A stretch of DNA of 64,000 nt from NCBI GenBank assembly GCA_022793875.1, contig JAAWDR010000033.1, positions 50,137 through 114,136 on the forward strand, written 5' to 3'. Source of the DNA: Clostridia bacterium. GTDB lineage: Bacteria > Bacillota > Clostridia > TANB77 > CAG-508. Positions 1 to 64,000 of the stretch are shown here, one piece after another. The translations under genes were made by a program, and so were the position numbers. Positions within the stretch are counted from its first letter, which is position 1, and each line of letters opens with the position of its first letter. The notes under the pieces are model-generated. The model worked only from the letters and a program-made list of their open reading frames with translations, was not told the origin of the DNA and did not search any database.

Positions 1-2
1 AA

Positions 3-782
3 AGCTTTAATAAGAAAAATAGTATAACAATTATAGCAGCTCCAACAGGTGCAGGAAAAACAACAACATTATATAGTTTAATAGACTATTTTAATTCACC
101 AGAAATAAATATAACAACAATTGAAGACCCAGTTGAAATTAGAATTGATGGATTAAATCAAATAGAAATAGGAAATAAATCAACATTTTCAGGAGCACTA
201 AGAACAGTTTTAAGACAAGACCCTGATATGATATTACTAGGAGAAATCCGTGATAAGGAAACAGCTGAAATAGCTATACAGGCTGGACAAACAGGACATT
301 ATGTTTTATCTACAATACATACAATAGATGCAATTGAAGTAATAAACAGAATGAGAAAAATGGGATTATCAGACTATGATATATCAAGTACAGTAGCCAC
401 AACAGTATCACAAAGACTTGTAAGAACAATATGTCCGTATTGTAAAAAAGAAAGAGAATTTACAAAAGAAGAGAAAGAAATAATGTCTAAAATTGCAGAA
501 AAATATGGAGACAAATTAAATTTTGATAATGTAAAAACATATGACGCTATTGGATGCGAAAAATGTGGTAATGTTGGTTATTATGGAAGAATTGGTGTTT
601 TTGAAGTATTAAATATATCAGAAGAAATAAAAGAACTTATTGTAAAAGGAGCATCAACAATTGAAATAAGAGAAAAGGCATTAGAACAAAATTATAGACC
701 ATTAATTATAGATGGAATAAATAAAGTACTAAAAGGTCATACAACATTAGAAGAATTAAACAAACAACTTATTATATATTAA
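3..782 (+). CDS. pilB: Type IV pilus assembly ATPase, PilB/GspE family, C-terminal part (5' end outside window)
   Basis: Frame is open from the window edge. Walker A APTGAGKTTT; C-terminal tetracysteine CPYC..CEKC; directly upstream of pilT and pilC. Confidence 0.85.
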   Translation, partial: SFNKKNSITIIAAPTGAGKTTTLYSLIDYFNSPEINITTIEDPVEIRIDGLNQIEIGNKSTFSGALRTVLRQDPDMILLGEIRDKETAEIAIQAGQTGHYVLSTIHTIDAIEVINRMRKMGLSDYDISSTVATTVSQRLVRTICPYCKKEREFTKEEKEIMSKIAEKYGDKLNFDNVKTYDAIGCEKCGNVGYYGRIGVFEVLNISEEIKELIVKGASTIEIREKALEQNYRPLIIDGINKVLKGHTTLEELNKQLIIY

Positions 783-852
783 AATTGATATCAGATGTTA
801 AAAGTCATATAGCAGATGAGAATTTTAACATCAATTGAAGGGAGAATTAATT

Positions 853-1956
853 ATGAATATGGACAAAATTTTTGAACAAGCTATAGAAAGAGATGCATCA
901 GATATACATTTAATTGCAGGAAACAAACCAATGCTTAGGATTGCAAGAGAATTAGTACCAGTTGAAGACACAGAAGTTTTAAATGAAAATGATATGAATG
1001 AAATATATGATTACTTAGTTAGAGGAAATATTGATAAAGATGAGATGTTTAATGAAACAAGAAAATTAGATACATCATATGAATATAAACAAATACGTTT
1101 TAGGGTAAACATTTCACTATCAGATGATGTTCCAACATGTACATTAAGACTTATAAAAAACACATTGCCACCATATGAAGCATTAGGTTTACCAGACATT
1201 ATAAAAAGAATGACATTTCAGCCACAAGGATTAATATTAGTAACAGGAAAAACGAACTCTGGTAAAAGTACAACTTTAAATGCTATAATAAATGAGATAA
1301 ATGAAACTCAAAATAAGAAAATATTAACACTTGAAAACCCAGTAGAATATAGACATCATTCAAAAAAATCATTAATAGTGCAAAAAGAAGTTGGAAAAGG
1401 TAGAGATGCATTAACATTTAGTAATGGTGTACAGAACTCTCTAAGAGAAGACTGTGATATATTAGTAATAGGAGAGATTAGAGATAAAGTAACAATGGAA
1501 GCAGCGATAGAAATGGCAGAATCAGGACATTTAGTTATAGGAACATTACACACAAAATCTTGTGCTGAAACAATAGACAGAATGATAAACTTCTATGAAG
1601 TTAGAGACCAAGCAAGTATAAAATACTTATTATCAGCATTATTGAAATTAGTTGTATCACAAAGATTACTAAAAGGAAGAGATGGAAAACTTGTATTAGT
1701 ACCAGAAGTAATGGTTGTAGATAACATAGTATCTGGTATTATAAGAAAAGAAAAAATAAGTGTATCAGAAATAGAGGATGCTATCCAAAGTTCTGATAAA
1801 GGAAGTATTGGATTAATAAATTCAATAGCAACACTATTTGTACAAGATAAAATAACACTAGAACAAGCTAAGGCTCAAGTGGAAGAGAAAAATATTGAAG
1901 TACTAAATAGAACAATAATGCAAATGAAGATAAGAAGAGATAGCAATAAGAATTAA
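853..1956 (+). CDS. pilT: Twitching motility / pilus retraction ATPase PilT
   Basis: Walker A GKTNSGKSTT, PilT-like His/Asp boxes, about 365 aa. RBS GAAGGGAG lies inside the longer 835 ORF, so start 853 is preferred. Confidence 0.88.
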   Translation: MNMDKIFEQAIERDASDIHLIAGNKPMLRIARELVPVEDTEVLNENDMNEIYDYLVRGNIDKDEMFNETRKLDTSYEYKQIRFRVNISLSDDVPTCTLRLIKNTLPPYEALGLPDIIKRMTFQPQGLILVTGKTNSGKSTTLNAIINEINETQNKKILTLENPVEYRHHSKKSLIVQKEVGKGRDALTFSNGVQNSLREDCDILVIGEIRDKVTMEAAIEMAESGHLVIGTLHTKSCAETIDRMINFYEVRDQASIKYLLSALLKLVVSQRLLKGRDGKLVLVPEVMVVDNIVSGIIRKEKISVSEIEDAIQSSDKGSIGLINSIATLFVQDKITLEQAKAQVEEKNIEVLNRTIMQMKIRRDSNKN

Positions 1957-2024
1957 TTTTCATTTACTTGTGTGTATATTAACACTGTAAAATAAATTAA
2001 TGATTTTAGAAGGAGGTGCTAAAG

Positions 2025-3365
2025 ATGCCTATATATTCATATAAGGCTATTACAAGTTCAGGATTAATTGTAAGAAATAGAATAGAATCAGGAAGTAAAC
2101 AAAGTTTGATTAAAACTTTAAAAAGCAATGATTTAATGCCAATTACAGTAGAACAGGTTAAGTATAATAATAAAAACAAAAAGAGTAAAAAGAAAAATGT
2201 AAAAGACATTGAAGAAATAATGAAAAATGTAAATACAACACAAATAAATACTAAAAAAACATTTTCAACAAAAGAAAAAATAAATATGTATTTATCAAAA
2301 ACAGAAAAAATAACAGCTAGAGATATTGTGATATTTACACAAAACTTTTATCTATTGAAAAAGGCAAACTTTAACAATATACATGCATTAAGAACAATAA
2401 TTGATAGTACAGAAAACTATACTTTTAAAGGAATATTAGAAGATATTTTAGCAGGTGTTGAAGCAGGAGAATATATGTATACAACAATGGAATATTATGA
2501 AGATGTATTTCCATTTATATATATAAATATGATTAAAGTTGGTGAATTATCAGGTTCACTTACTAATTCACTAGAACAAGCTGTAAGATATTTGGATGAA
2601 TCAGAAGCATTAAATAAAAAAATTAGAGGAATATTAATTCCTAACTTAATACAATTTGCATTATTAATAGTAATGTTGTTTGTTGGAACATTGGTTGCAA
2701 TACCAGCAATTCAAAATATATATGATGAAATGGGATCAACAGATCAATTACCAGCAATAACATTATGGTTCCAAGGAGTAGTAAACAATTTAATGACATA
2801 TTGGTATATACCATTAACATTTATATTAGCAGTAGTAGGTGCAATAGTATTTTATATTAATACTCCAAAAGGAAAATATAACTTCCACTATTTTAAATAT
2901 AAAATGCCAATATTTGGTCAATTAATATTTGCATTAGATTTTTCAAGATTAATGAAAGCAATGCTTCTAAATCTTGAAAATGGAATGAGAATACAAGAAG
3001 CAATGGAAGTTAGTAAAAATGTTATTAAAAACTATGTAATGTTATCAATAATAGAAACATCATTAAATAACATACTTATAGGTGATTCTTGGATTGAACC
3101 ATTTGAAAGATCAGGATTACCTAAGTCAATGATAACAGAGATGCTTAAAGTAGGTATGCAAACAAACTTACCAGAGATGATGGCAAAATTAGTAGAATAT
3201 ATGGAAATAGATATTGATAATATAATTCAAAAAATAATGAAGGTTTTACCTGAAGTTGTTTACTTAATAGTAGGTTGTGTATTAATTTTCTTCGTACTAG
3301 TTGTACTTGGACCATGTATCGAAGTATATATGGGAGGATGGTTATTCTCAGCAGCAGGTGTATAA
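2025..3365 (+). CDS. pilC: Type IV pilus assembly platform protein PilC (GspF family)
   Basis: GspF-type polytopic membrane protein of about 445 aa following pilB-pilT. AGGAGG RBS at 2011-2016 supports the ATG at 2025 rather than the listed GTG at 2016. Confidence 0.85.
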   Translation: MPIYSYKAITSSGLIVRNRIESGSKQSLIKTLKSNDLMPITVEQVKYNNKNKKSKKKNVKDIEEIMKNVNTTQINTKKTFSTKEKINMYLSKTEKITARDIVIFTQNFYLLKKANFNNIHALRTIIDSTENYTFKGILEDILAGVEAGEYMYTTMEYYEDVFPFIYINMIKVGELSGSLTNSLEQAVRYLDESEALNKKIRGILIPNLIQFALLIVMLFVGTLVAIPAIQNIYDEMGSTDQLPAITLWFQGVVNNLMTYWYIPLTFILAVVGAIVFYINTPKGKYNFHYFKYKMPIFGQLIFALDFSRLMKAMLLNLENGMRIQEAMEVSKNVIKNYVMLSIIETSLNNILIGDSWIEPFERSGLPKSMITEMLKVGMQTNLPEMMAKLVEYMEIDIDNIIQKIMKVLPEVVYLIVGCVLIFFVLVVLGPCIEVYMGGWLFSAAGV

Positions 3366-3368
3366 AAT

Positions 3369-3741
3369 AAAGAGGGATTATGGGGACGGGTCTCAAAATC
3401 CCTTTTTAAAATTAAGATATTAACATTTTTGTACATTTTATAATTATAAGGCTGGGGTAGATACATATATTTTATAAAGCATCTTGGTTTTCTTACATAT
3501 ATTAAGAAATTTTAATAAAATAAAATGAGCCTCTTTCACTTAGTCCTCGCTACGCTCGACGTGAACATTCCTCATTTTATTTTATAAATATTTCTAAATA
3601 TATTTCAGTCACATTCGATACTTTATAAAATATATGTATCTACCCCAGCCGTATAACTATAAAATATATAATAAAAAATATTATTTTAAATTAATATAAT
3701 AAAAAAGGGATTTTGAGACCCGTCCCCATAATCCCTCTTTT
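3369..3741. repeat. Large nested inverted-repeat element between pilC and the ROK kinase (REP/MITE-like)
   Basis: Outer 39-bp arms AAAGAGGGATTATGGGGACGGGTCTCAAAATCCCTTTTT (3369-3407) and their reverse complement (3703-3741). Inner 31-bp inverted repeats at 3450-3480 and 3620-3650. A central palindrome AAAATGAG...CTCATTTT. Same arm family as 40515-40628. Confidence 0.7.
3448..3652. mobile_element. Candidate MITE-like insert inside the loop of the 3369-3741 hairpin repeat
   Basis: Perfect terminal inverted repeats GGCTGGGGTAGATACATATATTTTATAAAG of about 31 bp. Flanked by near-identical direct repeats TATAATTATAA / TATAACTATAA (possible target-site duplication). No coding capacity. Confidence 0.35.
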
Positions 3742-3752
3742 GGAGTAAATAT

Positions 3753-4643
3753 ATGAAAATTGGTATAGATTTAGGCGGAAGCCATATTGCTATTGGAGTA
3801 GTTGACGATAATAGTTGTATAATAGAAAAAGTAGAAAAGAGATTATTAGCTGAAGAAAAAAAGAATTTCAAAAAATCAGTGGAAGATTATATAATAGAAA
3901 ATGTAAAAAAATTAAGTGAAAAGTATCAAATAAAAGAAATTGGGATAGCTGTTCCTGGAACAATAAAAGGAGATAAAATTATAAAATCTGTTAATCTAGG
4001 TGTAGAAAATTATGATTTTGTAGATAATTTGAAAAAGGGAATCGATATACCAATAAAAATTATGAATGATGCTAAAAGTGCAGCTATTGCAGAGTGCAAC
4101 ATTGGATGTTTAAAAGATTATAAAATAAGCTTATTTTTAACATTAGGAACTGGTATAGGAGGAGCTGTTATTATAAATGGTGAATTACTAAACACTGGAG
4201 ATTTACCAGGATGTGAAATTGGACATATGATAGTTGAAAAAGATGGACTTCAATGTAATTGTGGTAAAAAAGGTTGCTTTGAAAAATATGCATCAATGAA
4301 AGTACTAAAAAACAATTTAAGAAAAGAATTGAATTTAGATGAAGCAACAAGAGGGCAAGAATTATTAGATATGATTAGAGAAAATCCAAATGACGAAAAA
4401 ATAAGTAAAGTAGTTGATGAATTTATAGAGTATTTAAGTATAGGAATATCAAATTTAATAAATATATTTGAACCAGAAGCAATTGGAATTGGAGGAAGTT
4501 TTGTATATTTTTCTGATGTATTACTTGATAGGTTAAAGGATAATATACAAAATAAAGGATATTTGTTTAATAAAAGAGAGAAATTAATTATTTTACCCGC
4601 AATGCTAGGAAATGATGCAGGGATTATTGGGAGCCAATTATAA
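3753..4643 (+). CDS. ROK-family sugar kinase (glucokinase-like)
   Basis: N-terminal GIDLGGSHIAIGVVD ATPase motif; ROK zinc motif CNCGKKGCFE; 296 aa. Confidence 0.85.
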   Translation: MKIGIDLGGSHIAIGVVDDNSCIIEKVEKRLLAEEKKNFKKSVEDYIIENVKKLSEKYQIKEIGIAVPGTIKGDKIIKSVNLGVENYDFVDNLKKGIDIPIKIMNDAKSAAIAECNIGCLKDYKISLFLTLGTGIGGAVIINGELLNTGDLPGCEIGHMIVEKDGLQCNCGKKGCFEKYASMKVLKNNLRKELNLDEATRGQELLDMIRENPNDEKISKVVDEFIEYLSIGISNLINIFEPEAIGIGGSFVYFSDVLLDRLKDNIQNKGYLFNKREKLIILPAMLGNDAGIIGSQL

Positions 4644-4733
4644 TAAATATTAATATTATAAAGCTTGAAATATATAACTTATATATTTCAAGCCTATATT
4701 AAAATAATAAAATTATATAAAAAAGGAGAAAAT

Positions 4734-5657
4734 ATGGATATTAATAATAAAAAAGCTACAAGGCAAAGCTATGGTGAAGCTTTGCTAGAATTAGGAAAAG
4801 AAAATGAAAATATTGTTGTTTTGGATAGCGATTTAGCCTCAGCTACAAAAACAGATTTATTTGCAAAAGAGTTTCCAAATAGATTTTTTGACATGGGAAT
4901 TGCTGAGCAAAATATGATTTCAACAGCTGCTGGAATGTCAACATGTGGCAAAATTCCATATGCAAGTACATTTGCAGTTTTTGCTGCAGGACGTGCATAT
5001 GACCAAATTAGAAATAGTGTATGTTATCCACATTTAAATGTAAAAATATGTGCAACACATGCAGGAATAACTGTTGGAGAAGATGGTGCAACACATCAAA
5101 TGATAGAAGATATATCTTTAATGAGAACATTGCCAAATATGACTGTAATTTCAACATCAGATGATATTCAAACAAAATGGGCTGTTAAAGAAATTAGTAA
5201 AATTAATGGACCAGTTTATTTAAGACTATCAAGACTTGCTACACCTATAATATATGATGGAAATCAAAAATTTGAAATAGGAAAAGCAACTCAAATTGGT
5301 GAAGGTATTGATGGAACAATTTTTGCAACAGGTGTAACTGTTTCAGAGGCTATAAAAGCACAAGAAGAATTAAAAAATAAAGGTATAAATGTAAGAGTTA
5401 TAGATATTCATACTATTAAGCCTATAGATAAAGATATGATTATAAAATGTGCAAAAGAAACTAAAAAATTAGTTTCGATTGAAGACCATAATATTATTGG
5501 TGGTTTAGGTTCGGCTATCTCAGAAGTTTTAACTGATGAATATCCTACAAAACTTATTAGATTAGGTATTAAAGATACTTTTGGAAAATCAGGTAAAGCA
5601 GAGCAATTAATGAAATACTTTGGAATTGTTGCAGAAAATATAATTGAATTATTTTAA
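4734..5657 (+). CDS. Transketolase, C-terminal (pyrimidine-binding) subunit
   Basis: FFDMGIAEQNM, ATHAGITVGEDGATHQ, transketolase C-terminal domain, about 307 aa. RBS AAAGGAGAA lies inside the longer listed ORF, so start 4734 is used. No N-terminal subunit is adjacent. Confidence 0.8.
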   Translation: MDINNKKATRQSYGEALLELGKENENIVVLDSDLASATKTDLFAKEFPNRFFDMGIAEQNMISTAAGMSTCGKIPYASTFAVFAAGRAYDQIRNSVCYPHLNVKICATHAGITVGEDGATHQMIEDISLMRTLPNMTVISTSDDIQTKWAVKEISKINGPVYLRLSRLATPIIYDGNQKFEIGKATQIGEGIDGTIFATGVTVSEAIKAQEELKNKGINVRVIDIHTIKPIDKDMIIKCAKETKKLVSIEDHNIIGGLGSAISEVLTDEYPTKLIRLGIKDTFGKSGKAEQLMKYFGIVAENIIELF

Positions 5658-5684
5658 ATTATTAGAATAGAAATTTTAAAAATA

Positions 5685-5719
5685 TTATGTAAAAAGTGCG
5701 CGAAAGTGTGCTTTTTATT
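5685..5719 (+). promoter_or_regulatory. Copy 1 of a conserved element TTATGTAAAAAGTGC..hairpin..TTTTTATT (terminator/5' stem-loop)
   Basis: Shares TTATGTAAAAA(A)GTGCNC ... GTGTNCTTTT(T)ATT with the copies at 18634 and 19857. Located 3' of tkt and 5' of the 5810 ORF. Confidence 0.4.
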
Positions 5720-5827
5720 AACCCTAAAATAGGGAAATGGATAATTAGTCTATCAAAATATACATAATATATTTACAAAATGGAATAAAAATGATAAAAT
5801 ACAAGAAAAATGAATAGAGGTAATGTA

Positions 5828-7753
5828 ATGAATAATAATAAAGAACTAATAGAGCAAAAATCAAAAATAATCATACAAAAGATAGAAAAGCTACAAAAAA
5901 TATATGAAATAACATTACAAAAAGACAATTGCAAAGAAAGTAGTTCTTTAAAAATAATAAAAGAACAATATCTTAAAATGTATAATGCAATTATAGAAAA
6001 AGAAGAATATGACAGATATAAAGAAGTAGAAGATATAATTATTAATGAAATAGCCAAAATAGAACTAAATTTAGACGAATATATATATAATACAAGACAA
6101 GATAGCATAAATACAATATTAAATAGAATACAAGAAATAAAAGAAAGCGAAAATTATCAAAATTTTCACAACATAAAACAATACATCGAAAAAGTAGAAA
6201 CATTAAAAGATATACTAAAACTGTACAAGCCATATATCAAAAACGAAGAATACGATAAAATAAAAAAAGATATTATTAACTTAAAATTTGAATTACTATA
6301 TAGAAAACAAGTAGAAGAATTAATATATGAAAATGGTGGAGAAACAAGTTATTTAATACAATATGACAATGAAGAAGAAAAAAATCTTTTTATAAATCTA
6401 TTAAAGGAAAAAATAGGTGAAATAGAAAATGATGATATATTAAAAGTAAAGCCAGAAAGAATATTAGAAGATGTTAAATTATTAGAGAGATTAATAATAA
6501 TACATATGCAAGAAAACTCTTTAAAATATATAAATTTATTAAATGCAAAAATTTTTAATGCACATCTATGTAATATAGGAAATAATCCATTTGACGAAGA
6601 AGTTTATTATAAAGAGATAAAGGAACGCAAATATGAACCTGAACCATATAAAGGTTATTATCCAAAAATGAATATTCTTAAAGATTATGATGTAGAATAT
6701 AAAGCAAATAAGGTGAATTTTTCACTATTAAGAGCAATACTAAAAGAATTAATAACAGATGAAAATGTAAGTTTAGTAGAATGTGTAAAATTATATGAAA
6801 AATTTGGATTTCAATGTGTACCAAAAACTTATACAACAGGACAGAAATGTATATATATGTTATATAATACACTAAACAAAAGTGAAGAATGTAATGAAAT
6901 GATGAAAATAAAACAAACAGATAAAAAAGAAGTATACTGCAAAATAGAACTTCATGGAATGTCATACAAATTTGATGCTTATGATGTAGAAAAAATAAAT
7001 GAATATAATAAAATTCAAATTTTAAGAGAAAGAGAAGTAAATAATAATCAACCTAAAAAGAGATCTTTAGAGAAAAAACAGGAAGAAGAAAAAGAAGAAA
7101 TAAAAAGAACAGGAAGAATAACAACAGATTGTAATATACTAATATCATTAATTCAAGATATAATACAAAGTTACAAAGATGATAGAAAAAATATTGAAAC
7201 AAATAGAAAAGTCATCAGTGCAAAAGAAAGTATGATAAAAATATTAGAAGAAATAAAAGAAAAAAAGAAGTTATCAAAAAATGATATTTGGACGATACAG
7301 AAAAGTATATATTTTATATATTCAGAATTAAATATTAATTTTAATATGTGGGAGTTACGTGAGTTAGAAAACATAGATGCATTAAATTTTAGTAACAAAA
7401 GTACATATTATTCACAAATACCAAGAGAACAAAGATATGAAAATAGAACGGTAGGTCATACTTATGGATATGGATTTGAATATGAAAAAGTATTAGTTGA
7501 ATATTTGAATAAAAGTCCATTATATGCAAAATATGAAAAAGAATTTAAAGAATTAGGATTAGATATAAAATTGTATGATTTAGGAGATTGGGTCAAAGAA
7601 GTAAAATATAGAGGGAATGAGCCAAGATTTGGAATATGCATAAATTTAGATGATATATCAGATTTACCAATTGATTATGAAAAAGTTGAATTAATACCAG
7701 AAGAAAAAATGAAAGAAATAATGGAAAGAGAAAAAGGAATTGATAGAGAATGA
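5828..7753 (+). CDS. Large hypothetical protein (K/E/N/I-rich, about 640 aa), no domain recognised
   Basis: Long ORF with AT-rich codon usage typical of this genome. Alternative start 5810. Its stop overlaps the start of the next ORF (ATGA). Confidence 0.6.
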   Translation: MNNNKELIEQKSKIIIQKIEKLQKIYEITLQKDNCKESSSLKIIKEQYLKMYNAIIEKEEYDRYKEVEDIIINEIAKIELNLDEYIYNTRQDSINTILNRIQEIKESENYQNFHNIKQYIEKVETLKDILKLYKPYIKNEEYDKIKKDIINLKFELLYRKQVEELIYENGGETSYLIQYDNEEEKNLFINLLKEKIGEIENDDILKVKPERILEDVKLLERLIIIHMQENSLKYINLLNAKIFNAHLCNIGNNPFDEEVYYKEIKERKYEPEPYKGYYPKMNILKDYDVEYKANKVNFSLLRAILKELITDENVSLVECVKLYEKFGFQCVPKTYTTGQKCIYMLYNTLNKSEECNEMMKIKQTDKKEVYCKIELHGMSYKFDAYDVEKINEYNKIQILREREVNNNQPKKRSLEKKQEEEKEEIKRTGRITTDCNILISLIQDIIQSYKDDRKNIETNRKVISAKESMIKILEEIKEKKKLSKNDIWTIQKSIYFIYSELNINFNMWELRELENIDALNFSNKSTYYSQIPREQRYENRTVGHTYGYGFEYEKVLVEYLNKSPLYAKYEKEFKELGLDIKLYDLGDWVKEVKYRGNEPRFGICINLDDISDLPIDYEKVELIPEEKMKEIMEREKGIDRE

Positions 7754-8469
7754 TAGATTTAAAAAATCCACAAGTAATAAATGAGATTGAAAAAAACGAA
7801 ATTGAAAAGTTAAATTATAAATTAGGAATATTAATTGGAATAACTAGTAATGAAGAAAATGAAGAAATATTAAATGAAATAAAAAGACTAATTAAAGAAA
7901 ATAGAGCAAACACAGAAAATTCAGAAAAGAGATTTTCATTAAACTTATTTAGAAAATTAAAAAATAGACCTAAATCATTAACATCAAAAAAATACAAAGA
8001 AGAAAAACAAGTAGAAAGATCAGAAGACCTACCAGAAAAACTTGAAATTATAAGAAGTGAATTTAGAATAAAAGCAGCTAAAATTAGAATTATATCTGAA
8101 AAATGGATAGAACAATATAAGGATATTCAAGATAAAATAATTGCTATACAACAAATAGAAAAAACAGTAGATGAAAGTATAAAACAAAGAATAAAAAACT
8201 CTATAAATTATTTAACAAATATAAATTTAATAATAGAAAATCAAGCTTTAACATGTATAAGATTAGCACAAAAATATGAAAATACTGCAAACAATTATGA
8301 AACTAGCCAAGCAGATCTATTTGCAGCAAGTAACATAGAGAACATAATAAATGATATAGAAAAAGCTAAAGAAGAAGCTAACAGATTAGTTAATAATATT
8401 GAAACAGGCTTAAATCAAAATGCTAATATAGAAAATAGTAGTAGTGAAAGTATTGAAGAAGAAAGATAA
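7750..8469 (+). CDS. Hypothetical coiled-coil protein (239 aa), translationally coupled to the preceding ORF
   Basis: ATGA overlap with the 5828 ORF; predicted coiled-coil composition; a terminator-like region follows. Confidence 0.55.
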   Translation: MIDLKNPQVINEIEKNEIEKLNYKLGILIGITSNEENEEILNEIKRLIKENRANTENSEKRFSLNLFRKLKNRPKSLTSKKYKEEKQVERSEDLPEKLEIIRSEFRIKAAKIRIISEKWIEQYKDIQDKIIAIQQIEKTVDESIKQRIKNSINYLTNINLIIENQALTCIRLAQKYENTANNYETSQADLFAASNIENIINDIEKAKEEANRLVNNIETGLNQNANIENSSSESIEEER

Positions 8470-8611
8470 CAAATTTTAAAGTTTGTTATCTTTTTCAAAT
8501 TGTGACAATTTCCAAAAATTTCTAGTGAATTTTTTGTGAAAAGTATTGCAAAAAATACCGATTATTGTTATGATTTAAGAGAATAAAAAGATAATAAACG
8601 GAGTGAAATAA

Positions 8612-9298
8612 ATGATAGAATTTAGAAATGTATCAAAAACATATGACACAGGAACAAAAGCAGTAAAAAATGCAAACTTTATAATAGACAAAGGAGAATT
8701 TGCATTCTTAGTAGGAACATCAGGAAGTGGAAAATCAACACTAATAAAGCTAATATTAAAGGAAGAAGAACCAACATCAGGAAATATAATAATAAATGGA
8801 AAAGACACAACATTTTTAAAACAAAACAGAGTACCATACTTAAGAAGAAGTATGGGAGTAGTATTCCAAGACTTCAGACTATTACCAGACAAAACAGTAT
8901 ATGAAAATGTAGCATATGCAATGTATATAGTAAGAGCAACACCAAGACACATAAGAAGACAAGTACCAATGGTATTATCACTAGTAGGACTAAGTGGAAA
9001 AGCAAAAATGTATCCAAATGAATTATCAGGAGGAGAGCAACAAAGAGTAGCACTAGCAAGAGCATTAGTAAATAACCCATCAATGTTAATAGCAGACGAA
9101 CCAACAGGAAACTTAGACCCAGAAACAGCATGGGAAATAATGAATCTATTAAATGAAATAAATATGAGAGGAACAACAGTAGTAGTAGCAACACACGCAA
9201 AAGATATAGTTGATAAAATGAAAAAAAGAGTAATACATATTGAAAAAGGTGACATTGTAAGAGATGATAAAAAAGGTGGTTATGATAGTGAAATATAA
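8612..9298 (+). CDS. ftsE: Cell division ABC transporter ATP-binding protein FtsE
   Basis: Walker A GTSGSGKST, ABC signature LSGGEQQR, Walker B LIADEPTGNLD; 228 aa. Confidence 0.9.
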   Translation: MIEFRNVSKTYDTGTKAVKNANFIIDKGEFAFLVGTSGSGKSTLIKLILKEEEPTSGNIIINGKDTTFLKQNRVPYLRRSMGVVFQDFRLLPDKTVYENVAYAMYIVRATPRHIRRQVPMVLSLVGLSGKAKMYPNELSGGEQQRVALARALVNNPSMLIADEPTGNLDPETAWEIMNLLNEINMRGTTVVVATHAKDIVDKMKKRVIHIEKGDIVRDDKKGGYDSEI

Positions 9299-10184
9299 TA
9301 TATTAGGATATTTAATAGGTGAAGGATTTGGAAATGTATTTAAAAATAAAAAATCAACAGGAGCATCATTAATGATAATGTGTGCCACTATGATAATATT
9401 TGGAGTATTTTTAATGCTTAGCCAAAATATAAATCATTTTGTAGATGATATAAAATCAGAACAAGGTTTCCAAGTATTTATAGAAACAGACGCAACAGAA
9501 GATGAAATAAAAGAGATTGGAGAAAAAATAAGAGCTTTAGATGGAATAAACACAATAGAATATAAAGATAAAGAATATGCATATAACTTTATGAATGAAA
9601 AATTTGGAGAAAGTGCATATCTATTAGAAGAATTAGGAGCTGATTATTATCCAACATCTTATATAGTAACATTAACAGACCTAAAATTAAGTAAACAAGT
9701 TCAAGAAGAAATATTAAAATTTGACAATATAACAAGAATAACAAGTAGTGATGAAACAGTAACAATATTATTAAATGTAGCAAATGGCATTAGAATGATT
9801 ACAGGAATAATATTAGTTTTATTAATAATAATATCAATATTTATAATATCAAATACAATAAAATTAACAGTACATGCAAGAAGAAAAGAAATATCAATAA
9901 TGAAATACGTAGGAGCAACAAACAGTTTTATAAGATGGCCATTTATAGTAGAAGGTATGATAATAGGAATAGTAGCAAGTGCGATATCAATTGTTATAGT
10001 AGGTGGAGCATATAGCATTCTAGCAGAACAAGCGGTAAACTCACAAATTATGATTAAAGTAGGAATGAGCCTACTAAGCTTTAAAGATATGATTTCATCA
10101 ATAATATTTGTATATATGTTACTAGGACTAGGAATAGGAGCAGCAGGAAGTGCGATATCTATGAGAAAATATTTGAATGTATAG
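9264..10184 (+). CDS. ftsX: Cell division permease-like protein FtsX
   Basis: Four-TM FtsX topology with a large extracellular loop, immediately after ftsE. The start is ambiguous (9264 or 9282). Confidence 0.8.
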   Translation: MIKKVVMIVKYNILGYLIGEGFGNVFKNKKSTGASLMIMCATMIIFGVFLMLSQNINHFVDDIKSEQGFQVFIETDATEDEIKEIGEKIRALDGINTIEYKDKEYAYNFMNEKFGESAYLLEELGADYYPTSYIVTLTDLKLSKQVQEEILKFDNITRITSSDETVTILLNVANGIRMITGIILVLLIIISIFIISNTIKLTVHARRKEISIMKYVGATNSFIRWPFIVEGMIIGIVASAISIVIVGGAYSILAEQAVNSQIMIKVGMSLLSFKDMISSIIFVYMLLGLGIGAAGSAISMRKYLNV

Positions 10185-10195
10185 AGGAGAGGAAC

Positions 10196-11395
10196 ATGCG
10201 TAAAATTTTATGTATTGTTTTAATCTTACTAATTTGCTTTATTACAACATTTGTACAAGCAGAAAATAAAGAAGAAAATAATTCAACAGATATATATACA
10301 CAAAGAAATGAATTACAAAATCAATTAAATGAAGCAAATGGAGAACTAGAAGGAGTAAAAAGTGAATTATCAGAAAACTTACAACAAGTGGAAAAACTAG
10401 ACAAAAAAATAGAAACAGCAGAAGCACAGCTTGAAGAATATGAAAGTAAGATTACAAATTTTAAAAATTCTATTAATAAAATAGAAACAGAATTAAATAC
10501 AGTATCAGACAAATATGAAAAACAAAAAGAACTATTGAAAAAAAGATTAGTGGCAACTTATGTAGCAGGAGAAACCCAATATTTGGACATATTGCTAAAA
10601 TCAAGAAGTATAGATGATTTTCTATCTAGTTATTATTTAATATCACAATTAGCAGAAATAGATAATAACTTAATGAAAGAACTAGAAGGAAAAAAGAAAA
10701 CAATAGACTTATCAAGGCAAAAATTGGAAAAAGAAAAAAAAGAATTAGCAGTAATAGCAGAAACACAAACAAGAACAGCAAGAACATTACAAAATACAAA
10801 AAAATTAAGAGAAAGTTTTATAGAAAAACTTTCAGAAGAAGAACAGCAATTACAAAACAAAATAGATGAAATAAATACACAATATGAAATTATAAATAAA
10901 CAAATTTTAGCTGCTGCTATGGAAGGATTAGATACACAATATATAGGAGGAGAATTGGCATGGCCAGTTCCAGGATATACAAGAATTACATCTAACTATG
11001 GAATGAGAGTACATCCAATAACACATCAATATAAATTACATACAGGAGTTGACATTGGAGCACCAGAAGGAGCAAACTTTATAGCTGCAAATGATGGAAT
11101 AGTTGTAAGATCTGAAATGAATATAGCCTATGGAAATATGGTAATAATAGACCATGGTGGTGGAATATCAACATTATATGCACATGGCTCTGAAATACTA
11201 GTACAAGTTGGACAAACAGTAAAAAGAGGAGAACCAATATTAAAAGTAGGATCAACAGGGTATTCAACAGGACCACATGCGCACTTTGAAGTTAGAATAA
11301 ATGGAATAACAGTAAACCCATTACCATACATAACTAATGGTCTAGTACCAGGTACAGAAGAAAATATAAACGAAAATACAAATTCAATAGAATAA
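10196..11395 (+). CDS. Coiled-coil M23 family metallopeptidase (EnvC/PcsB-like, FtsEX-associated)
   Basis: Signal peptide, long coiled coil, C-terminal LytM/M23 motifs HTGVDIGAPEG ... HAHFEV. Confidence 0.85.
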   Translation: MRKILCIVLILLICFITTFVQAENKEENNSTDIYTQRNELQNQLNEANGELEGVKSELSENLQQVEKLDKKIETAEAQLEEYESKITNFKNSINKIETELNTVSDKYEKQKELLKKRLVATYVAGETQYLDILLKSRSIDDFLSSYYLISQLAEIDNNLMKELEGKKKTIDLSRQKLEKEKKELAVIAETQTRTARTLQNTKKLRESFIEKLSEEEQQLQNKIDEINTQYEIINKQILAAAMEGLDTQYIGGELAWPVPGYTRITSNYGMRVHPITHQYKLHTGVDIGAPEGANFIAANDGIVVRSEMNIAYGNMVIIDHGGGISTLYAHGSEILVQVGQTVKRGEPILKVGSTGYSTGPHAHFEVRINGITVNPLPYITNGLVPGTEENINENTNSIE

Positions 11396-11436
11396 AAACG
11401 ATAAACTAAGCGAAAGCGAAGTGAACGGAGGAATAT

Positions 11437-12645
11437 ATGAAATCTATATATAAAAGAATAATTGTAATAATGTTAATAATAATATTTGCACTAAATATGA
11501 ATATTGCATTAGCAGTTACACAACAAGATATAAATAATCAAAAAAATGAGCAAAATAAAATAAATAATCAAATAGATGAAGCTGAAAAAAAACATAAAGA
11601 ACTTGAAGCGCAAAAATCTCAAACTATGAAGCAAGTAGAAAGCATAAGTGCACAAATAGAAACATATGAAACACAAATAGCGCAATTGGATACTCAAATT
11701 AATGAAGCAAATGCAAAAATAAAAGAATCAGAGCAAAAATTAGCAGAAAATGAAAAAGAATATGAAAGAAAACAAGACAATTTCAAAAAGAGATTAGTAG
11801 CAGTATATGAAGCAGGGGAAACAACATATTTAGATTTCTTATTAAGCTCAAGCAGTTTAGTAGACTTTATTTCGAATTATTACTTAGTATCAGAAGTAGC
11901 CGAAATGGATAAAAAGTTAATAGAAGGACTAGAAAAACAAAAACAAGAAATTGAAAATGCTAAAAAACAGATAGAAGATAGTAAACAACAATTAACAACA
12001 GCAAAAGCAAGCAAAGAAGGAATGGCAACTCAATTAAAAAATTCTAAAAATGAAAAGAACAAATATGTTTCACAACTATCTGAACAAGAAAAAGAATTAG
12101 AAAAAGAAATACAAGAATTAAAACAGGCGAATGCTAGAATAGCAAATGAAATAAAAATAGCTGAAGAAAAATACAAAAAAGAATTAGAAGAATTACAAAA
12201 CAGTTCATCAGGTGGAGGTTCAACAGGAGCAGGATATTTTATGAGACCAGTAAATGGTGGTTATATATCAGCAAGAGCTTATTATTCAAGTGGAAGATTT
12301 CATGGAGCTCTTGATTATGCAGTATCATCAGGAACTCCAGTATATGCAGCAGCAGATGGAGTTGTAATGTTAACAGCAAATTTAACTACAAGTTATGGTA
12401 CTCATGTAGTAATAAGACATGCAAATGGAATGCAAACATATTATGCACATGGAACATATGGTACGATATGTGTAAGTGCTGGACAAACTGTAAAAAAAGG
12501 ACAAAAAATAATGAATAGTGGTAACTCTGGAAATTCGCAAGGACCTCATTTACATTTTGAAGTTAGAAAGGCTCCTTATAGTTATAATGGATATGCAACA
12601 GCTTATGGACAAGATTCTAGAGTAAATCCTGAGGCGTATATGTAA
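11437..12645 (+). CDS. Second coiled-coil M23 family metallopeptidase
   Basis: Signal peptide, coiled coil, M23 motifs HGALDYAV ... GPHLHFEV. Confidence 0.85.
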   Translation: MKSIYKRIIVIMLIIIFALNMNIALAVTQQDINNQKNEQNKINNQIDEAEKKHKELEAQKSQTMKQVESISAQIETYETQIAQLDTQINEANAKIKESEQKLAENEKEYERKQDNFKKRLVAVYEAGETTYLDFLLSSSSLVDFISNYYLVSEVAEMDKKLIEGLEKQKQEIENAKKQIEDSKQQLTTAKASKEGMATQLKNSKNEKNKYVSQLSEQEKELEKEIQELKQANARIANEIKIAEEKYKKELEELQNSSSGGGSTGAGYFMRPVNGGYISARAYYSSGRFHGALDYAVSSGTPVYAAADGVVMLTANLTTSYGTHVVIRHANGMQTYYAHGTYGTICVSAGQTVKKGQKIMNSGNSGNSQGPHLHFEVRKAPYSYNGYATAYGQDSRVNPEAYM

Positions 12646-12654
12646 AATTAATAT

Positions 12655-12815
12655 ATATTTTATAGTTTAAATTTTTGTATATTAGCACTTTCTATTTTTG
12701 CTCATGTTTTCCCACTGAAACTGTAACAATGCTAACGCATTTAACAGTTTTCAGCGGTCCCCACATAACATTCGACTAAATATAAAGTACTAATATACAA
12801 AAATAACATAAACTA
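12655..12815. repeat. Structured intergenic element (imperfect 25-30 bp inverted repeats flanking a GC-richer hairpin core)
   Basis: ATAGTTTAAATTTTTGTATATTAG(C)AC at about 12661 and its imperfect reverse complement at about 12783. Inner hairpin CTGAAACTGTAACA..TTAACAGTTTTCAG. Confidence 0.3.
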
Positions 12816-12923
12816 TGAATTATAGAGAAATATTAATAAATTGTAATTTTTATTATAGAAATAAAATATATATAAATGGGCGGAGTATATCCGCTCAAAA
12901 TTTATGGAAGGCAGTGGTAAATT

Positions 12924-14105
12924 ATGGAAAAAGAAAAAAGAGATAAAATATATAGAATAATTATGATGATTTCAATTTCTGTTTTTATAACATTTATTAT
13001 TACATCAATATCTCTATATACATATTTTTTAAATAATCCAATTTCAATAACATCATCAAGTTCGAATTCTACTAAAAATATAGCATCTAAACTAGAAGCA
13101 TATAAAAAAATAATTGAAAAATACTATTTAGGAGAAATTGATGAAAATGCATTAGTTGAAGGAGCAATTGCAGGATATGTAGCTGGATTAGGAGATCCAT
13201 ATACAGAATATATATCAAAAGAGGATATGGAAGATTATTTAGATGATACTATGGGGAATTTTGTTGGAATAGGTATATATATGATAAAAAATACTGAATA
13301 TGACAAAATTCAAGTATTATCAACAATTAAAGGTGGATCAGCAGAAGAAGCAGGAATAAAAGCAGGAGACTTAATATTAACAGTAGATGGAGTAAGTTAT
13401 TCAGCTAATGATATGACAATAGCTTCAAGTAATATAAAAGGTGAAGAAGGCACAAAAGTAACAATTGAAATATACAGAGATGGAGAGACTATAAAATTTG
13501 AATTAACAAGAACAAAAGTTAAAGTAAATCAAGTAGAAGGAGAAGTTATTTCAGATAATATAGGATATATACAATTTTCTTCATTTGACGAAACAACAGC
13601 GGAAGATTTTAAAACAGAATTTGAAAAATTAAATAAACAAGGAATAAAATCATTAATAATAGACTTAAGAAATAATGGTGGAGGAATTGTAGATCAAGCT
13701 TTAGAAATTGCTGATTTTGTAGCAGAGAAAGATGCTGTTTTATTATATGAAGTAGATAAAAATCAAAAAGAAACAATAAAAAAATCAATAACTGAACCAA
13801 TAATAAATATGCCAATTATAATATTAACAAATGAAAATACAGCAAGTGCTTCAGAAATATTAGCAGGAGCATTAAAAGATTTAGGAAAAGCAAAAACAGT
13901 TGGAACTACAACATATGGTAAAGGTGTAATTCAACAAATTTTAAGCCTTACAGATGGAAGCGGATTAAAAATTACAATAGAAGAATATCAAACACCTAAT
14001 AAAAATAAAATTCATAAAGTTGGAATAAAGCCAGATGTTGAGATAGAATTGACTGATAGCAAAGAAGATGTTCAATTACAAAAGGCAATAGAACTATTAA
14101 AATAG
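12924..14105 (+). CDS. ctpA: Carboxy-terminal processing protease (S41) with PDZ domain
   Basis: N-terminal TM anchor, PDZ region GSAEEAGIKAGDLI, S41 catalytic region; 393 aa. Confidence 0.85.
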   Translation: MEKEKRDKIYRIIMMISISVFITFIITSISLYTYFLNNPISITSSSSNSTKNIASKLEAYKKIIEKYYLGEIDENALVEGAIAGYVAGLGDPYTEYISKEDMEDYLDDTMGNFVGIGIYMIKNTEYDKIQVLSTIKGGSAEEAGIKAGDLILTVDGVSYSANDMTIASSNIKGEEGTKVTIEIYRDGETIKFELTRTKVKVNQVEGEVISDNIGYIQFSSFDETTAEDFKTEFEKLNKQGIKSLIIDLRNNGGGIVDQALEIADFVAEKDAVLLYEVDKNQKETIKKSITEPIINMPIIILTNENTASASEILAGALKDLGKAKTVGTTTYGKGVIQQILSLTDGSGLKITIEEYQTPNKNKIHKVGIKPDVEIELTDSKEDVQLQKAIELLK

Positions 14106-14119
14106 AAAGGATTGAAAAA

Positions 14120-14713
14120 ATGAATTTAGCAAATAAATTAACTATTTTTAGAATAATACTTGTACCAATAATGGTAGTAGTTTCATTTTTTGAAACAGAT
14201 ATAACTTTTCTTGGAGTTCCAGTTACATTTTTAATTATGGATTTAATATTTATAATAGCATCAATTACAGATAAACTAGATGGACATATTGCAAGAAGTA
14301 GAAATCAAGTAACAACATTTGGGAAATTTTTAGACCCATTAGCTGATAAAATTTTAGTATTAGCAGCAATGATTTTATTAGTAGAAATAGGAAAATTACC
14401 AGCATGGATACCAATTATTGTACTAACTAGAGAGTTTGTTGTTTCTGGCTATAGACTAATTGCAGTAGAAAAAGGTGGTAAAGTAATTGCAGCATCTATG
14501 TGGGGAAAATTAAAAACAGTTACACAAATGATTGCTATAATATTAGCATTTATAGATATAAACGCATTTGGTGAATGCTTTAGTGGAGCATTATCAGGAT
14601 TTCCATTTATATTAAATGTAACTGTTACAATAATGATGATTATTCAGACTATTGCTACAATATTCTCTGGATATGATTATTTGAAGGATGGAAAGAATTT
14701 ATTAAAAGATTAA
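14120..14713 (+). CDS. pgsA: CDP-diacylglycerol--glycerol-3-phosphate 3-phosphatidyltransferase
   Basis: CDP-alcohol phosphatidyltransferase motif DKLDGHIAR...G...DPLADK; multi-TM; 197 aa. Confidence 0.85.
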   Translation: MNLANKLTIFRIILVPIMVVVSFFETDITFLGVPVTFLIMDLIFIIASITDKLDGHIARSRNQVTTFGKFLDPLADKILVLAAMILLVEIGKLPAWIPIIVLTREFVVSGYRLIAVEKGGKVIAASMWGKLKTVTQMIAIILAFIDINAFGECFSGALSGFPFILNVTVTIMMIIQTIATIFSGYDYLKDGKNLLKD

Positions 14714-14719
14714 AAAAAC

Positions 14720-14748
14720 TTGACAAATTGTAAATTCTGCCTTAATAT
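14720..14748 (+). promoter_or_regulatory. Sigma-A-type promoter upstream of greA
   Basis: TTGACA - 17 nt - TAATAT, about 50 nt upstream of the greA start. Confidence 0.5.
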
Positions 14749-14796
14749 ATTATAAGTTTCATAAATAATAAGCTAAAAAGAAAGGATGATATTAAT

Positions 14797-15273
14797 ATGG
14801 AAGAAAAAGAAGTAATCCTTACACAAGAAGGATATGATAATTTAGATAAAGAGTTAAACTATTTAAAAACAGAAAAAAGATCAGAAATTGCAGAAAGAAT
14901 AAAAGTTGCATTAGGTTTTGGAGATTTATCAGAAAACTCTGAATATGATGAAGCTAAAACAGCACAAGCTGAAAATGAAGTAAAAATAGCAGAGTTAGAA
15001 AATAAATTAAGACATGCTAAAATAATTGATGAAAAAGAAATTGATACAGATGTTGTACAAATTGGAAACGTAGTAAAAGTACTAGATATAGAATTTAACG
15101 AAGAAATAGAATATACAATAGTTGGTTCAACAGAAGTTGATTTGGCAGAAAATAAAATTTCTAATGAATCACCTTTAGGTGCTGCTTTATTAGGTGCTAG
15201 AAAAAATCATACAGTCGATGTTGTTGCACCAGTTGGAGTTATGAAATATAAAATATTAGATATAAAGAAATAA
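14797..15273 (+). CDS. greA: Transcription elongation factor GreA
   Basis: N-terminal coiled-coil with acidic tip GDLSENSEYD; C-terminal FKBP-like domain; 158 aa. Confidence 0.9.
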   Translation: MEEKEVILTQEGYDNLDKELNYLKTEKRSEIAERIKVALGFGDLSENSEYDEAKTAQAENEVKIAELENKLRHAKIIDEKEIDTDVVQIGNVVKVLDIEFNEEIEYTIVGSTEVDLAENKISNESPLGAALLGARKNHTVDVVAPVGVMKYKILDIKK

Positions 15274-15662
15274 TTAATAAACTATAAAAAATGTCGAATT
15301 TTGCGATGAAAAGTAAAAAAAATATATAAAAATTATGTTTACAAAAACTATTAAATATGGTATAAATAGAATATTCTATTTAGCTAATTTAATAGTTTTT
15401 TCTATTATATTTGTTCTAATAGAAAAGTGATAATTTTTAAGTCAAATTAATTTTGTAAAAGAATTTTAATTCTAAAAAGTATTTAAAATCAAAATTTAAA
15501 TCGAAAAAAATCAAAAAAATTAAAAAAATGAAGAAAAGGAGGTATATTTAGAGAGAAAAGAAAAATACACATTTATTAACTAAATAGAAAATATTTATCA
15601 AAAGATTATAGAAAATACTTGAATTTTATTTAAGTGTTTGCTATAATAAAGGAGGCAAAATA

Positions 15663-16643
15663 TTGGCAAATAAAGTAGAAAATACAACAAATGATAAAAA
15701 ATTAAATCTTAAAAATGATATAATATTTAAAGCATTTTTTAGTAGAAAAGGAAATGAAAAATTTTTAATAGATTTTTTAAATTCAATATTAAAAATAGAG
15801 ATTTCAAAAATATCAATACAAGAAGAGGTAAATTTAGAACAATTAAGCAAAAAAGAAAAAGGTGGCAGATTAGATATACAAGCAATTCTAAATGATGGAA
15901 TGATAGTCAATATAGAAATGCAAGTGAGAGATTTAAAAAATGTAGAACAGAGAAATGATATTTATGAAGCTAAAACAATATCAAGACATTTTGCAAGAGG
16001 AGAAGATTATAAGAAAGCCAATGAAGTAATTTCAATATATATATTAAATTATAATTTATTTGGATTTGATGACTATATATTAGATACAGTAAAAGTATTG
16101 AATAAATATAGAGAGTATCAAATAAATAGCATAAGTAAAGAATATTATATACAATTACCAAGATTTAGAAAATCAAATCCAGATATGAATAATAAATTAA
16201 ATCAGTGGTTAGCAATAATCGATGATGAAGATAGGGGGAAAATAGAAATGGCAAAGGAGAAAAATGAAGTTATAAAACAGGCAGAAGTGGAAATAACATA
16301 TTTTACAGCAAGTGAAGAAGCAAGATACCTAGCTGATATGAGAGATTTGTGGGAGTCTGATAGAGTAAGTGAATTAAATTATGAAAAAGAAATTGCACAA
16401 AGAGAAGGAAGAGAAAAAGGGATAAAAGAAGGAAGAAAAGAAGGAAGAAAAGAAGGAAGAAAAGAAGGAAGAAAAGAAGGAAGAAAAGAAGGAAGAAAAG
16501 AAGGAAGAAAGGAAGGAAGAAAGGAAGGAATAAAAGAAGGGATAAAAATAACAGCAAAAAAACTTTTAGATAAAAAGATGGATATTAAAGATATTGAAGA
16601 AATAACTGGACTCACAGAAAAAGAAATTAGAGAATTAAAATAA
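15663..16643 (+). CDS. Rpn/YhgA-like PD-(D/E)XK nuclease family protein (Transposase_31 family) with EGRK repeat tail
   Basis: TTG start 7 nt after AGGAGG. N-terminal FKxxF..FLNSIL and D..E.K nuclease core as in Rpn/YhgA proteins. C-terminal (EGRK)x8 low-complexity repeat. Confidence 0.75.
   Translation: MANKVENTTNDKKLNLKNDIIFKAFFSRKGNEKFLIDFLNSILKIEISKISIQEEVNLEQLSKKEKGGRLDIQAILNDGMIVNIEMQVRDLKNVEQRNDIYEAKTISRHFARGEDYKKANEVISIYILNYNLFGFDDYILDTVKVLNKYREYQINSISKEYYIQLPRFRKSNPDMNNKLNQWLAIIDDEDRGKIEMAKEKNEVIKQAEVEITYFTASEEARYLADMRDLWESDRVSELNYEKEIAQREGREKGIKEGRKEGRKEGRKEGRKEGRKEGRKEGRKEGRKEGIKEGIKITAKKLLDKKMDIKDIEEITGLTEKEIRELK
16433..16528 (+). repeat. Intragenic 12-bp tandem repeat GAAGGAAGAAAA x8 (EGRK x8)
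   Basis: Eight head-to-tail 12-nt units (the last two carry an A to G change), flanked by degenerate copies. Confidence 0.9.
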
Positions 16644-16764
16644 TTAGTAGTAGGTCATATTATTTTTTAAATAATACTGACACATTATGTAAAATGATAT
16701 ATTATTAAATATAGTTACTAAAAACAGTATAAAATTCATATTTAAACAACAGGAGGGCAATTAA

Positions 16765-17721
16765 ATGGGAATTTCATTTCAGGAATTTAGCACAGCAATG
16801 AAAACTTATCAGGCTATAAGAATACTTGGACAGAAAGGTTCACGGTGGAATATACCTGTTCCATGTTTTAATGTAGCAGGAATTGATTTTCGGCATTCTG
16901 GTTCATACTATATTGTTCAGCGTGGAGGTAAAGCTCCAGAAGAAATTATGAATAGAGCAATGGCAGAATTTGGAGAGATATATCCAGGAGGAGATAATTT
17001 TTGGTATGGAGAAATACACTCAGTTAGAGGGATTTTGACCTTAGTTTCAATGCTTGAAGGTAAGTATACCAAAGAGCTGGTTAATCAACTTACTAATGAG
17101 ACATATAGAAAACTTCTTAGTTCTCCATTAATTAAAGGAAATGCAAAATTACCTTTTAAGAAAGCATCTATTAGCCAAAAGTGGAAAGAGTTTTATAAAT
17201 TAGTTCTTGAACATGATAGGATTGCAAATCCTTTTTGCAAAAATACAGATTTATTAAAAAATCCAAGTGAGTATTTGGATAAAGTAAATATTTCAATTGC
17301 TTTTGACAAAAATATTGATATTGCAAGTAGTGTTAAATTTGGTTTAAAAAACAAAAATTCATGTACAGATTTTGGGGATAATGCAGAAGGATGGTATTAT
17401 CATACCAATGGTTGGAATGACTCTGAAAAAGGCGAAGAGAGTGGATATACTTCAATGGGACATTATTACAGTAATGGCGTTAATAAACAGCCTATTGATG
17501 AAGTTGTTTACCTTTATCACACAACAGGTGGTGGTTATAAGGAACGTCTTGGAGATGTTGATTTAAGAATTAGTTTGATGACAGGCTTGGCATGGAAAAC
17601 TTATAAAGAAGAAGAGGCAAAACCAGTTACAGATAAGCAACTCGAAGTAATGATACACCATTTAAAAAGGAATATTGAAAGAGCAAAAATTACTATTCTT
17701 GATGAAATGGTAAAAAAATAA
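16765..17721 (+). CDS. Hypothetical protein (318 aa), locally GC-richer, likely horizontally acquired
   Basis: Codon usage (CAG, CTG, CGG) differs from the surrounding genes. A GGAGG RBS is present and a strong bidirectional terminator lies at 17736-17775. Confidence 0.55.
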   Translation: MGISFQEFSTAMKTYQAIRILGQKGSRWNIPVPCFNVAGIDFRHSGSYYIVQRGGKAPEEIMNRAMAEFGEIYPGGDNFWYGEIHSVRGILTLVSMLEGKYTKELVNQLTNETYRKLLSSPLIKGNAKLPFKKASISQKWKEFYKLVLEHDRIANPFCKNTDLLKNPSEYLDKVNISIAFDKNIDIASSVKFGLKNKNSCTDFGDNAEGWYYHTNGWNDSEKGEESGYTSMGHYYSNGVNKQPIDEVVYLYHTTGGGYKERLGDVDLRISLMTGLAWKTYKEEEAKPVTDKQLEVMIHHLKRNIERAKITILDEMVKK

Positions 17722-17780
17722 TATGATTTTAACAACACAGTTTCAAATTAGAGACTGTGTTGTTTTTTTAATAATATAAT

Positions 17781-18503
17781 TTATAATTTTAAACTACTAT
17801 CTAAAGCAAGTCTAATCATATTATTTAAACCACTTTGTCTTTCTTCAGGAGTAGCAACATCTTTAATAAATTTAGAATCAACTACACTCATTAAACAAGC
17901 AGCATTTTTATTTAATAACTTAGCATTATAAAATAAAGCAAAAGCTTCCATTTCAGCAGAAACTGGGTTAAAATCAGTTGGAACTCTTTCTAAGAATTTG
18001 TTAACATCAGTCATATACAAATCAAAACAATCAGTGCAAACAGTATTCCCAACAGTTAAATTACAATTAAGTTCTTTGGCTGTATCTTTTATAATAGTAT
18101 TTAAACTATTGCTAGAATTTACAATATGACAATTATCATTATTCAATGTTAAAGCATAATTACTTTCAGAAAATACATTTTCACTTAAAATTATATCAAA
18201 TAATTTTAGTTCAGGTAGATATCCTCCACAAGAACCAATTCTAATAATATTTTCTACATCATAAAATTTATATAATTCATAACTGTATATTCCAACACTT
18301 GGCATTCCCATACCATGTGCCATTACTGTTAATTGTTTTCCTTTATATGTTCCTGTATATGCATACATTCCTCTAACACTGTTTACAAGCTTATAATCTT
18401 CAAAAAAGTTTTCTACTATATATTTTGCCCTTAAGGGGTCTCCAGGCATTATTACTGTTTTTGCAATTTCTCCTTTATTGGCTTCATTATGTGGTGTTGA
18501 CAT
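17781..18503 (-). CDS. deoD: Purine nucleoside phosphorylase (DeoD-type, PNP/UDP family 1)
   Basis: MAHGMGMPSVGIYSYEL and RIGSCGG motifs. Start placed at the MSTPH ATG, preceded by AAAGGAGGAAA; the listed ORF begins upstream of the RBS. Confidence 0.85.
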   Translation of the reverse strand: MSTPHNEANKGEIAKTVIMPGDPLRAKYIVENFFEDYKLVNSVRGMYAYTGTYKGKQLTVMAHGMGMPSVGIYSYELYKFYDVENIIRIGSCGGYLPELKLFDIILSENVFSESNYALTLNNDNCHIVNSSNSLNTIIKDTAKELNCNLTVGNTVCTDCFDLYMTDVNKFLERVPTDFNPVSAEMEAFALFYNAKLLNKNAACLMSVVDSKFIKDVATPEERQSGLNNMIRLALDSSLKL

Positions 18504-18633
18504 ATAAATTTCCTCCTTTTTATTTTTTATAATTATATTATAAGAATTAATAAAATGCAAATGAAAAAAAATCTAAAAATTCTAAAATTAAAGTTCCAAA
18601 AAACAAAATTAAAAAATAGAAAAGAAATATGAA

Positions 18634-18676
18634 TTATGTAAAAAAGTGCACAATAAAAAAGTGTACTTTTATTGTC
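18634..18676 (+). promoter_or_regulatory. Copy 2 of the conserved TTATGTAAAAAAGTGCAC..hairpin..TTTTATTGT element
   Basis: Near-identical over about 43 nt to the copy at 19857. Contains extended -10-like TATGTAAAAAA and the stem GCACAATAAAA/TTTTATTGT(G)C. Lies in the divergent deoD/pilin intergenic region. Confidence 0.45.
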
Positions 18677-18707
18677 TTTAAAAAAAATTAAATATAAAAT
18701 TAAACAG

Positions 18708-18772
18708 TATTGACATTTGAGTAAACAAAATATAAAATAATATTAGAATGACACAAATGTCAATAGTATAAT
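18708..18772 (+). promoter_or_regulatory. Pilin promoter region: a perfect 12-bp inverted repeat bracketing tandem promoter motifs
   Basis: TATTGACATTTG (18708-18719) and its reverse complement CAAATGTCAATA (18754-18765). TTGACA-17-TAAAAT and TTAGAA-18-TATAAT lie within it. 45-105 nt upstream of the pilin-like gene at 18815. Confidence 0.5.
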
Positions 18773-18814
18773 CTATAAAAAAATTCACAAAATAAACAAA
18801 AGAAGGAGAAAAAT

Positions 18815-19327
18815 ATGAAAAAGATTCAAAAAAACAATAAAGGAATAACACTAGTGGCATTAGTGATTACAATAATAATTTTGTTAATTTTAGCAGGAAT
18901 AACAATTAATTCATTAACAGGAAGTGGATTATTTAAAAAAGCAGAATTAGCAAAAGAAGAAACTTTAATTGCACAATACAAGGAAAAAATAGAGCTAATA
19001 AAAACAGAAACAAGATTATCTTACAATGGCGAAATAACATTAGAAAGATTAAATACAGCATTTAATGATTCTAAGCAAAGAGACTGGGTTAATGAAAGTA
19101 TAGAAGATAAAAATATAAATAAAATAAAATTAACAACAAATGATGGATTTATATTTTATATAACAGATGGAACAATAGAATACAAAGGAACAGGAGATGT
19201 TACAATACCAGAAATTATTACAGCAGAAATGGTCGAATTTATACCATCAGATAACACATGGAAAGCAAAAGATGGAACAGAGATAACAAATGTTAAACAA
19301 GCATTAGATTACTTATATGATAACTAA
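18815..19327 (+). CDS. Pilin-like protein with prepilin-type N-terminal helix (non-canonical Ala at +5)
   Basis: KG|ITLVALVITIIILLILAGI resembles a class III signal peptide plus hydrophobic helix, with no Glu at +5. The N-terminal 40 aa are almost identical to the ORF at 19954. Strong RBS. Confidence 0.65.
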   Translation: MKKIQKNNKGITLVALVITIIILLILAGITINSLTGSGLFKKAELAKEETLIAQYKEKIELIKTETRLSYNGEITLERLNTAFNDSKQRDWVNESIEDKNINKIKLTTNDGFIFYITDGTIEYKGTGDVTIPEIITAEMVEFIPSDNTWKAKDGTEITNVKQALDYLYDN

Positions 19328-19350
19328 AATAAATGAAGGAGAAAATTAAA

Positions 19351-19815
19351 ATGAAATTTGTAAAGAAAAATATTAAATTAATAATAGGAATAATAGTAGG
19401 AACATTATTAGTAAGTGGAATAAGTGTATATGCTACTTACACATATTTTGCTAACGAAATAAAATATACAGATGATAAAAGCGTAGCAGATGCTTTAAAT
19501 GATTTGTATAGTATAAAAACAGAAAATTTAAGCTTAAAATCACAAATTGAAGAGTTACAAAAAAAAATTGAAATTGTTTCTTATAAAGGAAATGTTAGTA
19601 ATGGAACTACAATAAATGTTGAGGTTGGTAATTATGTGTTTGTATCTTCTCCTGCTAATTCTTATGCTACAAATTCAAAAACATTAATAAGTGGTCTTAA
19701 TGGAGGAAGTTATAATGGGATAGGAACTTACACATGTGTATTTGAGGCAACTGCTTCAACTATGAAAATTACTCCACAGAACAATTGTAATTTTTCATAT
19801 ATTATAGTAAAGTAA
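19351..19815 (+). CDS. Small secreted/membrane-anchored protein between the two pilin-like genes
   Basis: AAGGAG RBS then ATG 19351. N-terminal KK + hydrophobic segment IIGIIVGTLLVSGISVYA. About 154 aa. Confidence 0.5.
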   Translation: MKFVKKNIKLIIGIIVGTLLVSGISVYATYTYFANEIKYTDDKSVADALNDLYSIKTENLSLKSQIEELQKKIEIVSYKGNVSNGTTINVEVGNYVFVSSPANSYATNSKTLISGLNGGSYNGIGTYTCVFEATASTMKITPQNNCNFSYIIVK

Positions 19816-19856
19816 TGAAATCTTATTATTCAATTAATTACAATAAAAGTTAAATA

Positions 19857-19900
19857 TTATGTAAAAAAGTGCACAATAAAAAAGTGTACTTTTATTGTGC
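19857..19900 (+). promoter_or_regulatory. Copy 3 of the conserved TTATGTAAAAAAGTGCAC..hairpin..TTTTATTGTGC element
   Basis: Perfect 11-bp stem GCACAATAAAA/TTTTATTGTGC with loop AAGTGTAC, 55 nt upstream of the pilin-like gene at 19954. Confidence 0.45.
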
Positions 19901-19953
19901 TTATAAATAAGAAAATATATAATTAATAAAAACGAAAGAAGGGGAGAATAGAA

Positions 19954-20487
19954 ATGAAAGAAAAATTAGAAATAAACAAAGGAATAACACTGGTTGCATT
20001 AGTAATCACAATCATAATTTTATTAATTTTAGCAGGAATATCAATATCAAGTTTAACAGGAAGTGGGTTATTTAAAAGAACAGAAGATGCAAAGGAAAGT
20101 TATGAAGAGGCAGAAAATAAAGAGAATTCAATATTAGGAGAATATGAAAATTATATTGATAATTTAGGAAAAGATGATAACATAATTAATTTTACTTTAG
20201 ATGGAGCAAAGTATTCTTGTGAAAAAGGAACAAAATGGAATGAGTTTGCAGATAACAATTTAAAAGGAACAACATATGGAGTTGATATTTATAGTGAAAA
20301 GGAATTTTTAATTTGGGCAGACTCAAATACATGGACTGGAGAAAATGCAGTGCCAATAAAGGCAACATATATTTTAAAAGATGGAAACAAGGTAAGTTTT
20401 TATGATGAAATATGTAATGGAGAATATTTTAAAGAAGGAAAATTTGAATTAGAAGTGTATATAAATCAAATTTATTTAAAAATGTGA
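19954..20487 (+). CDS. Second pilin-like paralog (same N-terminal helix, divergent C-terminal domain)
   Basis: MKEKLEINKGITLVALVITIIILLILAGISISSLTGSGLFK is close to identical to the 18815 product over the first about 45 aa, then unrelated. GGGGAG RBS. Confidence 0.65.
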   Translation: MKEKLEINKGITLVALVITIIILLILAGISISSLTGSGLFKRTEDAKESYEEAENKENSILGEYENYIDNLGKDDNIINFTLDGAKYSCEKGTKWNEFADNNLKGTTYGVDIYSEKEFLIWADSNTWTGENAVPIKATYILKDGNKVSFYDEICNGEYFKEGKFELEVYINQIYLKM

Positions 20488-20628
20488 TAGATTATAAGTA
20501 TGCAGGATATAAAAATATATCCTGTATTTATTTTCGCAAAATTATTGCTAAAAATCATAATTTGTGATATAAAATAAAATGTAAAAAAGTATATAAGCTA
20601 AATAACCAAAGAACAGAGGTGGAAAAAA

Positions 20629-21363
20629 ATGATAAAAGCTTATGCCAAATCTGACAAGGGCAAAGTCAGAGAAATCAACCAAGACTATTACTACATATCA
20701 GAATCGCTAGACCAAGTCCAACTATACATATTAGCAGATGGAATGGGTGGATATAGTGGAGGAGAAATAGCAAGCAGTCTTGCAGTACAAACAGCAAAAA
20801 ACTATATAGAAAATAATTTTAAAGAAATAGAAAAAGACAAAGACAGTATAATACAATTACTAGGAAGTAGTATGGAATATGCAAATATGATAGTATATGA
20901 AAAATCAAAAGAAAATCCAGAACTACAAGGAATGGGAACAACTTTAGAAATATGTTTAATATATAATAATAAAGCATATATTGGTCATATAGGAGATAGT
21001 AGAATATATAGAATAAGAAAAGATTTTATAAGAAAACTAACACAAGACCATAGTTATGTACAAAAACTAGTAAAAGAAGGGACAATCACAAAAGAACAAG
21101 CAGAACATCATCCACAAAAAAACATGTTAATGAAAGCATTAGGATGTAATGCTTTTGTTGAACCAGATGTAATGGTAAAAGGATTTCTAAAAGATGATAT
21201 AATAATTATGTGTTCAGATGGATTAACAAATCTAGTAGACCAAACAACAATATATGAAATGGCAAGCAAGAATATTGAACAAGCAACAAAAGACTTAGTA
21301 ATCCTTGCAAATGATAGAGGAGGACATGATAACATTACAGTTATCATTATAAAGAACATATAA
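20629..21363 (+). CDS. PP2C-family Ser/Thr protein phosphatase (Stp/PrpC)
   Basis: LADGMGG ... metal-binding Asp motifs; 244 aa; immediately upstream of the PASTA kinase. Confidence 0.85.
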   Translation: MIKAYAKSDKGKVREINQDYYYISESLDQVQLYILADGMGGYSGGEIASSLAVQTAKNYIENNFKEIEKDKDSIIQLLGSSMEYANMIVYEKSKENPELQGMGTTLEICLIYNNKAYIGHIGDSRIYRIRKDFIRKLTQDHSYVQKLVKEGTITKEQAEHHPQKNMLMKALGCNAFVEPDVMVKGFLKDDIIIMCSDGLTNLVDQTTIYEMASKNIEQATKDLVILANDRGGHDNITVIIIKNI

Positions 21364-21382
21364 CCAAAGGGGGAAAATAACC

Positions 21383-23362
21383 ATGAATTTAGAAGGTAGG
21401 ATATTAGGGAATAGATACGAAATTATAGAAAAAGTTGGAAACGGTGGGATGGCAACAGTATATAAAGCAACAGATTTAGTATTAAAAAGATATGTAGCAG
21501 TAAAAGTATTAAGAGATGAATTTACAACAGACGAAGAATTTATAAAAAGATTTGAAACAGAAGCACAATCAGCAGCAAGACTAGTACACCCTAATATAGT
21601 TTCAATATTTGATGTTGGAATAGATAATGGAATATATTATATAGTAATGGAATTGATACAAGGAAAAACATTAAAAGAAATAATAATAGAAGAAAGAGGA
21701 CCATTACCATGGAAGTGGTCAGTAAATGTAGCAATCCAAATAGCATCAGCATTAGAAATGGCACATAAAAATAATATAATTCATAGAGATATAAAACCAC
21801 ATAACATAATAATAACAGAAGATGGAATAGCAAAAGTAACAGACTTTGGAATAGCAAAAGCAGTATCAAATTCAACAATGACTGCATTTGGAGCAACAAT
21901 AGGATCAGTACACTATTTTTCACCAGAACATGCAAGAGGTGGATATACAGATGCAAAATCAGACTTATATTCTTTAGGAGTTGTATTATATGAAATGGTA
22001 ACTGGAAAAGTACCATTTGATGCAGATACACCAGTATCAGTTGCATTAAAACATATGCAAGAAGATCCTATTGAACCAGTAGAAATAAATTCAAATTTAC
22101 CAGTAGCATTAAATAAAATAGTAATGAAAGCATTAAAGAAAGACCCTATGCTTAGATATCAAACAAGTACAGAGTTATTACAAGACTTAAGAACAGCTCT
22201 AAAAAATCCATCAGGAGATTTTATAGAGGAAAAAAATTATGACCCAACAGCAAGAACTCAAAAAATATCAACAGGTGAATATAGTAGTAGAACAAATAAA
22301 AGAAACAAAAAAGAAAATAACTTTATGATATTTATAAAAAAACATAAAGTTTTAAGTTCAATTGTAGGATTAATGATATTATTTGTATTAGCATTTGGAG
22401 GAACTATGCTAACAATAAATTTAACAAAACCAAAAGATGTTGAATTACCAAACTTAGTAGGACTTTCAAAAGAAGAAGCTGAACAAAAAATAAAAGATGC
22501 AAAACTAGTATTTGAAATAGAAAAAGAAGAATATAATTCAGAAGTTGAAGAAAACAAAATAATTAGCCAAGATCCTAAATATATTGAAAACTATAATAAA
22601 GTTAAAGAAGGAAGCACAGTAAAAGTTGTAATAAGCAAAGGAACAGAAAAAACAATAGTACCAAAAGTTATTGGAATGAAAGAAGAAGAAGCTATAAAAA
22701 CTTTAGAAGAAGCAAAACTAAAAGCAGAAGTGATAGAAGAAACAAGCAAAAAAATAGAAGAAGGATATATAATAAGTCAAGAAGTTGAAGCTGACACAGA
22801 AGCAAATGCAGGAGATACTATTAAAATACATGTAAGCATAGGAACAGGAATAGCAAAAATTACAATGATAGATGTTAAAGGAAAAACAGAAGCAGATGCA
22901 AAATCAACATTAGAAGCATTAAAATTAGTTGTAAATGTTGGATATAGTGAAGACAAATCAAAAGACAATGGTGTAGTTTTAAACCAAAGTATAAAAGTTG
23001 GAGAAGTTATAGAAGAAGGAACAACTGTAACTATTACAGTAAATAAATTAGCAGAAATAAAAACTGTACCAATAACAATAAATGTAAAATCATTATTAGA
23101 TGGAAAAATAACAGAAACGGTAAAAGATGAAAATGGAGAAGAAATAGAGCAGGTAAAAGACGTTAACTTAAGAGTTGTTGTAGGAGAAGATACTATATAT
23201 TCACAAAAAGTAAAAGCATCAGAAACAGCAATATCAGCTGGAAATGCAATAGGAACAGGGACTACAACAGTAAAAGTATATATAAATGATGTACTAAAAA
23301 ATACAAATACTTTAAATTATAGCTCAATGACATCTTATCTAGTAGAAAAAAGTAATATATAG
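21383..23362 (+). CDS. prkC: Ser/Thr protein kinase with TM segment and PASTA repeats (PrkC/StkP-like)
   Basis: Kinase motifs GNGGMATVYKA, HRDIKPHNI, DFG, SPE. TM helix at about 320-340. Three PASTA-like repeats. 659 aa. Confidence 0.9.
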   Translation: MNLEGRILGNRYEIIEKVGNGGMATVYKATDLVLKRYVAVKVLRDEFTTDEEFIKRFETEAQSAARLVHPNIVSIFDVGIDNGIYYIVMELIQGKTLKEIIIEERGPLPWKWSVNVAIQIASALEMAHKNNIIHRDIKPHNIIITEDGIAKVTDFGIAKAVSNSTMTAFGATIGSVHYFSPEHARGGYTDAKSDLYSLGVVLYEMVTGKVPFDADTPVSVALKHMQEDPIEPVEINSNLPVALNKIVMKALKKDPMLRYQTSTELLQDLRTALKNPSGDFIEEKNYDPTARTQKISTGEYSSRTNKRNKKENNFMIFIKKHKVLSSIVGLMILFVLAFGGTMLTINLTKPKDVELPNLVGLSKEEAEQKIKDAKLVFEIEKEEYNSEVEENKIISQDPKYIENYNKVKEGSTVKVVISKGTEKTIVPKVIGMKEEEAIKTLEEAKLKAEVIEETSKKIEEGYIISQEVEADTEANAGDTIKIHVSIGTGIAKITMIDVKGKTEADAKSTLEALKLVVNVGYSEDKSKDNGVVLNQSIKVGEVIEEGTTVTITVNKLAEIKTVPITINVKSLLDGKITETVKDENGEEIEQVKDVNLRVVVGEDTIYSQKVKASETAISAGNAIGTGTTTVKVYINDVLKNTNTLNYSSMTSYLVEKSNI

Positions 23363-23388
23363 TAAAAAATAAAAAACAAGGAGAAAAA

Positions 23389-23676
23389 ATGAAATTCGGA
23401 TTAACAGAAGAAATATATAATTTAATAAAACAAGTAATAAAAAATAATCCAGAATATAAATTCAAAATATTTGGCTCAAGAGCAAAAGGAACATATAAAA
23501 ATACTTCTGATATAGATTTAGCAATATTTGAAGATGTAAATAAGAATGATGAATTTAAAATAAGAAATGAAATAGATATGCTAGATATTGTATATAAAAT
23601 TGATTTAGTATTTGTAAACAAAGATACAAAAAAAGAACTATTAGAATCTATAAAAATGGAAGGAGTTGATTTCTAG
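23389..23676 (+). CDS. Nucleotidyltransferase (MNT, HI0073-like), antitoxin-like partner
   Basis: GSRAKGTYKNTSDIDLAIF = GS-x9-DxD minimal NTase motif; 95 aa; overlaps the next ORF by 1 nt. Confidence 0.8.
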   Translation: MKFGLTEEIYNLIKQVIKNNPEYKFKIFGSRAKGTYKNTSDIDLAIFEDVNKNDEFKIRNEIDMLDIVYKIDLVFVNKDTKKELLESIKMEGVDF

Positions 23677-24065
23677 TGAAAAGGTTTGAAGAGAGAAGAG
23701 AAGATTTAAATAAGGCAACTAATAGATTAGAAGAAGCTTTAGAAGTAGAAACAACAGACATAGCGATAGATGGAGTGTTACACAGATTTGAATTTACATT
23801 TGAACTAGCATGGAAAACAATGAAAGACTATTTAGAGTATCAAGGAATAGTAGAAAAGATAGGAAGTCCAAGAGAAGTTATAAAAGAAGCATTTTCAGCA
23901 GGATTAATAGATAATGGAGAAATATGGATAAAAATGATGATTTCAAGAAATACATTATCACATTTATATGACGAAGAAACTTCAAGAGAAATATATGATG
24001 ACATAAAAGAAGAGTATATTAGTGAAATAAGAAAACTTAACGAAAAGCTCTTCCAATTTATGTAA
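23676..24065 (+). CDS. HI0074-family nucleotidyltransferase substrate-binding / HEPN-like (HepT-type) protein
   Basis: 129 aa. GTG start overlapping the MNT stop (TAGTG). Similar to the HI0074 family; conserved R..H region. Confidence 0.75.
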   Translation: MKRFEERREDLNKATNRLEEALEVETTDIAIDGVLHRFEFTFELAWKTMKDYLEYQGIVEKIGSPREVIKEAFSAGLIDNGEIWIKMMISRNTLSHLYDEETSREIYDDIKEEYISEIRKLNEKLFQFM

Positions 24066-24111
24066 AAACATGGTATAATATAAAAGCATTCAAGAATATA
24101 TCATAAAGGAA

Positions 24112-24240
24112 AAAAGAAATAAGAGTCAAAGGCGACTTTGACTAGGATGGAGGGCTGTAAGGCGCAAGCTTTGCAAAAGGGGTGTTGGAACAATGTTTCA
24201 ACAAAGTCTGGAAATAGAAAAATATATTTCCAGACTTTTT
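24112..24240 (+). ncRNA. Candidate small structured RNA (family not recognised), ending in an intrinsic terminator
   Basis: A locally GC-richer 130-nt segment with three hairpins (AGTCAAAG..CTTTGACT; TGTTGGAAC..GTTTCAACA). Terminator AGTCTGGAAATA..TATTTCCAGACT + TTTTT. Not coding. Confidence 0.25.
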
Positions 24241-24433
24241 CCATTTATATTGCTTTTTTTTAACTTTATTTATATAATTGTTTAAGATAGACAAAAGAAA
24301 ATAAATTGATAAAAGAGGTTCATATGAGAAAAATTTAATTTCAATGAATTAAAAATTAAATAATATTAATAATGAAGATAAATTTTACCTAAAAACAATT
24401 CAAAATAACGAATTGTATGAATGTGGAGGAAAG

Positions 24434-25315
24434 ATGCAAGGAATAATAATAGAGAATATTTCAAATCTATATAGAATAAAGGCAGAAAACAAAATATACG
24501 AAGCAAATGCAAGAGGAAAATTAAAAAAAGAAGAAATAGTGCCAGTAGTTGGAGACAAAGTAGAAATAGAAATAATAGATGGAGAAAAAAACAAAGCAGT
24601 AATAGAAGAAATAAGAACAAGAGAAACATATATAAAAAGACCCAAAATGAGTAATATAAATCAAATAATATTAGTAGTTTCAAGTAAAAATCCAAAACCA
24701 GATTTACTATTATTAGACAAGCAATTAGCATATGCAGAATACTTAAAAATACAACCAGTAATAGTATTAAACAAAACAGATTTAGACAAGAAAGAAGAAT
24801 TCAAAGAAATAAAATCAATTTATGAAAAAATAGGATATAAAGTAATAGAAACAGTAGCTAAAGAACAAGAAGGAATACAAGAATTAAAAGAAATACTATA
24901 TGGAAATATAAATGTATTTTCAGGAAACTCAGGAGTAGGAAAATCAACATTAATAAATGCAATATTTGAAAAAGATGTAACACAAGAAGGAGAAATAAGT
25001 ACAAGGAATAAAAAAGGAAAAAATACAACAACAGCTACTAAATTATATGAGATAGATGAAAATACATATATAGCAGATACCCCTGGATTTTCAACATTTG
25101 ATATATCAGAAATAGAATATAAAGAATTAGACAAATATTTTAGAGAATTCAAATCAGTAATAGATAAATGCGAATATGTAGGATGTACACATATAAAAGA
25201 AGAAAATTGTGGAGTAAAGCAAGCAATTGAAGAAGGAAAAATACACCAAACAAGATATGATAGATTTTGTAAAATATATGAGGAATTAAAAGAAAGAGAT
25301 AAATATAAATATTAA
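24434..25315 (+). CDS. rsgA: Ribosome small-subunit biogenesis GTPase RsgA (YloQ/EngC)
   Basis: Circularly permuted GTPase motifs NKTD..(G4), GNSGVGKST (G1), DTPG. C-terminal zinc finger CEYVGCTHIKEENC. GGAGGA RBS precedes ATG 24434. Confidence 0.85.
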   Translation: MQGIIIENISNLYRIKAENKIYEANARGKLKKEEIVPVVGDKVEIEIIDGEKNKAVIEEIRTRETYIKRPKMSNINQIILVVSSKNPKPDLLLLDKQLAYAEYLKIQPVIVLNKTDLDKKEEFKEIKSIYEKIGYKVIETVAKEQEGIQELKEILYGNINVFSGNSGVGKSTLINAIFEKDVTQEGEISTRNKKGKNTTTATKLYEIDENTYIADTPGFSTFDISEIEYKELDKYFREFKSVIDKCEYVGCTHIKEENCGVKQAIEEGKIHQTRYDRFCKIYEELKERDKYKY

Positions 25316-25316
25316 T

Positions 25317-25364
25317 GTCCCATCGGGGACGTTTCTGTTTGGGACATTTTGTCCCAGTTGGGAC
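25317..25364 (+). promoter_or_regulatory. Three overlapping GTCCC/GGGAC palindromes immediately after rsgA (alternative-hairpin element)
   Basis: GTCCCATCGGGGAC, GGGACATTTTGTCCC and GTCCCAGTTGGGAC are mutually exclusive 5-bp stems; no T-run follows; lies between rsgA and rpe. Confidence 0.4.
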
Positions 25365-25414
25365 ACATCTTATAAGATAAGGAAAGCAAAACTTTCCAAA
25401 AGGAGGAAAATATA

Positions 25415-26074
25415 ATGGTAGAAATATCAACATCAATACTTTCAGTAATAAAAGGAGAAGAGTCAAAAACTTTTTTTGGATTAGAAAAAGCAAAAACAGA
25501 CTATTTTCATATAGATGTTATGGATGGAAAATTTGTAGAAAAAAATACATACAATAAAATGTTAGAATATGCATCATATATAAAAAGAATATCTAATTTG
25601 CCATTAGATGTACATTTGATGGTTAAAAATGTAGATGAAAGTATAGAAGATTTTTTAGCATTTAGTCCTAATATAATTACATTTCATTATGAAGCATGCA
25701 AAAATAAAGAAGAAGTAATGAAATATATAAAAAAAATAAAAGAAAACAATTGTAAAGTAGGATTAAGCATAAAGCCAGAGACAGATATAGAAGAAATATA
25801 TGAATTTTTGCCATATATTCATATGTGTTTAATTATGACAGTTGAACCTGGTAAAGGTGGACAAACACTTTTAGTAAATATGGTAGATAAGATATCAAAA
25901 TTGAAAAAATATGTAGATGAAAATAATTTAGAGATTGATATAGAGGCAGATGGTGGAATAAATCTAAAAACAGCGGATGCTGTAAAAGATGCAGGAGCTA
26001 ATATATTAGTTTCAGGAACAGCAATTTTGATTGCTAAAGATTATAAAACCATAATAGATGAATTAAAGAAATAG
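25415..26074 (+). CDS. rpe: Ribulose-phosphate 3-epimerase
   Basis: FHIDVMDGKFV, TIM barrel, conserved operon position after rsgA; 219 aa. Confidence 0.9.
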   Translation: MVEISTSILSVIKGEESKTFFGLEKAKTDYFHIDVMDGKFVEKNTYNKMLEYASYIKRISNLPLDVHLMVKNVDESIEDFLAFSPNIITFHYEACKNKEEVMKYIKKIKENNCKVGLSIKPETDIEEIYEFLPYIHMCLIMTVEPGKGGQTLLVNMVDKISKLKKYVDENNLEIDIEADGGINLKTADAVKDAGANILVSGTAILIAKDYKTIIDELKK

Positions 26075-26197
26075 AAATTATTGACAATTTTATGTAAATA
26101 TGATAAAATTTAAATAGTTATTAATAAAGAATCCAAAAAGGTTAAGTAAAAATCTTGGAGGGTTGTCATCCAAGATAATTATCAAGGAGGAACAGAA

Positions 26198-26461
26198 ATG
26201 TCAAAGTCAAGAAGAACTGAAAAGCAGGTGTTGGACAGAGAAGTAGAAAGGAGCATACAGGAAGAGCAGGATATCCAGGCTGCTATTAGAGACAGCGGAT
26301 ATTTCTATGATGAAGACTGGTATACGTACCAGGAATATCTTGCGAAACAGGAAAAAGAAATAAGACGGCAGCAAACGGAAAGAGAACTGTATGACGATGA
26401 CGATTTCTTCTGGGGAGATTATGATTACGATGAAGGCGATGATGACTGGGATGGAGAGTAA
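26198..26461 (+). CDS. Small highly acidic hypothetical protein (87 aa), GC-richer than its surroundings
   Basis: GGAGG RBS. About 42% GC against a background of about 28%. C-terminus YDDDDFFWGDYDYDEGDDDWDGE. A TTGACA-17-TAAAAT promoter lies at 26081-26109. Confidence 0.5.
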   Translation: MSKSRRTEKQVLDREVERSIQEEQDIQAAIRDSGYFYDEDWYTYQEYLAKQEKEIRRQQTERELYDDDDFFWGDYDYDEGDDDWDGE

Positions 26462-26622
26462 TTCTTGATTTACGAAAGGGAGTCAAAATGCATTTTGCAT
26501 TTGGCTCTCTTGCCTTTTAGAAATCTATTTGACAATATTACATTTAAGGTATATAATATAAAAGATACTAACATTAGTATTTGTAACTGTAAACCACGCA
26601 CCTTAATAGGAGGTAGTGAAAA

Positions 26623-26784
26623 ATGAAGCACGTAAAAACTATCAAAGGAAATTTGAAGGACACAATGAAAAATGGCGGATGCGGAGAATGTCAGACATCC
26701 TGCCAGTCTGCATGTAAGACTTCCTGCACAGTAGGAAATCAGAAATGCGAGAACGTGAAGAACCTCGAAGAAGTCAAAAAGTAA
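26623..26784 (+). CDS. scfA: SCIFF six-cysteine ranthipeptide precursor peptide
   Basis: 53-aa product MKHVKTIKGNLKDTMKNGGCGECQTSCQSACKTSCTVGNQKCE.. matches the SCIFF core GGCGECQTSCQSACKTSCTV. RBS GGAGGTAG. Promoter TTGACA-17-TATAAT at 26529-26557. Terminator at 26795-26822. Confidence 0.8.
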   Translation: MKHVKTIKGNLKDTMKNGGCGECQTSCQSACKTSCTVGNQKCENVKNLEEVKK

Positions 26785-26929
26785 TTAGTGTTTCAAGGGC
26801 AAGAGCATTGCATTTTATATGTGATGCTCTTTACCATATAGACAAAAATAACAAGCAAAAAATTCAAAAACTATTGTAAAAAAAGAAAATATATGTTAAT
26901 ATAATAAAAGTAAACAAAAAATAAATAAA

Positions 26930-27266
26930 AAATCCAATTAAAAAGCAAAGTATATATATTAATAAGTTTCACAGAGAGAATATCTAGAGCTGAGAGATAT
27001 TCAAACAAAAATATATAGAAATTTCACTTTTTAGGACTTCTTTTGAACAAAGGAATACAACTTTCACAATAGTTTAGTTGTATAAGTTATTTGTAAGAAG
27101 CAAAGCTTCAACAGCTGACTTAAGAGTAGAAAGAAGCGGTTGAACCGTTAAAACTATAATGAGGTTAATTAAAAATAATTAATAAAATTAGGTGGTACCA
27201 CGGAATAAATCCATTTCGTCCTATAACTATATAAAAATATAGTAGGATGAAATGGATTTTTTTAGT
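26930..27266 (+). promoter_or_regulatory. T-box riboswitch leader (Phe) for pheS-pheT
   Basis: T-box consensus AAATTAGGTGGTACCACGG at 27185-27203, followed by the terminator AAATCCATTTCGTCCTA...TAGGATGAAATGGATTTTTTT (27208-27265). Stem I AGAGA motif and a UUCA-containing loop upstream. Confidence 0.7.
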
Positions 27267-27380
27267 TTAAGTGAGACAAATTTGGACTGTCCCAAGTGTC
27301 TCAAGATTTGGCAAACGAGAATTTTGAAAAAATTCTCGGATGACGATGAGCGAACGAAGTGAAGTGAAAGGAGAATTATA

Positions 27381-28430
27381 ATGAAAGAACAAATTACAAA
27401 AATAAAAGAGACTTCAGTAGAAGAAATAAAAAAAGCTGAAGACCTAAAAACATTAAATGAAATAAGAGTAAAATACTTAGGAAAAAAAGGAGAGCTAACA
27501 GCAGTATTAAGAGGAATGGGAGGATTATCACCAGAAGAAAGACCAATTATAGGAAGCTTAGTAAACGAAGTAAGAGATGAACTAGAAAAAATAATACAAG
27601 AAAAAGAAGAAAAATTTCAAGTAGAAGAATTAAATAAGAAATTAGAAGCAGAAAAAATAGACATAACATTACCAAGTAGTAAAATGAAAAGAGGAAGTTT
27701 ACATCCAGTAAATAGAATAATAGAAGACATAGAAGATTTATTTGTATCAATGGGATATGATGTAGTAACAGGACCAGAATTAGAAAATGATGAATACTGT
27801 TTTGAAAGACTAAACCTACCAAAAGGACATCCAGCAAGAGATATGCAAGATAGTTTTTATATCACAGATGAGTATTTATTAAGAACACAAACATCATCAG
27901 TTCAAGCAAGAACAATGATGGCAAATACTGAAAAGACACCAATAAGAATAATAACAACTGGTAAAACATATAGAAGAGAAGATGATGCAACACATTCGCA
28001 TCAATTCAATCAAATAGAAGGACTAGTAATAGATAAAAAAGAAAGAAATGTATCATTAGCAGACTTAAAAGGAACACTTGAAGTATTTGTTAGAAAAATA
28101 ATAGGGGCAAATTTAGACTTAAGATTTAGACCAAGTTATTTCCCATTTACAGAACCATCATATGAAGTAGATGTAACATGCTTCAAATGTGGAGGAAAAG
28201 GATGTAATCTATGTAAACAAACAGGATGGATAGAAGTATTAGGAGCAGGAATTGTACATCCAAATGTTTTAAAAATGAATGGATATAATCCAGATGAATT
28301 TGGAGGATTTGCTTTTGGTACAGGAATTGATAGACTTGCTATGTTTAGATATGGTATTACAGATATGAGATATTTGTATGCTAATGATGTAAGATTTTTA
28401 TCTCAATTTGATAGAAAAGATGAAGAATGA
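27381..28430 (+). CDS. pheS: Phenylalanine--tRNA ligase alpha subunit
   Basis: Class II aaRS motifs; 349 aa; follows the T-box leader. Confidence 0.9.
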
Positions 28431-28510
28431 GACAAGTGGGACAGACGAAAATTTTGAAAAAAATTTTGGATGACGATGAACGAACGAAGTGAGTGAAAGG
28501 ATGGAAAAAA

Positions 28511-30883
28511 ATGAAATTAAGTTTAAATTTTGTAAAAGACTATATTGATATAGATGAAAATATAAATGTGCATGAACTAGCAGAAGCAATGACAAAAGCA
28601 GGAAATGAATATGATTCAGCAGAAAAGTTAGTAAATGCAACAAAATTAGTAATAGGAGAAATTAAAGAATGTGAAATGCATCCAGATTCTGACCACCTAC
28701 ATCTGTGTAAAGTGGATATTGGAAGTGAAACATTAAATATAGTATGTGGTGCACCAAATGCCAGAAAAGGAATAAAAGTTATAGTAGCTCAAGTTGGAGC
28801 TGAGTTACCAGGTGATTTTAAAATTAAAAGTGGTATGATTAGAGGTAAAGAATCAAATGGTATGTTATGTGCTTTATATGAAATAGGAATAGACAAAAAA
28901 TTCTTATCAGAAGCAGATAAAAATGGAATACATGAATTACCAGCTGACGCACCAATAGGAGAAGACCCAATAAAATATATGAAATTAGATGATAGTGTTG
29001 TAGATTTCGAATTAACAGCAAATAGAGGAGATTTACTTAGTATATTAGGTATGGCTTATGAATTAGGGGCAATTTATGATAAAAAAGTAAAACCAGTTGA
29101 GATTTCATATAAAGAAAATGGGGAAGAGATAAACAAGGAATTTTCAATAGGAATAGAAACAGAAAATTGTAAATTATTTTTAGCAAAAAAAGCTAAAAAT
29201 GTGACTATAAAAGAAAGTCCGGATTTTATAAAAAATAGATTAATTGCATCTGGAATAAGACCTATTAATAATGTTGTAGATATAAGTAACTATGTAATGA
29301 TAGAATTAGGTCAACCATTACATTTCTATGATGCTGAGAATTTAGGAGACAAAATAGTTGTAAGAATGGCACAAGAAGGAGAAAAACTAACGACACTTGA
29401 TAATATAGAAAGAACATTAACATCAGAAGATATAGCAATTACAGATGGTAAGAAAGCAATAGGATTAGCAGGTGTTATGGGTGGACTAGACACAGAAGTA
29501 GAAGAAACAACTAAAAATATTGTAATAGAAGCAGCAATATTTGATTCAGTAAAAGTAAGAAAAACATCAAATAAAATCTTAAGAAGTGAAGCAAGTAATA
29601 GATTTGAAAAAGGCTTAGACCCAGCAAGAACATATATGGCAATAGATAGAGCATGCACATTACTTGAAAAATATGCTGATGCAGAAATAGTTACAGGAGT
29701 AGTTAAATATGATGTAACAGATAATAAAGAAAAGGTAATTGAAATAACATATCAAGAAATAAATGATGTGCTAGGAACAAATATATCAAAAGAAGATATA
29801 ATAGATGTATTTAGAAAACTAGACTTCAAAACTGAAGCAAAAGAAAATTCAGTAATTGTAACAGTACCAACAAGAAGAATAGACATATCAATTAGAGCAG
29901 ACTTAATAGAAGAAGTTGGAAGAATTTATGGAGTTGATAATATACAAGGAAAATTGCCAGTAGTACCAATGAGAATGGGACACTTAGACAAAACAACAAG
30001 AAAAATAAGAGCAAAAATGTCAAATATGGGACTAAGCGAAACATTATCATATATATTAATAAATGATAAAGATGTTCATAAATTCACAGTAGATGAATTT
30101 GAAGAAGTAAAATTACTAGATCCAATAACAGAAGAGAGAAATACTTTAAGATATAGTATTATACCATCATTATATAAAATATATGAATATAATAGAGCAA
30201 GAGAAAACAAAGATATTTGTCTTTTCGAAATAGGAAAAGGGTTCTGGAAAAGAAATGGAGAATATGGAGAAAATCAAAAAATATGTGTACTAATGTCAGG
30301 TGAATATTATACAGGAATAGGACACAATAAAAACGTTGATTTTTATGATATTAAAGGTGTTGCAGAAGAGTTATTAGATTATTTAGGCTATGAAAATAGA
30401 TATAGTTTTGTAATGCCAAAGAAAATGATATCAGAATTTCATCCAGGTCAAGTAGCAGAGATTTCAGTAAATAATGATATTGTTGGTGTTGTAGGAAGAA
30501 TACATCCATCAATTGAAAAAGAATCAGTTTATGTAATGGAAATAAATTTAGACAAATTATTAGAAAAAAGAGTTGGAAAAATGAAATTTAAAGAAATTTC
30601 AAAATTTCCTGTTGTTAAAAAAGATATAGCAGTTTTAGTAAGTAAAGATATGATATCAAAAGATGTTGAAGCTTTAATTAAGAAAAAAGCTGGAAAACTA
30701 TTAGTAGATATTAAAGTTTTTGATGTATATGAAGGTAAAAATATTGATGAAAATATGAGAAGTATTGCTTATTCTTTGACATTTGGTGCTCAAGATAGAA
30801 CTTTAAATGATGATGAAATTAATTCTATTTTAGATGGAATTATTAAAGATTTAGAGAATAAAGGAATTGAAATTAGAAAATAG
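28511..30883 (+). CDS. pheT: Phenylalanine--tRNA ligase beta subunit
   Basis: tRNA-binding N-terminal domain, B3/B4, B5 and FDX-ACB domains; about 790 aa. ATG 28511 after AAAGGATGG is preferred over the listed 28493. Confidence 0.9.
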   Translation: MKLSLNFVKDYIDIDENINVHELAEAMTKAGNEYDSAEKLVNATKLVIGEIKECEMHPDSDHLHLCKVDIGSETLNIVCGAPNARKGIKVIVAQVGAELPGDFKIKSGMIRGKESNGMLCALYEIGIDKKFLSEADKNGIHELPADAPIGEDPIKYMKLDDSVVDFELTANRGDLLSILGMAYELGAIYDKKVKPVEISYKENGEEINKEFSIGIETENCKLFLAKKAKNVTIKESPDFIKNRLIASGIRPINNVVDISNYVMIELGQPLHFYDAENLGDKIVVRMAQEGEKLTTLDNIERTLTSEDIAITDGKKAIGLAGVMGGLDTEVEETTKNIVIEAAIFDSVKVRKTSNKILRSEASNRFEKGLDPARTYMAIDRACTLLEKYADAEIVTGVVKYDVTDNKEKVIEITYQEINDVLGTNISKEDIIDVFRKLDFKTEAKENSVIVTVPTRRIDISIRADLIEEVGRIYGVDNIQGKLPVVPMRMGHLDKTTRKIRAKMSNMGLSETLSYILINDKDVHKFTVDEFEEVKLLDPITEERNTLRYSIIPSLYKIYEYNRARENKDICLFEIGKGFWKRNGEYGENQKICVLMSGEYYTGIGHNKNVDFYDIKGVAEELLDYLGYENRYSFVMPKKMISEFHPGQVAEISVNNDIVGVVGRIHPSIEKESVYVMEINLDKLLEKRVGKMKFKEISKFPVVKKDIAVLVSKDMISKDVEALIKKKAGKLLVDIKVFDVYEGKNIDENMRSIAYSLTFGAQDRTLNDDEINSILDGIIKDLENKGIEIRK

Positions 30884-31044
30884 TTTGCAATTTTATGTAA
30901 AATAATGTGAATGCTTATTACCAAAAGTGCATGGTGCTTGTGGGCACTTTTAATACCTGCTGGCATTGAATTTAAATCTGGTTCTACTTCTGAAAGTGAT
31001 GATGAAGAAGATGCTGATAGATTTGAAGATGACCTGAAGTAAAA

Positions 31045-31085
31045 AAATAAAACCTGTAAATTCGAAAATTGAATTTGCAGGTTTT
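31045..31085 (+). terminator. Rho-independent terminator after the pheST operon
   Basis: AACCTGTAAATTCGAAAATTGAATTTGCAGGTT + TTTTT. A second hairpin AAAAGTGC..GCACTTTT lies at 30933-30962. Confidence 0.7.
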
Positions 31086-31230
31086 TAAAGTTAGAGTTCA
31101 TAAAAAATAAAAATTTTTATTGAGCTATAAACATTATATAAAAATATTAAAGATAAAAAAATTCCTTGACAAATCAACATCATTATTGATAATATAATTA
31201 TACTAAGACAGAAGAAAGAGATGGAAAAAA

Positions 31231-31750
31231 ATGAAAACATTATATCCAAATTTATATTTAAAAAAAGTAGAAGATATAACAATAGAAATGTTAATGAAAA
31301 ATAAAATAAAACTACTAATATTAGATGTAGACAACACACTAATAGACTACTATAAAAACTTATCAGAAGAAGTAATAAAATGGGCAAAAGAAATGAGAGG
31401 GCAAGGAATAAAACTATATATATTATCAAACACTAATAACAAAGAAAAAGTAGAAAAAGTAGCCCAAAAATTAGAAATACGATATAAACACTTTGCAATG
31501 AAACCACTAAAAAAGGGATTTAAAAAAATAGAAAAAGAAACAAATATAAAACCAGAAAACATAGCAGTAGTAGGAGACCAAATATTTACAGACATAATAG
31601 GGCGGAAACAGAAGTAAAATGTTCACAATATTAGTAGATCCAATAGATGAAAAAAAGGAATATTGGTATACAGCATGGAAAAGACCAATAGAAAATAAAA
31701 TAAAAAACAAATACAAAACAAAAGAGGAGAAAAAGAAAAATGTATATTAA
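31231..31750 (+). CDS. yqeG: YqeG-family HAD-IIIA phosphatase, interrupted by a +1 frame change at CGG (31603-31605)
   Basis: ILDVDNTL, VGDQIFTDIIG in frame 0. Conserved ..GNRSKMFTILVDPI.. continues in the +1 frame, overlapping the GG of the CGG codon, and runs to the stop at 31748-31750. Confidence 0.75.
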
Positions 31751-32493
31751 TGAAACAAACATATGGTACTATGCAATTGTAGCAATATTAGGGCTATTTG
31801 TCGGGATGCTTGTAGACTGGATGAACAAAAGATTACCAGACTACAAAAAAGTATTTTCAAAAGAAATATTCACAGAATATTTTGCAGAATTTAAACCAAA
31901 CTATATATTAATGCTAGTAACATCAGTAATATATATAGGATTAGTATACTATTATGGAATACAAGAAACATTCATAGCAAACTTAAGCTTAATAAAATTT
32001 ATAATATTAACACCAATGTTATTGTCAGCATTTGTAATAGATTATAAATTACAAATAATACCAAACAGACTAAATCTAACAATGTTTGAAATAGGATTAG
32101 TAATAGCTTTTTTATATGGACTATCAGATGTAGCTATAACAATAAATATGATATTAGGAATGTTTGTAGGAGGAGGAATATTCTTACTAATAACATTAAT
32201 AGGACGGAGCAATATATGGAAAAGAAGCAATGGGATTTGGGGATGTAAAACTAATGGGAGCTATTCGGAATATATTTTGGACTATCAAATATAATAGTAA
32301 TCACATTATTATCATTCCTAATTGGAGCAATATTAAGTATATTATTATTAGCAACAAAAATAAAAAAAATGGATGAATATATACCATTTGGACCATTTAT
32401 TGTTTTTGGAACATTTATAAGTATATTTGTACCATTTGAAATAATAAAAAATACATTATTAATGATTTTTACATTGGGAATGTATAGGTAAAA
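31740..32493 (+). CDS. pilD: Prepilin peptidase PilD (A24 family), interrupted by two +1 frame changes at CGG codons (32205-32207 and 32266-32268)
   Basis: Frame 0 ..MFVGGGIFLLITLIG; then +1 GAIYGKEAMGFGDVKLMGAI; then +1 again GIYFGLSNIIVITLLSFLIGAIL...GMYR. Together these rebuild a complete PilD with the conserved GFGDVKL. Confidence 0.8.
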
Positions 32494-32514
32494 AAATATT
32501 AGGGGGAGTTTATA

Positions 32515-33573
32515 ATGAATTTAAAGCTACAATGGCTAAAAAATAAAATGCTAAGCTTAAATTTGCAAGGAATGATAATATCGAATCCAACAAATATAAA
32601 ATATTTAACAAATATAGAAGCAGAAGGAACATTAATAATAACTCCAAAAGAAAATATTTATATAACAGATGGAAGATATATAGAATATGTACACAGTATA
32701 CTAACATTATTTGATGAGATAATAGTATATAATGTAAATGATATATCAAAAGAAGACTATGAAAACTTTTTCATGTTTTGTGAAAATATAGGATTTGAAG
32801 AAAATTATATATCATATGCAACATATAAAGAATATATTAGAAAATTTAAAATTAATAATTTTGTTGAGACAGAACATATAATAGAAAAACAAAGAATGAT
32901 TAAAGATGAAGAAGAACTAAGTAATATAATAAAAGCATGTAATATAACAGATGAATGTTTCAAATACATAATAAGTTATATAAAACCAGGAATGACAGAA
33001 AAACAAATAGCAAAAGAAATAGATGAATATTACACAGAAAGAACAGACGGAATATCATTTGAAACAATAGTAGCATCAGGAGAAAACTCATCAAAACCAC
33101 ATGCAGTACCATCAAATAGAAAAATACAAAATCAAGATATCATTACAATAGATATGGGATGTAAAGTAAATGGATATTGTTCAGACATGACAAGAACAAT
33201 ATTTGTAGGCGAACCAACAGAAGAAATGAAAAAAGTATATGACTTAGTATTAAACAATCAAAAATTTGCATTAGACCAATATAAAGAAGGATGTAGTACA
33301 AGACAAGTAACAAAATTAGTTGAAAATGACTTCAAATTAAATGGACATGACTTAATACACAGTTTAGGACATGGAGTAGGATTAGAAATACATGAACCAC
33401 CATATATAAGTTATAGAAATGATGCACAACTAAAGGAAAATATGGTAGTAACAGACGAACCAGGAATATATATTCCAGGAAAATTTGGAGTAAGAATAGA
33501 AGATACAGTTCAGATAACAAAATTTGGCTGTATAAGCTTAACAAAATCTGAGAAAAATTATATTATAATATAA
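32515..33573 (+). CDS. pepP: M24-family Xaa-Pro aminopeptidase/dipeptidase
   Basis: HSLGHGVGLEIHE, metal ligands D/D/H/E/E; 352 aa; GGGGGAG RBS. Confidence 0.85.
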   Translation: MNLKLQWLKNKMLSLNLQGMIISNPTNIKYLTNIEAEGTLIITPKENIYITDGRYIEYVHSILTLFDEIIVYNVNDISKEDYENFFMFCENIGFEENYISYATYKEYIRKFKINNFVETEHIIEKQRMIKDEEELSNIIKACNITDECFKYIISYIKPGMTEKQIAKEIDEYYTERTDGISFETIVASGENSSKPHAVPSNRKIQNQDIITIDMGCKVNGYCSDMTRTIFVGEPTEEMKKVYDLVLNNQKFALDQYKEGCSTRQVTKLVENDFKLNGHDLIHSLGHGVGLEIHEPPYISYRNDAQLKENMVVTDEPGIYIPGKFGVRIEDTVQITKFGCISLTKSEKNYIII

Positions 33574-33727
33574 CTTTGTGTCAAAAGGGACGTCCTTTTT
33601 TGACACAAAATTTTAAGGGTTGATTTTTCTAGGAATTTGTAGTAAAATATAAAAAGTAGAAAATAATACTACAACTGTAGGAATTAAAAACTAACAGTTG
33701 TAGCAAAGTATGAAGGGAGAAATAAAA

Positions 33728-34294
33728 ATGGCAGGAGTATTCTCAGCAGGAGATTTTAGAAATGGAACAACATTTGAAATGGAAGGAAATGTATTTAGAG
33801 TAGTAGAATTTCAACACGTAAAACCAGGAAAGGGTTCAGCATTTGTAAGAACAAAATTAAAAAATGTAATTACAGGAGCAACATTAGAAAAAACATTTAA
33901 CCCATCAGATAAATTCCCAGGAGCAGAAATTGAAAGAAAAACAATGCAATATTTATATGCAGATGGAGATTTATATTATTTTATGGATAACGAAACATAT
34001 GACCAAATGCCTTTAAATAAAGAAACATTAGGTGATTGTTTAAAATACTTAAAAGAAAACATGGAAGTTTCAATATTATCTTATAAAGATAAGGTATTTG
34101 CAGTAGAACCACCAATATTTGTTGAATTAGAAGTTACATATACAGAACCAGGATTTGCAGGAAATACAACAACAACATCTGGAAAACCAGCAACATTAGA
34201 AACAGGATTAGAATTACAAGTTCCAATGTTTGTAAACATAGGTGATGTATTAAGAATAGATACAAGAACATGTGAGTATATGGAAAGGGTATAG
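33728..34294 (+). CDS. efp: Elongation factor P
   Basis: [13 protein letters not shown].., [15 protein letters not shown]; about 188 aa. RBS GAAGGGAG precedes ATG 33728. Confidence 0.9.
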
Positions 34295-34303
34295 GTGTAA
34301 ATC

Positions 34304-34657
34304 ATGAGTGATTTAAATCAACAAATAGAAAAACTTTTAAAGGAAATGCAAGAAATTAAAGAAAATCAAAAAGAAATGAATAACAAGATGGAAAAAATGC
34401 AAGATGTTATAAATCATATTGAAAGTGATATATATTCTGATGAAGGTTTTGATTTTGAAATAGTTTGTCCTTATTGTGAACATGAATTTGTTATTGGAGT
34501 AGATGAGGAAAAATCAGAAATTGAATGTCCAGAATGTAAAAATATAATTGAATTAGATTGGTCAGGAGATTTATGTGACTGCGAAGATGATGAATGTTCA
34601 GGACATTGTCATGGATGTTCAGGTTGCGAAGATTCTGATGAAGATGATGATATGTAA
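34304..34657 (+). CDS. Hypothetical zinc-ribbon protein with acidic Cys-rich tail
   Basis: CPYC..CPEC zinc ribbon, then CDCEDDECSGHCHGCSGCEDSDEDDDM; 117 aa. Confidence 0.55.
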   Translation: MSDLNQQIEKLLKEMQEIKENQKEMNNKMEKMQDVINHIESDIYSDEGFDFEIVCPYCEHEFVIGVDEEKSEIECPECKNIIELDWSGDLCDCEDDECSGHCHGCSGCEDSDEDDDM

Positions 34658-34709
34658 TTAAAAATTAATAAAAGTAACTCGTAAACATAATTGTTAAGGA
34701 GGTAGAAAA

Positions 34710-35003
34710 ATGGAAGCAAATAGAATGTTTTTTGATTGTGATGAGGTTGTAAAAATTCGGTTTTTAGGAGATACTTACAGAATAACTAAAAATGAAATAA
34801 CAAAGTATTTTCAGAAAAAGCCAAAATCAGAAATTAGTTTAACAGAAGAAGCACTTTATTTTTATTTACCATTTTTAATATCTATTGAATATGTAAAGGA
34901 CATTATAGGTAATGCTATGATTACTTTGTTTCCAATAAATGTTAGAATGGAAATAACTGAAGAGTTATTTAAATTTTTAGTATCTGGAGAAAAGATAGAA
35001 TAA
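34710..35003 (+). CDS. Hypothetical protein (97 aa)
   Basis: Strong AGGAGG RBS. Contains an in-frame CGG at about 34764 that is read through (see findings). Confidence 0.5.
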   Translation: MEANRMFFDCDEVVKIRFLGDTYRITKNEITKYFQKKPKSEISLTEEALYFYLPFLISIEYVKDIIGNAMITLFPINVRMEITEELFKFLVSGEKIE

Positions 35004-35063
35004 CATTAAATTTGTTACATTAAAGGAGAGAAAGAATTTGTTTCTTTTTCTCCTTTTCCTATC

Positions 35064-35691
35064 TTAAAAATAATTCAAAGGATTAACGTAATTTCCATCA
35101 ACTCTAAAACCGTAAATGAAGATGACAACCGAGTAGTAGCACCGATTAGTAGGCTTACCAGAAGAATCTGAATACAAATTACCAGGAACACCATAAACAT
35201 ATTTTGGACCAACATAACCGAATAACTTGACCTTCTTTAACAAAATCGCCAACAGAAACAATAAAATTAGGGGAAACATGACAATAAGAAACTTTAAAAT
35301 TATCAAAAGAAAGAGTAATAGTATAACCACCAGCACCTAAAAAAGAACGAAAAGTAATTTCACCATCATTAACAGCAATTAGTTTAGTGCCTTCAGGAGC
35401 AGGAATATCAGTGCCATAATGAAAACTAGAAGCACCACTAGTAGGAGCATTTCTCTTACCAAAAGGAGAACTTATACTAGTATAGCCTGGAATAGGCCAA
35501 ACAAAGCCATTAGAATTGAAATTAAGAAATTCTTTATTGGAATTATTACTAGAAATACTTTCATTTTGAATTATAGGAATAAAAAATATAGAAATAAAAA
35601 TTGAAAATAAAATAATAAATAATAAAATGTTTCGAAATAGTTTTGAAATATATATCACCATCCTTTTAATATAATTAGAAAATGATAACAA
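35064..35691 (-). CDS. Membrane-anchored M23 peptidase, interrupted by a +1 frame change at CGG (minus-strand codon at 35209-35211)
   Basis: Frame A ..WPIPGYTSISSPFGKRN..HYGTDIPAPEGT..VKEGQVI; +1 frame continues GYVGPKYVYGVPGN.. to the stop at 35064. Confidence 0.7.
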
Positions 35692-35700
35692 AAAAAGAGA

Positions 35701-35901
35701 CTAAGCTCTTTTTACTTTACCATCTTTTAAACATTTTGCACAAACTGAAATTCTTTTTGTTTCACCATTTTCCAATATAGCTTTAACACTTCTTAAATTT
35801 GGTTTCCAAGTTCTTGGACTTCTTTTACTTATATGTGAACGAGTAATGCTAAGCTTATTTCCATTACTTTGTGCTTTACCACAAACTGCACATTTAGCCA
35901 T
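35701..35901 (-). CDS. rpmB: 50S ribosomal protein L28
   Basis: MAKCAVCGK..SHSKRR-like L28 sequence; 66 aa. Confidence 0.9.
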   Translation of the reverse strand: MAKCAVCGKAQSNGNKLSITRSHISKRSPRTWKPNLRSVKAILENGETKRISVCAKCLKDGKVKRA

Positions 35902-36002
35902 TATCTTTGCACCTCCTAATTTTTAAAATAAACTGACTATTAACAAGTTTATCACAAAAAAATAAAAAAAACAAGTATTTTTTTGAAAAATATAAAAAAT
36001 AC

Positions 36003-36030
36003 TTGCAAATTAGGAAAAATATGGTATAAT
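36003..36030 (+). promoter_or_regulatory. Sigma-A-type promoter upstream of tig
   Basis: TTGCAA - 16 nt - TATAAT, about 60 nt upstream of the tig start. Confidence 0.5.
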
Positions 36031-36087
36031 AGAATAGCTATAAAAATTAGAATATAAATAACTAAAATTTGAAAGGATTGAAAAACA

Positions 36088-37374
36088 ATGAATTATAAAG
36101 TTGAAAAAACAGAAAACGCAAATGAAGTAAAGTTAGAGTTAACAATAGAAGCTCAAAAATTTGATGAAGCAATAAAAAAAGTATATTTCCAAAGTGCAAA
36201 ATACTTCAATATACCAGGATTTAGAAAAGGAAAAGCACCATTAAATATAGTAGAAAAATATTATGGAAAAGAAATTTTCTATGAAGATGCTTTTAATGAA
36301 GTAGCACCAGTTGAAATGGAAAAAGCATTAAAAGAAAATAATATAGAAGTAGTAAGTAAAGCAGATATAGATGTAAAACAAATAGAAAAAGGAAAAGACT
36401 TAATATTTACAGCAATATTCCAAACAAAACCAGAAGCAGAACTTGGAAAATATAAAGGTATAGAAATACCAAAAATAGAGTATACTGTATCAGATGAAGA
36501 TATAAACCATGAATTATCACATATGCAAGAACACAACTCAAGACTAATATCAGTAGAAGATAGAGCAGTAGAAAGTGGAGACACAACAGTAATAGACTTT
36601 GAAGGATTTGTTGATGGTGTAGCATTTGAAGGTGGAAAAGCAGAAGGACATGAATTAGAAATAGGAAGCAACACATTTATACCAGGATTTGAAGATCAAA
36701 TAATTGGAATGAAAATAGATGAAGAAAAAGATATAAATGTAAAATTTCCAGAAGAATATTTCTCAAAAGATTTAGCTGGAAAAGATGCAACATTTAAAGT
36801 AAAATTACATGAAATAAAGAAAAAAGAACTACCAGAATTAGATGACGAATTTGCAAAAGACGTAAGTGAATTTGATACATTAGAAGAATTAAAGAAAAGT
36901 ATCAAAGAAAAAATGGAAAAAGAAAATGAACAAAAACAAAAATATGAAACAGAAGATGCTGTAATCAAAGCAGTATGTGAAAATGTTAAAGTAGAAATTC
37001 CATCAGGAATGGTAGAATTAGAAACAGAAGATATGTTAAAAAATGTAGAAAATAGACTTTCATATCAAGGACTAAAATTAGAACAATATCTTCAAATGAT
37101 GGGAAAAACAGCTGAAGAAGTTAAAAAAGAATATGAACCTCAAGCAATTGAAGCTATAAAATCAAGATTAATGTTAGAAGCAGTAATAAAAGCAGAAAAA
37201 ATAGAAGCAACAGAAGACGAAATAGTAGAAAAAGTAAAAGAAATGGCTAAAAATTATGGAAAACCAGATGACGAAGAATTCTTAAAAAATGAAAATGTAA
37301 GAAAATACATAAAAAGTGGATTAGAATCAGAAAAAGCTTTAGAATTTTTAGTAAAAAATGCAAAAATAAAATAA
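36088..37374 (+). CDS. tig: Trigger factor
   Basis: GFRKGKAP ribosome-binding signature, PPIase domain; 428 aa. Confidence 0.9.
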   Translation: MNYKVEKTENANEVKLELTIEAQKFDEAIKKVYFQSAKYFNIPGFRKGKAPLNIVEKYYGKEIFYEDAFNEVAPVEMEKALKENNIEVVSKADIDVKQIEKGKDLIFTAIFQTKPEAELGKYKGIEIPKIEYTVSDEDINHELSHMQEHNSRLISVEDRAVESGDTTVIDFEGFVDGVAFEGGKAEGHELEIGSNTFIPGFEDQIIGMKIDEEKDINVKFPEEYFSKDLAGKDATFKVKLHEIKKKELPELDDEFAKDVSEFDTLEELKKSIKEKMEKENEQKQKYETEDAVIKAVCENVKVEIPSGMVELETEDMLKNVENRLSYQGLKLEQYLQMMGKTAEEVKKEYEPQAIEAIKSRLMLEAVIKAEKIEATEDEIVEKVKEMAKNYGKPDDEEFLKNENVRKYIKSGLESEKALEFLVKNAKIK

Positions 37375-37552
37375 GATATAAAAAATAGAAATGATTGGGG
37401 TGAAAATAGTAAATTAAATTCATGCCAATCATTTTTAAGTAAAATTAAAGTTACTAGTTTTAAGTCAAAAGTTGAATATTAAAAGTTATATATCAAATGT
37501 TAGAAGTCTGATGTTAAAGTTAAACTTTTTGACAGATTTAGGAGGAAAAAGA

Positions 37553-38164
37553 ATGTTAGAAAAAAATAGTTTAGTACCTTATGTAATTGAACAAACAAGT
37601 AAAGGAGAAAGATCATACGATATATTCTCAAGATTATTAAAAGATAGAATAATATTTTTAGGAGAAGATGTAAATGCAACATCAGCAAGTTTAGTAATAG
37701 CACAATTACTATTCTTAGAATCAGAAGACCCAGATAAAGAAATATTCTTATATATAAACTCACCAGGAGGGTCAATAACAGACGGAATGGGAATAGTAGA
37801 CACAATGAATTACATCAAATGTCCAGTAACAACAATATGTGTAGGATTAGCAGCAAGCTTTGGAGCAGTATTATTAGCAAATGGTGAAAAAGGAAAAAGA
37901 TTTGCAACACCAAACTCTGAAATATTAATACATCAACCATTAATAGGAGGTCAAGGTGGAGGAATTTCAGGTCAAGCAACTGAAATAAAAATCCATGCAG
38001 ACCATATGATAAGAACAAGAGAAAAATTAAATAAATTATTAAGTGAAAAAACAGGTCAACCAATAGATGTAATAGAAAGAGATACAGAAAGAGACCATTA
38101 TATGACAGCACAAGAAGCTTTAGAATATGGACTAATTGATGGTATTATGGATAAAAGAATATAA
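37553..38164 (+). CDS. clpP: ATP-dependent Clp protease proteolytic subunit
   Basis: Catalytic triad context GLAASMG, HQP, D. GGAGGAAAAAGA RBS precedes ATG 37553; the listed ORF starts too far upstream. Confidence 0.9.
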
Positions 38165-38185
38165 TAATGAAGGGAAAGAAAAAGT

Positions 38186-39505
38186 ATGGCTAAAAATGAT
38201 GTGCCAAAAAATGTAAGATGTTCATTTTGTGGAAAATCACAAGAAAGTGTAAAAAGAATAGTTGCAGGACCAGGAGTATATATATGCGATGAATGTGTTG
38301 ATTTATGTACAAGTATAATAGCAGCTGAAGTATATGATGAAGAAGAAGTAGGATATACATTAAATAACTTAGACAAAATACCTAGTCCAAAAGAAATAAA
38401 GAAAATATTAGATGAATATGTAATAGGTCAAGAAGAAGCAAAAAGAACATTATCAGTAGCAGTATATAATCATTATAAAAGAATAGCACATGAAGACAAT
38501 GATAAAAAAGATGATGTAGAAATACAAAAAAGTAATATATTACTATTAGGACCAACAGGATGTGGGAAAACACTTTTAGCAAGAACACTTGCAAAAATAT
38601 TAAATGTACCATTTGCAATAGCAGATGCAACAACACTTACAGAAGCAGGATATGTTGGAGAAGATGTTGAAAATATTCTATTAAAACTTATACAAGCAGC
38701 AGATGGAGATATACAAAAAGCAGAAAAAGGAATTGTATATATAGATGAAATTGATAAAATAACAAGAAAATCTGAAAATTTATCAATCACAAGAGATGTA
38801 AGTGGAGAAGGAGTACAACAAGCACTATTAAAAATAGTAGAAGGAACAGTAGCATCAGTACCACCACAAGGAGGAAGAAAACATCCAAATCAAGAAATGC
38901 TACAAATAAATACAGAAAATATTTTATTTATTTGTGGAGGAGCATTTGAAGGATTAGAAAATATCATAAAAGAAAGAACAGGTAAAAAGAGTATAGGTTT
39001 TGGAACAAAAATAGAAAGCCAAAAAGAAATCAACAAATATGAAATATTCCAAGAAATGTTGCCACAAGACCTATTAAAATATGGATTAATCCCAGAATTT
39101 ATAGGGAGATTGCCAATAATAGCAACACTTAAAGACTTAGATAAAGACGCATTAATCCAAATAGCAACAGAACCAAAAAATGCGTTAGTAAAACAATATA
39201 AGAAATTATTAGAAATGGATAATGTAGAACTTGAATTTAAGCAAGAAGCTTTAGAAGCAATTGTAGACAAAGCAATAGAAAGAAAAACTGGAGCAAGAGG
39301 ACTTCGTTCAATTATAGAAGAAATAATGAGAGATATTATGTTTGAAATTCCATCAAAACCAAATATTTCAAAATGTATAATAAATAGAGAAACAGTTCTA
39401 AATAAGGTAGAACCAGAGGTAGTAATTGATGAGAATAGACAAACAGAACAACAAGCAAAAGCTAAGAAAAATAGACGTGTTCCAGAAAGCAAAGTAATAG
39501 CATAG
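38186..39505 (+). CDS. clpX: ATP-dependent Clp protease ATP-binding subunit ClpX
   Basis: N-terminal zinc finger CSFCGK..CDEC; Walker A GPTGCGKT; 439 aa. Confidence 0.9.
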
Positions 39506-39577
39506 AAAAAAATTGGAAAGTATAGTATTATTATATAAAGTAAAAAAGACAGAAGCATCTGTCTTTTTTAGAGGAAA

Positions 39578-39739
39578 ATTATGCATAAATCCGATTACCA
39601 AGAACATACAAATTCTGAAATCTTCCACGATTTTGAAAATTAGTTGATACATCAATTTCTTGTAAAAATTTTTCTAAAGCATTAAAAGCATCAAAAAAAG
39701 AATCAAATTCGGTTACTAACAGTTCGTCAAGTGTTTTCA
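39578..39739 (-). CDS. Small hypothetical protein (about 53 aa) convergent with clpX
   Basis: Strong RBS AAAGGAGGAAAAG 6 nt before the ATG. Product MKTLDELLVTEFDSFFDAFNALEKFLQEIDVSTNFQNRGRFQNLYVLGNRIYA. Shares the clpX terminator hairpin. Confidence 0.4.
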
Positions 39740-39941
39740 TAACTTTTCCTCCTTTTCTATATTAAGATAGTATTATATTAATATAAAATAAATGAAAAGT
39801 CTGTCGAAACGTGAAGTTTTAATAAAAAATATTAATTTTCAATAAAAATTTTATTGAAAAAAAGAAAAAGATAATGTATAATGTTTGCGTAGCAATAGTA
39901 AAAGTAACTTGTAAACAATAATTTGTTAAGGAGGAGAAAAA

Positions 39942-40505
39942 ATGACAACTGAATTGAAAGAAATGATAGAAAGATATGTACCATATAATGAACAAGAAGA
40001 AAATGATAAAGAAATGATGCTTGAATATATACACACATTTAAAGATGTATTAACAAGAGAAAACAGAATGTGTCACTTTACAGCATCAAATTGGATAGTA
40101 AATAAAGAAAGAACAAAAGTATTAATGATTCATCATAACATATACAAATCATGGGCATGGACAGGAGGACATGCAGATGGAGATAGTGATTTATTACATG
40201 TTGCATTAAAAGAGGCAGAGGAAGAAACAGGATTAAAAAATTTGAAATTGTTAAGTAATGGAATTTATGGAATACAAATAGTTACTGTAGATAGCCATGT
40301 AAAAAGAGGAAAATTCGTGCCTTCACATTTGCATTTAGATTGTTGTTTTTTAGTAGAAGCAGATGAAGAAGAAGTATTAAGGATTAAAGAAGATGAAAAT
40401 AGCGGTGTGCAATGGATTGATATTGATAAAGCTGTAGAGGTTACAAAGGAAGAAAAAATGAAGCCTATATATAGAAAATTGAATGAAAAATTAGCTGAAT
40501 TGTAA
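39942..40505 (+). CDS. NUDIX hydrolase
   Basis: Nudix box GGHADGDSDLLHVALKEAEEETG; 187 aa; AGGAGG RBS. Confidence 0.8.
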   Translation: MTTELKEMIERYVPYNEQEENDKEMMLEYIHTFKDVLTRENRMCHFTASNWIVNKERTKVLMIHHNIYKSWAWTGGHADGDSDLLHVALKEAEEETGLKNLKLLSNGIYGIQIVTVDSHVKRGKFVPSHLHLDCCFLVEADEEEVLRIKEDENSGVQWIDIDKAVEVTKEEKMKPIYRKLNEKLAEL

Positions 40506-40514
40506 AAAGTAGAA

Positions 40515-40628
40515 AAAGAGGGATTAAGGGGACAGGTCTTAAAATCCCTCTTTTTGTTTTAGATATATAAATAATTTTAAAATTAATTAAAAGAGGGATT
40601 TTAAGACCTGTCCCCTTAATCCCTCTTG
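40515..40628. repeat. REP-like hairpin: two inverted 39-bp units (same family as the 3369-3741 outer arms)
   Basis: AAAGAGGGATTAAGGGGACAGGTCTTAAAATCCCTCTTT and its reverse complement, separated by 36 nt. Each unit is itself palindromic (AGAGGGATT/AATCCCTCT). Lies between convergent genes. Confidence 0.7.
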
Positions 40629-40654
40629 AGACCCAATCTCATTAATCGCATCTT

Positions 40655-41571
40655 TTATAGTACAGCCCCCAAAACTAAAATACCCAAATTATCCCTATAA
40701 ATCTCATCAAACTGAGAAATAGGCAAAGGATTTTCACCAATACCAGCCTCAATAGTATAACCAGGACGATTATAAGTCTGAATAAACCAATCTTTAAAAC
40801 CTGCAAAACTAGAATTATAAGGAACATCAGCTAATACATAACCACTAGAACTTGCAAAACGTTTACCAATCTCATAACCACGAGGAGGATTAATATTCTG
40901 AAAATTCCAATAAATTTCCTTACCTTGAGTATGATAAGAAATAGTCAATCTAAAATCATGAGAAAGAGTAAAATCATAAATAGTTAAAGCCTCAGGTTCA
41001 GTTAAAGGTCCGTAGCCAACAAAATCACGAGGAGCAGGAGTAGTAAAACCTTGAGCATACTTTATTTTTTTTGCATTTTCCCAACCAGCAGGAAATTGTA
41101 AATTTAAATCAACACCATTTATATTAGCTTTCCAACCGACTAGGAAAAGGAATAGTAGCAAATTGATTAGCAATATTTTGAGCAGATAAGAAAGCAGGAC
41201 CAGAATTTAAATGTCCAGTAACTAAATCAACACTATCAGGATTAACCATAGGCATAATATAAATAGAAGCAGAATTAAATAAACGTTTAATAGAATAGCC
41301 ATATAAATTAGAATTGCTATTATAAGCCACACAATAATCTTCAATAAACTTCATAAGCAAAACACTTGTAATCCATTCATTACCGATGTATAGAGCCAGA
41401 GTAAAATACTTTTTTAGTACCATTACCAAGCTTAACAACATAAATATTCTTGCCCAAAACACTAGTGCCAGCAGACTGAATATTTAGAAAAGGATAAATG
41501 CGATTAAGCATAATAAGATTTTGTATTAATAAAGTAGAATTATAATTAACATTTGTTGGAACAATACTCAT
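40655..41571 (-). CDS. M14-family zinc peptidase (gamma-D-glutamyl-meso-diaminopimelate peptidase-like), interrupted by two +1 frame changes at CGG (minus-strand codons at 41383-41385 and 41137-41139)
   Basis: Three overlapping minus-strand ORFs join as ..KVFYSGSIH | GNEWITS...ATIPFPS | GWKANINGVDLNLQFPAGW.., restoring the M14 motifs HGNEW and NGVDLN. Confidence 0.75.
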
Positions 41572-41714
41572 TTTTAATCACCTAAGATATTGTTATTAAA
41601 AAAATGTAAAGAATATTCATAAATAGAGAAAATAGTAAGATATTAATTATAAAATTCAAAAGAGAAAAATTAACAAAAAACTATATTTAGAATATAGATA
41701 ATAGGGGTGAAAAA

Positions 41715-42659
41715 ATGAATTACAAATATTATAATTCAAATAATAATGGACAGGATGACTATGGATTAAAATACATAGATGACCAAGGATATGGATTAAT
41801 ATGTAAAGATTACAGAGTGGAATTCCCGCCACAACATCAGAATACACAACCAGGAATGGAATATCTAATGACACCAAGACCAATATTTAATAATCCATAT
41901 TATAGAGCATCAGGAAAACTACTAAATAAAGTTGCAATAATAACAGGAGGAGATTCAGGAATAGGAAGAGCAGTAGCTGTTGGATTTGTAAAAGAAGGTG
42001 CAAAGGTTGTAATTGCATATTATAATGAACATGAAGATGCAGAAGAAACAAAACAATTTATAGAAAGATTAGGAGGAACATGTATATTAATAGCAGGAGA
42101 TATAAAAGATACTAAGTTTTGCGATAAAATAGTACAAGAAACAATAAATAAATTTGGAAGAATTGATATTTTAGTAAATAATGCAGGTGTTCAATATCAA
42201 CAAAAAAGCTTAATAGATATAACAGACGAACAATTTGACCTAACATTGAAAACAAATATATATTCAATGTTTTATTTAACCAAAAGAGCATTAAAGTATA
42301 TGATGCCAGGAGCAAGTATAATAAATGTAACATCAATAACAACTTTTAAAGGAGAACCAGAATTAATAGACTATGTAACAAGTAAAGGTGCAATAGTAGG
42401 ATTTACAAGGTCACTTTCAACAAATTTAGCAGATAAAAATATAAGAGTAAATGCAGTATCGCCAGGAGTATTTTGGACACCATTACAACCTGCATGTTGG
42501 GAAGCAGAAAAAATACCTACATTAGGTTCAGATGCACCAATGGGAAGAGCAGGTCATCCATATGAGATAGCACCATTGTTTATATATTTGGCAAGTGATG
42601 ATTCTTCTTATGTTACAGGTCAAGTAATGCATATTAATGGCGGAGAATATAAAGGTTAA
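41715..42659 (+). CDS. SDR-family NAD(P)-dependent oxidoreductase (YhdF/YghA-like)
   Basis: TGGDSGIGRA Rossmann motif, catalytic S..YxxxK, N-terminal extension; 314 aa. Confidence 0.85.
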   Translation: MNYKYYNSNNNGQDDYGLKYIDDQGYGLICKDYRVEFPPQHQNTQPGMEYLMTPRPIFNNPYYRASGKLLNKVAIITGGDSGIGRAVAVGFVKEGAKVVIAYYNEHEDAEETKQFIERLGGTCILIAGDIKDTKFCDKIVQETINKFGRIDILVNNAGVQYQQKSLIDITDEQFDLTLKTNIYSMFYLTKRALKYMMPGASIINVTSITTFKGEPELIDYVTSKGAIVGFTRSLSTNLADKNIRVNAVSPGVFWTPLQPACWEAEKIPTLGSDAPMGRAGHPYEIAPLFIYLASDDSSYVTGQVMHINGGEYKG

Positions 42660-42733
42660 TATATGATTTGCAAAAAAATATGATATGTGATATAATAGAA
42701 ATGTACAATCGAAAAAACCAAAAGGTGGTAAAA

Positions 42734-43069
42734 ATGGAAAATATATTAGGAATTATATATGTATTAGCATTTGTAATATTCGCATTAGTATTATATGCAG
42801 TAATGCAAATAAAATTATTAGGAATGAAAGTAAAAGATTTTTGGAGCTTTATTGAAGCAAATGAAATGTTAGATAAACTATATAAATTTGCCAAACAATA
42901 TCAAAAGATGTCTCCACAGGAGCAAGTTATATATTTAGCAGAAGCAGAAAAGATATTTACTGCATTTGATAAAGTACCTAAAGAATTATGGGATGAAGAA
43001 TATGAAAAATATAAACAAGTCCTAAGAAAATATAATGATATAAAGATGTTAAGATGGGCATCAAATTAA
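42734..43069 (+). CDS. Small membrane protein (about 111 aa)
   Basis: AAAGGTGG RBS before ATG 42734; one N-terminal TM helix. Confidence 0.45.
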   Translation: MENILGIIYVLAFVIFALVLYAVMQIKLLGMKVKDFWSFIEANEMLDKLYKFAKQYQKMSPQEQVIYLAEAEKIFTAFDKVPKELWDEEYEKYKQVLRKYNDIKMLRWASN

Positions 43070-43303
43070 ATTTTAAAATGAATTTATAAAATAGATTGAT
43101 TTTTACAAATAAGTATGGTATTATATTACCATACTTATTTTAATTCATTTAAATTTTAAGTTCTAAAAAATGCATTGATTTAAATGCAAAAGAAAAGATT
43201 TTTTTTCAATGTAAGTTATTTGACTTATTCATATACCTCAACGTTTCATTTATTCAAGAGGTAGAAAAAATCATTAAAATATGAAAAGAAAGGAGGTAGA
43301 AAG

Positions 43304-43837
43304 ATGAGTAAAGAATTCGAAGAATTGGTAATTAAAAAACTTGGGAAATTTGAAGAATTTGAAGAATTAGTAATTAAGAAATTTGAAGAATCAGAAAAAT
43401 TTCAGAAAATAGCAATGAAAAAATTTGATGAAATACAACAAGATATATCAGAAGTGAAACAAGATGTAACAGTATTAAAGAAAGATGTAACAGTGCTGAA
43501 ACAAGATGTAACAGTATTAAAGAAAGATGTATCAGGATTAAAAAATGATGTAACAACATTAAAAAGAGATATAAAAGAATTAAAAGAAGATACAAAAATG
43601 TTAAAAAATGAAGTATTTAATGTTATAAAACCATCATTGAAATCAATTGAACAAAAAGTAGATTTAATGACAAATGTAAATACAGCAAGAATATTAAATG
43701 AACAAACTAGAAATAATGATGAGCAAAATAAAAATCATAAAGAAGTAATGAAAAAAATAGAACAATATGAAAAGAATAATGAATTAGAACACAGTAGATT
43801 AAATTATGAAATATGTAAATTAAAAGCACATGCTTAA
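43304..43837 (+). CDS. Coiled-coil hypothetical protein with intragenic 21-bp (7-aa) tandem repeats
   Basis: AGGAGG RBS. DVTVLKK-type heptad x6 (KQDVTVLKKDVTVLKQDVTVLKKDVSGLKNDVTTLKRDIKELK). An EFEELVIKK duplication sits at the N-terminus. Confidence 0.55.
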   Translation: MSKEFEELVIKKLGKFEEFEELVIKKFEESEKFQKIAMKKFDEIQQDISEVKQDVTVLKKDVTVLKQDVTVLKKDVSGLKNDVTTLKRDIKELKEDTKMLKNEVFNVIKPSLKSIEQKVDLMTNVNTARILNEQTRNNDEQNKNHKEVMKKIEQYEKNNELEHSRLNYEICKLKAHA

Positions 43838-43955
43838 AATAAGGAACACTTAACAAATCATAAAATGATTTGTTAAGTGTTTTATGTAATTTGCACTTGA
43901 AAATGAAAAAACGATGTGCTATAATTTGAAACATAAACAAAAAGGAGTGAAAAAA

Positions 43956-44993
43956 ATGTCAAAAGAAGAAAAGAAAAAAGGAGTAAATATATTTTTTAAA
44001 ATAGTAATAGTACTAATATTAATAATAATCATTTTATTAGGTGTAGCATTTTTTTATGTAAAAGGTAAATTAGATAAAATACAAAAAGTAGAACTACCAA
44101 AAGACGAAGAATTAGGCATTACAGAAGAAATAGAACAAAAATTAACAGGATATAGAAATATAGCCATATTTGGAGTAGATAGTAGAGCAGATGATTATGG
44201 AAGAGGAAATAGAAGCGATTGTATAGTTATAGCAAGTATAAATAATGACACAGGAGAAATAAAATTAGCATCAGTATATAGAGATACATATGTAAATATA
44301 GATGGATATGGATTAGATAAAATAACACATGCATATTCATATGGAGAAGCGCCACTAGCAATAAAAACACTAAACAAAAACTTAGACCTTAATATAAATG
44401 AATTCGTAACAGTTAATTTTGATTCGGTAGCAGAAGCGGTTGACCAATTAGGAGGAATTAAATTAACAATAGACTCAGAAGAAATAAAATACATAAATGG
44501 ATACATAGATGAAACATCAAGAGTTACAGGAAAAAAATCACAACATATAACACAACCAGGAACATATACAGTAGATGGAGTACAAGCAGTAGCATATTCT
44601 AGAATAAGATATACAGCAGGAGGAGATTACAAGAGGACAGAAAGAATGAGAACTGTAATTGAAGCAATGTTTGCAAAATTAAAAACTAGAAATTTAAAAG
44701 AAATAAATTCATTTGCAGATGCCATATTACCACATGTATATACAAATATATCAGCAACAGATATAATTTCAATGGTACCAAGTATGGCAAAATATAAAGT
44801 AACAGAAAGTGTAGGATGGCCTTATAATACAAAGGGAAAAACGATGGATAGATGGTATGGAATTCCAGTAACATTAGAATCAAATGTAATACAATTGCAT
44901 AAAGAAATATTTGGAGAAGAAGATTACGTTCCATCAGATACTGTAAAATCAATAAGTCAAAGTATTGTAAATAAAACAGGATATAAAAATTAG
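43956..44993 (+). CDS. LytR-CpsA-Psr (LCP) family cell-envelope phosphotransferase
   Basis: N-terminal TM helix and LCP domain (..RSDCIVIASINNDTG..). AAAAGGAG RBS before ATG 43956. 345 aa. Confidence 0.85.
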   Translation: MSKEEKKKGVNIFFKIVIVLILIIIILLGVAFFYVKGKLDKIQKVELPKDEELGITEEIEQKLTGYRNIAIFGVDSRADDYGRGNRSDCIVIASINNDTGEIKLASVYRDTYVNIDGYGLDKITHAYSYGEAPLAIKTLNKNLDLNINEFVTVNFDSVAEAVDQLGGIKLTIDSEEIKYINGYIDETSRVTGKKSQHITQPGTYTVDGVQAVAYSRIRYTAGGDYKRTERMRTVIEAMFAKLKTRNLKEINSFADAILPHVYTNISATDIISMVPSMAKYKVTESVGWPYNTKGKTMDRWYGIPVTLESNVIQLHKEIFGEEDYVPSDTVKSISQSIVNKTGYKN

Positions 44994-45054
44994 GAAAATT
45001 AAAGTTCAGTAAGATAAAATATTCTTACTGAACTTTATTAAAGAGGAATTAAGA

Positions 45055-45558
45055 ATGAATATAAAAATACAAAGAGTAATTTTTGCTATACTAACTATAA
45101 TAACTTTTGTAGCAATTTTTATCTTTTCAAATCAAAATGGTGAAAAGTCAGGTTCGACAAGTAGATCATTTACAAGAAAAATAATAGAGATTTTTCGAAT
45201 AGACAAAAATTTAAATGAAATTGAAAAAGAAGAATTAATAGCAAATTCACAATATATCATAAGAAAACTAGCACATTTTACAATTTATACAATAGCAGGA
45301 ATAAATATATATGGATTTGTTAACACATATAATATTAAAAAAAGTAATAAATTAATTATTACAATTTTGATAGGAATATTATATGCAATATCAGATGAAA
45401 TGCATCAGATGTTTTCAGGAGGCAGAACACCAGCAGTGAAAGATGTATGTATTGATACTATAGGAGTTATGTTCGGAATATGTACATTTATAGCAATAAA
45501 TAAAATAATAAAAGTTTGTCAAAAAATAAGTAAAAATGCTAATAACTTATTTACATAA
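45055..45558 (+). CDS. VanZ-like family membrane protein
   Basis: Four TM helices; conserved RKLAHFTIY; 167 aa. Confidence 0.65.
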   Translation: MNIKIQRVIFAILTIITFVAIFIFSNQNGEKSGSTSRSFTRKIIEIFRIDKNLNEIEKEELIANSQYIIRKLAHFTIYTIAGINIYGFVNTYNIKKSNKLIITILIGILYAISDEMHQMFSGGRTPAVKDVCIDTIGVMFGICTFIAINKIIKVCQKISKNANNLFT

Positions 45559-45832
45559 ATATGATTTTTAAAAATTGACAAATTTTTTATTATATTATAA
45601 TATATAAATATGTAGAAATATTGTATTTTTAATAATAATAAATATAATATTTCTGTTTTTACTACAAGTATTTACATTAATTATAGGTTTTTTGATATTT
45701 TTTGTAATATTTTTAAGCATTATGGTAATTGTTCCATAATTTACTTATGAAATATGTAGAAAAAGTATTGAAATGAAAATATTGTTATTGTATAATAAAT
45801 GTTGAAGATATGAATATAATGGGGGGATTAAA

Positions 45833-46552
45833 GTGAGTATAAGTGGAGTAAATAAATACAGTTTCGCTGAAGTTAACACTGTAGATAAATTAAGTCCAGC
45901 TGATACTACTATAAATAAAAGAACATTAAAACAACAAATAGAAAAAATAATAAAAAGAATAATAGATGTTTGTGGTGGTTTAGTAGGTGTAATTACTTTA
46001 ATACCACTAACTATTATAATATATATAGCAAATATAATAGCAAAAGATAAAGGACCAGTATTCTATTCTCAACAAAGAATAGGAAAAGATGGAAAAATAT
46101 TTAAAATGTACAAGTATAGATCAATGATAGTAGGTGCAGATAAAATATTAGAAAGATACTTAGAAGAAAATGAAAACGCAAAAAAAGAGTATAAAGAATA
46201 TAAAAAATTAAAAAATGATCCAAGAGTAACAAAAATTGGTAATTTTATTAGAAAAACTAGTTTAGATGAATTTCCACAATTTATAAATGTTTTAAAAGGT
46301 GATATGAGTTTGGTTGGACCTAGACCATATTTACCAAGAGAAAAAGAAGATATGGGAAAATATTATACATATATAATCGAATCTAAGCCAGGAATTACAG
46401 GATTTTGGCAAATTGCTGGTAGAAGCGATGTTACTTTTGAAGATAGATTGAAAATGGATTATAATTATAATCAAAATAAAAGTTTAAAAACAGATATGAA
46501 ATTATTAATAAAAACAGTTATAAATGTGGCTAAAAAAGAAGGAGCGATATAA
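45833..46552 (+). CDS. Undecaprenyl-phosphate sugar phosphotransferase (bacterial sugar transferase, initiating enzyme)
   Basis: PF02397-type C-terminal domain: GPVFYSQQRIGKDGKIFKMYKYRSM ... PQFINVLKGDMSLVGPRP. GTG start after GGGGGG. Confidence 0.85.
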   Translation: MSISGVNKYSFAEVNTVDKLSPADTTINKRTLKQQIEKIIKRIIDVCGGLVGVITLIPLTIIIYIANIIAKDKGPVFYSQQRIGKDGKIFKMYKYRSMIVGADKILERYLEENENAKKEYKEYKKLKNDPRVTKIGNFIRKTSLDEFPQFINVLKGDMSLVGPRPYLPREKEDMGKYYTYIIESKPGITGFWQIAGRSDVTFEDRLKMDYNYNQNKSLKTDMKLLIKTVINVAKKEGAI

Positions 46553-46558
46553 GTAAAA

Positions 46559-47017
46559 ATGAAAAGACAAAAACCAAGAATATGTTTAGTATCCTCATCA
46601 GGGGGGCATTGGGAACAATTGCAAAAATTACAACCATTAATAGACAAATATGATGGATTTTTTGTGACTGAAAAAACTCAATTTGAAGCAAATGCTAAAT
46701 ATTTTATGAAACAAACAGATTTAAAAGATAAACTAATGCCAATAAAAATGATATACAATGCAATTAAGACATTAATAATTTGGATAAAGGAAAGACCGGA
46801 TTTCGTAATAACTACAGGAACAATGGTTGCATATCCATTTTATTTATTAGCAATATTATTTCATAAGAAGTTTATATTTATAGAGACTTTTGGTAGGGCA
46901 AATATGCCAACAGTTGCTGGAAAGAAAATGGAAAAACATTCAGACTTGTTTATAGTTCAATGGGAAACTCAAAAAAAATTTTATAAAAAAGCTATTTATG
47001 GGGGGTGTTTATATTGA
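46559..47017 (+). CDS. Alg14-like glycosyltransferase membrane subunit (EpsE/Cps14F-type)
   Basis: CLVSSSGGHWEQ motif typical of Alg14/PssD; 152 aa. Confidence 0.8.
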   Translation: MKRQKPRICLVSSSGGHWEQLQKLQPLIDKYDGFFVTEKTQFEANAKYFMKQTDLKDKLMPIKMIYNAIKTLIIWIKERPDFVITTGTMVAYPFYLLAILFHKKFIFIETFGRANMPTVAGKKMEKHSDLFIVQWETQKKFYKKAIYGGCLY

Positions 47018-47514
47018 TTTTTGTATGTGTAGGATCAAGGAACTACCCTTTTGACAGGTTATTTAAAAAGTTAGATGAATTATGTGATGATGAAATTATA
47101 AAAGAAGATATATTTGCGCAAATAGGAACATCAACATATAAACCTAAAAACTTTAAATATAAAGATTTTATTTCACAAGAAGAGTTTATAGAAAAAGTAA
47201 AAGAATCAGATATAGTTATCAGTCATGGAGCATCAGGCTCTATTATGAAAGCTTTAAATGCAGGTAAAAAAGTTATAGCAGTAACGAGGCTTGAAAAATA
47301 TGGAGAGCATATCAATGATCATCAAATACAAAATAATGAAGCTTTTGCATCAAATGGATATGTATTGCCTGTATATGAAATGGGCGAATTAAAAGAGGCT
47401 ATACAAAAGATTTATGATGGGACAGATGATTTGGTGCCTTGGGAGAATAAAGATCCGATGGCAATTGTTAATCTGATAGATAAGTTTATACAAGAGAATT
47501 GGGAGAAGAAATAA
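47005..47514 (+). CDS. Alg13-like glycosyltransferase catalytic subunit (EpsF/Cps14G-type, GT28 C-terminal domain)
   Basis: VCVGSRNYPFDRL motif; 169 aa; overlaps its neighbours. Confidence 0.8.
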   Translation: MFILIFVCVGSRNYPFDRLFKKLDELCDDEIIKEDIFAQIGTSTYKPKNFKYKDFISQEEFIEKVKESDIVISHGASGSIMKALNAGKKVIAVTRLEKYGEHINDHQIQNNEAFASNGYVLPVYEMGELKEAIQKIYDGTDDLVPWENKDPMAIVNLIDKFIQENWEKK

Positions 47515-48373
47515 TGGATAAAAAAGCAGTACTAAAAAAAATCAAATATACCTTAAGAGTTTTGCCAGATAAAGTATATATAAAATTATATTATTTTGCT
47601 CAATTTAAAAAGAAATGTAATTTAAGAAATCCACAAACATTTAACGAAAAATTAAATTGGCTTAAATTACATGATAGAAATCCTAATTACGTTAATATGG
47701 TAGATAAGTTTGAAGCAAAGAAATATGCATCGGACATAATAGGAGAAGAATATATAATACCGACTATTGGAGTATGGGATAAATTTGAAGATATTGATTT
47801 TAATAGATTACCTAAACAATTTGTTTTAAAATGTACACATGATTCTGAAGGAGTAGTAATAGTAAAAAATAAAGAGAATTTTAATAAAAAAGAAGCAAAA
47901 AAGAAAATAGAAAAAGCGATGAAATATAATTTTTACTATATTGGAAGAGAGTGGCCATATAAAGTGATAAAACCTAGAATAATTGCTGAACAATATATGG
48001 AAGATCATGTTGATGGTGAATTAAGAGATTATAAATTTTTTTGTTTCGATGGAGAACCAAAGGCAATGTTTATTGCAACAGATAGAAGTAAGGGAAAAAC
48101 AAAGTTTGACTACTTTGATTTAGAATTTAATCATTTAGATATAAAGCAACATTACCCAAACTCAAAAGAACAAATTAGAAAACCAAAAAATTTTGAAAAA
48201 TGATTGAATTATCAAGAAAATTGTCAAAAGGATTGAAACACGTAAGAATTGATTTTTATGAGGTTGATGGAAAATTATATTTTGGGGAAATAACATTTTA
48301 TCATTTTAGCGGATTCCAACCGTTTATTCCAGAAAAATGGGATATGACATTTGGTGATTGGCTACATATTTAA
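47514..48373 (+). pseudogene. TupA-like ATP-grasp protein split by a -1 frame change at an A5 tract (48196-48203)
   Basis: Part 1 ends ..KPKNFEK then TGA. Part 2 (48200-48373) MIELSRKLSKGLKHVRIDFYEVDGKLYFGEITFYHFSG.. is the conserved C-terminus. The stop and start overlap as ATGA. Confidence 0.65.
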
Positions 48374-48403
48374 ATGCAATGACTAAAAAGGAGAAAAAAA
48401 CAA

Positions 48404-49501
48404 GTGAAAGTACTATATATATTACCAAAAGGATTATTCATAGAAGGAATTTCCGCTATTGTATTAAATTATTTTCATAATATAGATGAAAATAAAATTA
48501 GCATCGATTTTGTTGTGCCTTTTGTAATTCCAAGTATTGAAAAGGCAATAAAAGATAAAGGTAGAAAAATATATTTGATACAGGGAAGAAAGAAGAATCC
48601 ATTTAAGTATATAAAAGAGTTAACCAGAGTAATAAAAGAAGGAGAATATGATGCAGTTCATGCTCATGGAAGCAGTGCAATGATATGTATTGAGATGATA
48701 GCTGCAAAAAGAGCAGGATGTAAAATAAGAATTGCACATAGCCATAATACAAAGACTGATCACAAGGTTCTAGACAAAATTTTAAGACCAATATTGTATA
48801 AAACTTATACAAATGGATTTGCGTGTGGAAAAGAAGCGGGAAAATGGTTATTTAAAAAAAGAAAATTTGAAATAATAAACAATGGAAAGAATATAGAAGA
48901 ATATGAATATAATTCAAAAATCAGACAAGAGGTTAGAAAAAAATACAATCTGTCAGAAAAAATAGTTATAGGACATGTAGGTGGATTTAATTATCAAAAA
49001 AATCACGAATATTTACTAGATATATTTTATCAATTAAATGCAATAAATAAAAATAAGTATGCATTGATTTTGATAGGCGATGGCAAATTAAGACTTCAAA
49101 TAGAAGAAAAAGCAAAGAGATTAGGCATATTTGATAATATTATTTTTACAGGTAATACCTCAAAAGTTTCTGAATGGTTGCAGGCAATGGACATAATGGT
49201 ATTGCCATCAAGATTTGAAGGATTTCCAAATGTAGTAGTAGAATGGCAGCTATCAGGATTACCATGTTTGATATCAGATAAAATAACAAAGGATGTTAAA
49301 CTAACAAGATTAGTTGAATTTGCTTCAATTGATGTAGAACCAAAAAAATGGGCCAAAAAAATAGAAAAAATAAAAAGTGAAGACAGAGAAAGTAGCAAAA
49401 AAGAAATATATAAGGATATAAAAGAAAAGGGATTTGACATAAAAGAAAATGCAAAAAAATTAGAAAGAATTTATATGCAATTATATAAAGGAGTTAACTA
49501 A
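48404..49501 (+). CDS. Glycosyltransferase family 4 (GT-B)
   Basis: EGFPNVVVEWQLSGLPCLISD GT4 signature; GTG start after AAAAGGAG; 365 aa. Confidence 0.85.
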   Translation: MKVLYILPKGLFIEGISAIVLNYFHNIDENKISIDFVVPFVIPSIEKAIKDKGRKIYLIQGRKKNPFKYIKELTRVIKEGEYDAVHAHGSSAMICIEMIAAKRAGCKIRIAHSHNTKTDHKVLDKILRPILYKTYTNGFACGKEAGKWLFKKRKFEIINNGKNIEEYEYNSKIRQEVRKKYNLSEKIVIGHVGGFNYQKNHEYLLDIFYQLNAINKNKYALILIGDGKLRLQIEEKAKRLGIFDNIIFTGNTSKVSEWLQAMDIMVLPSRFEGFPNVVVEWQLSGLPCLISDKITKDVKLTRLVEFASIDVEPKKWAKKIEKIKSEDRESSKKEIYKDIKEKGFDIKENAKKLERIYMQLYKGVN

Positions 49502-49509
49502 ATAATAGT

Positions 49510-50145
49510 ATGAATTATGAAACAATTAGACTGAAATTAAGAAAATGTTATATAAAGTTCACATATAAAAAAAGAAGAAAAAAAATAAATTGTAGCGATT
49601 TTACAATAATATCTAACAATTGTTGGGGAGGAACTGTGTACCAAAGCTATGGATTAAGATATAACACGCCAACAGTAGGACTATATTTCATGGCTGAAGA
49701 TTATATAAAATTTATATATAACATAAAAGAGTATTTGAAATTTGATTTGGAGTTCATAGATTTTAGTGAATCTAAAAAAGCAAAACTTACAGGAGAAAAG
49801 CATAGTTATCCAGTAGGAAAGTTGCATGATATAGAGATATATTTTATGCACTATAAATCAAAAGAAGAAGCAAAGAAAAAATGGAATAGAAGAAAAAATA
49901 GAATAAATTGGAATAAAATTATATTTAAATTTTCTAATCAAAATTTTTGTAATAAAGAAAATATAGAACAATTCTTAAAGTTGTCAGAGAAACATAAAAT
50001 TTGTTTTGTTAATAATAAACAATATAACGTTGAAGGTACTATTTTTGTAAAACAATTAAATAGATCTAATGACATTAAAGCATCATATGAGCCGTTTGGA
50101 AATAATAAACAAATTAATATAAATAAATTTATAAATAATTTATAA
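49510..50145 (+). CDS. DUF1919-like exopolysaccharide-locus protein
   Basis: IISNNCWGG motif; 211 aa; embedded in the capsule locus. Confidence 0.55.
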   Translation: MNYETIRLKLRKCYIKFTYKKRRKKINCSDFTIISNNCWGGTVYQSYGLRYNTPTVGLYFMAEDYIKFIYNIKEYLKFDLEFIDFSESKKAKLTGEKHSYPVGKLHDIEIYFMHYKSKEEAKKKWNRRKNRINWNKIIFKFSNQNFCNKENIEQFLKLSEKHKICFVNNKQYNVEGTIFVKQLNRSNDIKASYEPFGNNKQININKFINNL

Positions 50146-50160
50146 AAACAGGAGAAAAAC

Positions 50161-64000: not shown

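Follow-up and report, generated by a model that had tools for sequence, protein, structure and literature searches.

The 373-nt palindrome that fills the spacer between a pilC-like gene and a ROK-family kinase gene in an uncultured gut Clostridia species is interpreted here, with a probability of about 0.45 and thus at slightly less than even odds, as a MITE-like block of non-coding hairpin DNA that went into the loop of an already present, REPIN-like pair of terminator hairpins, the arms of which have been kept complementary by conversion and the effect of which is probably passive. The outer arms of the palindrome belong to a family of repeated hairpins, the block between them is present in some orthologous spacers and absent from others, one related locus has the pair of arms with no block inside, and the two halves of the block have changed together between two diverged variants. 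All positions refer to the window, i.e., the whole 64-kb stretch of DNA analysed, the G+C content of which is 26%.

Results

Anatomy and reality of the palindrome

The palindrome (3369-3740, 373 nt) contains three perfect blocks, namely 39-nt outer arms complementary in 39/39 positions, a 30-nt inverted repeat (IR) and a 14-nt stem (Table 1). Every layer of the three-level nested palindrome that a preliminary description of this DNA had placed after pilC was recovered by pattern searches and self-alignment, with small corrections only. Since the full 373 nt align end to end with their own reverse complement, one continuous imperfect palindrome is an equally valid description of this nesting. 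The arm, the IR and the other long patterns occurred 0 times in 100 dinucleotide shuffles of the window.

Table 1. Features of the palindrome, of its neighbouring genes and of the second arm pair in the window
Feature	Positions	Strand	Remarks
T2SSF (pilC-like) gene	2016-3365	+	Upstream neighbour of the palindrome
Left outer arm	3369-3407	+	Terminator-type hairpin and T run; starts 7 nt past the pilC-like stop codon
Old left spacer, AAAATTAAGATATTAACATTTTTGT	3408-3431		Common to the single-arm variant L030, partly to the outgroup L056
Outer degenerate part of the insert IR	3432-3449		Contains the left 'direct repeat' TATAATTATAA (3439-3449)
Left 30-nt perfect IR, GGCTGGGGTAGATACATATATTTTATAAAG	3450-3479	+	Two exact matches in the window
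Left sub-terminal stem	3480-3515		Asymmetric internal loop CATCTTGGTTTTCTTAC, conserved between the two filled variants
Inner perfect stem, left, TAAAATAAAATGAG	3516-3529	+	14 nt; pairs with 3571-3584, closing a 41-nt loop
Non-palindromic apical core, GCCTCTTTCAC...GTGAACATTCCTCAT	3529-3576	+	Recurs at L035:1492-1544
Inner perfect stem, right, CTCATTTTATTTTA	3571-3584	+	Pairs with 3516-3529
Right sub-terminal stem	3585-3620		Asymmetric internal loop TTCAGTCACATTCGATAC, identical in the window and L029
Right 30-nt perfect IR	3621-3650	-	Exact match to the left IR
Right 'direct repeat' TATAACTATAA	3652-3662		One base (G3651) off the IR; target duplication or continuation of the IR
AT-rich right spacer	3663-3701		Weak complementarity to the left spacer
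Right outer arm	3702-3740	-	Same module inverted; ROK RBS GGAG and start codon directly after
ROK-family kinase gene	3753-4643	+	Downstream neighbour; RBS GGAG 3743-3746, start codon 3753
Second arm pair	40516-40627		Arms 40516-40554 / 40589-40627, perfectly complementary; 34-nt spacer

Inside the arms, the preliminary description saw a 205-bp element with perfect 31-bp terminal inverted repeats; the inverted repeat is real, but its perfect part is 30 nt (position 31 is C on one side vs T on the other) and the element is 201 bp. Repeat search and self-alignment place this element within a longer imperfect IR (arms 3426-3529 / 3571-3674, 83% complementary) of 249 bp in full. The palindromic core reported within the element was found as the 14-nt inner stem and its 41-nt loop; the conserved stem of the insert reads GATACATATATTTTATAAAGCATC, and the apical core can also be delimited as GCCTCTTTCAC...GTGAACATTCCTC. 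As for the 11-bp direct repeats said to flank the element, their near-identity is correct (10/11), which is not the case for their standing as an independent target duplication: TATAATTATAA is nearly its own reverse complement, so that an IR running on beyond its perfect part yields such repeats automatically. In L029, one of the diverged variants that carry the insert, the flanks match in 14/17 positions as an inverted repeat vs 5/11 as a direct repeat.

As RNA, the palindrome is predicted to form the very long stem-loop that had been expected, and to do so on either strand: the plus strand of 3360-3752 folds to -164 kcal/mol (z = -18.6) and the minus strand of the palindrome to -184 kcal/mol, its DNA fold being -105 kcal/mol. 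An assembly artefact is ruled out by the identical 373 nt in three independent assemblies (ENA, JGI, ENA) of near-identical strains, by the right half of the palindrome in a fourth, the NCBI contig, and by the diverged second variant. Many Logan contigs end inside the right arm, 42 nt before ROK, as is to be expected where a perfect inverted repeat exceeds the assembler k-mer. The pilC-ROK spacer is without any called gene in every assembly examined, and coding potential, including that for a small toxin, was rejected, given that the ORFs wholly inside the element measure 20-31 aa and show no conservation between window and L029.

Outer arms and their family

The left arm has the form GGGATT-AT-GGGGACGGGTCTC-AAAATCCC, with a lower stem AAAGA/TTTTT followed by a T run. 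Folded alone it is predicted to reach -18.3 kcal/mol (z -5.2) with 17 pairs followed by UUUUU, whilst the right arm reaches -17.9 kcal/mol on the minus strand vs -11.1 on the plus strand, i.e., its strong RNA-hairpin orientation is minus. The drop from -18 to -11 kcal/mol in the opposite orientation arises because G-U pairs become C-A mismatches. On its predicted fold, the left arm has the features of an intrinsic (Rho-independent) terminator: a G+C-containing stem-loop and a U run, just past a gene. A simple terminator scan with a loop limit of 3-8 nt misses it, the loop being of 17 nt on the 6-bp-stem reading.

The second arm pair of the window lies between NUDIX (39942-40505, +) and M14 peptidase-like (40655-41173, -) genes, which are convergent, so each arm faces its own gene. 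The preliminary description had put this hairpin, given as 40515-40628, in the same family as the arms at pilC, at about 85% identity; membership was confirmed, whilst the difference is 4/39 positions, or ~90% identity, and the arms span 40516-40627. The arms match in 39/39 positions within each of the two loci vs 35/39 between them. As a profile search of the 64-kb window returned only these four arms at two loci, the name REP-like suits the arms in architecture and not in abundance.

That the outer arms are a repeated hairpin family, as had been claimed, follows from the second window locus and from related genomes. An exact-motif scan of the GTDB representative genomes found the arm motif in 9 loci of six related low-GC gut Clostridia MAGs, two further matches in high-GC genomes being due to chance. 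In the related MAGs some arms stand alone and others form inverted pairs separated by ~23-25 nt, with 1-2 exact loci per MAG; the spacers of different pairs are unrelated in sequence. With few exceptions, the G-rich-oriented arms of the related loci begin 4-13 nt past the stop codon of a gene on their own strand. At a second site, upstream of polA, the arm is single in one genome (L020) and paired in others (L012, L015, L018).

Arm pairing was compared by anchored flank pairing, and the family was searched for with a hand-anchored nhmmer profile. The top of the arm is conserved over 28-29 nt, GGGAT(T)-N1-2-GGGGACNGGTCT-N-AAAATCCC, and changes in the lower stem affect both of its sides at once (GA/TC, TA/TA or TC/GA; in L019 a 16-bp extension; in the more distant genome L032, upstream of ROK, GGAATT/AATTCC). 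In a MAFFT alignment of the arms the 28- and 29-nt variants fell out of register, which made RNAalifold and pair counts uninformative. In the distant genome (L032:9912-9978) the gene upstream of ROK is not pilC, yet the ROK start is preceded at ~20 nt by the compensated arm variant TAGGAATTGGGGACGAGTTAAAATTCCTA and a T run, with a separate terminator hairpin ahead of them.

Orthologous sites with and without the insert

The pilC-ROK junctions of other variants were recovered via their ROK and PilC homologues. Filled sites, with an insert of ~250-270 nt, are those of the window type and of L029, L036 and L037 (the ROK gene of L029 is 88.7% identical in DNA). Single-arm sites, which consist of a diverged arm, a T run and the RBS, are those of L035, of the L030-type (L030, L031, L047-L051) and of the L038-type (L038, L052-L055). 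The outgroup L056, the PilC and ROK proteins of which are 86% and 77% identical to those of the window, has a decayed left arm, a 26-nt spacer and a near-canonical right arm, i.e., the pair with no insert. The empty sites that the preliminary description had proposed to look for thus exist at orthologous pilC-ROK positions, both in L056 and in the three single-arm variants, and the sequence comparison supports reading the long block between the paired hairpins as an insertion/deletion polymorphism.

Since L056 has the pair and no insert, the arm pair predates the insert. The left arm, in diverged form, occupies the same place in all orthologous variants, and the right arm is identical in the window, L029 and L036 despite a 12% difference in ROK. 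In L030, which retains the left spacer to the equivalent of window position 3431, AATCCCTTTTTAAAATTAGTATTAATAACATTTTGT leads straight into GGAG and the ROK start, and the L056 spacer carries ATATAAACATT where the window has its left spacer. As empty sites for the 201-bp element the single-arm variants are not clean, since the block they lack takes in the right arm; nor does the comparison with L056 fix the insertion boundaries, since a best-single-deletion scan of the window spacer against it gave a plateau of equally good deletions of 267-276 nt.

Immediately downstream of ROK, from the transketolase-like gene onward, L029, L047 and L050 are 97-99% identical to the window (L029 and L050 98-99%), in contrast to 88-92% across the pil genes and ROK, so the pil-ROK block exists within one species in several diverged variants that recombine. 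On a ROK tree the filled variants are not monophyletic (the window groups with L035 at 90% bootstrap), hence repeated loss, repeated gain or recombination is needed; as the block recombines within the species, a single old event followed by recombination could give the observed pattern.

Three observations concern the material itself. The assembly GCA_949744685.1 holds a filled window-type (L046) and a single-arm L030-type (L050) ROK junction on different contigs, so this bin mixes two strains or variants. In one L038-type locus (L053:1844-2773) ROK is called as fragments of 44 and 151 aa with an in-frame stop, which may be a pseudogene or a sequencing error. The first 45 bases of L029 (L029:1-45; ERZ13692132 NODE_12344) are an untrimmed Illumina adapter, GTGACTGGAGTTCAGACGTGTGCTCTTCCGATCT, which runs without a break into the left part of the insert.

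Concerted change of the two halves

The inserts of the window and L029 share 86% identity. The stem differs by five double-sided compensatory pairs and by a mirrored indel of 2-3 nt, and no pair of the core stem is broken. The tip of the IR changes from GGCTGGGGTAGATAC in the window to GGACTAGGTGATAC in L029 on both sides, the terminal IR being perfect over 30/30 positions in the former and 33/33 in the latter, whilst neither the asymmetric internal loop nor the sequences on either side of the variable apex centre have changed. The two variants make a clean natural example of concerted arm change in a stem of more than 100 bp. Replication template switching creates and maintains hairpins (PMC8794818, PMC8604942), and from two sequences only, conversion by this route is not separable from selection for pairing. 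Counts of G-U pairs gave no clear strand bias or preference for an RNA in the insert stem.

Further copies and mobility

The preliminary description proposed counting copies of the terminal IR and of the arm; the arm does occur elsewhere, as seen above, whilst the IR does not in any of the data searched. No second copy of the insert IR was found in the 64-kb window or in ~180 kb of related loci, and an exact-pattern scan of the GTDB representative genomes with the IR tip gave 0 matches. Seven matches to the tip in JGI metagenome contigs were dismissed as chance, lying in unrelated DNA of 40-58% GC. IMG/VR was scanned for the arm, for the core and for the repeat in both its versions, with 0 matches, and BLAST of the element against plasmids and phages gave nothing, or AT-rich noise only. 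These negatives on IR copies are weak, because the scans required exact 18-19-mers, the tips are variant-specific, MAGs break at palindromes, and the coverage of the genome itself comprised the window and ~6 kb of upstream flank (L001). Among the 15 ORFs scanned, of ~60 in the window, none encodes a transposase or a RAYT (IS200-like Y1; for background see PMC6006769), and no insertion-sequence ends matching those of the insert were found in the window.

The insert has the size (201 bp, or 249 bp in full), the non-coding character and the terminal IRs of a MITE, and an orthologous site with no insert. The earlier idea of a mobile element in a REP-like hairpin is borne out as far as the insertion/deletion polymorphism between the arms goes; its identification as a MITE is not, there being no other IR copy in the searched data and the flanking repeats failing in L029.

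Other palindromes and putatively exchangeable modules

The only part of the insert found in a second context is the apical core, which recurs in L035 (Table 1) in another intergenic setting and with different flanks. It follows there a hairpin, TGTGTCAAAGGGGACGCCCTTTTTTGACACA (L035:1442-1472), that replaces the last two ROK codons; with 2 substitutions, the same hairpin is the terminator hairpin TGTGTCAAAAGGGACGTCCTTTTTTGACACA that stands in the window at 33577-33607, between the M24 peptidase and efp genes. Here, too, a terminator module is repeated in a setting of a different kind. At L011:1153-1427, between a pyruvate formate-lyase-like gene and the gene of its activating enzyme (both named by sequence), an arm pair encloses a different non-coding insert of 196 nt with its own 21-nt IR, ATAGTTATATATATTAAAATA. 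The window also has a 134-nt palindrome at 12671-12804, between the M23 peptidase and CtpB-like protease genes, with 38-nt arms 82% complementary and an inner stem CTGAAACTGT/ACAGTTTTCAG. In a near-identical strain (L004, 8936-9001), 66 unrelated AT-rich bases stand in place of ~199 nt that include this palindrome, the flanks being 100% identical. By such comparisons, the spacers between genes of this lineage resemble mosaics made up of hairpin modules that can be exchanged.

Discussion

According to the interpretation preferred here, the arms would be copies of a ~39-nt intrinsic-terminator-type hairpin that forms a small family across the intergenic spacers of one clade of uncultured low-GC gut Clostridia, the left arm being the old resident hairpin at pilC-ROK and the inverted pair being older than the insert. 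A foreign, near-perfect hairpin block of ~250-270 bp would then have entered the AT-rich spacer of the pair in some pil-ROK variants, and we infer that it arrived by transposition-like insertion into the extruded loop; its shape is MITE-like (~200-250 bp, perfect IRs of 30-33 bp, no ORF). The three other variants would have lost the right arm, together with the insert if it was ever present, most likely via slippage at short direct repeats. Thereafter, template switching or gene conversion would have kept both the halves of the block and the arms complementary, possibly aided by selection for the hairpin. Against this reading stand the lack of a demonstrable target-site duplication and the single IR in the searched data.

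The main effect of the insertion would be passive, in that the pilC-ROK spacer, of ~46-116 nt otherwise, becomes 387 nt long. In addition, the predicted -164 kcal/mol hairpin directly before the ROK RBS is likely to act as a target of RNase III and as a barrier to read-through.

It is also conceivable, if unlikely, that the palindrome grew in place: non-palindromic DNA, e.g., the core and one flank, would have landed beside the resident terminator, and template switching would have copied one side, thereby giving rise to the right-hand arm and to the insert's right half with no transposable unit involved. The mechanism is documented (PMC8794818, PMC8604942) and much is consistent with it, i.e., the continuity of the palindrome over its entire 373 nt, arms more alike within (39/39) than between (35/39) loci, the unrelated spacers of different pairs, the recurrence of the single/paired polymorphism at polA, the absence of other insert copies from the searched data, and half-to-half changes that form mirrored clusters of the kind expected from a conversion tract. 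However, the L056 pair makes the right arm older than the insert, and at least ~100 nt of the left half have no local source in any of the empty variants. Complementarity is moreover uneven, with perfect stretches of 39, 30 and 14 nt beside segments only half to three-quarters complementary, and the asymmetric internal loop, which homogenisation should have erased, is identical in both filled variants.

An improbable alternative is a function of the insert as a structured RNA, be it a small antisense RNA gene or a ROK leader, with its hairpin under selection and the arms as insulating terminators that block inward transcription. This would account for the compensatory substitutions along the stem, for the conserved internal loop and apex, and for an insert divergence of 14% vs 24% at ROK third codon positions; each arm also turns its strong terminator orientation to transcripts from outside, and promoter-like hexamers on both sides point into the core. 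The promoter-like sites are nevertheless 7 vs 5.0 expected from shuffles, and one candidate -10 box is altered in L029 by a compensatory change. The covariation of two sequences is accounted for equally well by concerted mutation, G-U pairs lack a clear strand bias, and three closely related variants do without the insert. Rfam gave no match, only chance-level scores far under gathering, and none at E<=1 in L029, L035 or L056; a known RNA family (6S RNA, riboswitch, small RNA) was dropped for want of such support.

We hold it equally doubtful that the element is a classical MITE, i.e., a 201-bp TIR element mobilised by a transposase in trans and duplicating a 10-11-bp target on insertion. Its 30-bp perfect terminal repeats, the 10/11 flanking direct repeats and the lack of an ORF suit such an element, as does the L056 spacer, where AATTATAAAATA occurs once, as the junction expected after excision would. 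Yet the direct repeat, nearly self-complementary, is not independent of the IR and is absent in L029, and excision of the element with one repeat leaves a spacer of 81 nt vs 26 nt in L056, a comparison that does not confirm such boundaries; neither other copies nor matching transposon ends were found in the data searched.

More improbable still, even taken jointly, are portable hairpin cassettes inserting "hairpin into hairpin", whereby arms, 250-bp stem block and apical core would be separate modules moved or exchanged between spacers, landing in the single-stranded loops of extruded palindromes with the arms then kept perfect by conversion, and a terminator-acting protein that would bind the arm top GGGGACNGGTCT (GGGATT/AATCCC stem).

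REP, BIME and REPIN elements are known from Enterobacteria and Pseudomonas. The arms resemble them as short imperfect extragenic palindromes just past stop codons in operons, single or in inverted pairs with a short spacer, and the occurrence of single arms where relatives have pairs matches the idea that single copies are decayed pairs. Those elements, however, number tens to hundreds per genome, whilst the arms have two loci in the 64-kb window and 1-2 exact ones in each related MAG, where fragmentation may hide copies. In the present family, moreover, it is the top of the hairpin that is conserved and the lower stem that varies, and each unit looks like a complete intrinsic terminator with its T run.

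Some insertion sequences, such as IS1397, ISKpn1 and IS110-family elements, target REP/BIME loops, and the arrangement at pilC-ROK is alike in having a foreign element in the spacer between two inverted extragenic hairpins; the insert differs from them in having neither a transposase gene nor a proven target duplication nor another known copy. Long-hairpin MITEs of bacteria include the Correia elements of Neisseria, RUP of Streptococcus pneumoniae and ERIC/IRU. With these the insert shares a size of 100-250 bp, long terminal IRs, the lack of an ORF, an intergenic location, presence or absence among strains and, by analogy, a potential effect on transcript processing, but those families are present in tens to hundreds of copies and their target duplications are defined, and for the insert neither is shown. 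Hairpins made by template switching (PMC8794818, PMC8604942) have in common with this locus the mirrored multi-base changes, the persisting perfect blocks and the homogenisation of arms within a locus, but the stems treated in those papers are short, as opposed to one of more than 100 bp with sequence lacking a local source.

The kind of element is thus a known one (REP/REPIN plus MITE-like), whilst the hairpin family described in this work is an undescribed one, and current views of REP- or MITE-like repeats are not overturned. As perfect IRs of at least 31 nt break short-read assemblies at the sites where they occur, MAG collections systematically contain too few elements of this type. Should the modular reading be right, the intergenic spacers of these uncultured gut Clostridia would be assembled from exchangeable hairpin cassettes able to couple or uncouple neighbours such as the pilus operon and the ROK kinase.

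Follow-up and report, generated by a model that had tools for sequence, protein, structure and literature searches.

Two small genes in a Clostridia MAG probably encode type IV pilins with an accessory role (minor or 'modular' pilins) in a divergent pilus system, the machinery of which is encoded 15 kb upstream. The genes, designated genes 1 and 3, lie in a 64,000-nucleotide stretch of DNA, the whole of which was analysed and is referred to here as the window. Their products carry Ala at position +5 after the putative prepilin cleavage site, a position at which Glu5 is a defining, almost invariant feature of bacterial type IV pilins. The two genes are not alone in this: Ala5 is the norm throughout a very large family, which is apparently undescribed so far; strings of its N-terminal motif gave no match in the literature searched. 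The assignment starts from what is directly observed, namely sequence features, family membership, linkage to pilus genes, and conservation patterns.

Two pilin-like genes with a common N-terminus

The locus comprises two Ala5 genes, a third open reading frame between them, and a terminator-like structure at the 3' end.

18815..19327, plus strand: gene 1, 170-aa Ala5 type IV pilin-like protein; intact open reading frame with a Shine-Dalgarno site
19351..19815, plus strand: gene 2, small protein encoded between genes 1 and 3; alternative start at 19333
19954..20487, plus strand: gene 3, 177-aa Ala5 type IV pilin-like protein; intact open reading frame with a Shine-Dalgarno site
20500..20537, plus strand: terminator-like hairpin and T-run 3' of gene 3 (consensus scan)

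Both pilin-like products begin with a short, basic leader that ends in Gly at -1 (MKKIQKNNKG in gene 1, MKEKLEINKG in gene 3). As the sequence-only reading of this DNA had pointed out, the KG of each leader is followed by ITLVALVITIIILLILAGI, with Ala at +5. This same segment, ITLVALVITIIILLILAGI, forms the stretch of about 20 mainly hydrophobic residues (alpha1N) directly past the putative cleavage site. The same reading had taken the first 40 residues of the two proteins to be identical. The shared N-terminus stands and the full identity does not: K9 to I29 (KGITLVALVITIIILLILAGI) are identical, residues 9-48 agree at 35 of 40 positions, and the BLASTP alignment as a whole is confined to residues 1-57 (41/57 identical). 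BLASTP found no similarity between the C-terminal parts, and the description of these domains as unrelated therefore holds at the sequence level.

Both proteins fall under the 21.2-bit cut-off of Pfam N_methyl (PF07963), with scores of 20.9 bits for gene 1 and 13.4 for gene 3. Weak, consistent matches were obtained to the Pfam N_methyl, GspG, PpdD, and ComGE models and to solved pilins. A PDB sequence search with gene 1 gave only weak matches, to pilin N-termini, the top ones being the non-significant 9egp and 7tgg, and a search of PHROGs gave only weak matches to families of unknown function. The C-terminal parts of genes 1 and 3 matched no known Pfam domain and contain no recognisable enzyme or adhesin domain. 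Gene 1 is laid out as alpha1N, a long helix, an inserted four-stranded sheet domain, and a C-terminal 'AEMVEF..NVKQALDYLY' motif. Its AF2 model (pLDDT 80) places a helix at residues 9-69 and strands at 92-126, an order of secondary structure that fits the pilin fold. For gene 3 the model, whose confidence is low (pLDDT 68), consists of a helix at 9-72 followed by strands, with a beta-rich C-terminal domain. Foldseek searches against the PDB returned nothing significant and no pilin: no match to the gene 1 model had an E below 0.9, and none to the gene 3 model an E below 0.06.

Homologs of gene 1 numbered 1359. Read by eye, the product of gene 2 appears to have a Sec-type signal followed by a coiled segment. 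Homologs of gene 2 lie 3' of gene 1 orthologs at three other loci (L005, L095, and L097; 36-42% identity by alignment), making gene 2 a partner that is conserved downstream of gene 1-type pilins.

Pilus assembly genes on the same contig

The proposal that the two products are pilin-like gains support from their genomic setting. Three genes for pilus machinery lie at the start of the window, 15 kb upstream of genes 1 and 3.

3..782, plus strand: pilB, type IV pilus assembly ATPase, C-terminal 259 residues only, the gene starting before the window; Walker A motif APTGAGKTT; Pfam T2SSE, 9.6e-48
853..1956, plus strand: pilT-like ATPase, 367 aa; Pfam T2SSE, 1.5e-43
2025..3365, plus strand: pilC platform protein, 446 aa; Pfam T2SSF, 7.6e-29

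The encoded proteins resemble those of the pilus clusters at two other loci, L064 and L054, with identities of 67-68% for PilB, 69-83% for the PilT-like ATPase, and 65-75% for PilC; the PilC homolog of L064 matches the GspF and PilC NCBIfam models. Just 5' of the window, the contig continues with a PilM/N-like fusion, a PilO-like protein, a 69-aa Ala5 pilin, a PilD-like protein, and two minor pilin-like genes. The 69-aa pilin, which would have 63 residues when mature and is essentially one helix, clears the Pfam N_methyl cut-off (22.7 versus 21.2 bits) and has the same N-terminus as genes 1 and 3. The identity runs from KG through the first 21 residues, with substitutions further on. Over all of its 69 residues this pilin is 64% identical to gene 3, which adds about 105 residues, and it is 80% identical to gene 1 over 41 residues.

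Pilus clusters that include one to three Ala5 pilins also occur at four further loci from other MAGs (L054, L059, L064, and L072), some of them partly covered. The short pilins with an Ala5 N-terminus inside these clusters are 69-180 aa long; one in-cluster minor pilin carries Asp5. Family loci, 80 in number, were searched by tblastn with this organism's own PilB, PilT, PilC, PilD, and PilM/N sequences. Ala5 paralogs lie inside a cluster at five loci, and 75 of the 80 have no pilus machinery within 10 kb.

The PilD-like protein of the cluster retains an N-terminal A24_N_bact domain and four Cys residues; Pfam gives no Peptidase_A24 match even at E <= 1. Acidic residues are conserved at D126, E128, E155, D176, and E205. 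The sequence 'FTGEY' stands at what we take to be the position of the canonical GxGD, giving GE there, a tentative placement given that no alignment of the C-terminal half to canonical PilD could be made. When an approximate P. aeruginosa PilD sequence was compared with the PilD-like family, only the N-terminal domain aligned, and any assignment of catalytic residues is accordingly tentative. A PDB sequence search with the PilD-like protein returned only zinc-finger noise. Since the protein has no recognisable A24 peptidase domain, cleavage of the gene 1 and gene 3 products is a step that we infer only.

A very large Ala5 family

At E <= 1e-3 the family takes in 32,389 cluster representatives, a number that falls to 23,244 at 1e-10; it has at least 23,000 clusters when counted at 50% identity. 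Among 336 retrieved relatives the N-terminal consensus is K-G/I-T-L-[IV]-A-L-V-I-T-I (the slash marks the putative cleavage site). Gly occupies -1 in 319 of them and Ala in the other 17; at +5, Ala occurs in 317, Ser in 11, Val in 5, Thr in 2, and Gly in 1, with neither Glu nor Asp in any. The 116 copies found in the 80 genome loci follow the same pattern, with Ala5 in 114 and K before the Gly in 72, and the nearest Met upstream of Gly-1 is mostly 5-12 residues away. All retrieved matches come from uncultured gut Clostridia (humans, mice, rabbits, chickens, and sheep). A tblastn search with the consensus N-terminus found no match in phage and plasmid collections, a search in which the low-complexity filter may have masked the query; IMG/VR yields only 12 loci, and the family is therefore not phage-borne.

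What follows the N-terminus varies widely. The median mature length is about 375 aa and the longest member reaches 1480 aa. Many members measure 400-1500 aa, a size that is hard to fit into a filament except at the tip. Across 90 members we counted 29 Pfam families, including FGE-sulfatase (9), LRR_5 (8), dockerin (4), DUF285 (3), and fn3 (3), along with F5/8C, alkaline phosphatase, and Big_2. An N_methyl match at E <= 1e-3 was found in only 17 of the 90, most members scoring at or under the Pfam cut-off. The 75 loci outside pilus clusters are dispersed among housekeeping genes, 30 of the 80 contain tandem arrays of two or three family genes, and this MAG alone has at least four copies (gene 1, gene 3, the cluster pilin, and HFJ60_01945). 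Because the Ala5 module is fused to varied domains and is kept in pilus clusters, genes 1 and 3 are most likely accessory pilins, not recombination cassettes.

Some of these properties would also suit a display signal derived from pilins, in which the Ala5 N-terminus is processed by the machinery and mainly sorts or anchors dozens of enzymes and adhesins per genome, in very short pseudopilus stubs or as membrane-anchored monomers and not in long pili, with genes 1 and 3 as cargo. Analogues exist in archaea, whose class III signal-peptide proteins include the sugar-binding proteins of Sulfolobus, and in the pseudopili of type II secretion. The sheer number of family clusters, the length of the typical member, cargo such as alkaline phosphatase, FGE-sulfatase, and dockerin domains, the scattering of most loci among housekeeping genes, and the several copies in this MAG all speak for such a signal, and loss of Glu5 would be expected if homopolymerisation were unneeded. 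However, the short pilins inside the clusters share the Ala5 N-terminus, so that Ala5 cannot tell 'cargo' from 'filament' subunits. The retention of a PilT-type retraction ATPase in the cluster argues for dynamic filaments, and genes 1 and 3 are small and lack a recognisable cargo domain. On balance we consider this role unlikely.

An ordinary Sec signal is considerably less probable still. Here the N-terminus would be cut by signal peptidase I past its hydrophobic stretch (at a site such as that after AGISIS or SIA) or would stay as an uncleaved anchor, its likeness to prepilins being historical only. The basic n-region, the hydrophobic core of about 20 residues, and the small residues at S-I-A and S-I-S are as such a signal would have them, and the absence of Glu5, the PilD-like protein without a recognisable peptidase domain, and the distance of most genes from pilus genes point the same way. 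Yet residue-by-residue conservation is not a property of Sec signals, whereas in hundreds of family proteins that are otherwise unrelated, G-1, I+1, T+2, L+3, A+5, and T+9 each exceed 94% conservation. Conservation moreover extends about 25 residues past the hydrophobic core, and the same module forms the N-terminus of pilins inside pilus clusters.

Upstream modules and the inverted repeat

Genes 1 and 3 are preceded by copies of one module, to which an insert is added in front of gene 1.

18633..18703, plus strand: upstream module, copy 1; 43-nt element with a hairpin (A-run, stem GTGCAC..GTGTAC, T-run) and weak promoter TTGTCT-17-TAAAAT (18672-18700)
18704..18787, plus strand: 84-nt insert, present only 5' of gene 1 and missing 5' of gene 3; same orientation in five assemblies
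19856..19926, plus strand: upstream module, copy 2; 43-nt hairpin element, then TTGTGC-17-TATAAT; 40 nt past the gene 2 stop

That each gene has the same 43-nt element in front of it was correctly noticed from the sequence: 18633-18675 and 19856-19898 are identical at 43 of 43 positions, identity over the full 71 nt is 64/71, and no shuffle of the window gave such a match. On the plus strand the element forms the stem GUGCAC/GUGUAC followed by UUUUAUUGU, and its fold z-scores range from -3.1 to -3.5. A consensus scan called an intrinsic terminator at copy 2 on the minus strand only (19900-19871). While the elements are identical throughout, 10 of the 35 codons for identical residues in the adjacent N-terminal coding region differ synonymously. 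In the 88%-identical ortholog at L094 the element is kept with both stem arms changed, from GTGCAC/GTGTAC to GTGCAT/ATGCAC. To judge from these sequence comparisons, the duplicated element appears to be under constraint.

With up to six substitutions allowed, 1.33 Mb of other loci contained only this organism's copies, the L094 variant having surfaced by alignment, and a metagenome scan gave 0 matches. No Rfam family reached its gathering score within the window. A k-mer analysis 5' of 103 family genes picked out the ribosome-binding site along with 'ATGTAAAAA', a weak signal seen 8 times against 1.3 expected, an enrichment that we do not regard as significant after multiple testing.

The 84-nt insert contains the perfect 12-bp inverted repeat that had been described around the gene 1 promoter, and the repeat is indeed there. 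Its arms, TATTGACATTTG at 18708-18719 and CAAATGTCAATA at 18754-18765, are separated by 34 nt and form a unit of 58 bp. Of the sigma-70-like promoters in the region, the best one, TTGACA-17-TAAAAT (18710-18738, 11/12), has its -35 box inside the left arm, and a mirror-image TTGACA-18-TATTTT occupies the minus strand at 18763-18734. Folded as RNA, the inverted repeat reaches -15.6 kcal/mol (z = -4.2), with none of 200 shuffles as good. The repeat is identical in four strain-level contigs; it was found neither 5' of the L094 ortholog nor 5' of more distant ones. Lack of conservation in related genomes had been named beforehand as grounds against its reading as a likely operator, and the repeat fares poorly by that measure; absence from an ortholog 88% identical weakens the operator idea.

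The sequence-only reading had also seen cassette-like diversification in this pair, for which the genes themselves give no support. Both are complete, with their own ribosome-binding and promoter-like sites, and gene 1-type and gene 3-type C-terminal parts each have orthologs in other genomes, at unrelated positions. Silent-cassette variation of the Neisseria pilE/pilS type was accordingly rejected, there being start codons in both genes and no promoterless partial copies. An invertible promoter switch found no support among the assemblies either: the segment between the inverted repeats has one orientation in the window and in the assemblies of L001-L004, five independent assemblies in all, and the flanks contain no recombinase or invertase gene. 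We therefore give hardly any credence to pilin variation, in which the shared 5' module would be a recombination substrate for swapping C-terminal 'cassettes' or switching expression and the 12-bp repeat an invertible promoter switch. Paralogs in tandem that share a conserved 5' part but differ in their 3' parts, the perfectly identical 43-nt block, the repeats flanking a promoter, and the tandem arrays elsewhere in the family fit it, and it is opposed by the independently expressible genes, the small size and fixed orientation of the repeat unit, the missing invertase, the absence of the repeat from orthologs, and the divergence of the coding 5' parts at synonymous sites, a sign that gene conversion has not recently taken place there.

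Discussion

If genes 1 and 3 encode accessory pilins, their products would insert into the membrane through a class III-type N-terminus, and the short basic leader would be cut after the conserved Gly by the PilD-like enzyme of the cluster. With an alpha1N nearly identical to that of the 69-aa pilin, each mature protein could then join, prime, or cap a filament built by PilB, PilC, and PilM-N-O and retracted by PilT, so that two differing C-terminal domains would be displayed outside the cell. The gene 2 product would act as a secreted partner of gene 1. Ala5 would be a lineage-wide trait and not a defect, assembly proceeding without the salt bridge from Glu5 to the N-terminus, as in many archaeal pili. 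At the DNA level, the 71-nt module may combine a hairpin, serving as a terminator/insulator or as a protein-binding palindrome, with a weak promoter that moves together with the pilin gene, and gene 1 may have gained an extra strong promoter on the 84-nt insert.

Several observations count against accessory pilins. Glu5 is missing, genes 1 and 3 score under the N_methyl cut-off, and Foldseek came back empty; the PilD-like protein lacks Peptidase_A24, and 75 of the 80 loci have no machinery nearby.

Glu5 is also absent from certain minor pilins, among them GspK of type II secretion and PilX-type and ComGF-type proteins, which are thought to sit at the filament tip with no partner N-terminus to neutralise. 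Genes 1 and 3 resemble these in having no acidic residue at +5. In contrast, GspK and its like are single specialised subunits of systems whose major pilin has Glu5, whereas the presumed major pilin here is also Ala5. The cluster pilin, with its 63 mature residues, recalls the short PilA-N of Geobacter; unlike it, PilA-N keeps Glu5 (FTLIEL in the alignment), and a PilA-C partner is not evident here.

Closer relatives in overall design are the type IVa pilins of clostridia (C. perfringens, C. difficile PilA), which share the basic leader ending in Gly, T-L at +2/+3, an alpha1N of about 20 residues, and the long helix (general background and PMC4471445). The clusters agree as well, both containing PilM/N/O-like proteins, pilins, PilD, minor pilins, PilB, PilT, and PilC. 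The system described here departs from that type in having Ala5 in place of Glu5, Ile in place of Phe at +1, a PilD-like protein without a detectable A24 peptidase domain, and a family hugely expanded outside the cluster. Prepilin peptidases have a single absolute requirement, Gly or Ala at -1, and Glu5 mutants in model systems are cleaved but do not homopolymerise (PMC4471445). Archaeal type IV pilins and archaeal class III signal-peptide proteins often lack Glu5, and the signal is also found on non-filament surface proteins (PMC4471445). The present system differs from them in its bacterial A24_N_bact domain and bacterial PilB/PilT/PilC/PilM machinery and keeps Gly at -1, as in bacteria.

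The fusion of a pilin module to unrelated C-terminal modules parallels the modular minor pilins PilB and PilC of S. sanguinis (Raynaud et al., 2021; PMC8179133). At the family level an N-terminal pilin module is joined to distinct C-terminal modules, here LRR, fn3, lectin-like, and enzyme domains, although the modules of genes 1 and 3 themselves are small and without a known domain, unlike those of S. sanguinis. A tip location has been proposed for modular pilins, S. sanguinis PilB is reported to have a canonical class III signal peptide, in a text that makes no mention of Glu5, and the census of modular pilins was based on IPR012902 (PMC8179133). That census probably missed the Ala5 proteins because most of them score at or below the corresponding Pfam cut-off. 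For the same reason, pilin censuses that use the N_methyl signature probably miss them in general. Pilus genes conserved in a clade of uncultured low-GC gut Clostridia, with small pilin-like genes under their own promoters, have been described as the 'pilin-like proteins' of TANB77 (Kim et al., 2024; PMC11680825). That cluster is of the Tad type (CpaB, TadZ/CpaE, CpaF/TadA, TadB/C), unlike the PilB/PilT/PilC/PilD set found here.

A broader proposal can be offered tentatively, as one that is possible and somewhat more doubtful than not. A clade of uncultured gut Clostridia may have rebuilt its type IV pili around Ala5, coupled to a prepilin peptidase relative without GxGD, and may use the module as a general export and display tag for much of the surface proteome, including adhesins, dockerin proteins, and enzymes. 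If so, monoderm bacteria would have in the Ala5 tag a third means of surface display, in addition to sortase and lipoproteins, and the clade would represent a natural experiment on the assembly of bacterial type IV filaments without Glu5. A widespread natural Ala5 system, with pilins in the cluster and dispersed paralogs, offers a direct way to ask what Glu5 does. The divergent PilD-like enzyme provides a second lead, for the mechanism of intramembrane proteases. With its adhesin-type and enzyme domains, the Ala5 family likely shapes the contact of gut bacteria with their surroundings and their host.

Genes 1 and 3 encode pilin-like paralogs with alanine at +5

Three co-directional genes lie between a divergent purine nucleoside phosphorylase gene and the stp-prkC pair:

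17781-18503, minus strand: purine nucleoside phosphorylase gene, divergent from genes 1-3
18815-19327, plus strand: gene 1, 170 aa
19351-19815, plus strand: gene 2 (alternative start 19333)
19954-20487, plus strand: gene 3, 177 aa
20629 onward: stp-prkC pair, flanking the gene 3 side

In the products of genes 1 and 3, MKKIQKNNKG and MKEKLEINKG, respectively, precede a predicted prepilin cleavage site that is followed in both by ITLVALVITIIILLILAGI. Both proteins carry alanine at +5, as the sequence-only reading had stated, at the position where bacterial pilins have glutamate (Glu5). Their BLASTP alignment is confined to the first 57 residues (41/57 identical), and the C-terminal parts beyond it show no sequence similarity, in line with the claim that they are unrelated; the 40 identical residues first reported slightly overcount a shared N-terminus that is otherwise real, residues 9-48 being identical at 35 of 40 positions. 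Both proteins fall below the Pfam N_methyl cut-off of 21.2 bits (gene 1, 20.9; gene 3, 13.4), the NCBIfam models PpdD, GspG, ComGE and PilA match them weakly, and the top PDB sequence matches, which are non-significant, are pilin N-termini placing FTLIEL opposite ITLVAL. For gene 1 (pLDDT 80), the AF2 model has a long helix (9-69), then a second, short one, a set of four strands (92-126) and a small helical motif at the C-terminus; for gene 3 (pLDDT 68), it has a helix (9-72) followed by a beta-rich domain. The order of elements in both models is compatible with a pilin; Foldseek against the PDB returned nothing significant for either.

The C-terminal end of gene 1 (19216-19324) reads 'ITAEMVEFIPSDNTW..ITNVKQALDYLYDN', a module attached straight to the pilin helix in many related proteins of ~105 aa. 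A look-alike, 'ANEIKYTDDKSVADALNDLY', lies in gene 2 directly past the putative signal peptide (19435-19515), and the two may constitute a docking motif between both proteins. Adjacent gene 1-type and gene 2-type pairs recur in three related genome loci (L005, L095 and L097). The best-supported reading of gene 2 is a conserved, putatively secreted partner of gene 1-type pilins.

The same module occurs on pilins of a type IV pilus cluster

Neighbour clustering of genes for proteins with this N-terminus (the Ala5 family) in 80 related genome loci brought pilus genes to light, short members adjoining prepilin-peptidase-like, PilT-, PilB- and PilM-like genes. In L064, a cluster from another MAG, Pfam and NCBIfam recognize two T2SSE proteins (PilB, with an MshEN domain, and PilT), GspF/PilC, A24_N_bact and, weakly, PilN. 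Comparison of the L064 proteins with the window places the window's opening within the same cluster, whose part upstream of pilT was taken from L091-L093 (L092 and L002, a strain-level contig of the window's organism, are one JGI contig; L091 and L093 are near-identical):

3-782, plus strand: pilB, open from base 3 (T2SSE, 9.6e-48)
853-1956, plus strand: pilT, by comparison with the cluster proteins
2025-3365, plus strand: pilC, by comparison with the cluster proteins
L091:6179-6985: PilD-like gene, 268 aa, on this organism's contig shortly before the window begins
L091:7011-7433, L064:11437-11880, L054:11886-12302 and L072:2483-2929: minor pilin-like genes with Asp at +5

The gene order is rsmB, a 534-aa PilM/N-like, a 231-aa PilO-like and a 134-aa membrane protein, a 69-aa pilin, the 268-aa PilD-like protein, two minor pilin-like genes, PilB, PilT and PilC, and it is the same in L054, L059, L064 and L072 from other MAGs, some of them partly covered. 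The 69-aa pilin, in which MKSQKG precedes the cleavage site and ITLVALVITIIILLILAGISIASLTGSGMFQKAQ... follows it, scores above the Pfam N_methyl cut-off. Its identity is 80% to gene 1 (41 residues aligned) and 64% to gene 3 over the full 69 aa, so that gene 3 corresponds to the cluster pilin extended by about 105 residues. With this module on an in-cluster pilin, and PilB, PilT and PilC encoded in the window, the description of genes 1 and 3 as pilin-like is supported.

Each cluster encodes one to three pilins of 69-180 aa, all with Ala5. Of the two minor pilin-like proteins, one always has Asp at +5 (KGIAAID, KGITIID, KGFTGID, KGFTTAD) and the other Ser or Thr. Usual type IV systems have one tip pilin without the acidic residue; here the pattern is reversed, the main pilins having Ala5 and one minor pilin Asp5.

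Relatives of the PilD-like protein include one from Clostridium sp. CAG:470. Like its 120 top-scoring relatives, at 67-100% identity, the protein matches Pfam only through N-terminal A24_N_bact, with both CxxC pairs kept, and none matches Peptidase_A24 even at E <= 1. Alignment to an approximate P. aeruginosa PilD sequence likewise covers the N-terminal domain only. The conserved acidic residues are D126 (in SGIDKE), E128, E155, D176 and E205 (in FTGEY). We take D126 to resemble the first catalytic Asp of PilD, and the 'GE' of FTGEY presumably occupies the expected GxGD place.

The Ala5 family is large and mostly dispersed

Used separately as homology queries, gene 1 and gene 3 retrieved about 1,300 proteins each. 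Among 1.84 billion cluster representatives, a profile built from short members has 32,389 matches at E <= 1e-3 and 23,244 at E <= 1e-10. In the 336 members retrieved with an intact motif, alanine occupies +5 in 317, with Ser (11), Val (5), Thr (2) or Gly (1) in the others and Glu or Asp in none; the -1 residue is Gly in 319 and Ala in 17, and +1 is Ile in 335. The conserved stretch reaches ~45 residues into the proteins. Prepilin processing has a single absolute requirement, Gly or Ala at -1, and cleavage does not need Glu5 (PMC4471445); because hundreds of proteins with nothing else in common strictly retain this -1 residue, we infer that family proteins are cleaved after it.

The best 80 loci all belong to MAGs of uncultured 'Clostridia' or 'Clostridium sp.' from the gut of humans, mice, rabbits, chickens and sheep, and the 1.1 Mb of these loci yielded no canonical Glu5 prepilin motif. 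Pilus machinery lies within 10 kb in only five; the remaining 75 are dispersed among housekeeping genes, often with two or three in tandem. Family proteins are about 100 to 1,500 aa long and carry FGE-sulfatase, BspA-type LRR, dockerin, DUF285, fn3, F5/8 type C, alkaline phosphatase, RCC1 and Big_2 domains. Automated annotation sometimes labels them pseudopilins, and the motif strings were not found in the literature searched by text. As only 17 of 90 members match Pfam N_methyl at E <= 1e-3, most of the family would probably escape surveys that rely on this signature, among them the census of modular pilins that used IPR012902 (PMC8179133).

Upstream DNA of genes 1 and 3

A 71-nt block precedes both genes (18633-18703 and 19856-19926; 64/71 identical), and its first 43 nt, the element reported earlier, are identical at 43/43 positions. 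Of 35 codons for identical residues in the neighbouring N-terminal coding region, 10 differ synonymously; conservation of the non-coding block above silent sites points to constraint on it, or else to very local gene conversion. The block comprises an A-run, a stem GTGCAC..GTGTAC and a T-run, with an alternative stem GCACAATAAAA..TTTTATTGTGC. Its folding z-scores are about -3.1 to -3.5, it scores as terminator-like on the minus strand, and its 3' end overlaps a weak promoter-like site, TTGTCT/TTGTGC-17-TAAAAT/TATAAT, found by scan and by reading of the sequence. In the related locus L094, where a gene 1 ortholog (88% identical) has a different genomic neighbourhood, the block is retained straight behind the stop codon of a co-directional gene, its stem altered on both arms to GTGCAT..ATGCAC. 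With only two independent versions to compare, this hints at a conserved stem structure rather than proving it.

An 84-nt insert (about 18704-18787), present upstream of gene 1 alone, contains both the perfect 12-bp inverted repeat and the promoter previously described, the latter being the region's best promoter-like site, with its -35 TTGACA within the left arm of the repeat. The upstream-element part of the finding is real. Four more assemblies of this organism have the repeat with unchanged sequence and orientation; its conservation does not extend to related genomes, L094 and more distant orthologs lacking it. The repeat may act as an operator, form a 5' stem-loop in RNA transcribed from the weak promoter upstream, or represent a face-to-face pair of -35 boxes.

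The 5' part of the 43-nt element (AAATAAAATGTAAAAAAGT) is found again at 20572-20590, upstream of stp (family D10). Among 103 family genes from other MAGs, 8 have 'ATGTAAAAA' upstream (1.3 expected), an excess probably not significant after multiple testing.

Other features of the window

15663-16643: Rpn-type PD-(D/E)XK 'transposase' family protein (PDDEXK_2), with an EGRK repeat run near the C-terminus
16765-17721: adjoining 318-aa ORF, no Pfam or PHROG match
23389-24065: between prkC and rsgA, a nucleotidyltransferase gene, then an NTase-substrate-binding (HEPN-like) gene; the pair looks like a toxin-antitoxin-type module
45833-58455: polysaccharide biosynthesis cluster (sugar transferase, Alg14/Alg13-like proteins, TupA-like ATP-grasp, GT4 glycosyltransferases, Wzy-like polymerase, flippase, acetyltransferase)

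Discussion

The best-supported interpretation is that genes 1 and 3 encode accessory pilins of an Ala5 pilus system, with which they would have the assembly helix in common while displaying differing small C-terminal domains. In a close variant, favoured for the large members by family size, cargo domains and dispersal, the main role of the module would be to tag surface proteins for display. Its conservation at the level of single residues and its presence on in-cluster pilins make a plain Sec signal unlikely. The cassette-like diversification proposed earlier, or phase variation, is not supported, both genes being complete ORFs with synonymously diverged 5' coding parts and the repeat constant in orientation across the five assemblies compared.

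As accessory pilins, the products of genes 1 and 3 would belong to a system working like a Gram-positive type IVa pilus with modular minor pilins, from which it departs in that the defining Glu5 of bacterial pilins is missing from the presumed major pilin as well as from the accessory pilins. To our knowledge, known subunits without Glu5 are single tip pilins, for example GspK. The sole published pilus work that we found on uncultured gut Clostridia concerns the TANB77 cluster, which is of Tad type (Kim et al., 2024; PMC11680825). Pilus specialists should find real interest in the Ala5 system, as it offers a bacterial system naturally free of Glu5 and reveals a very large unannotated pilin family.
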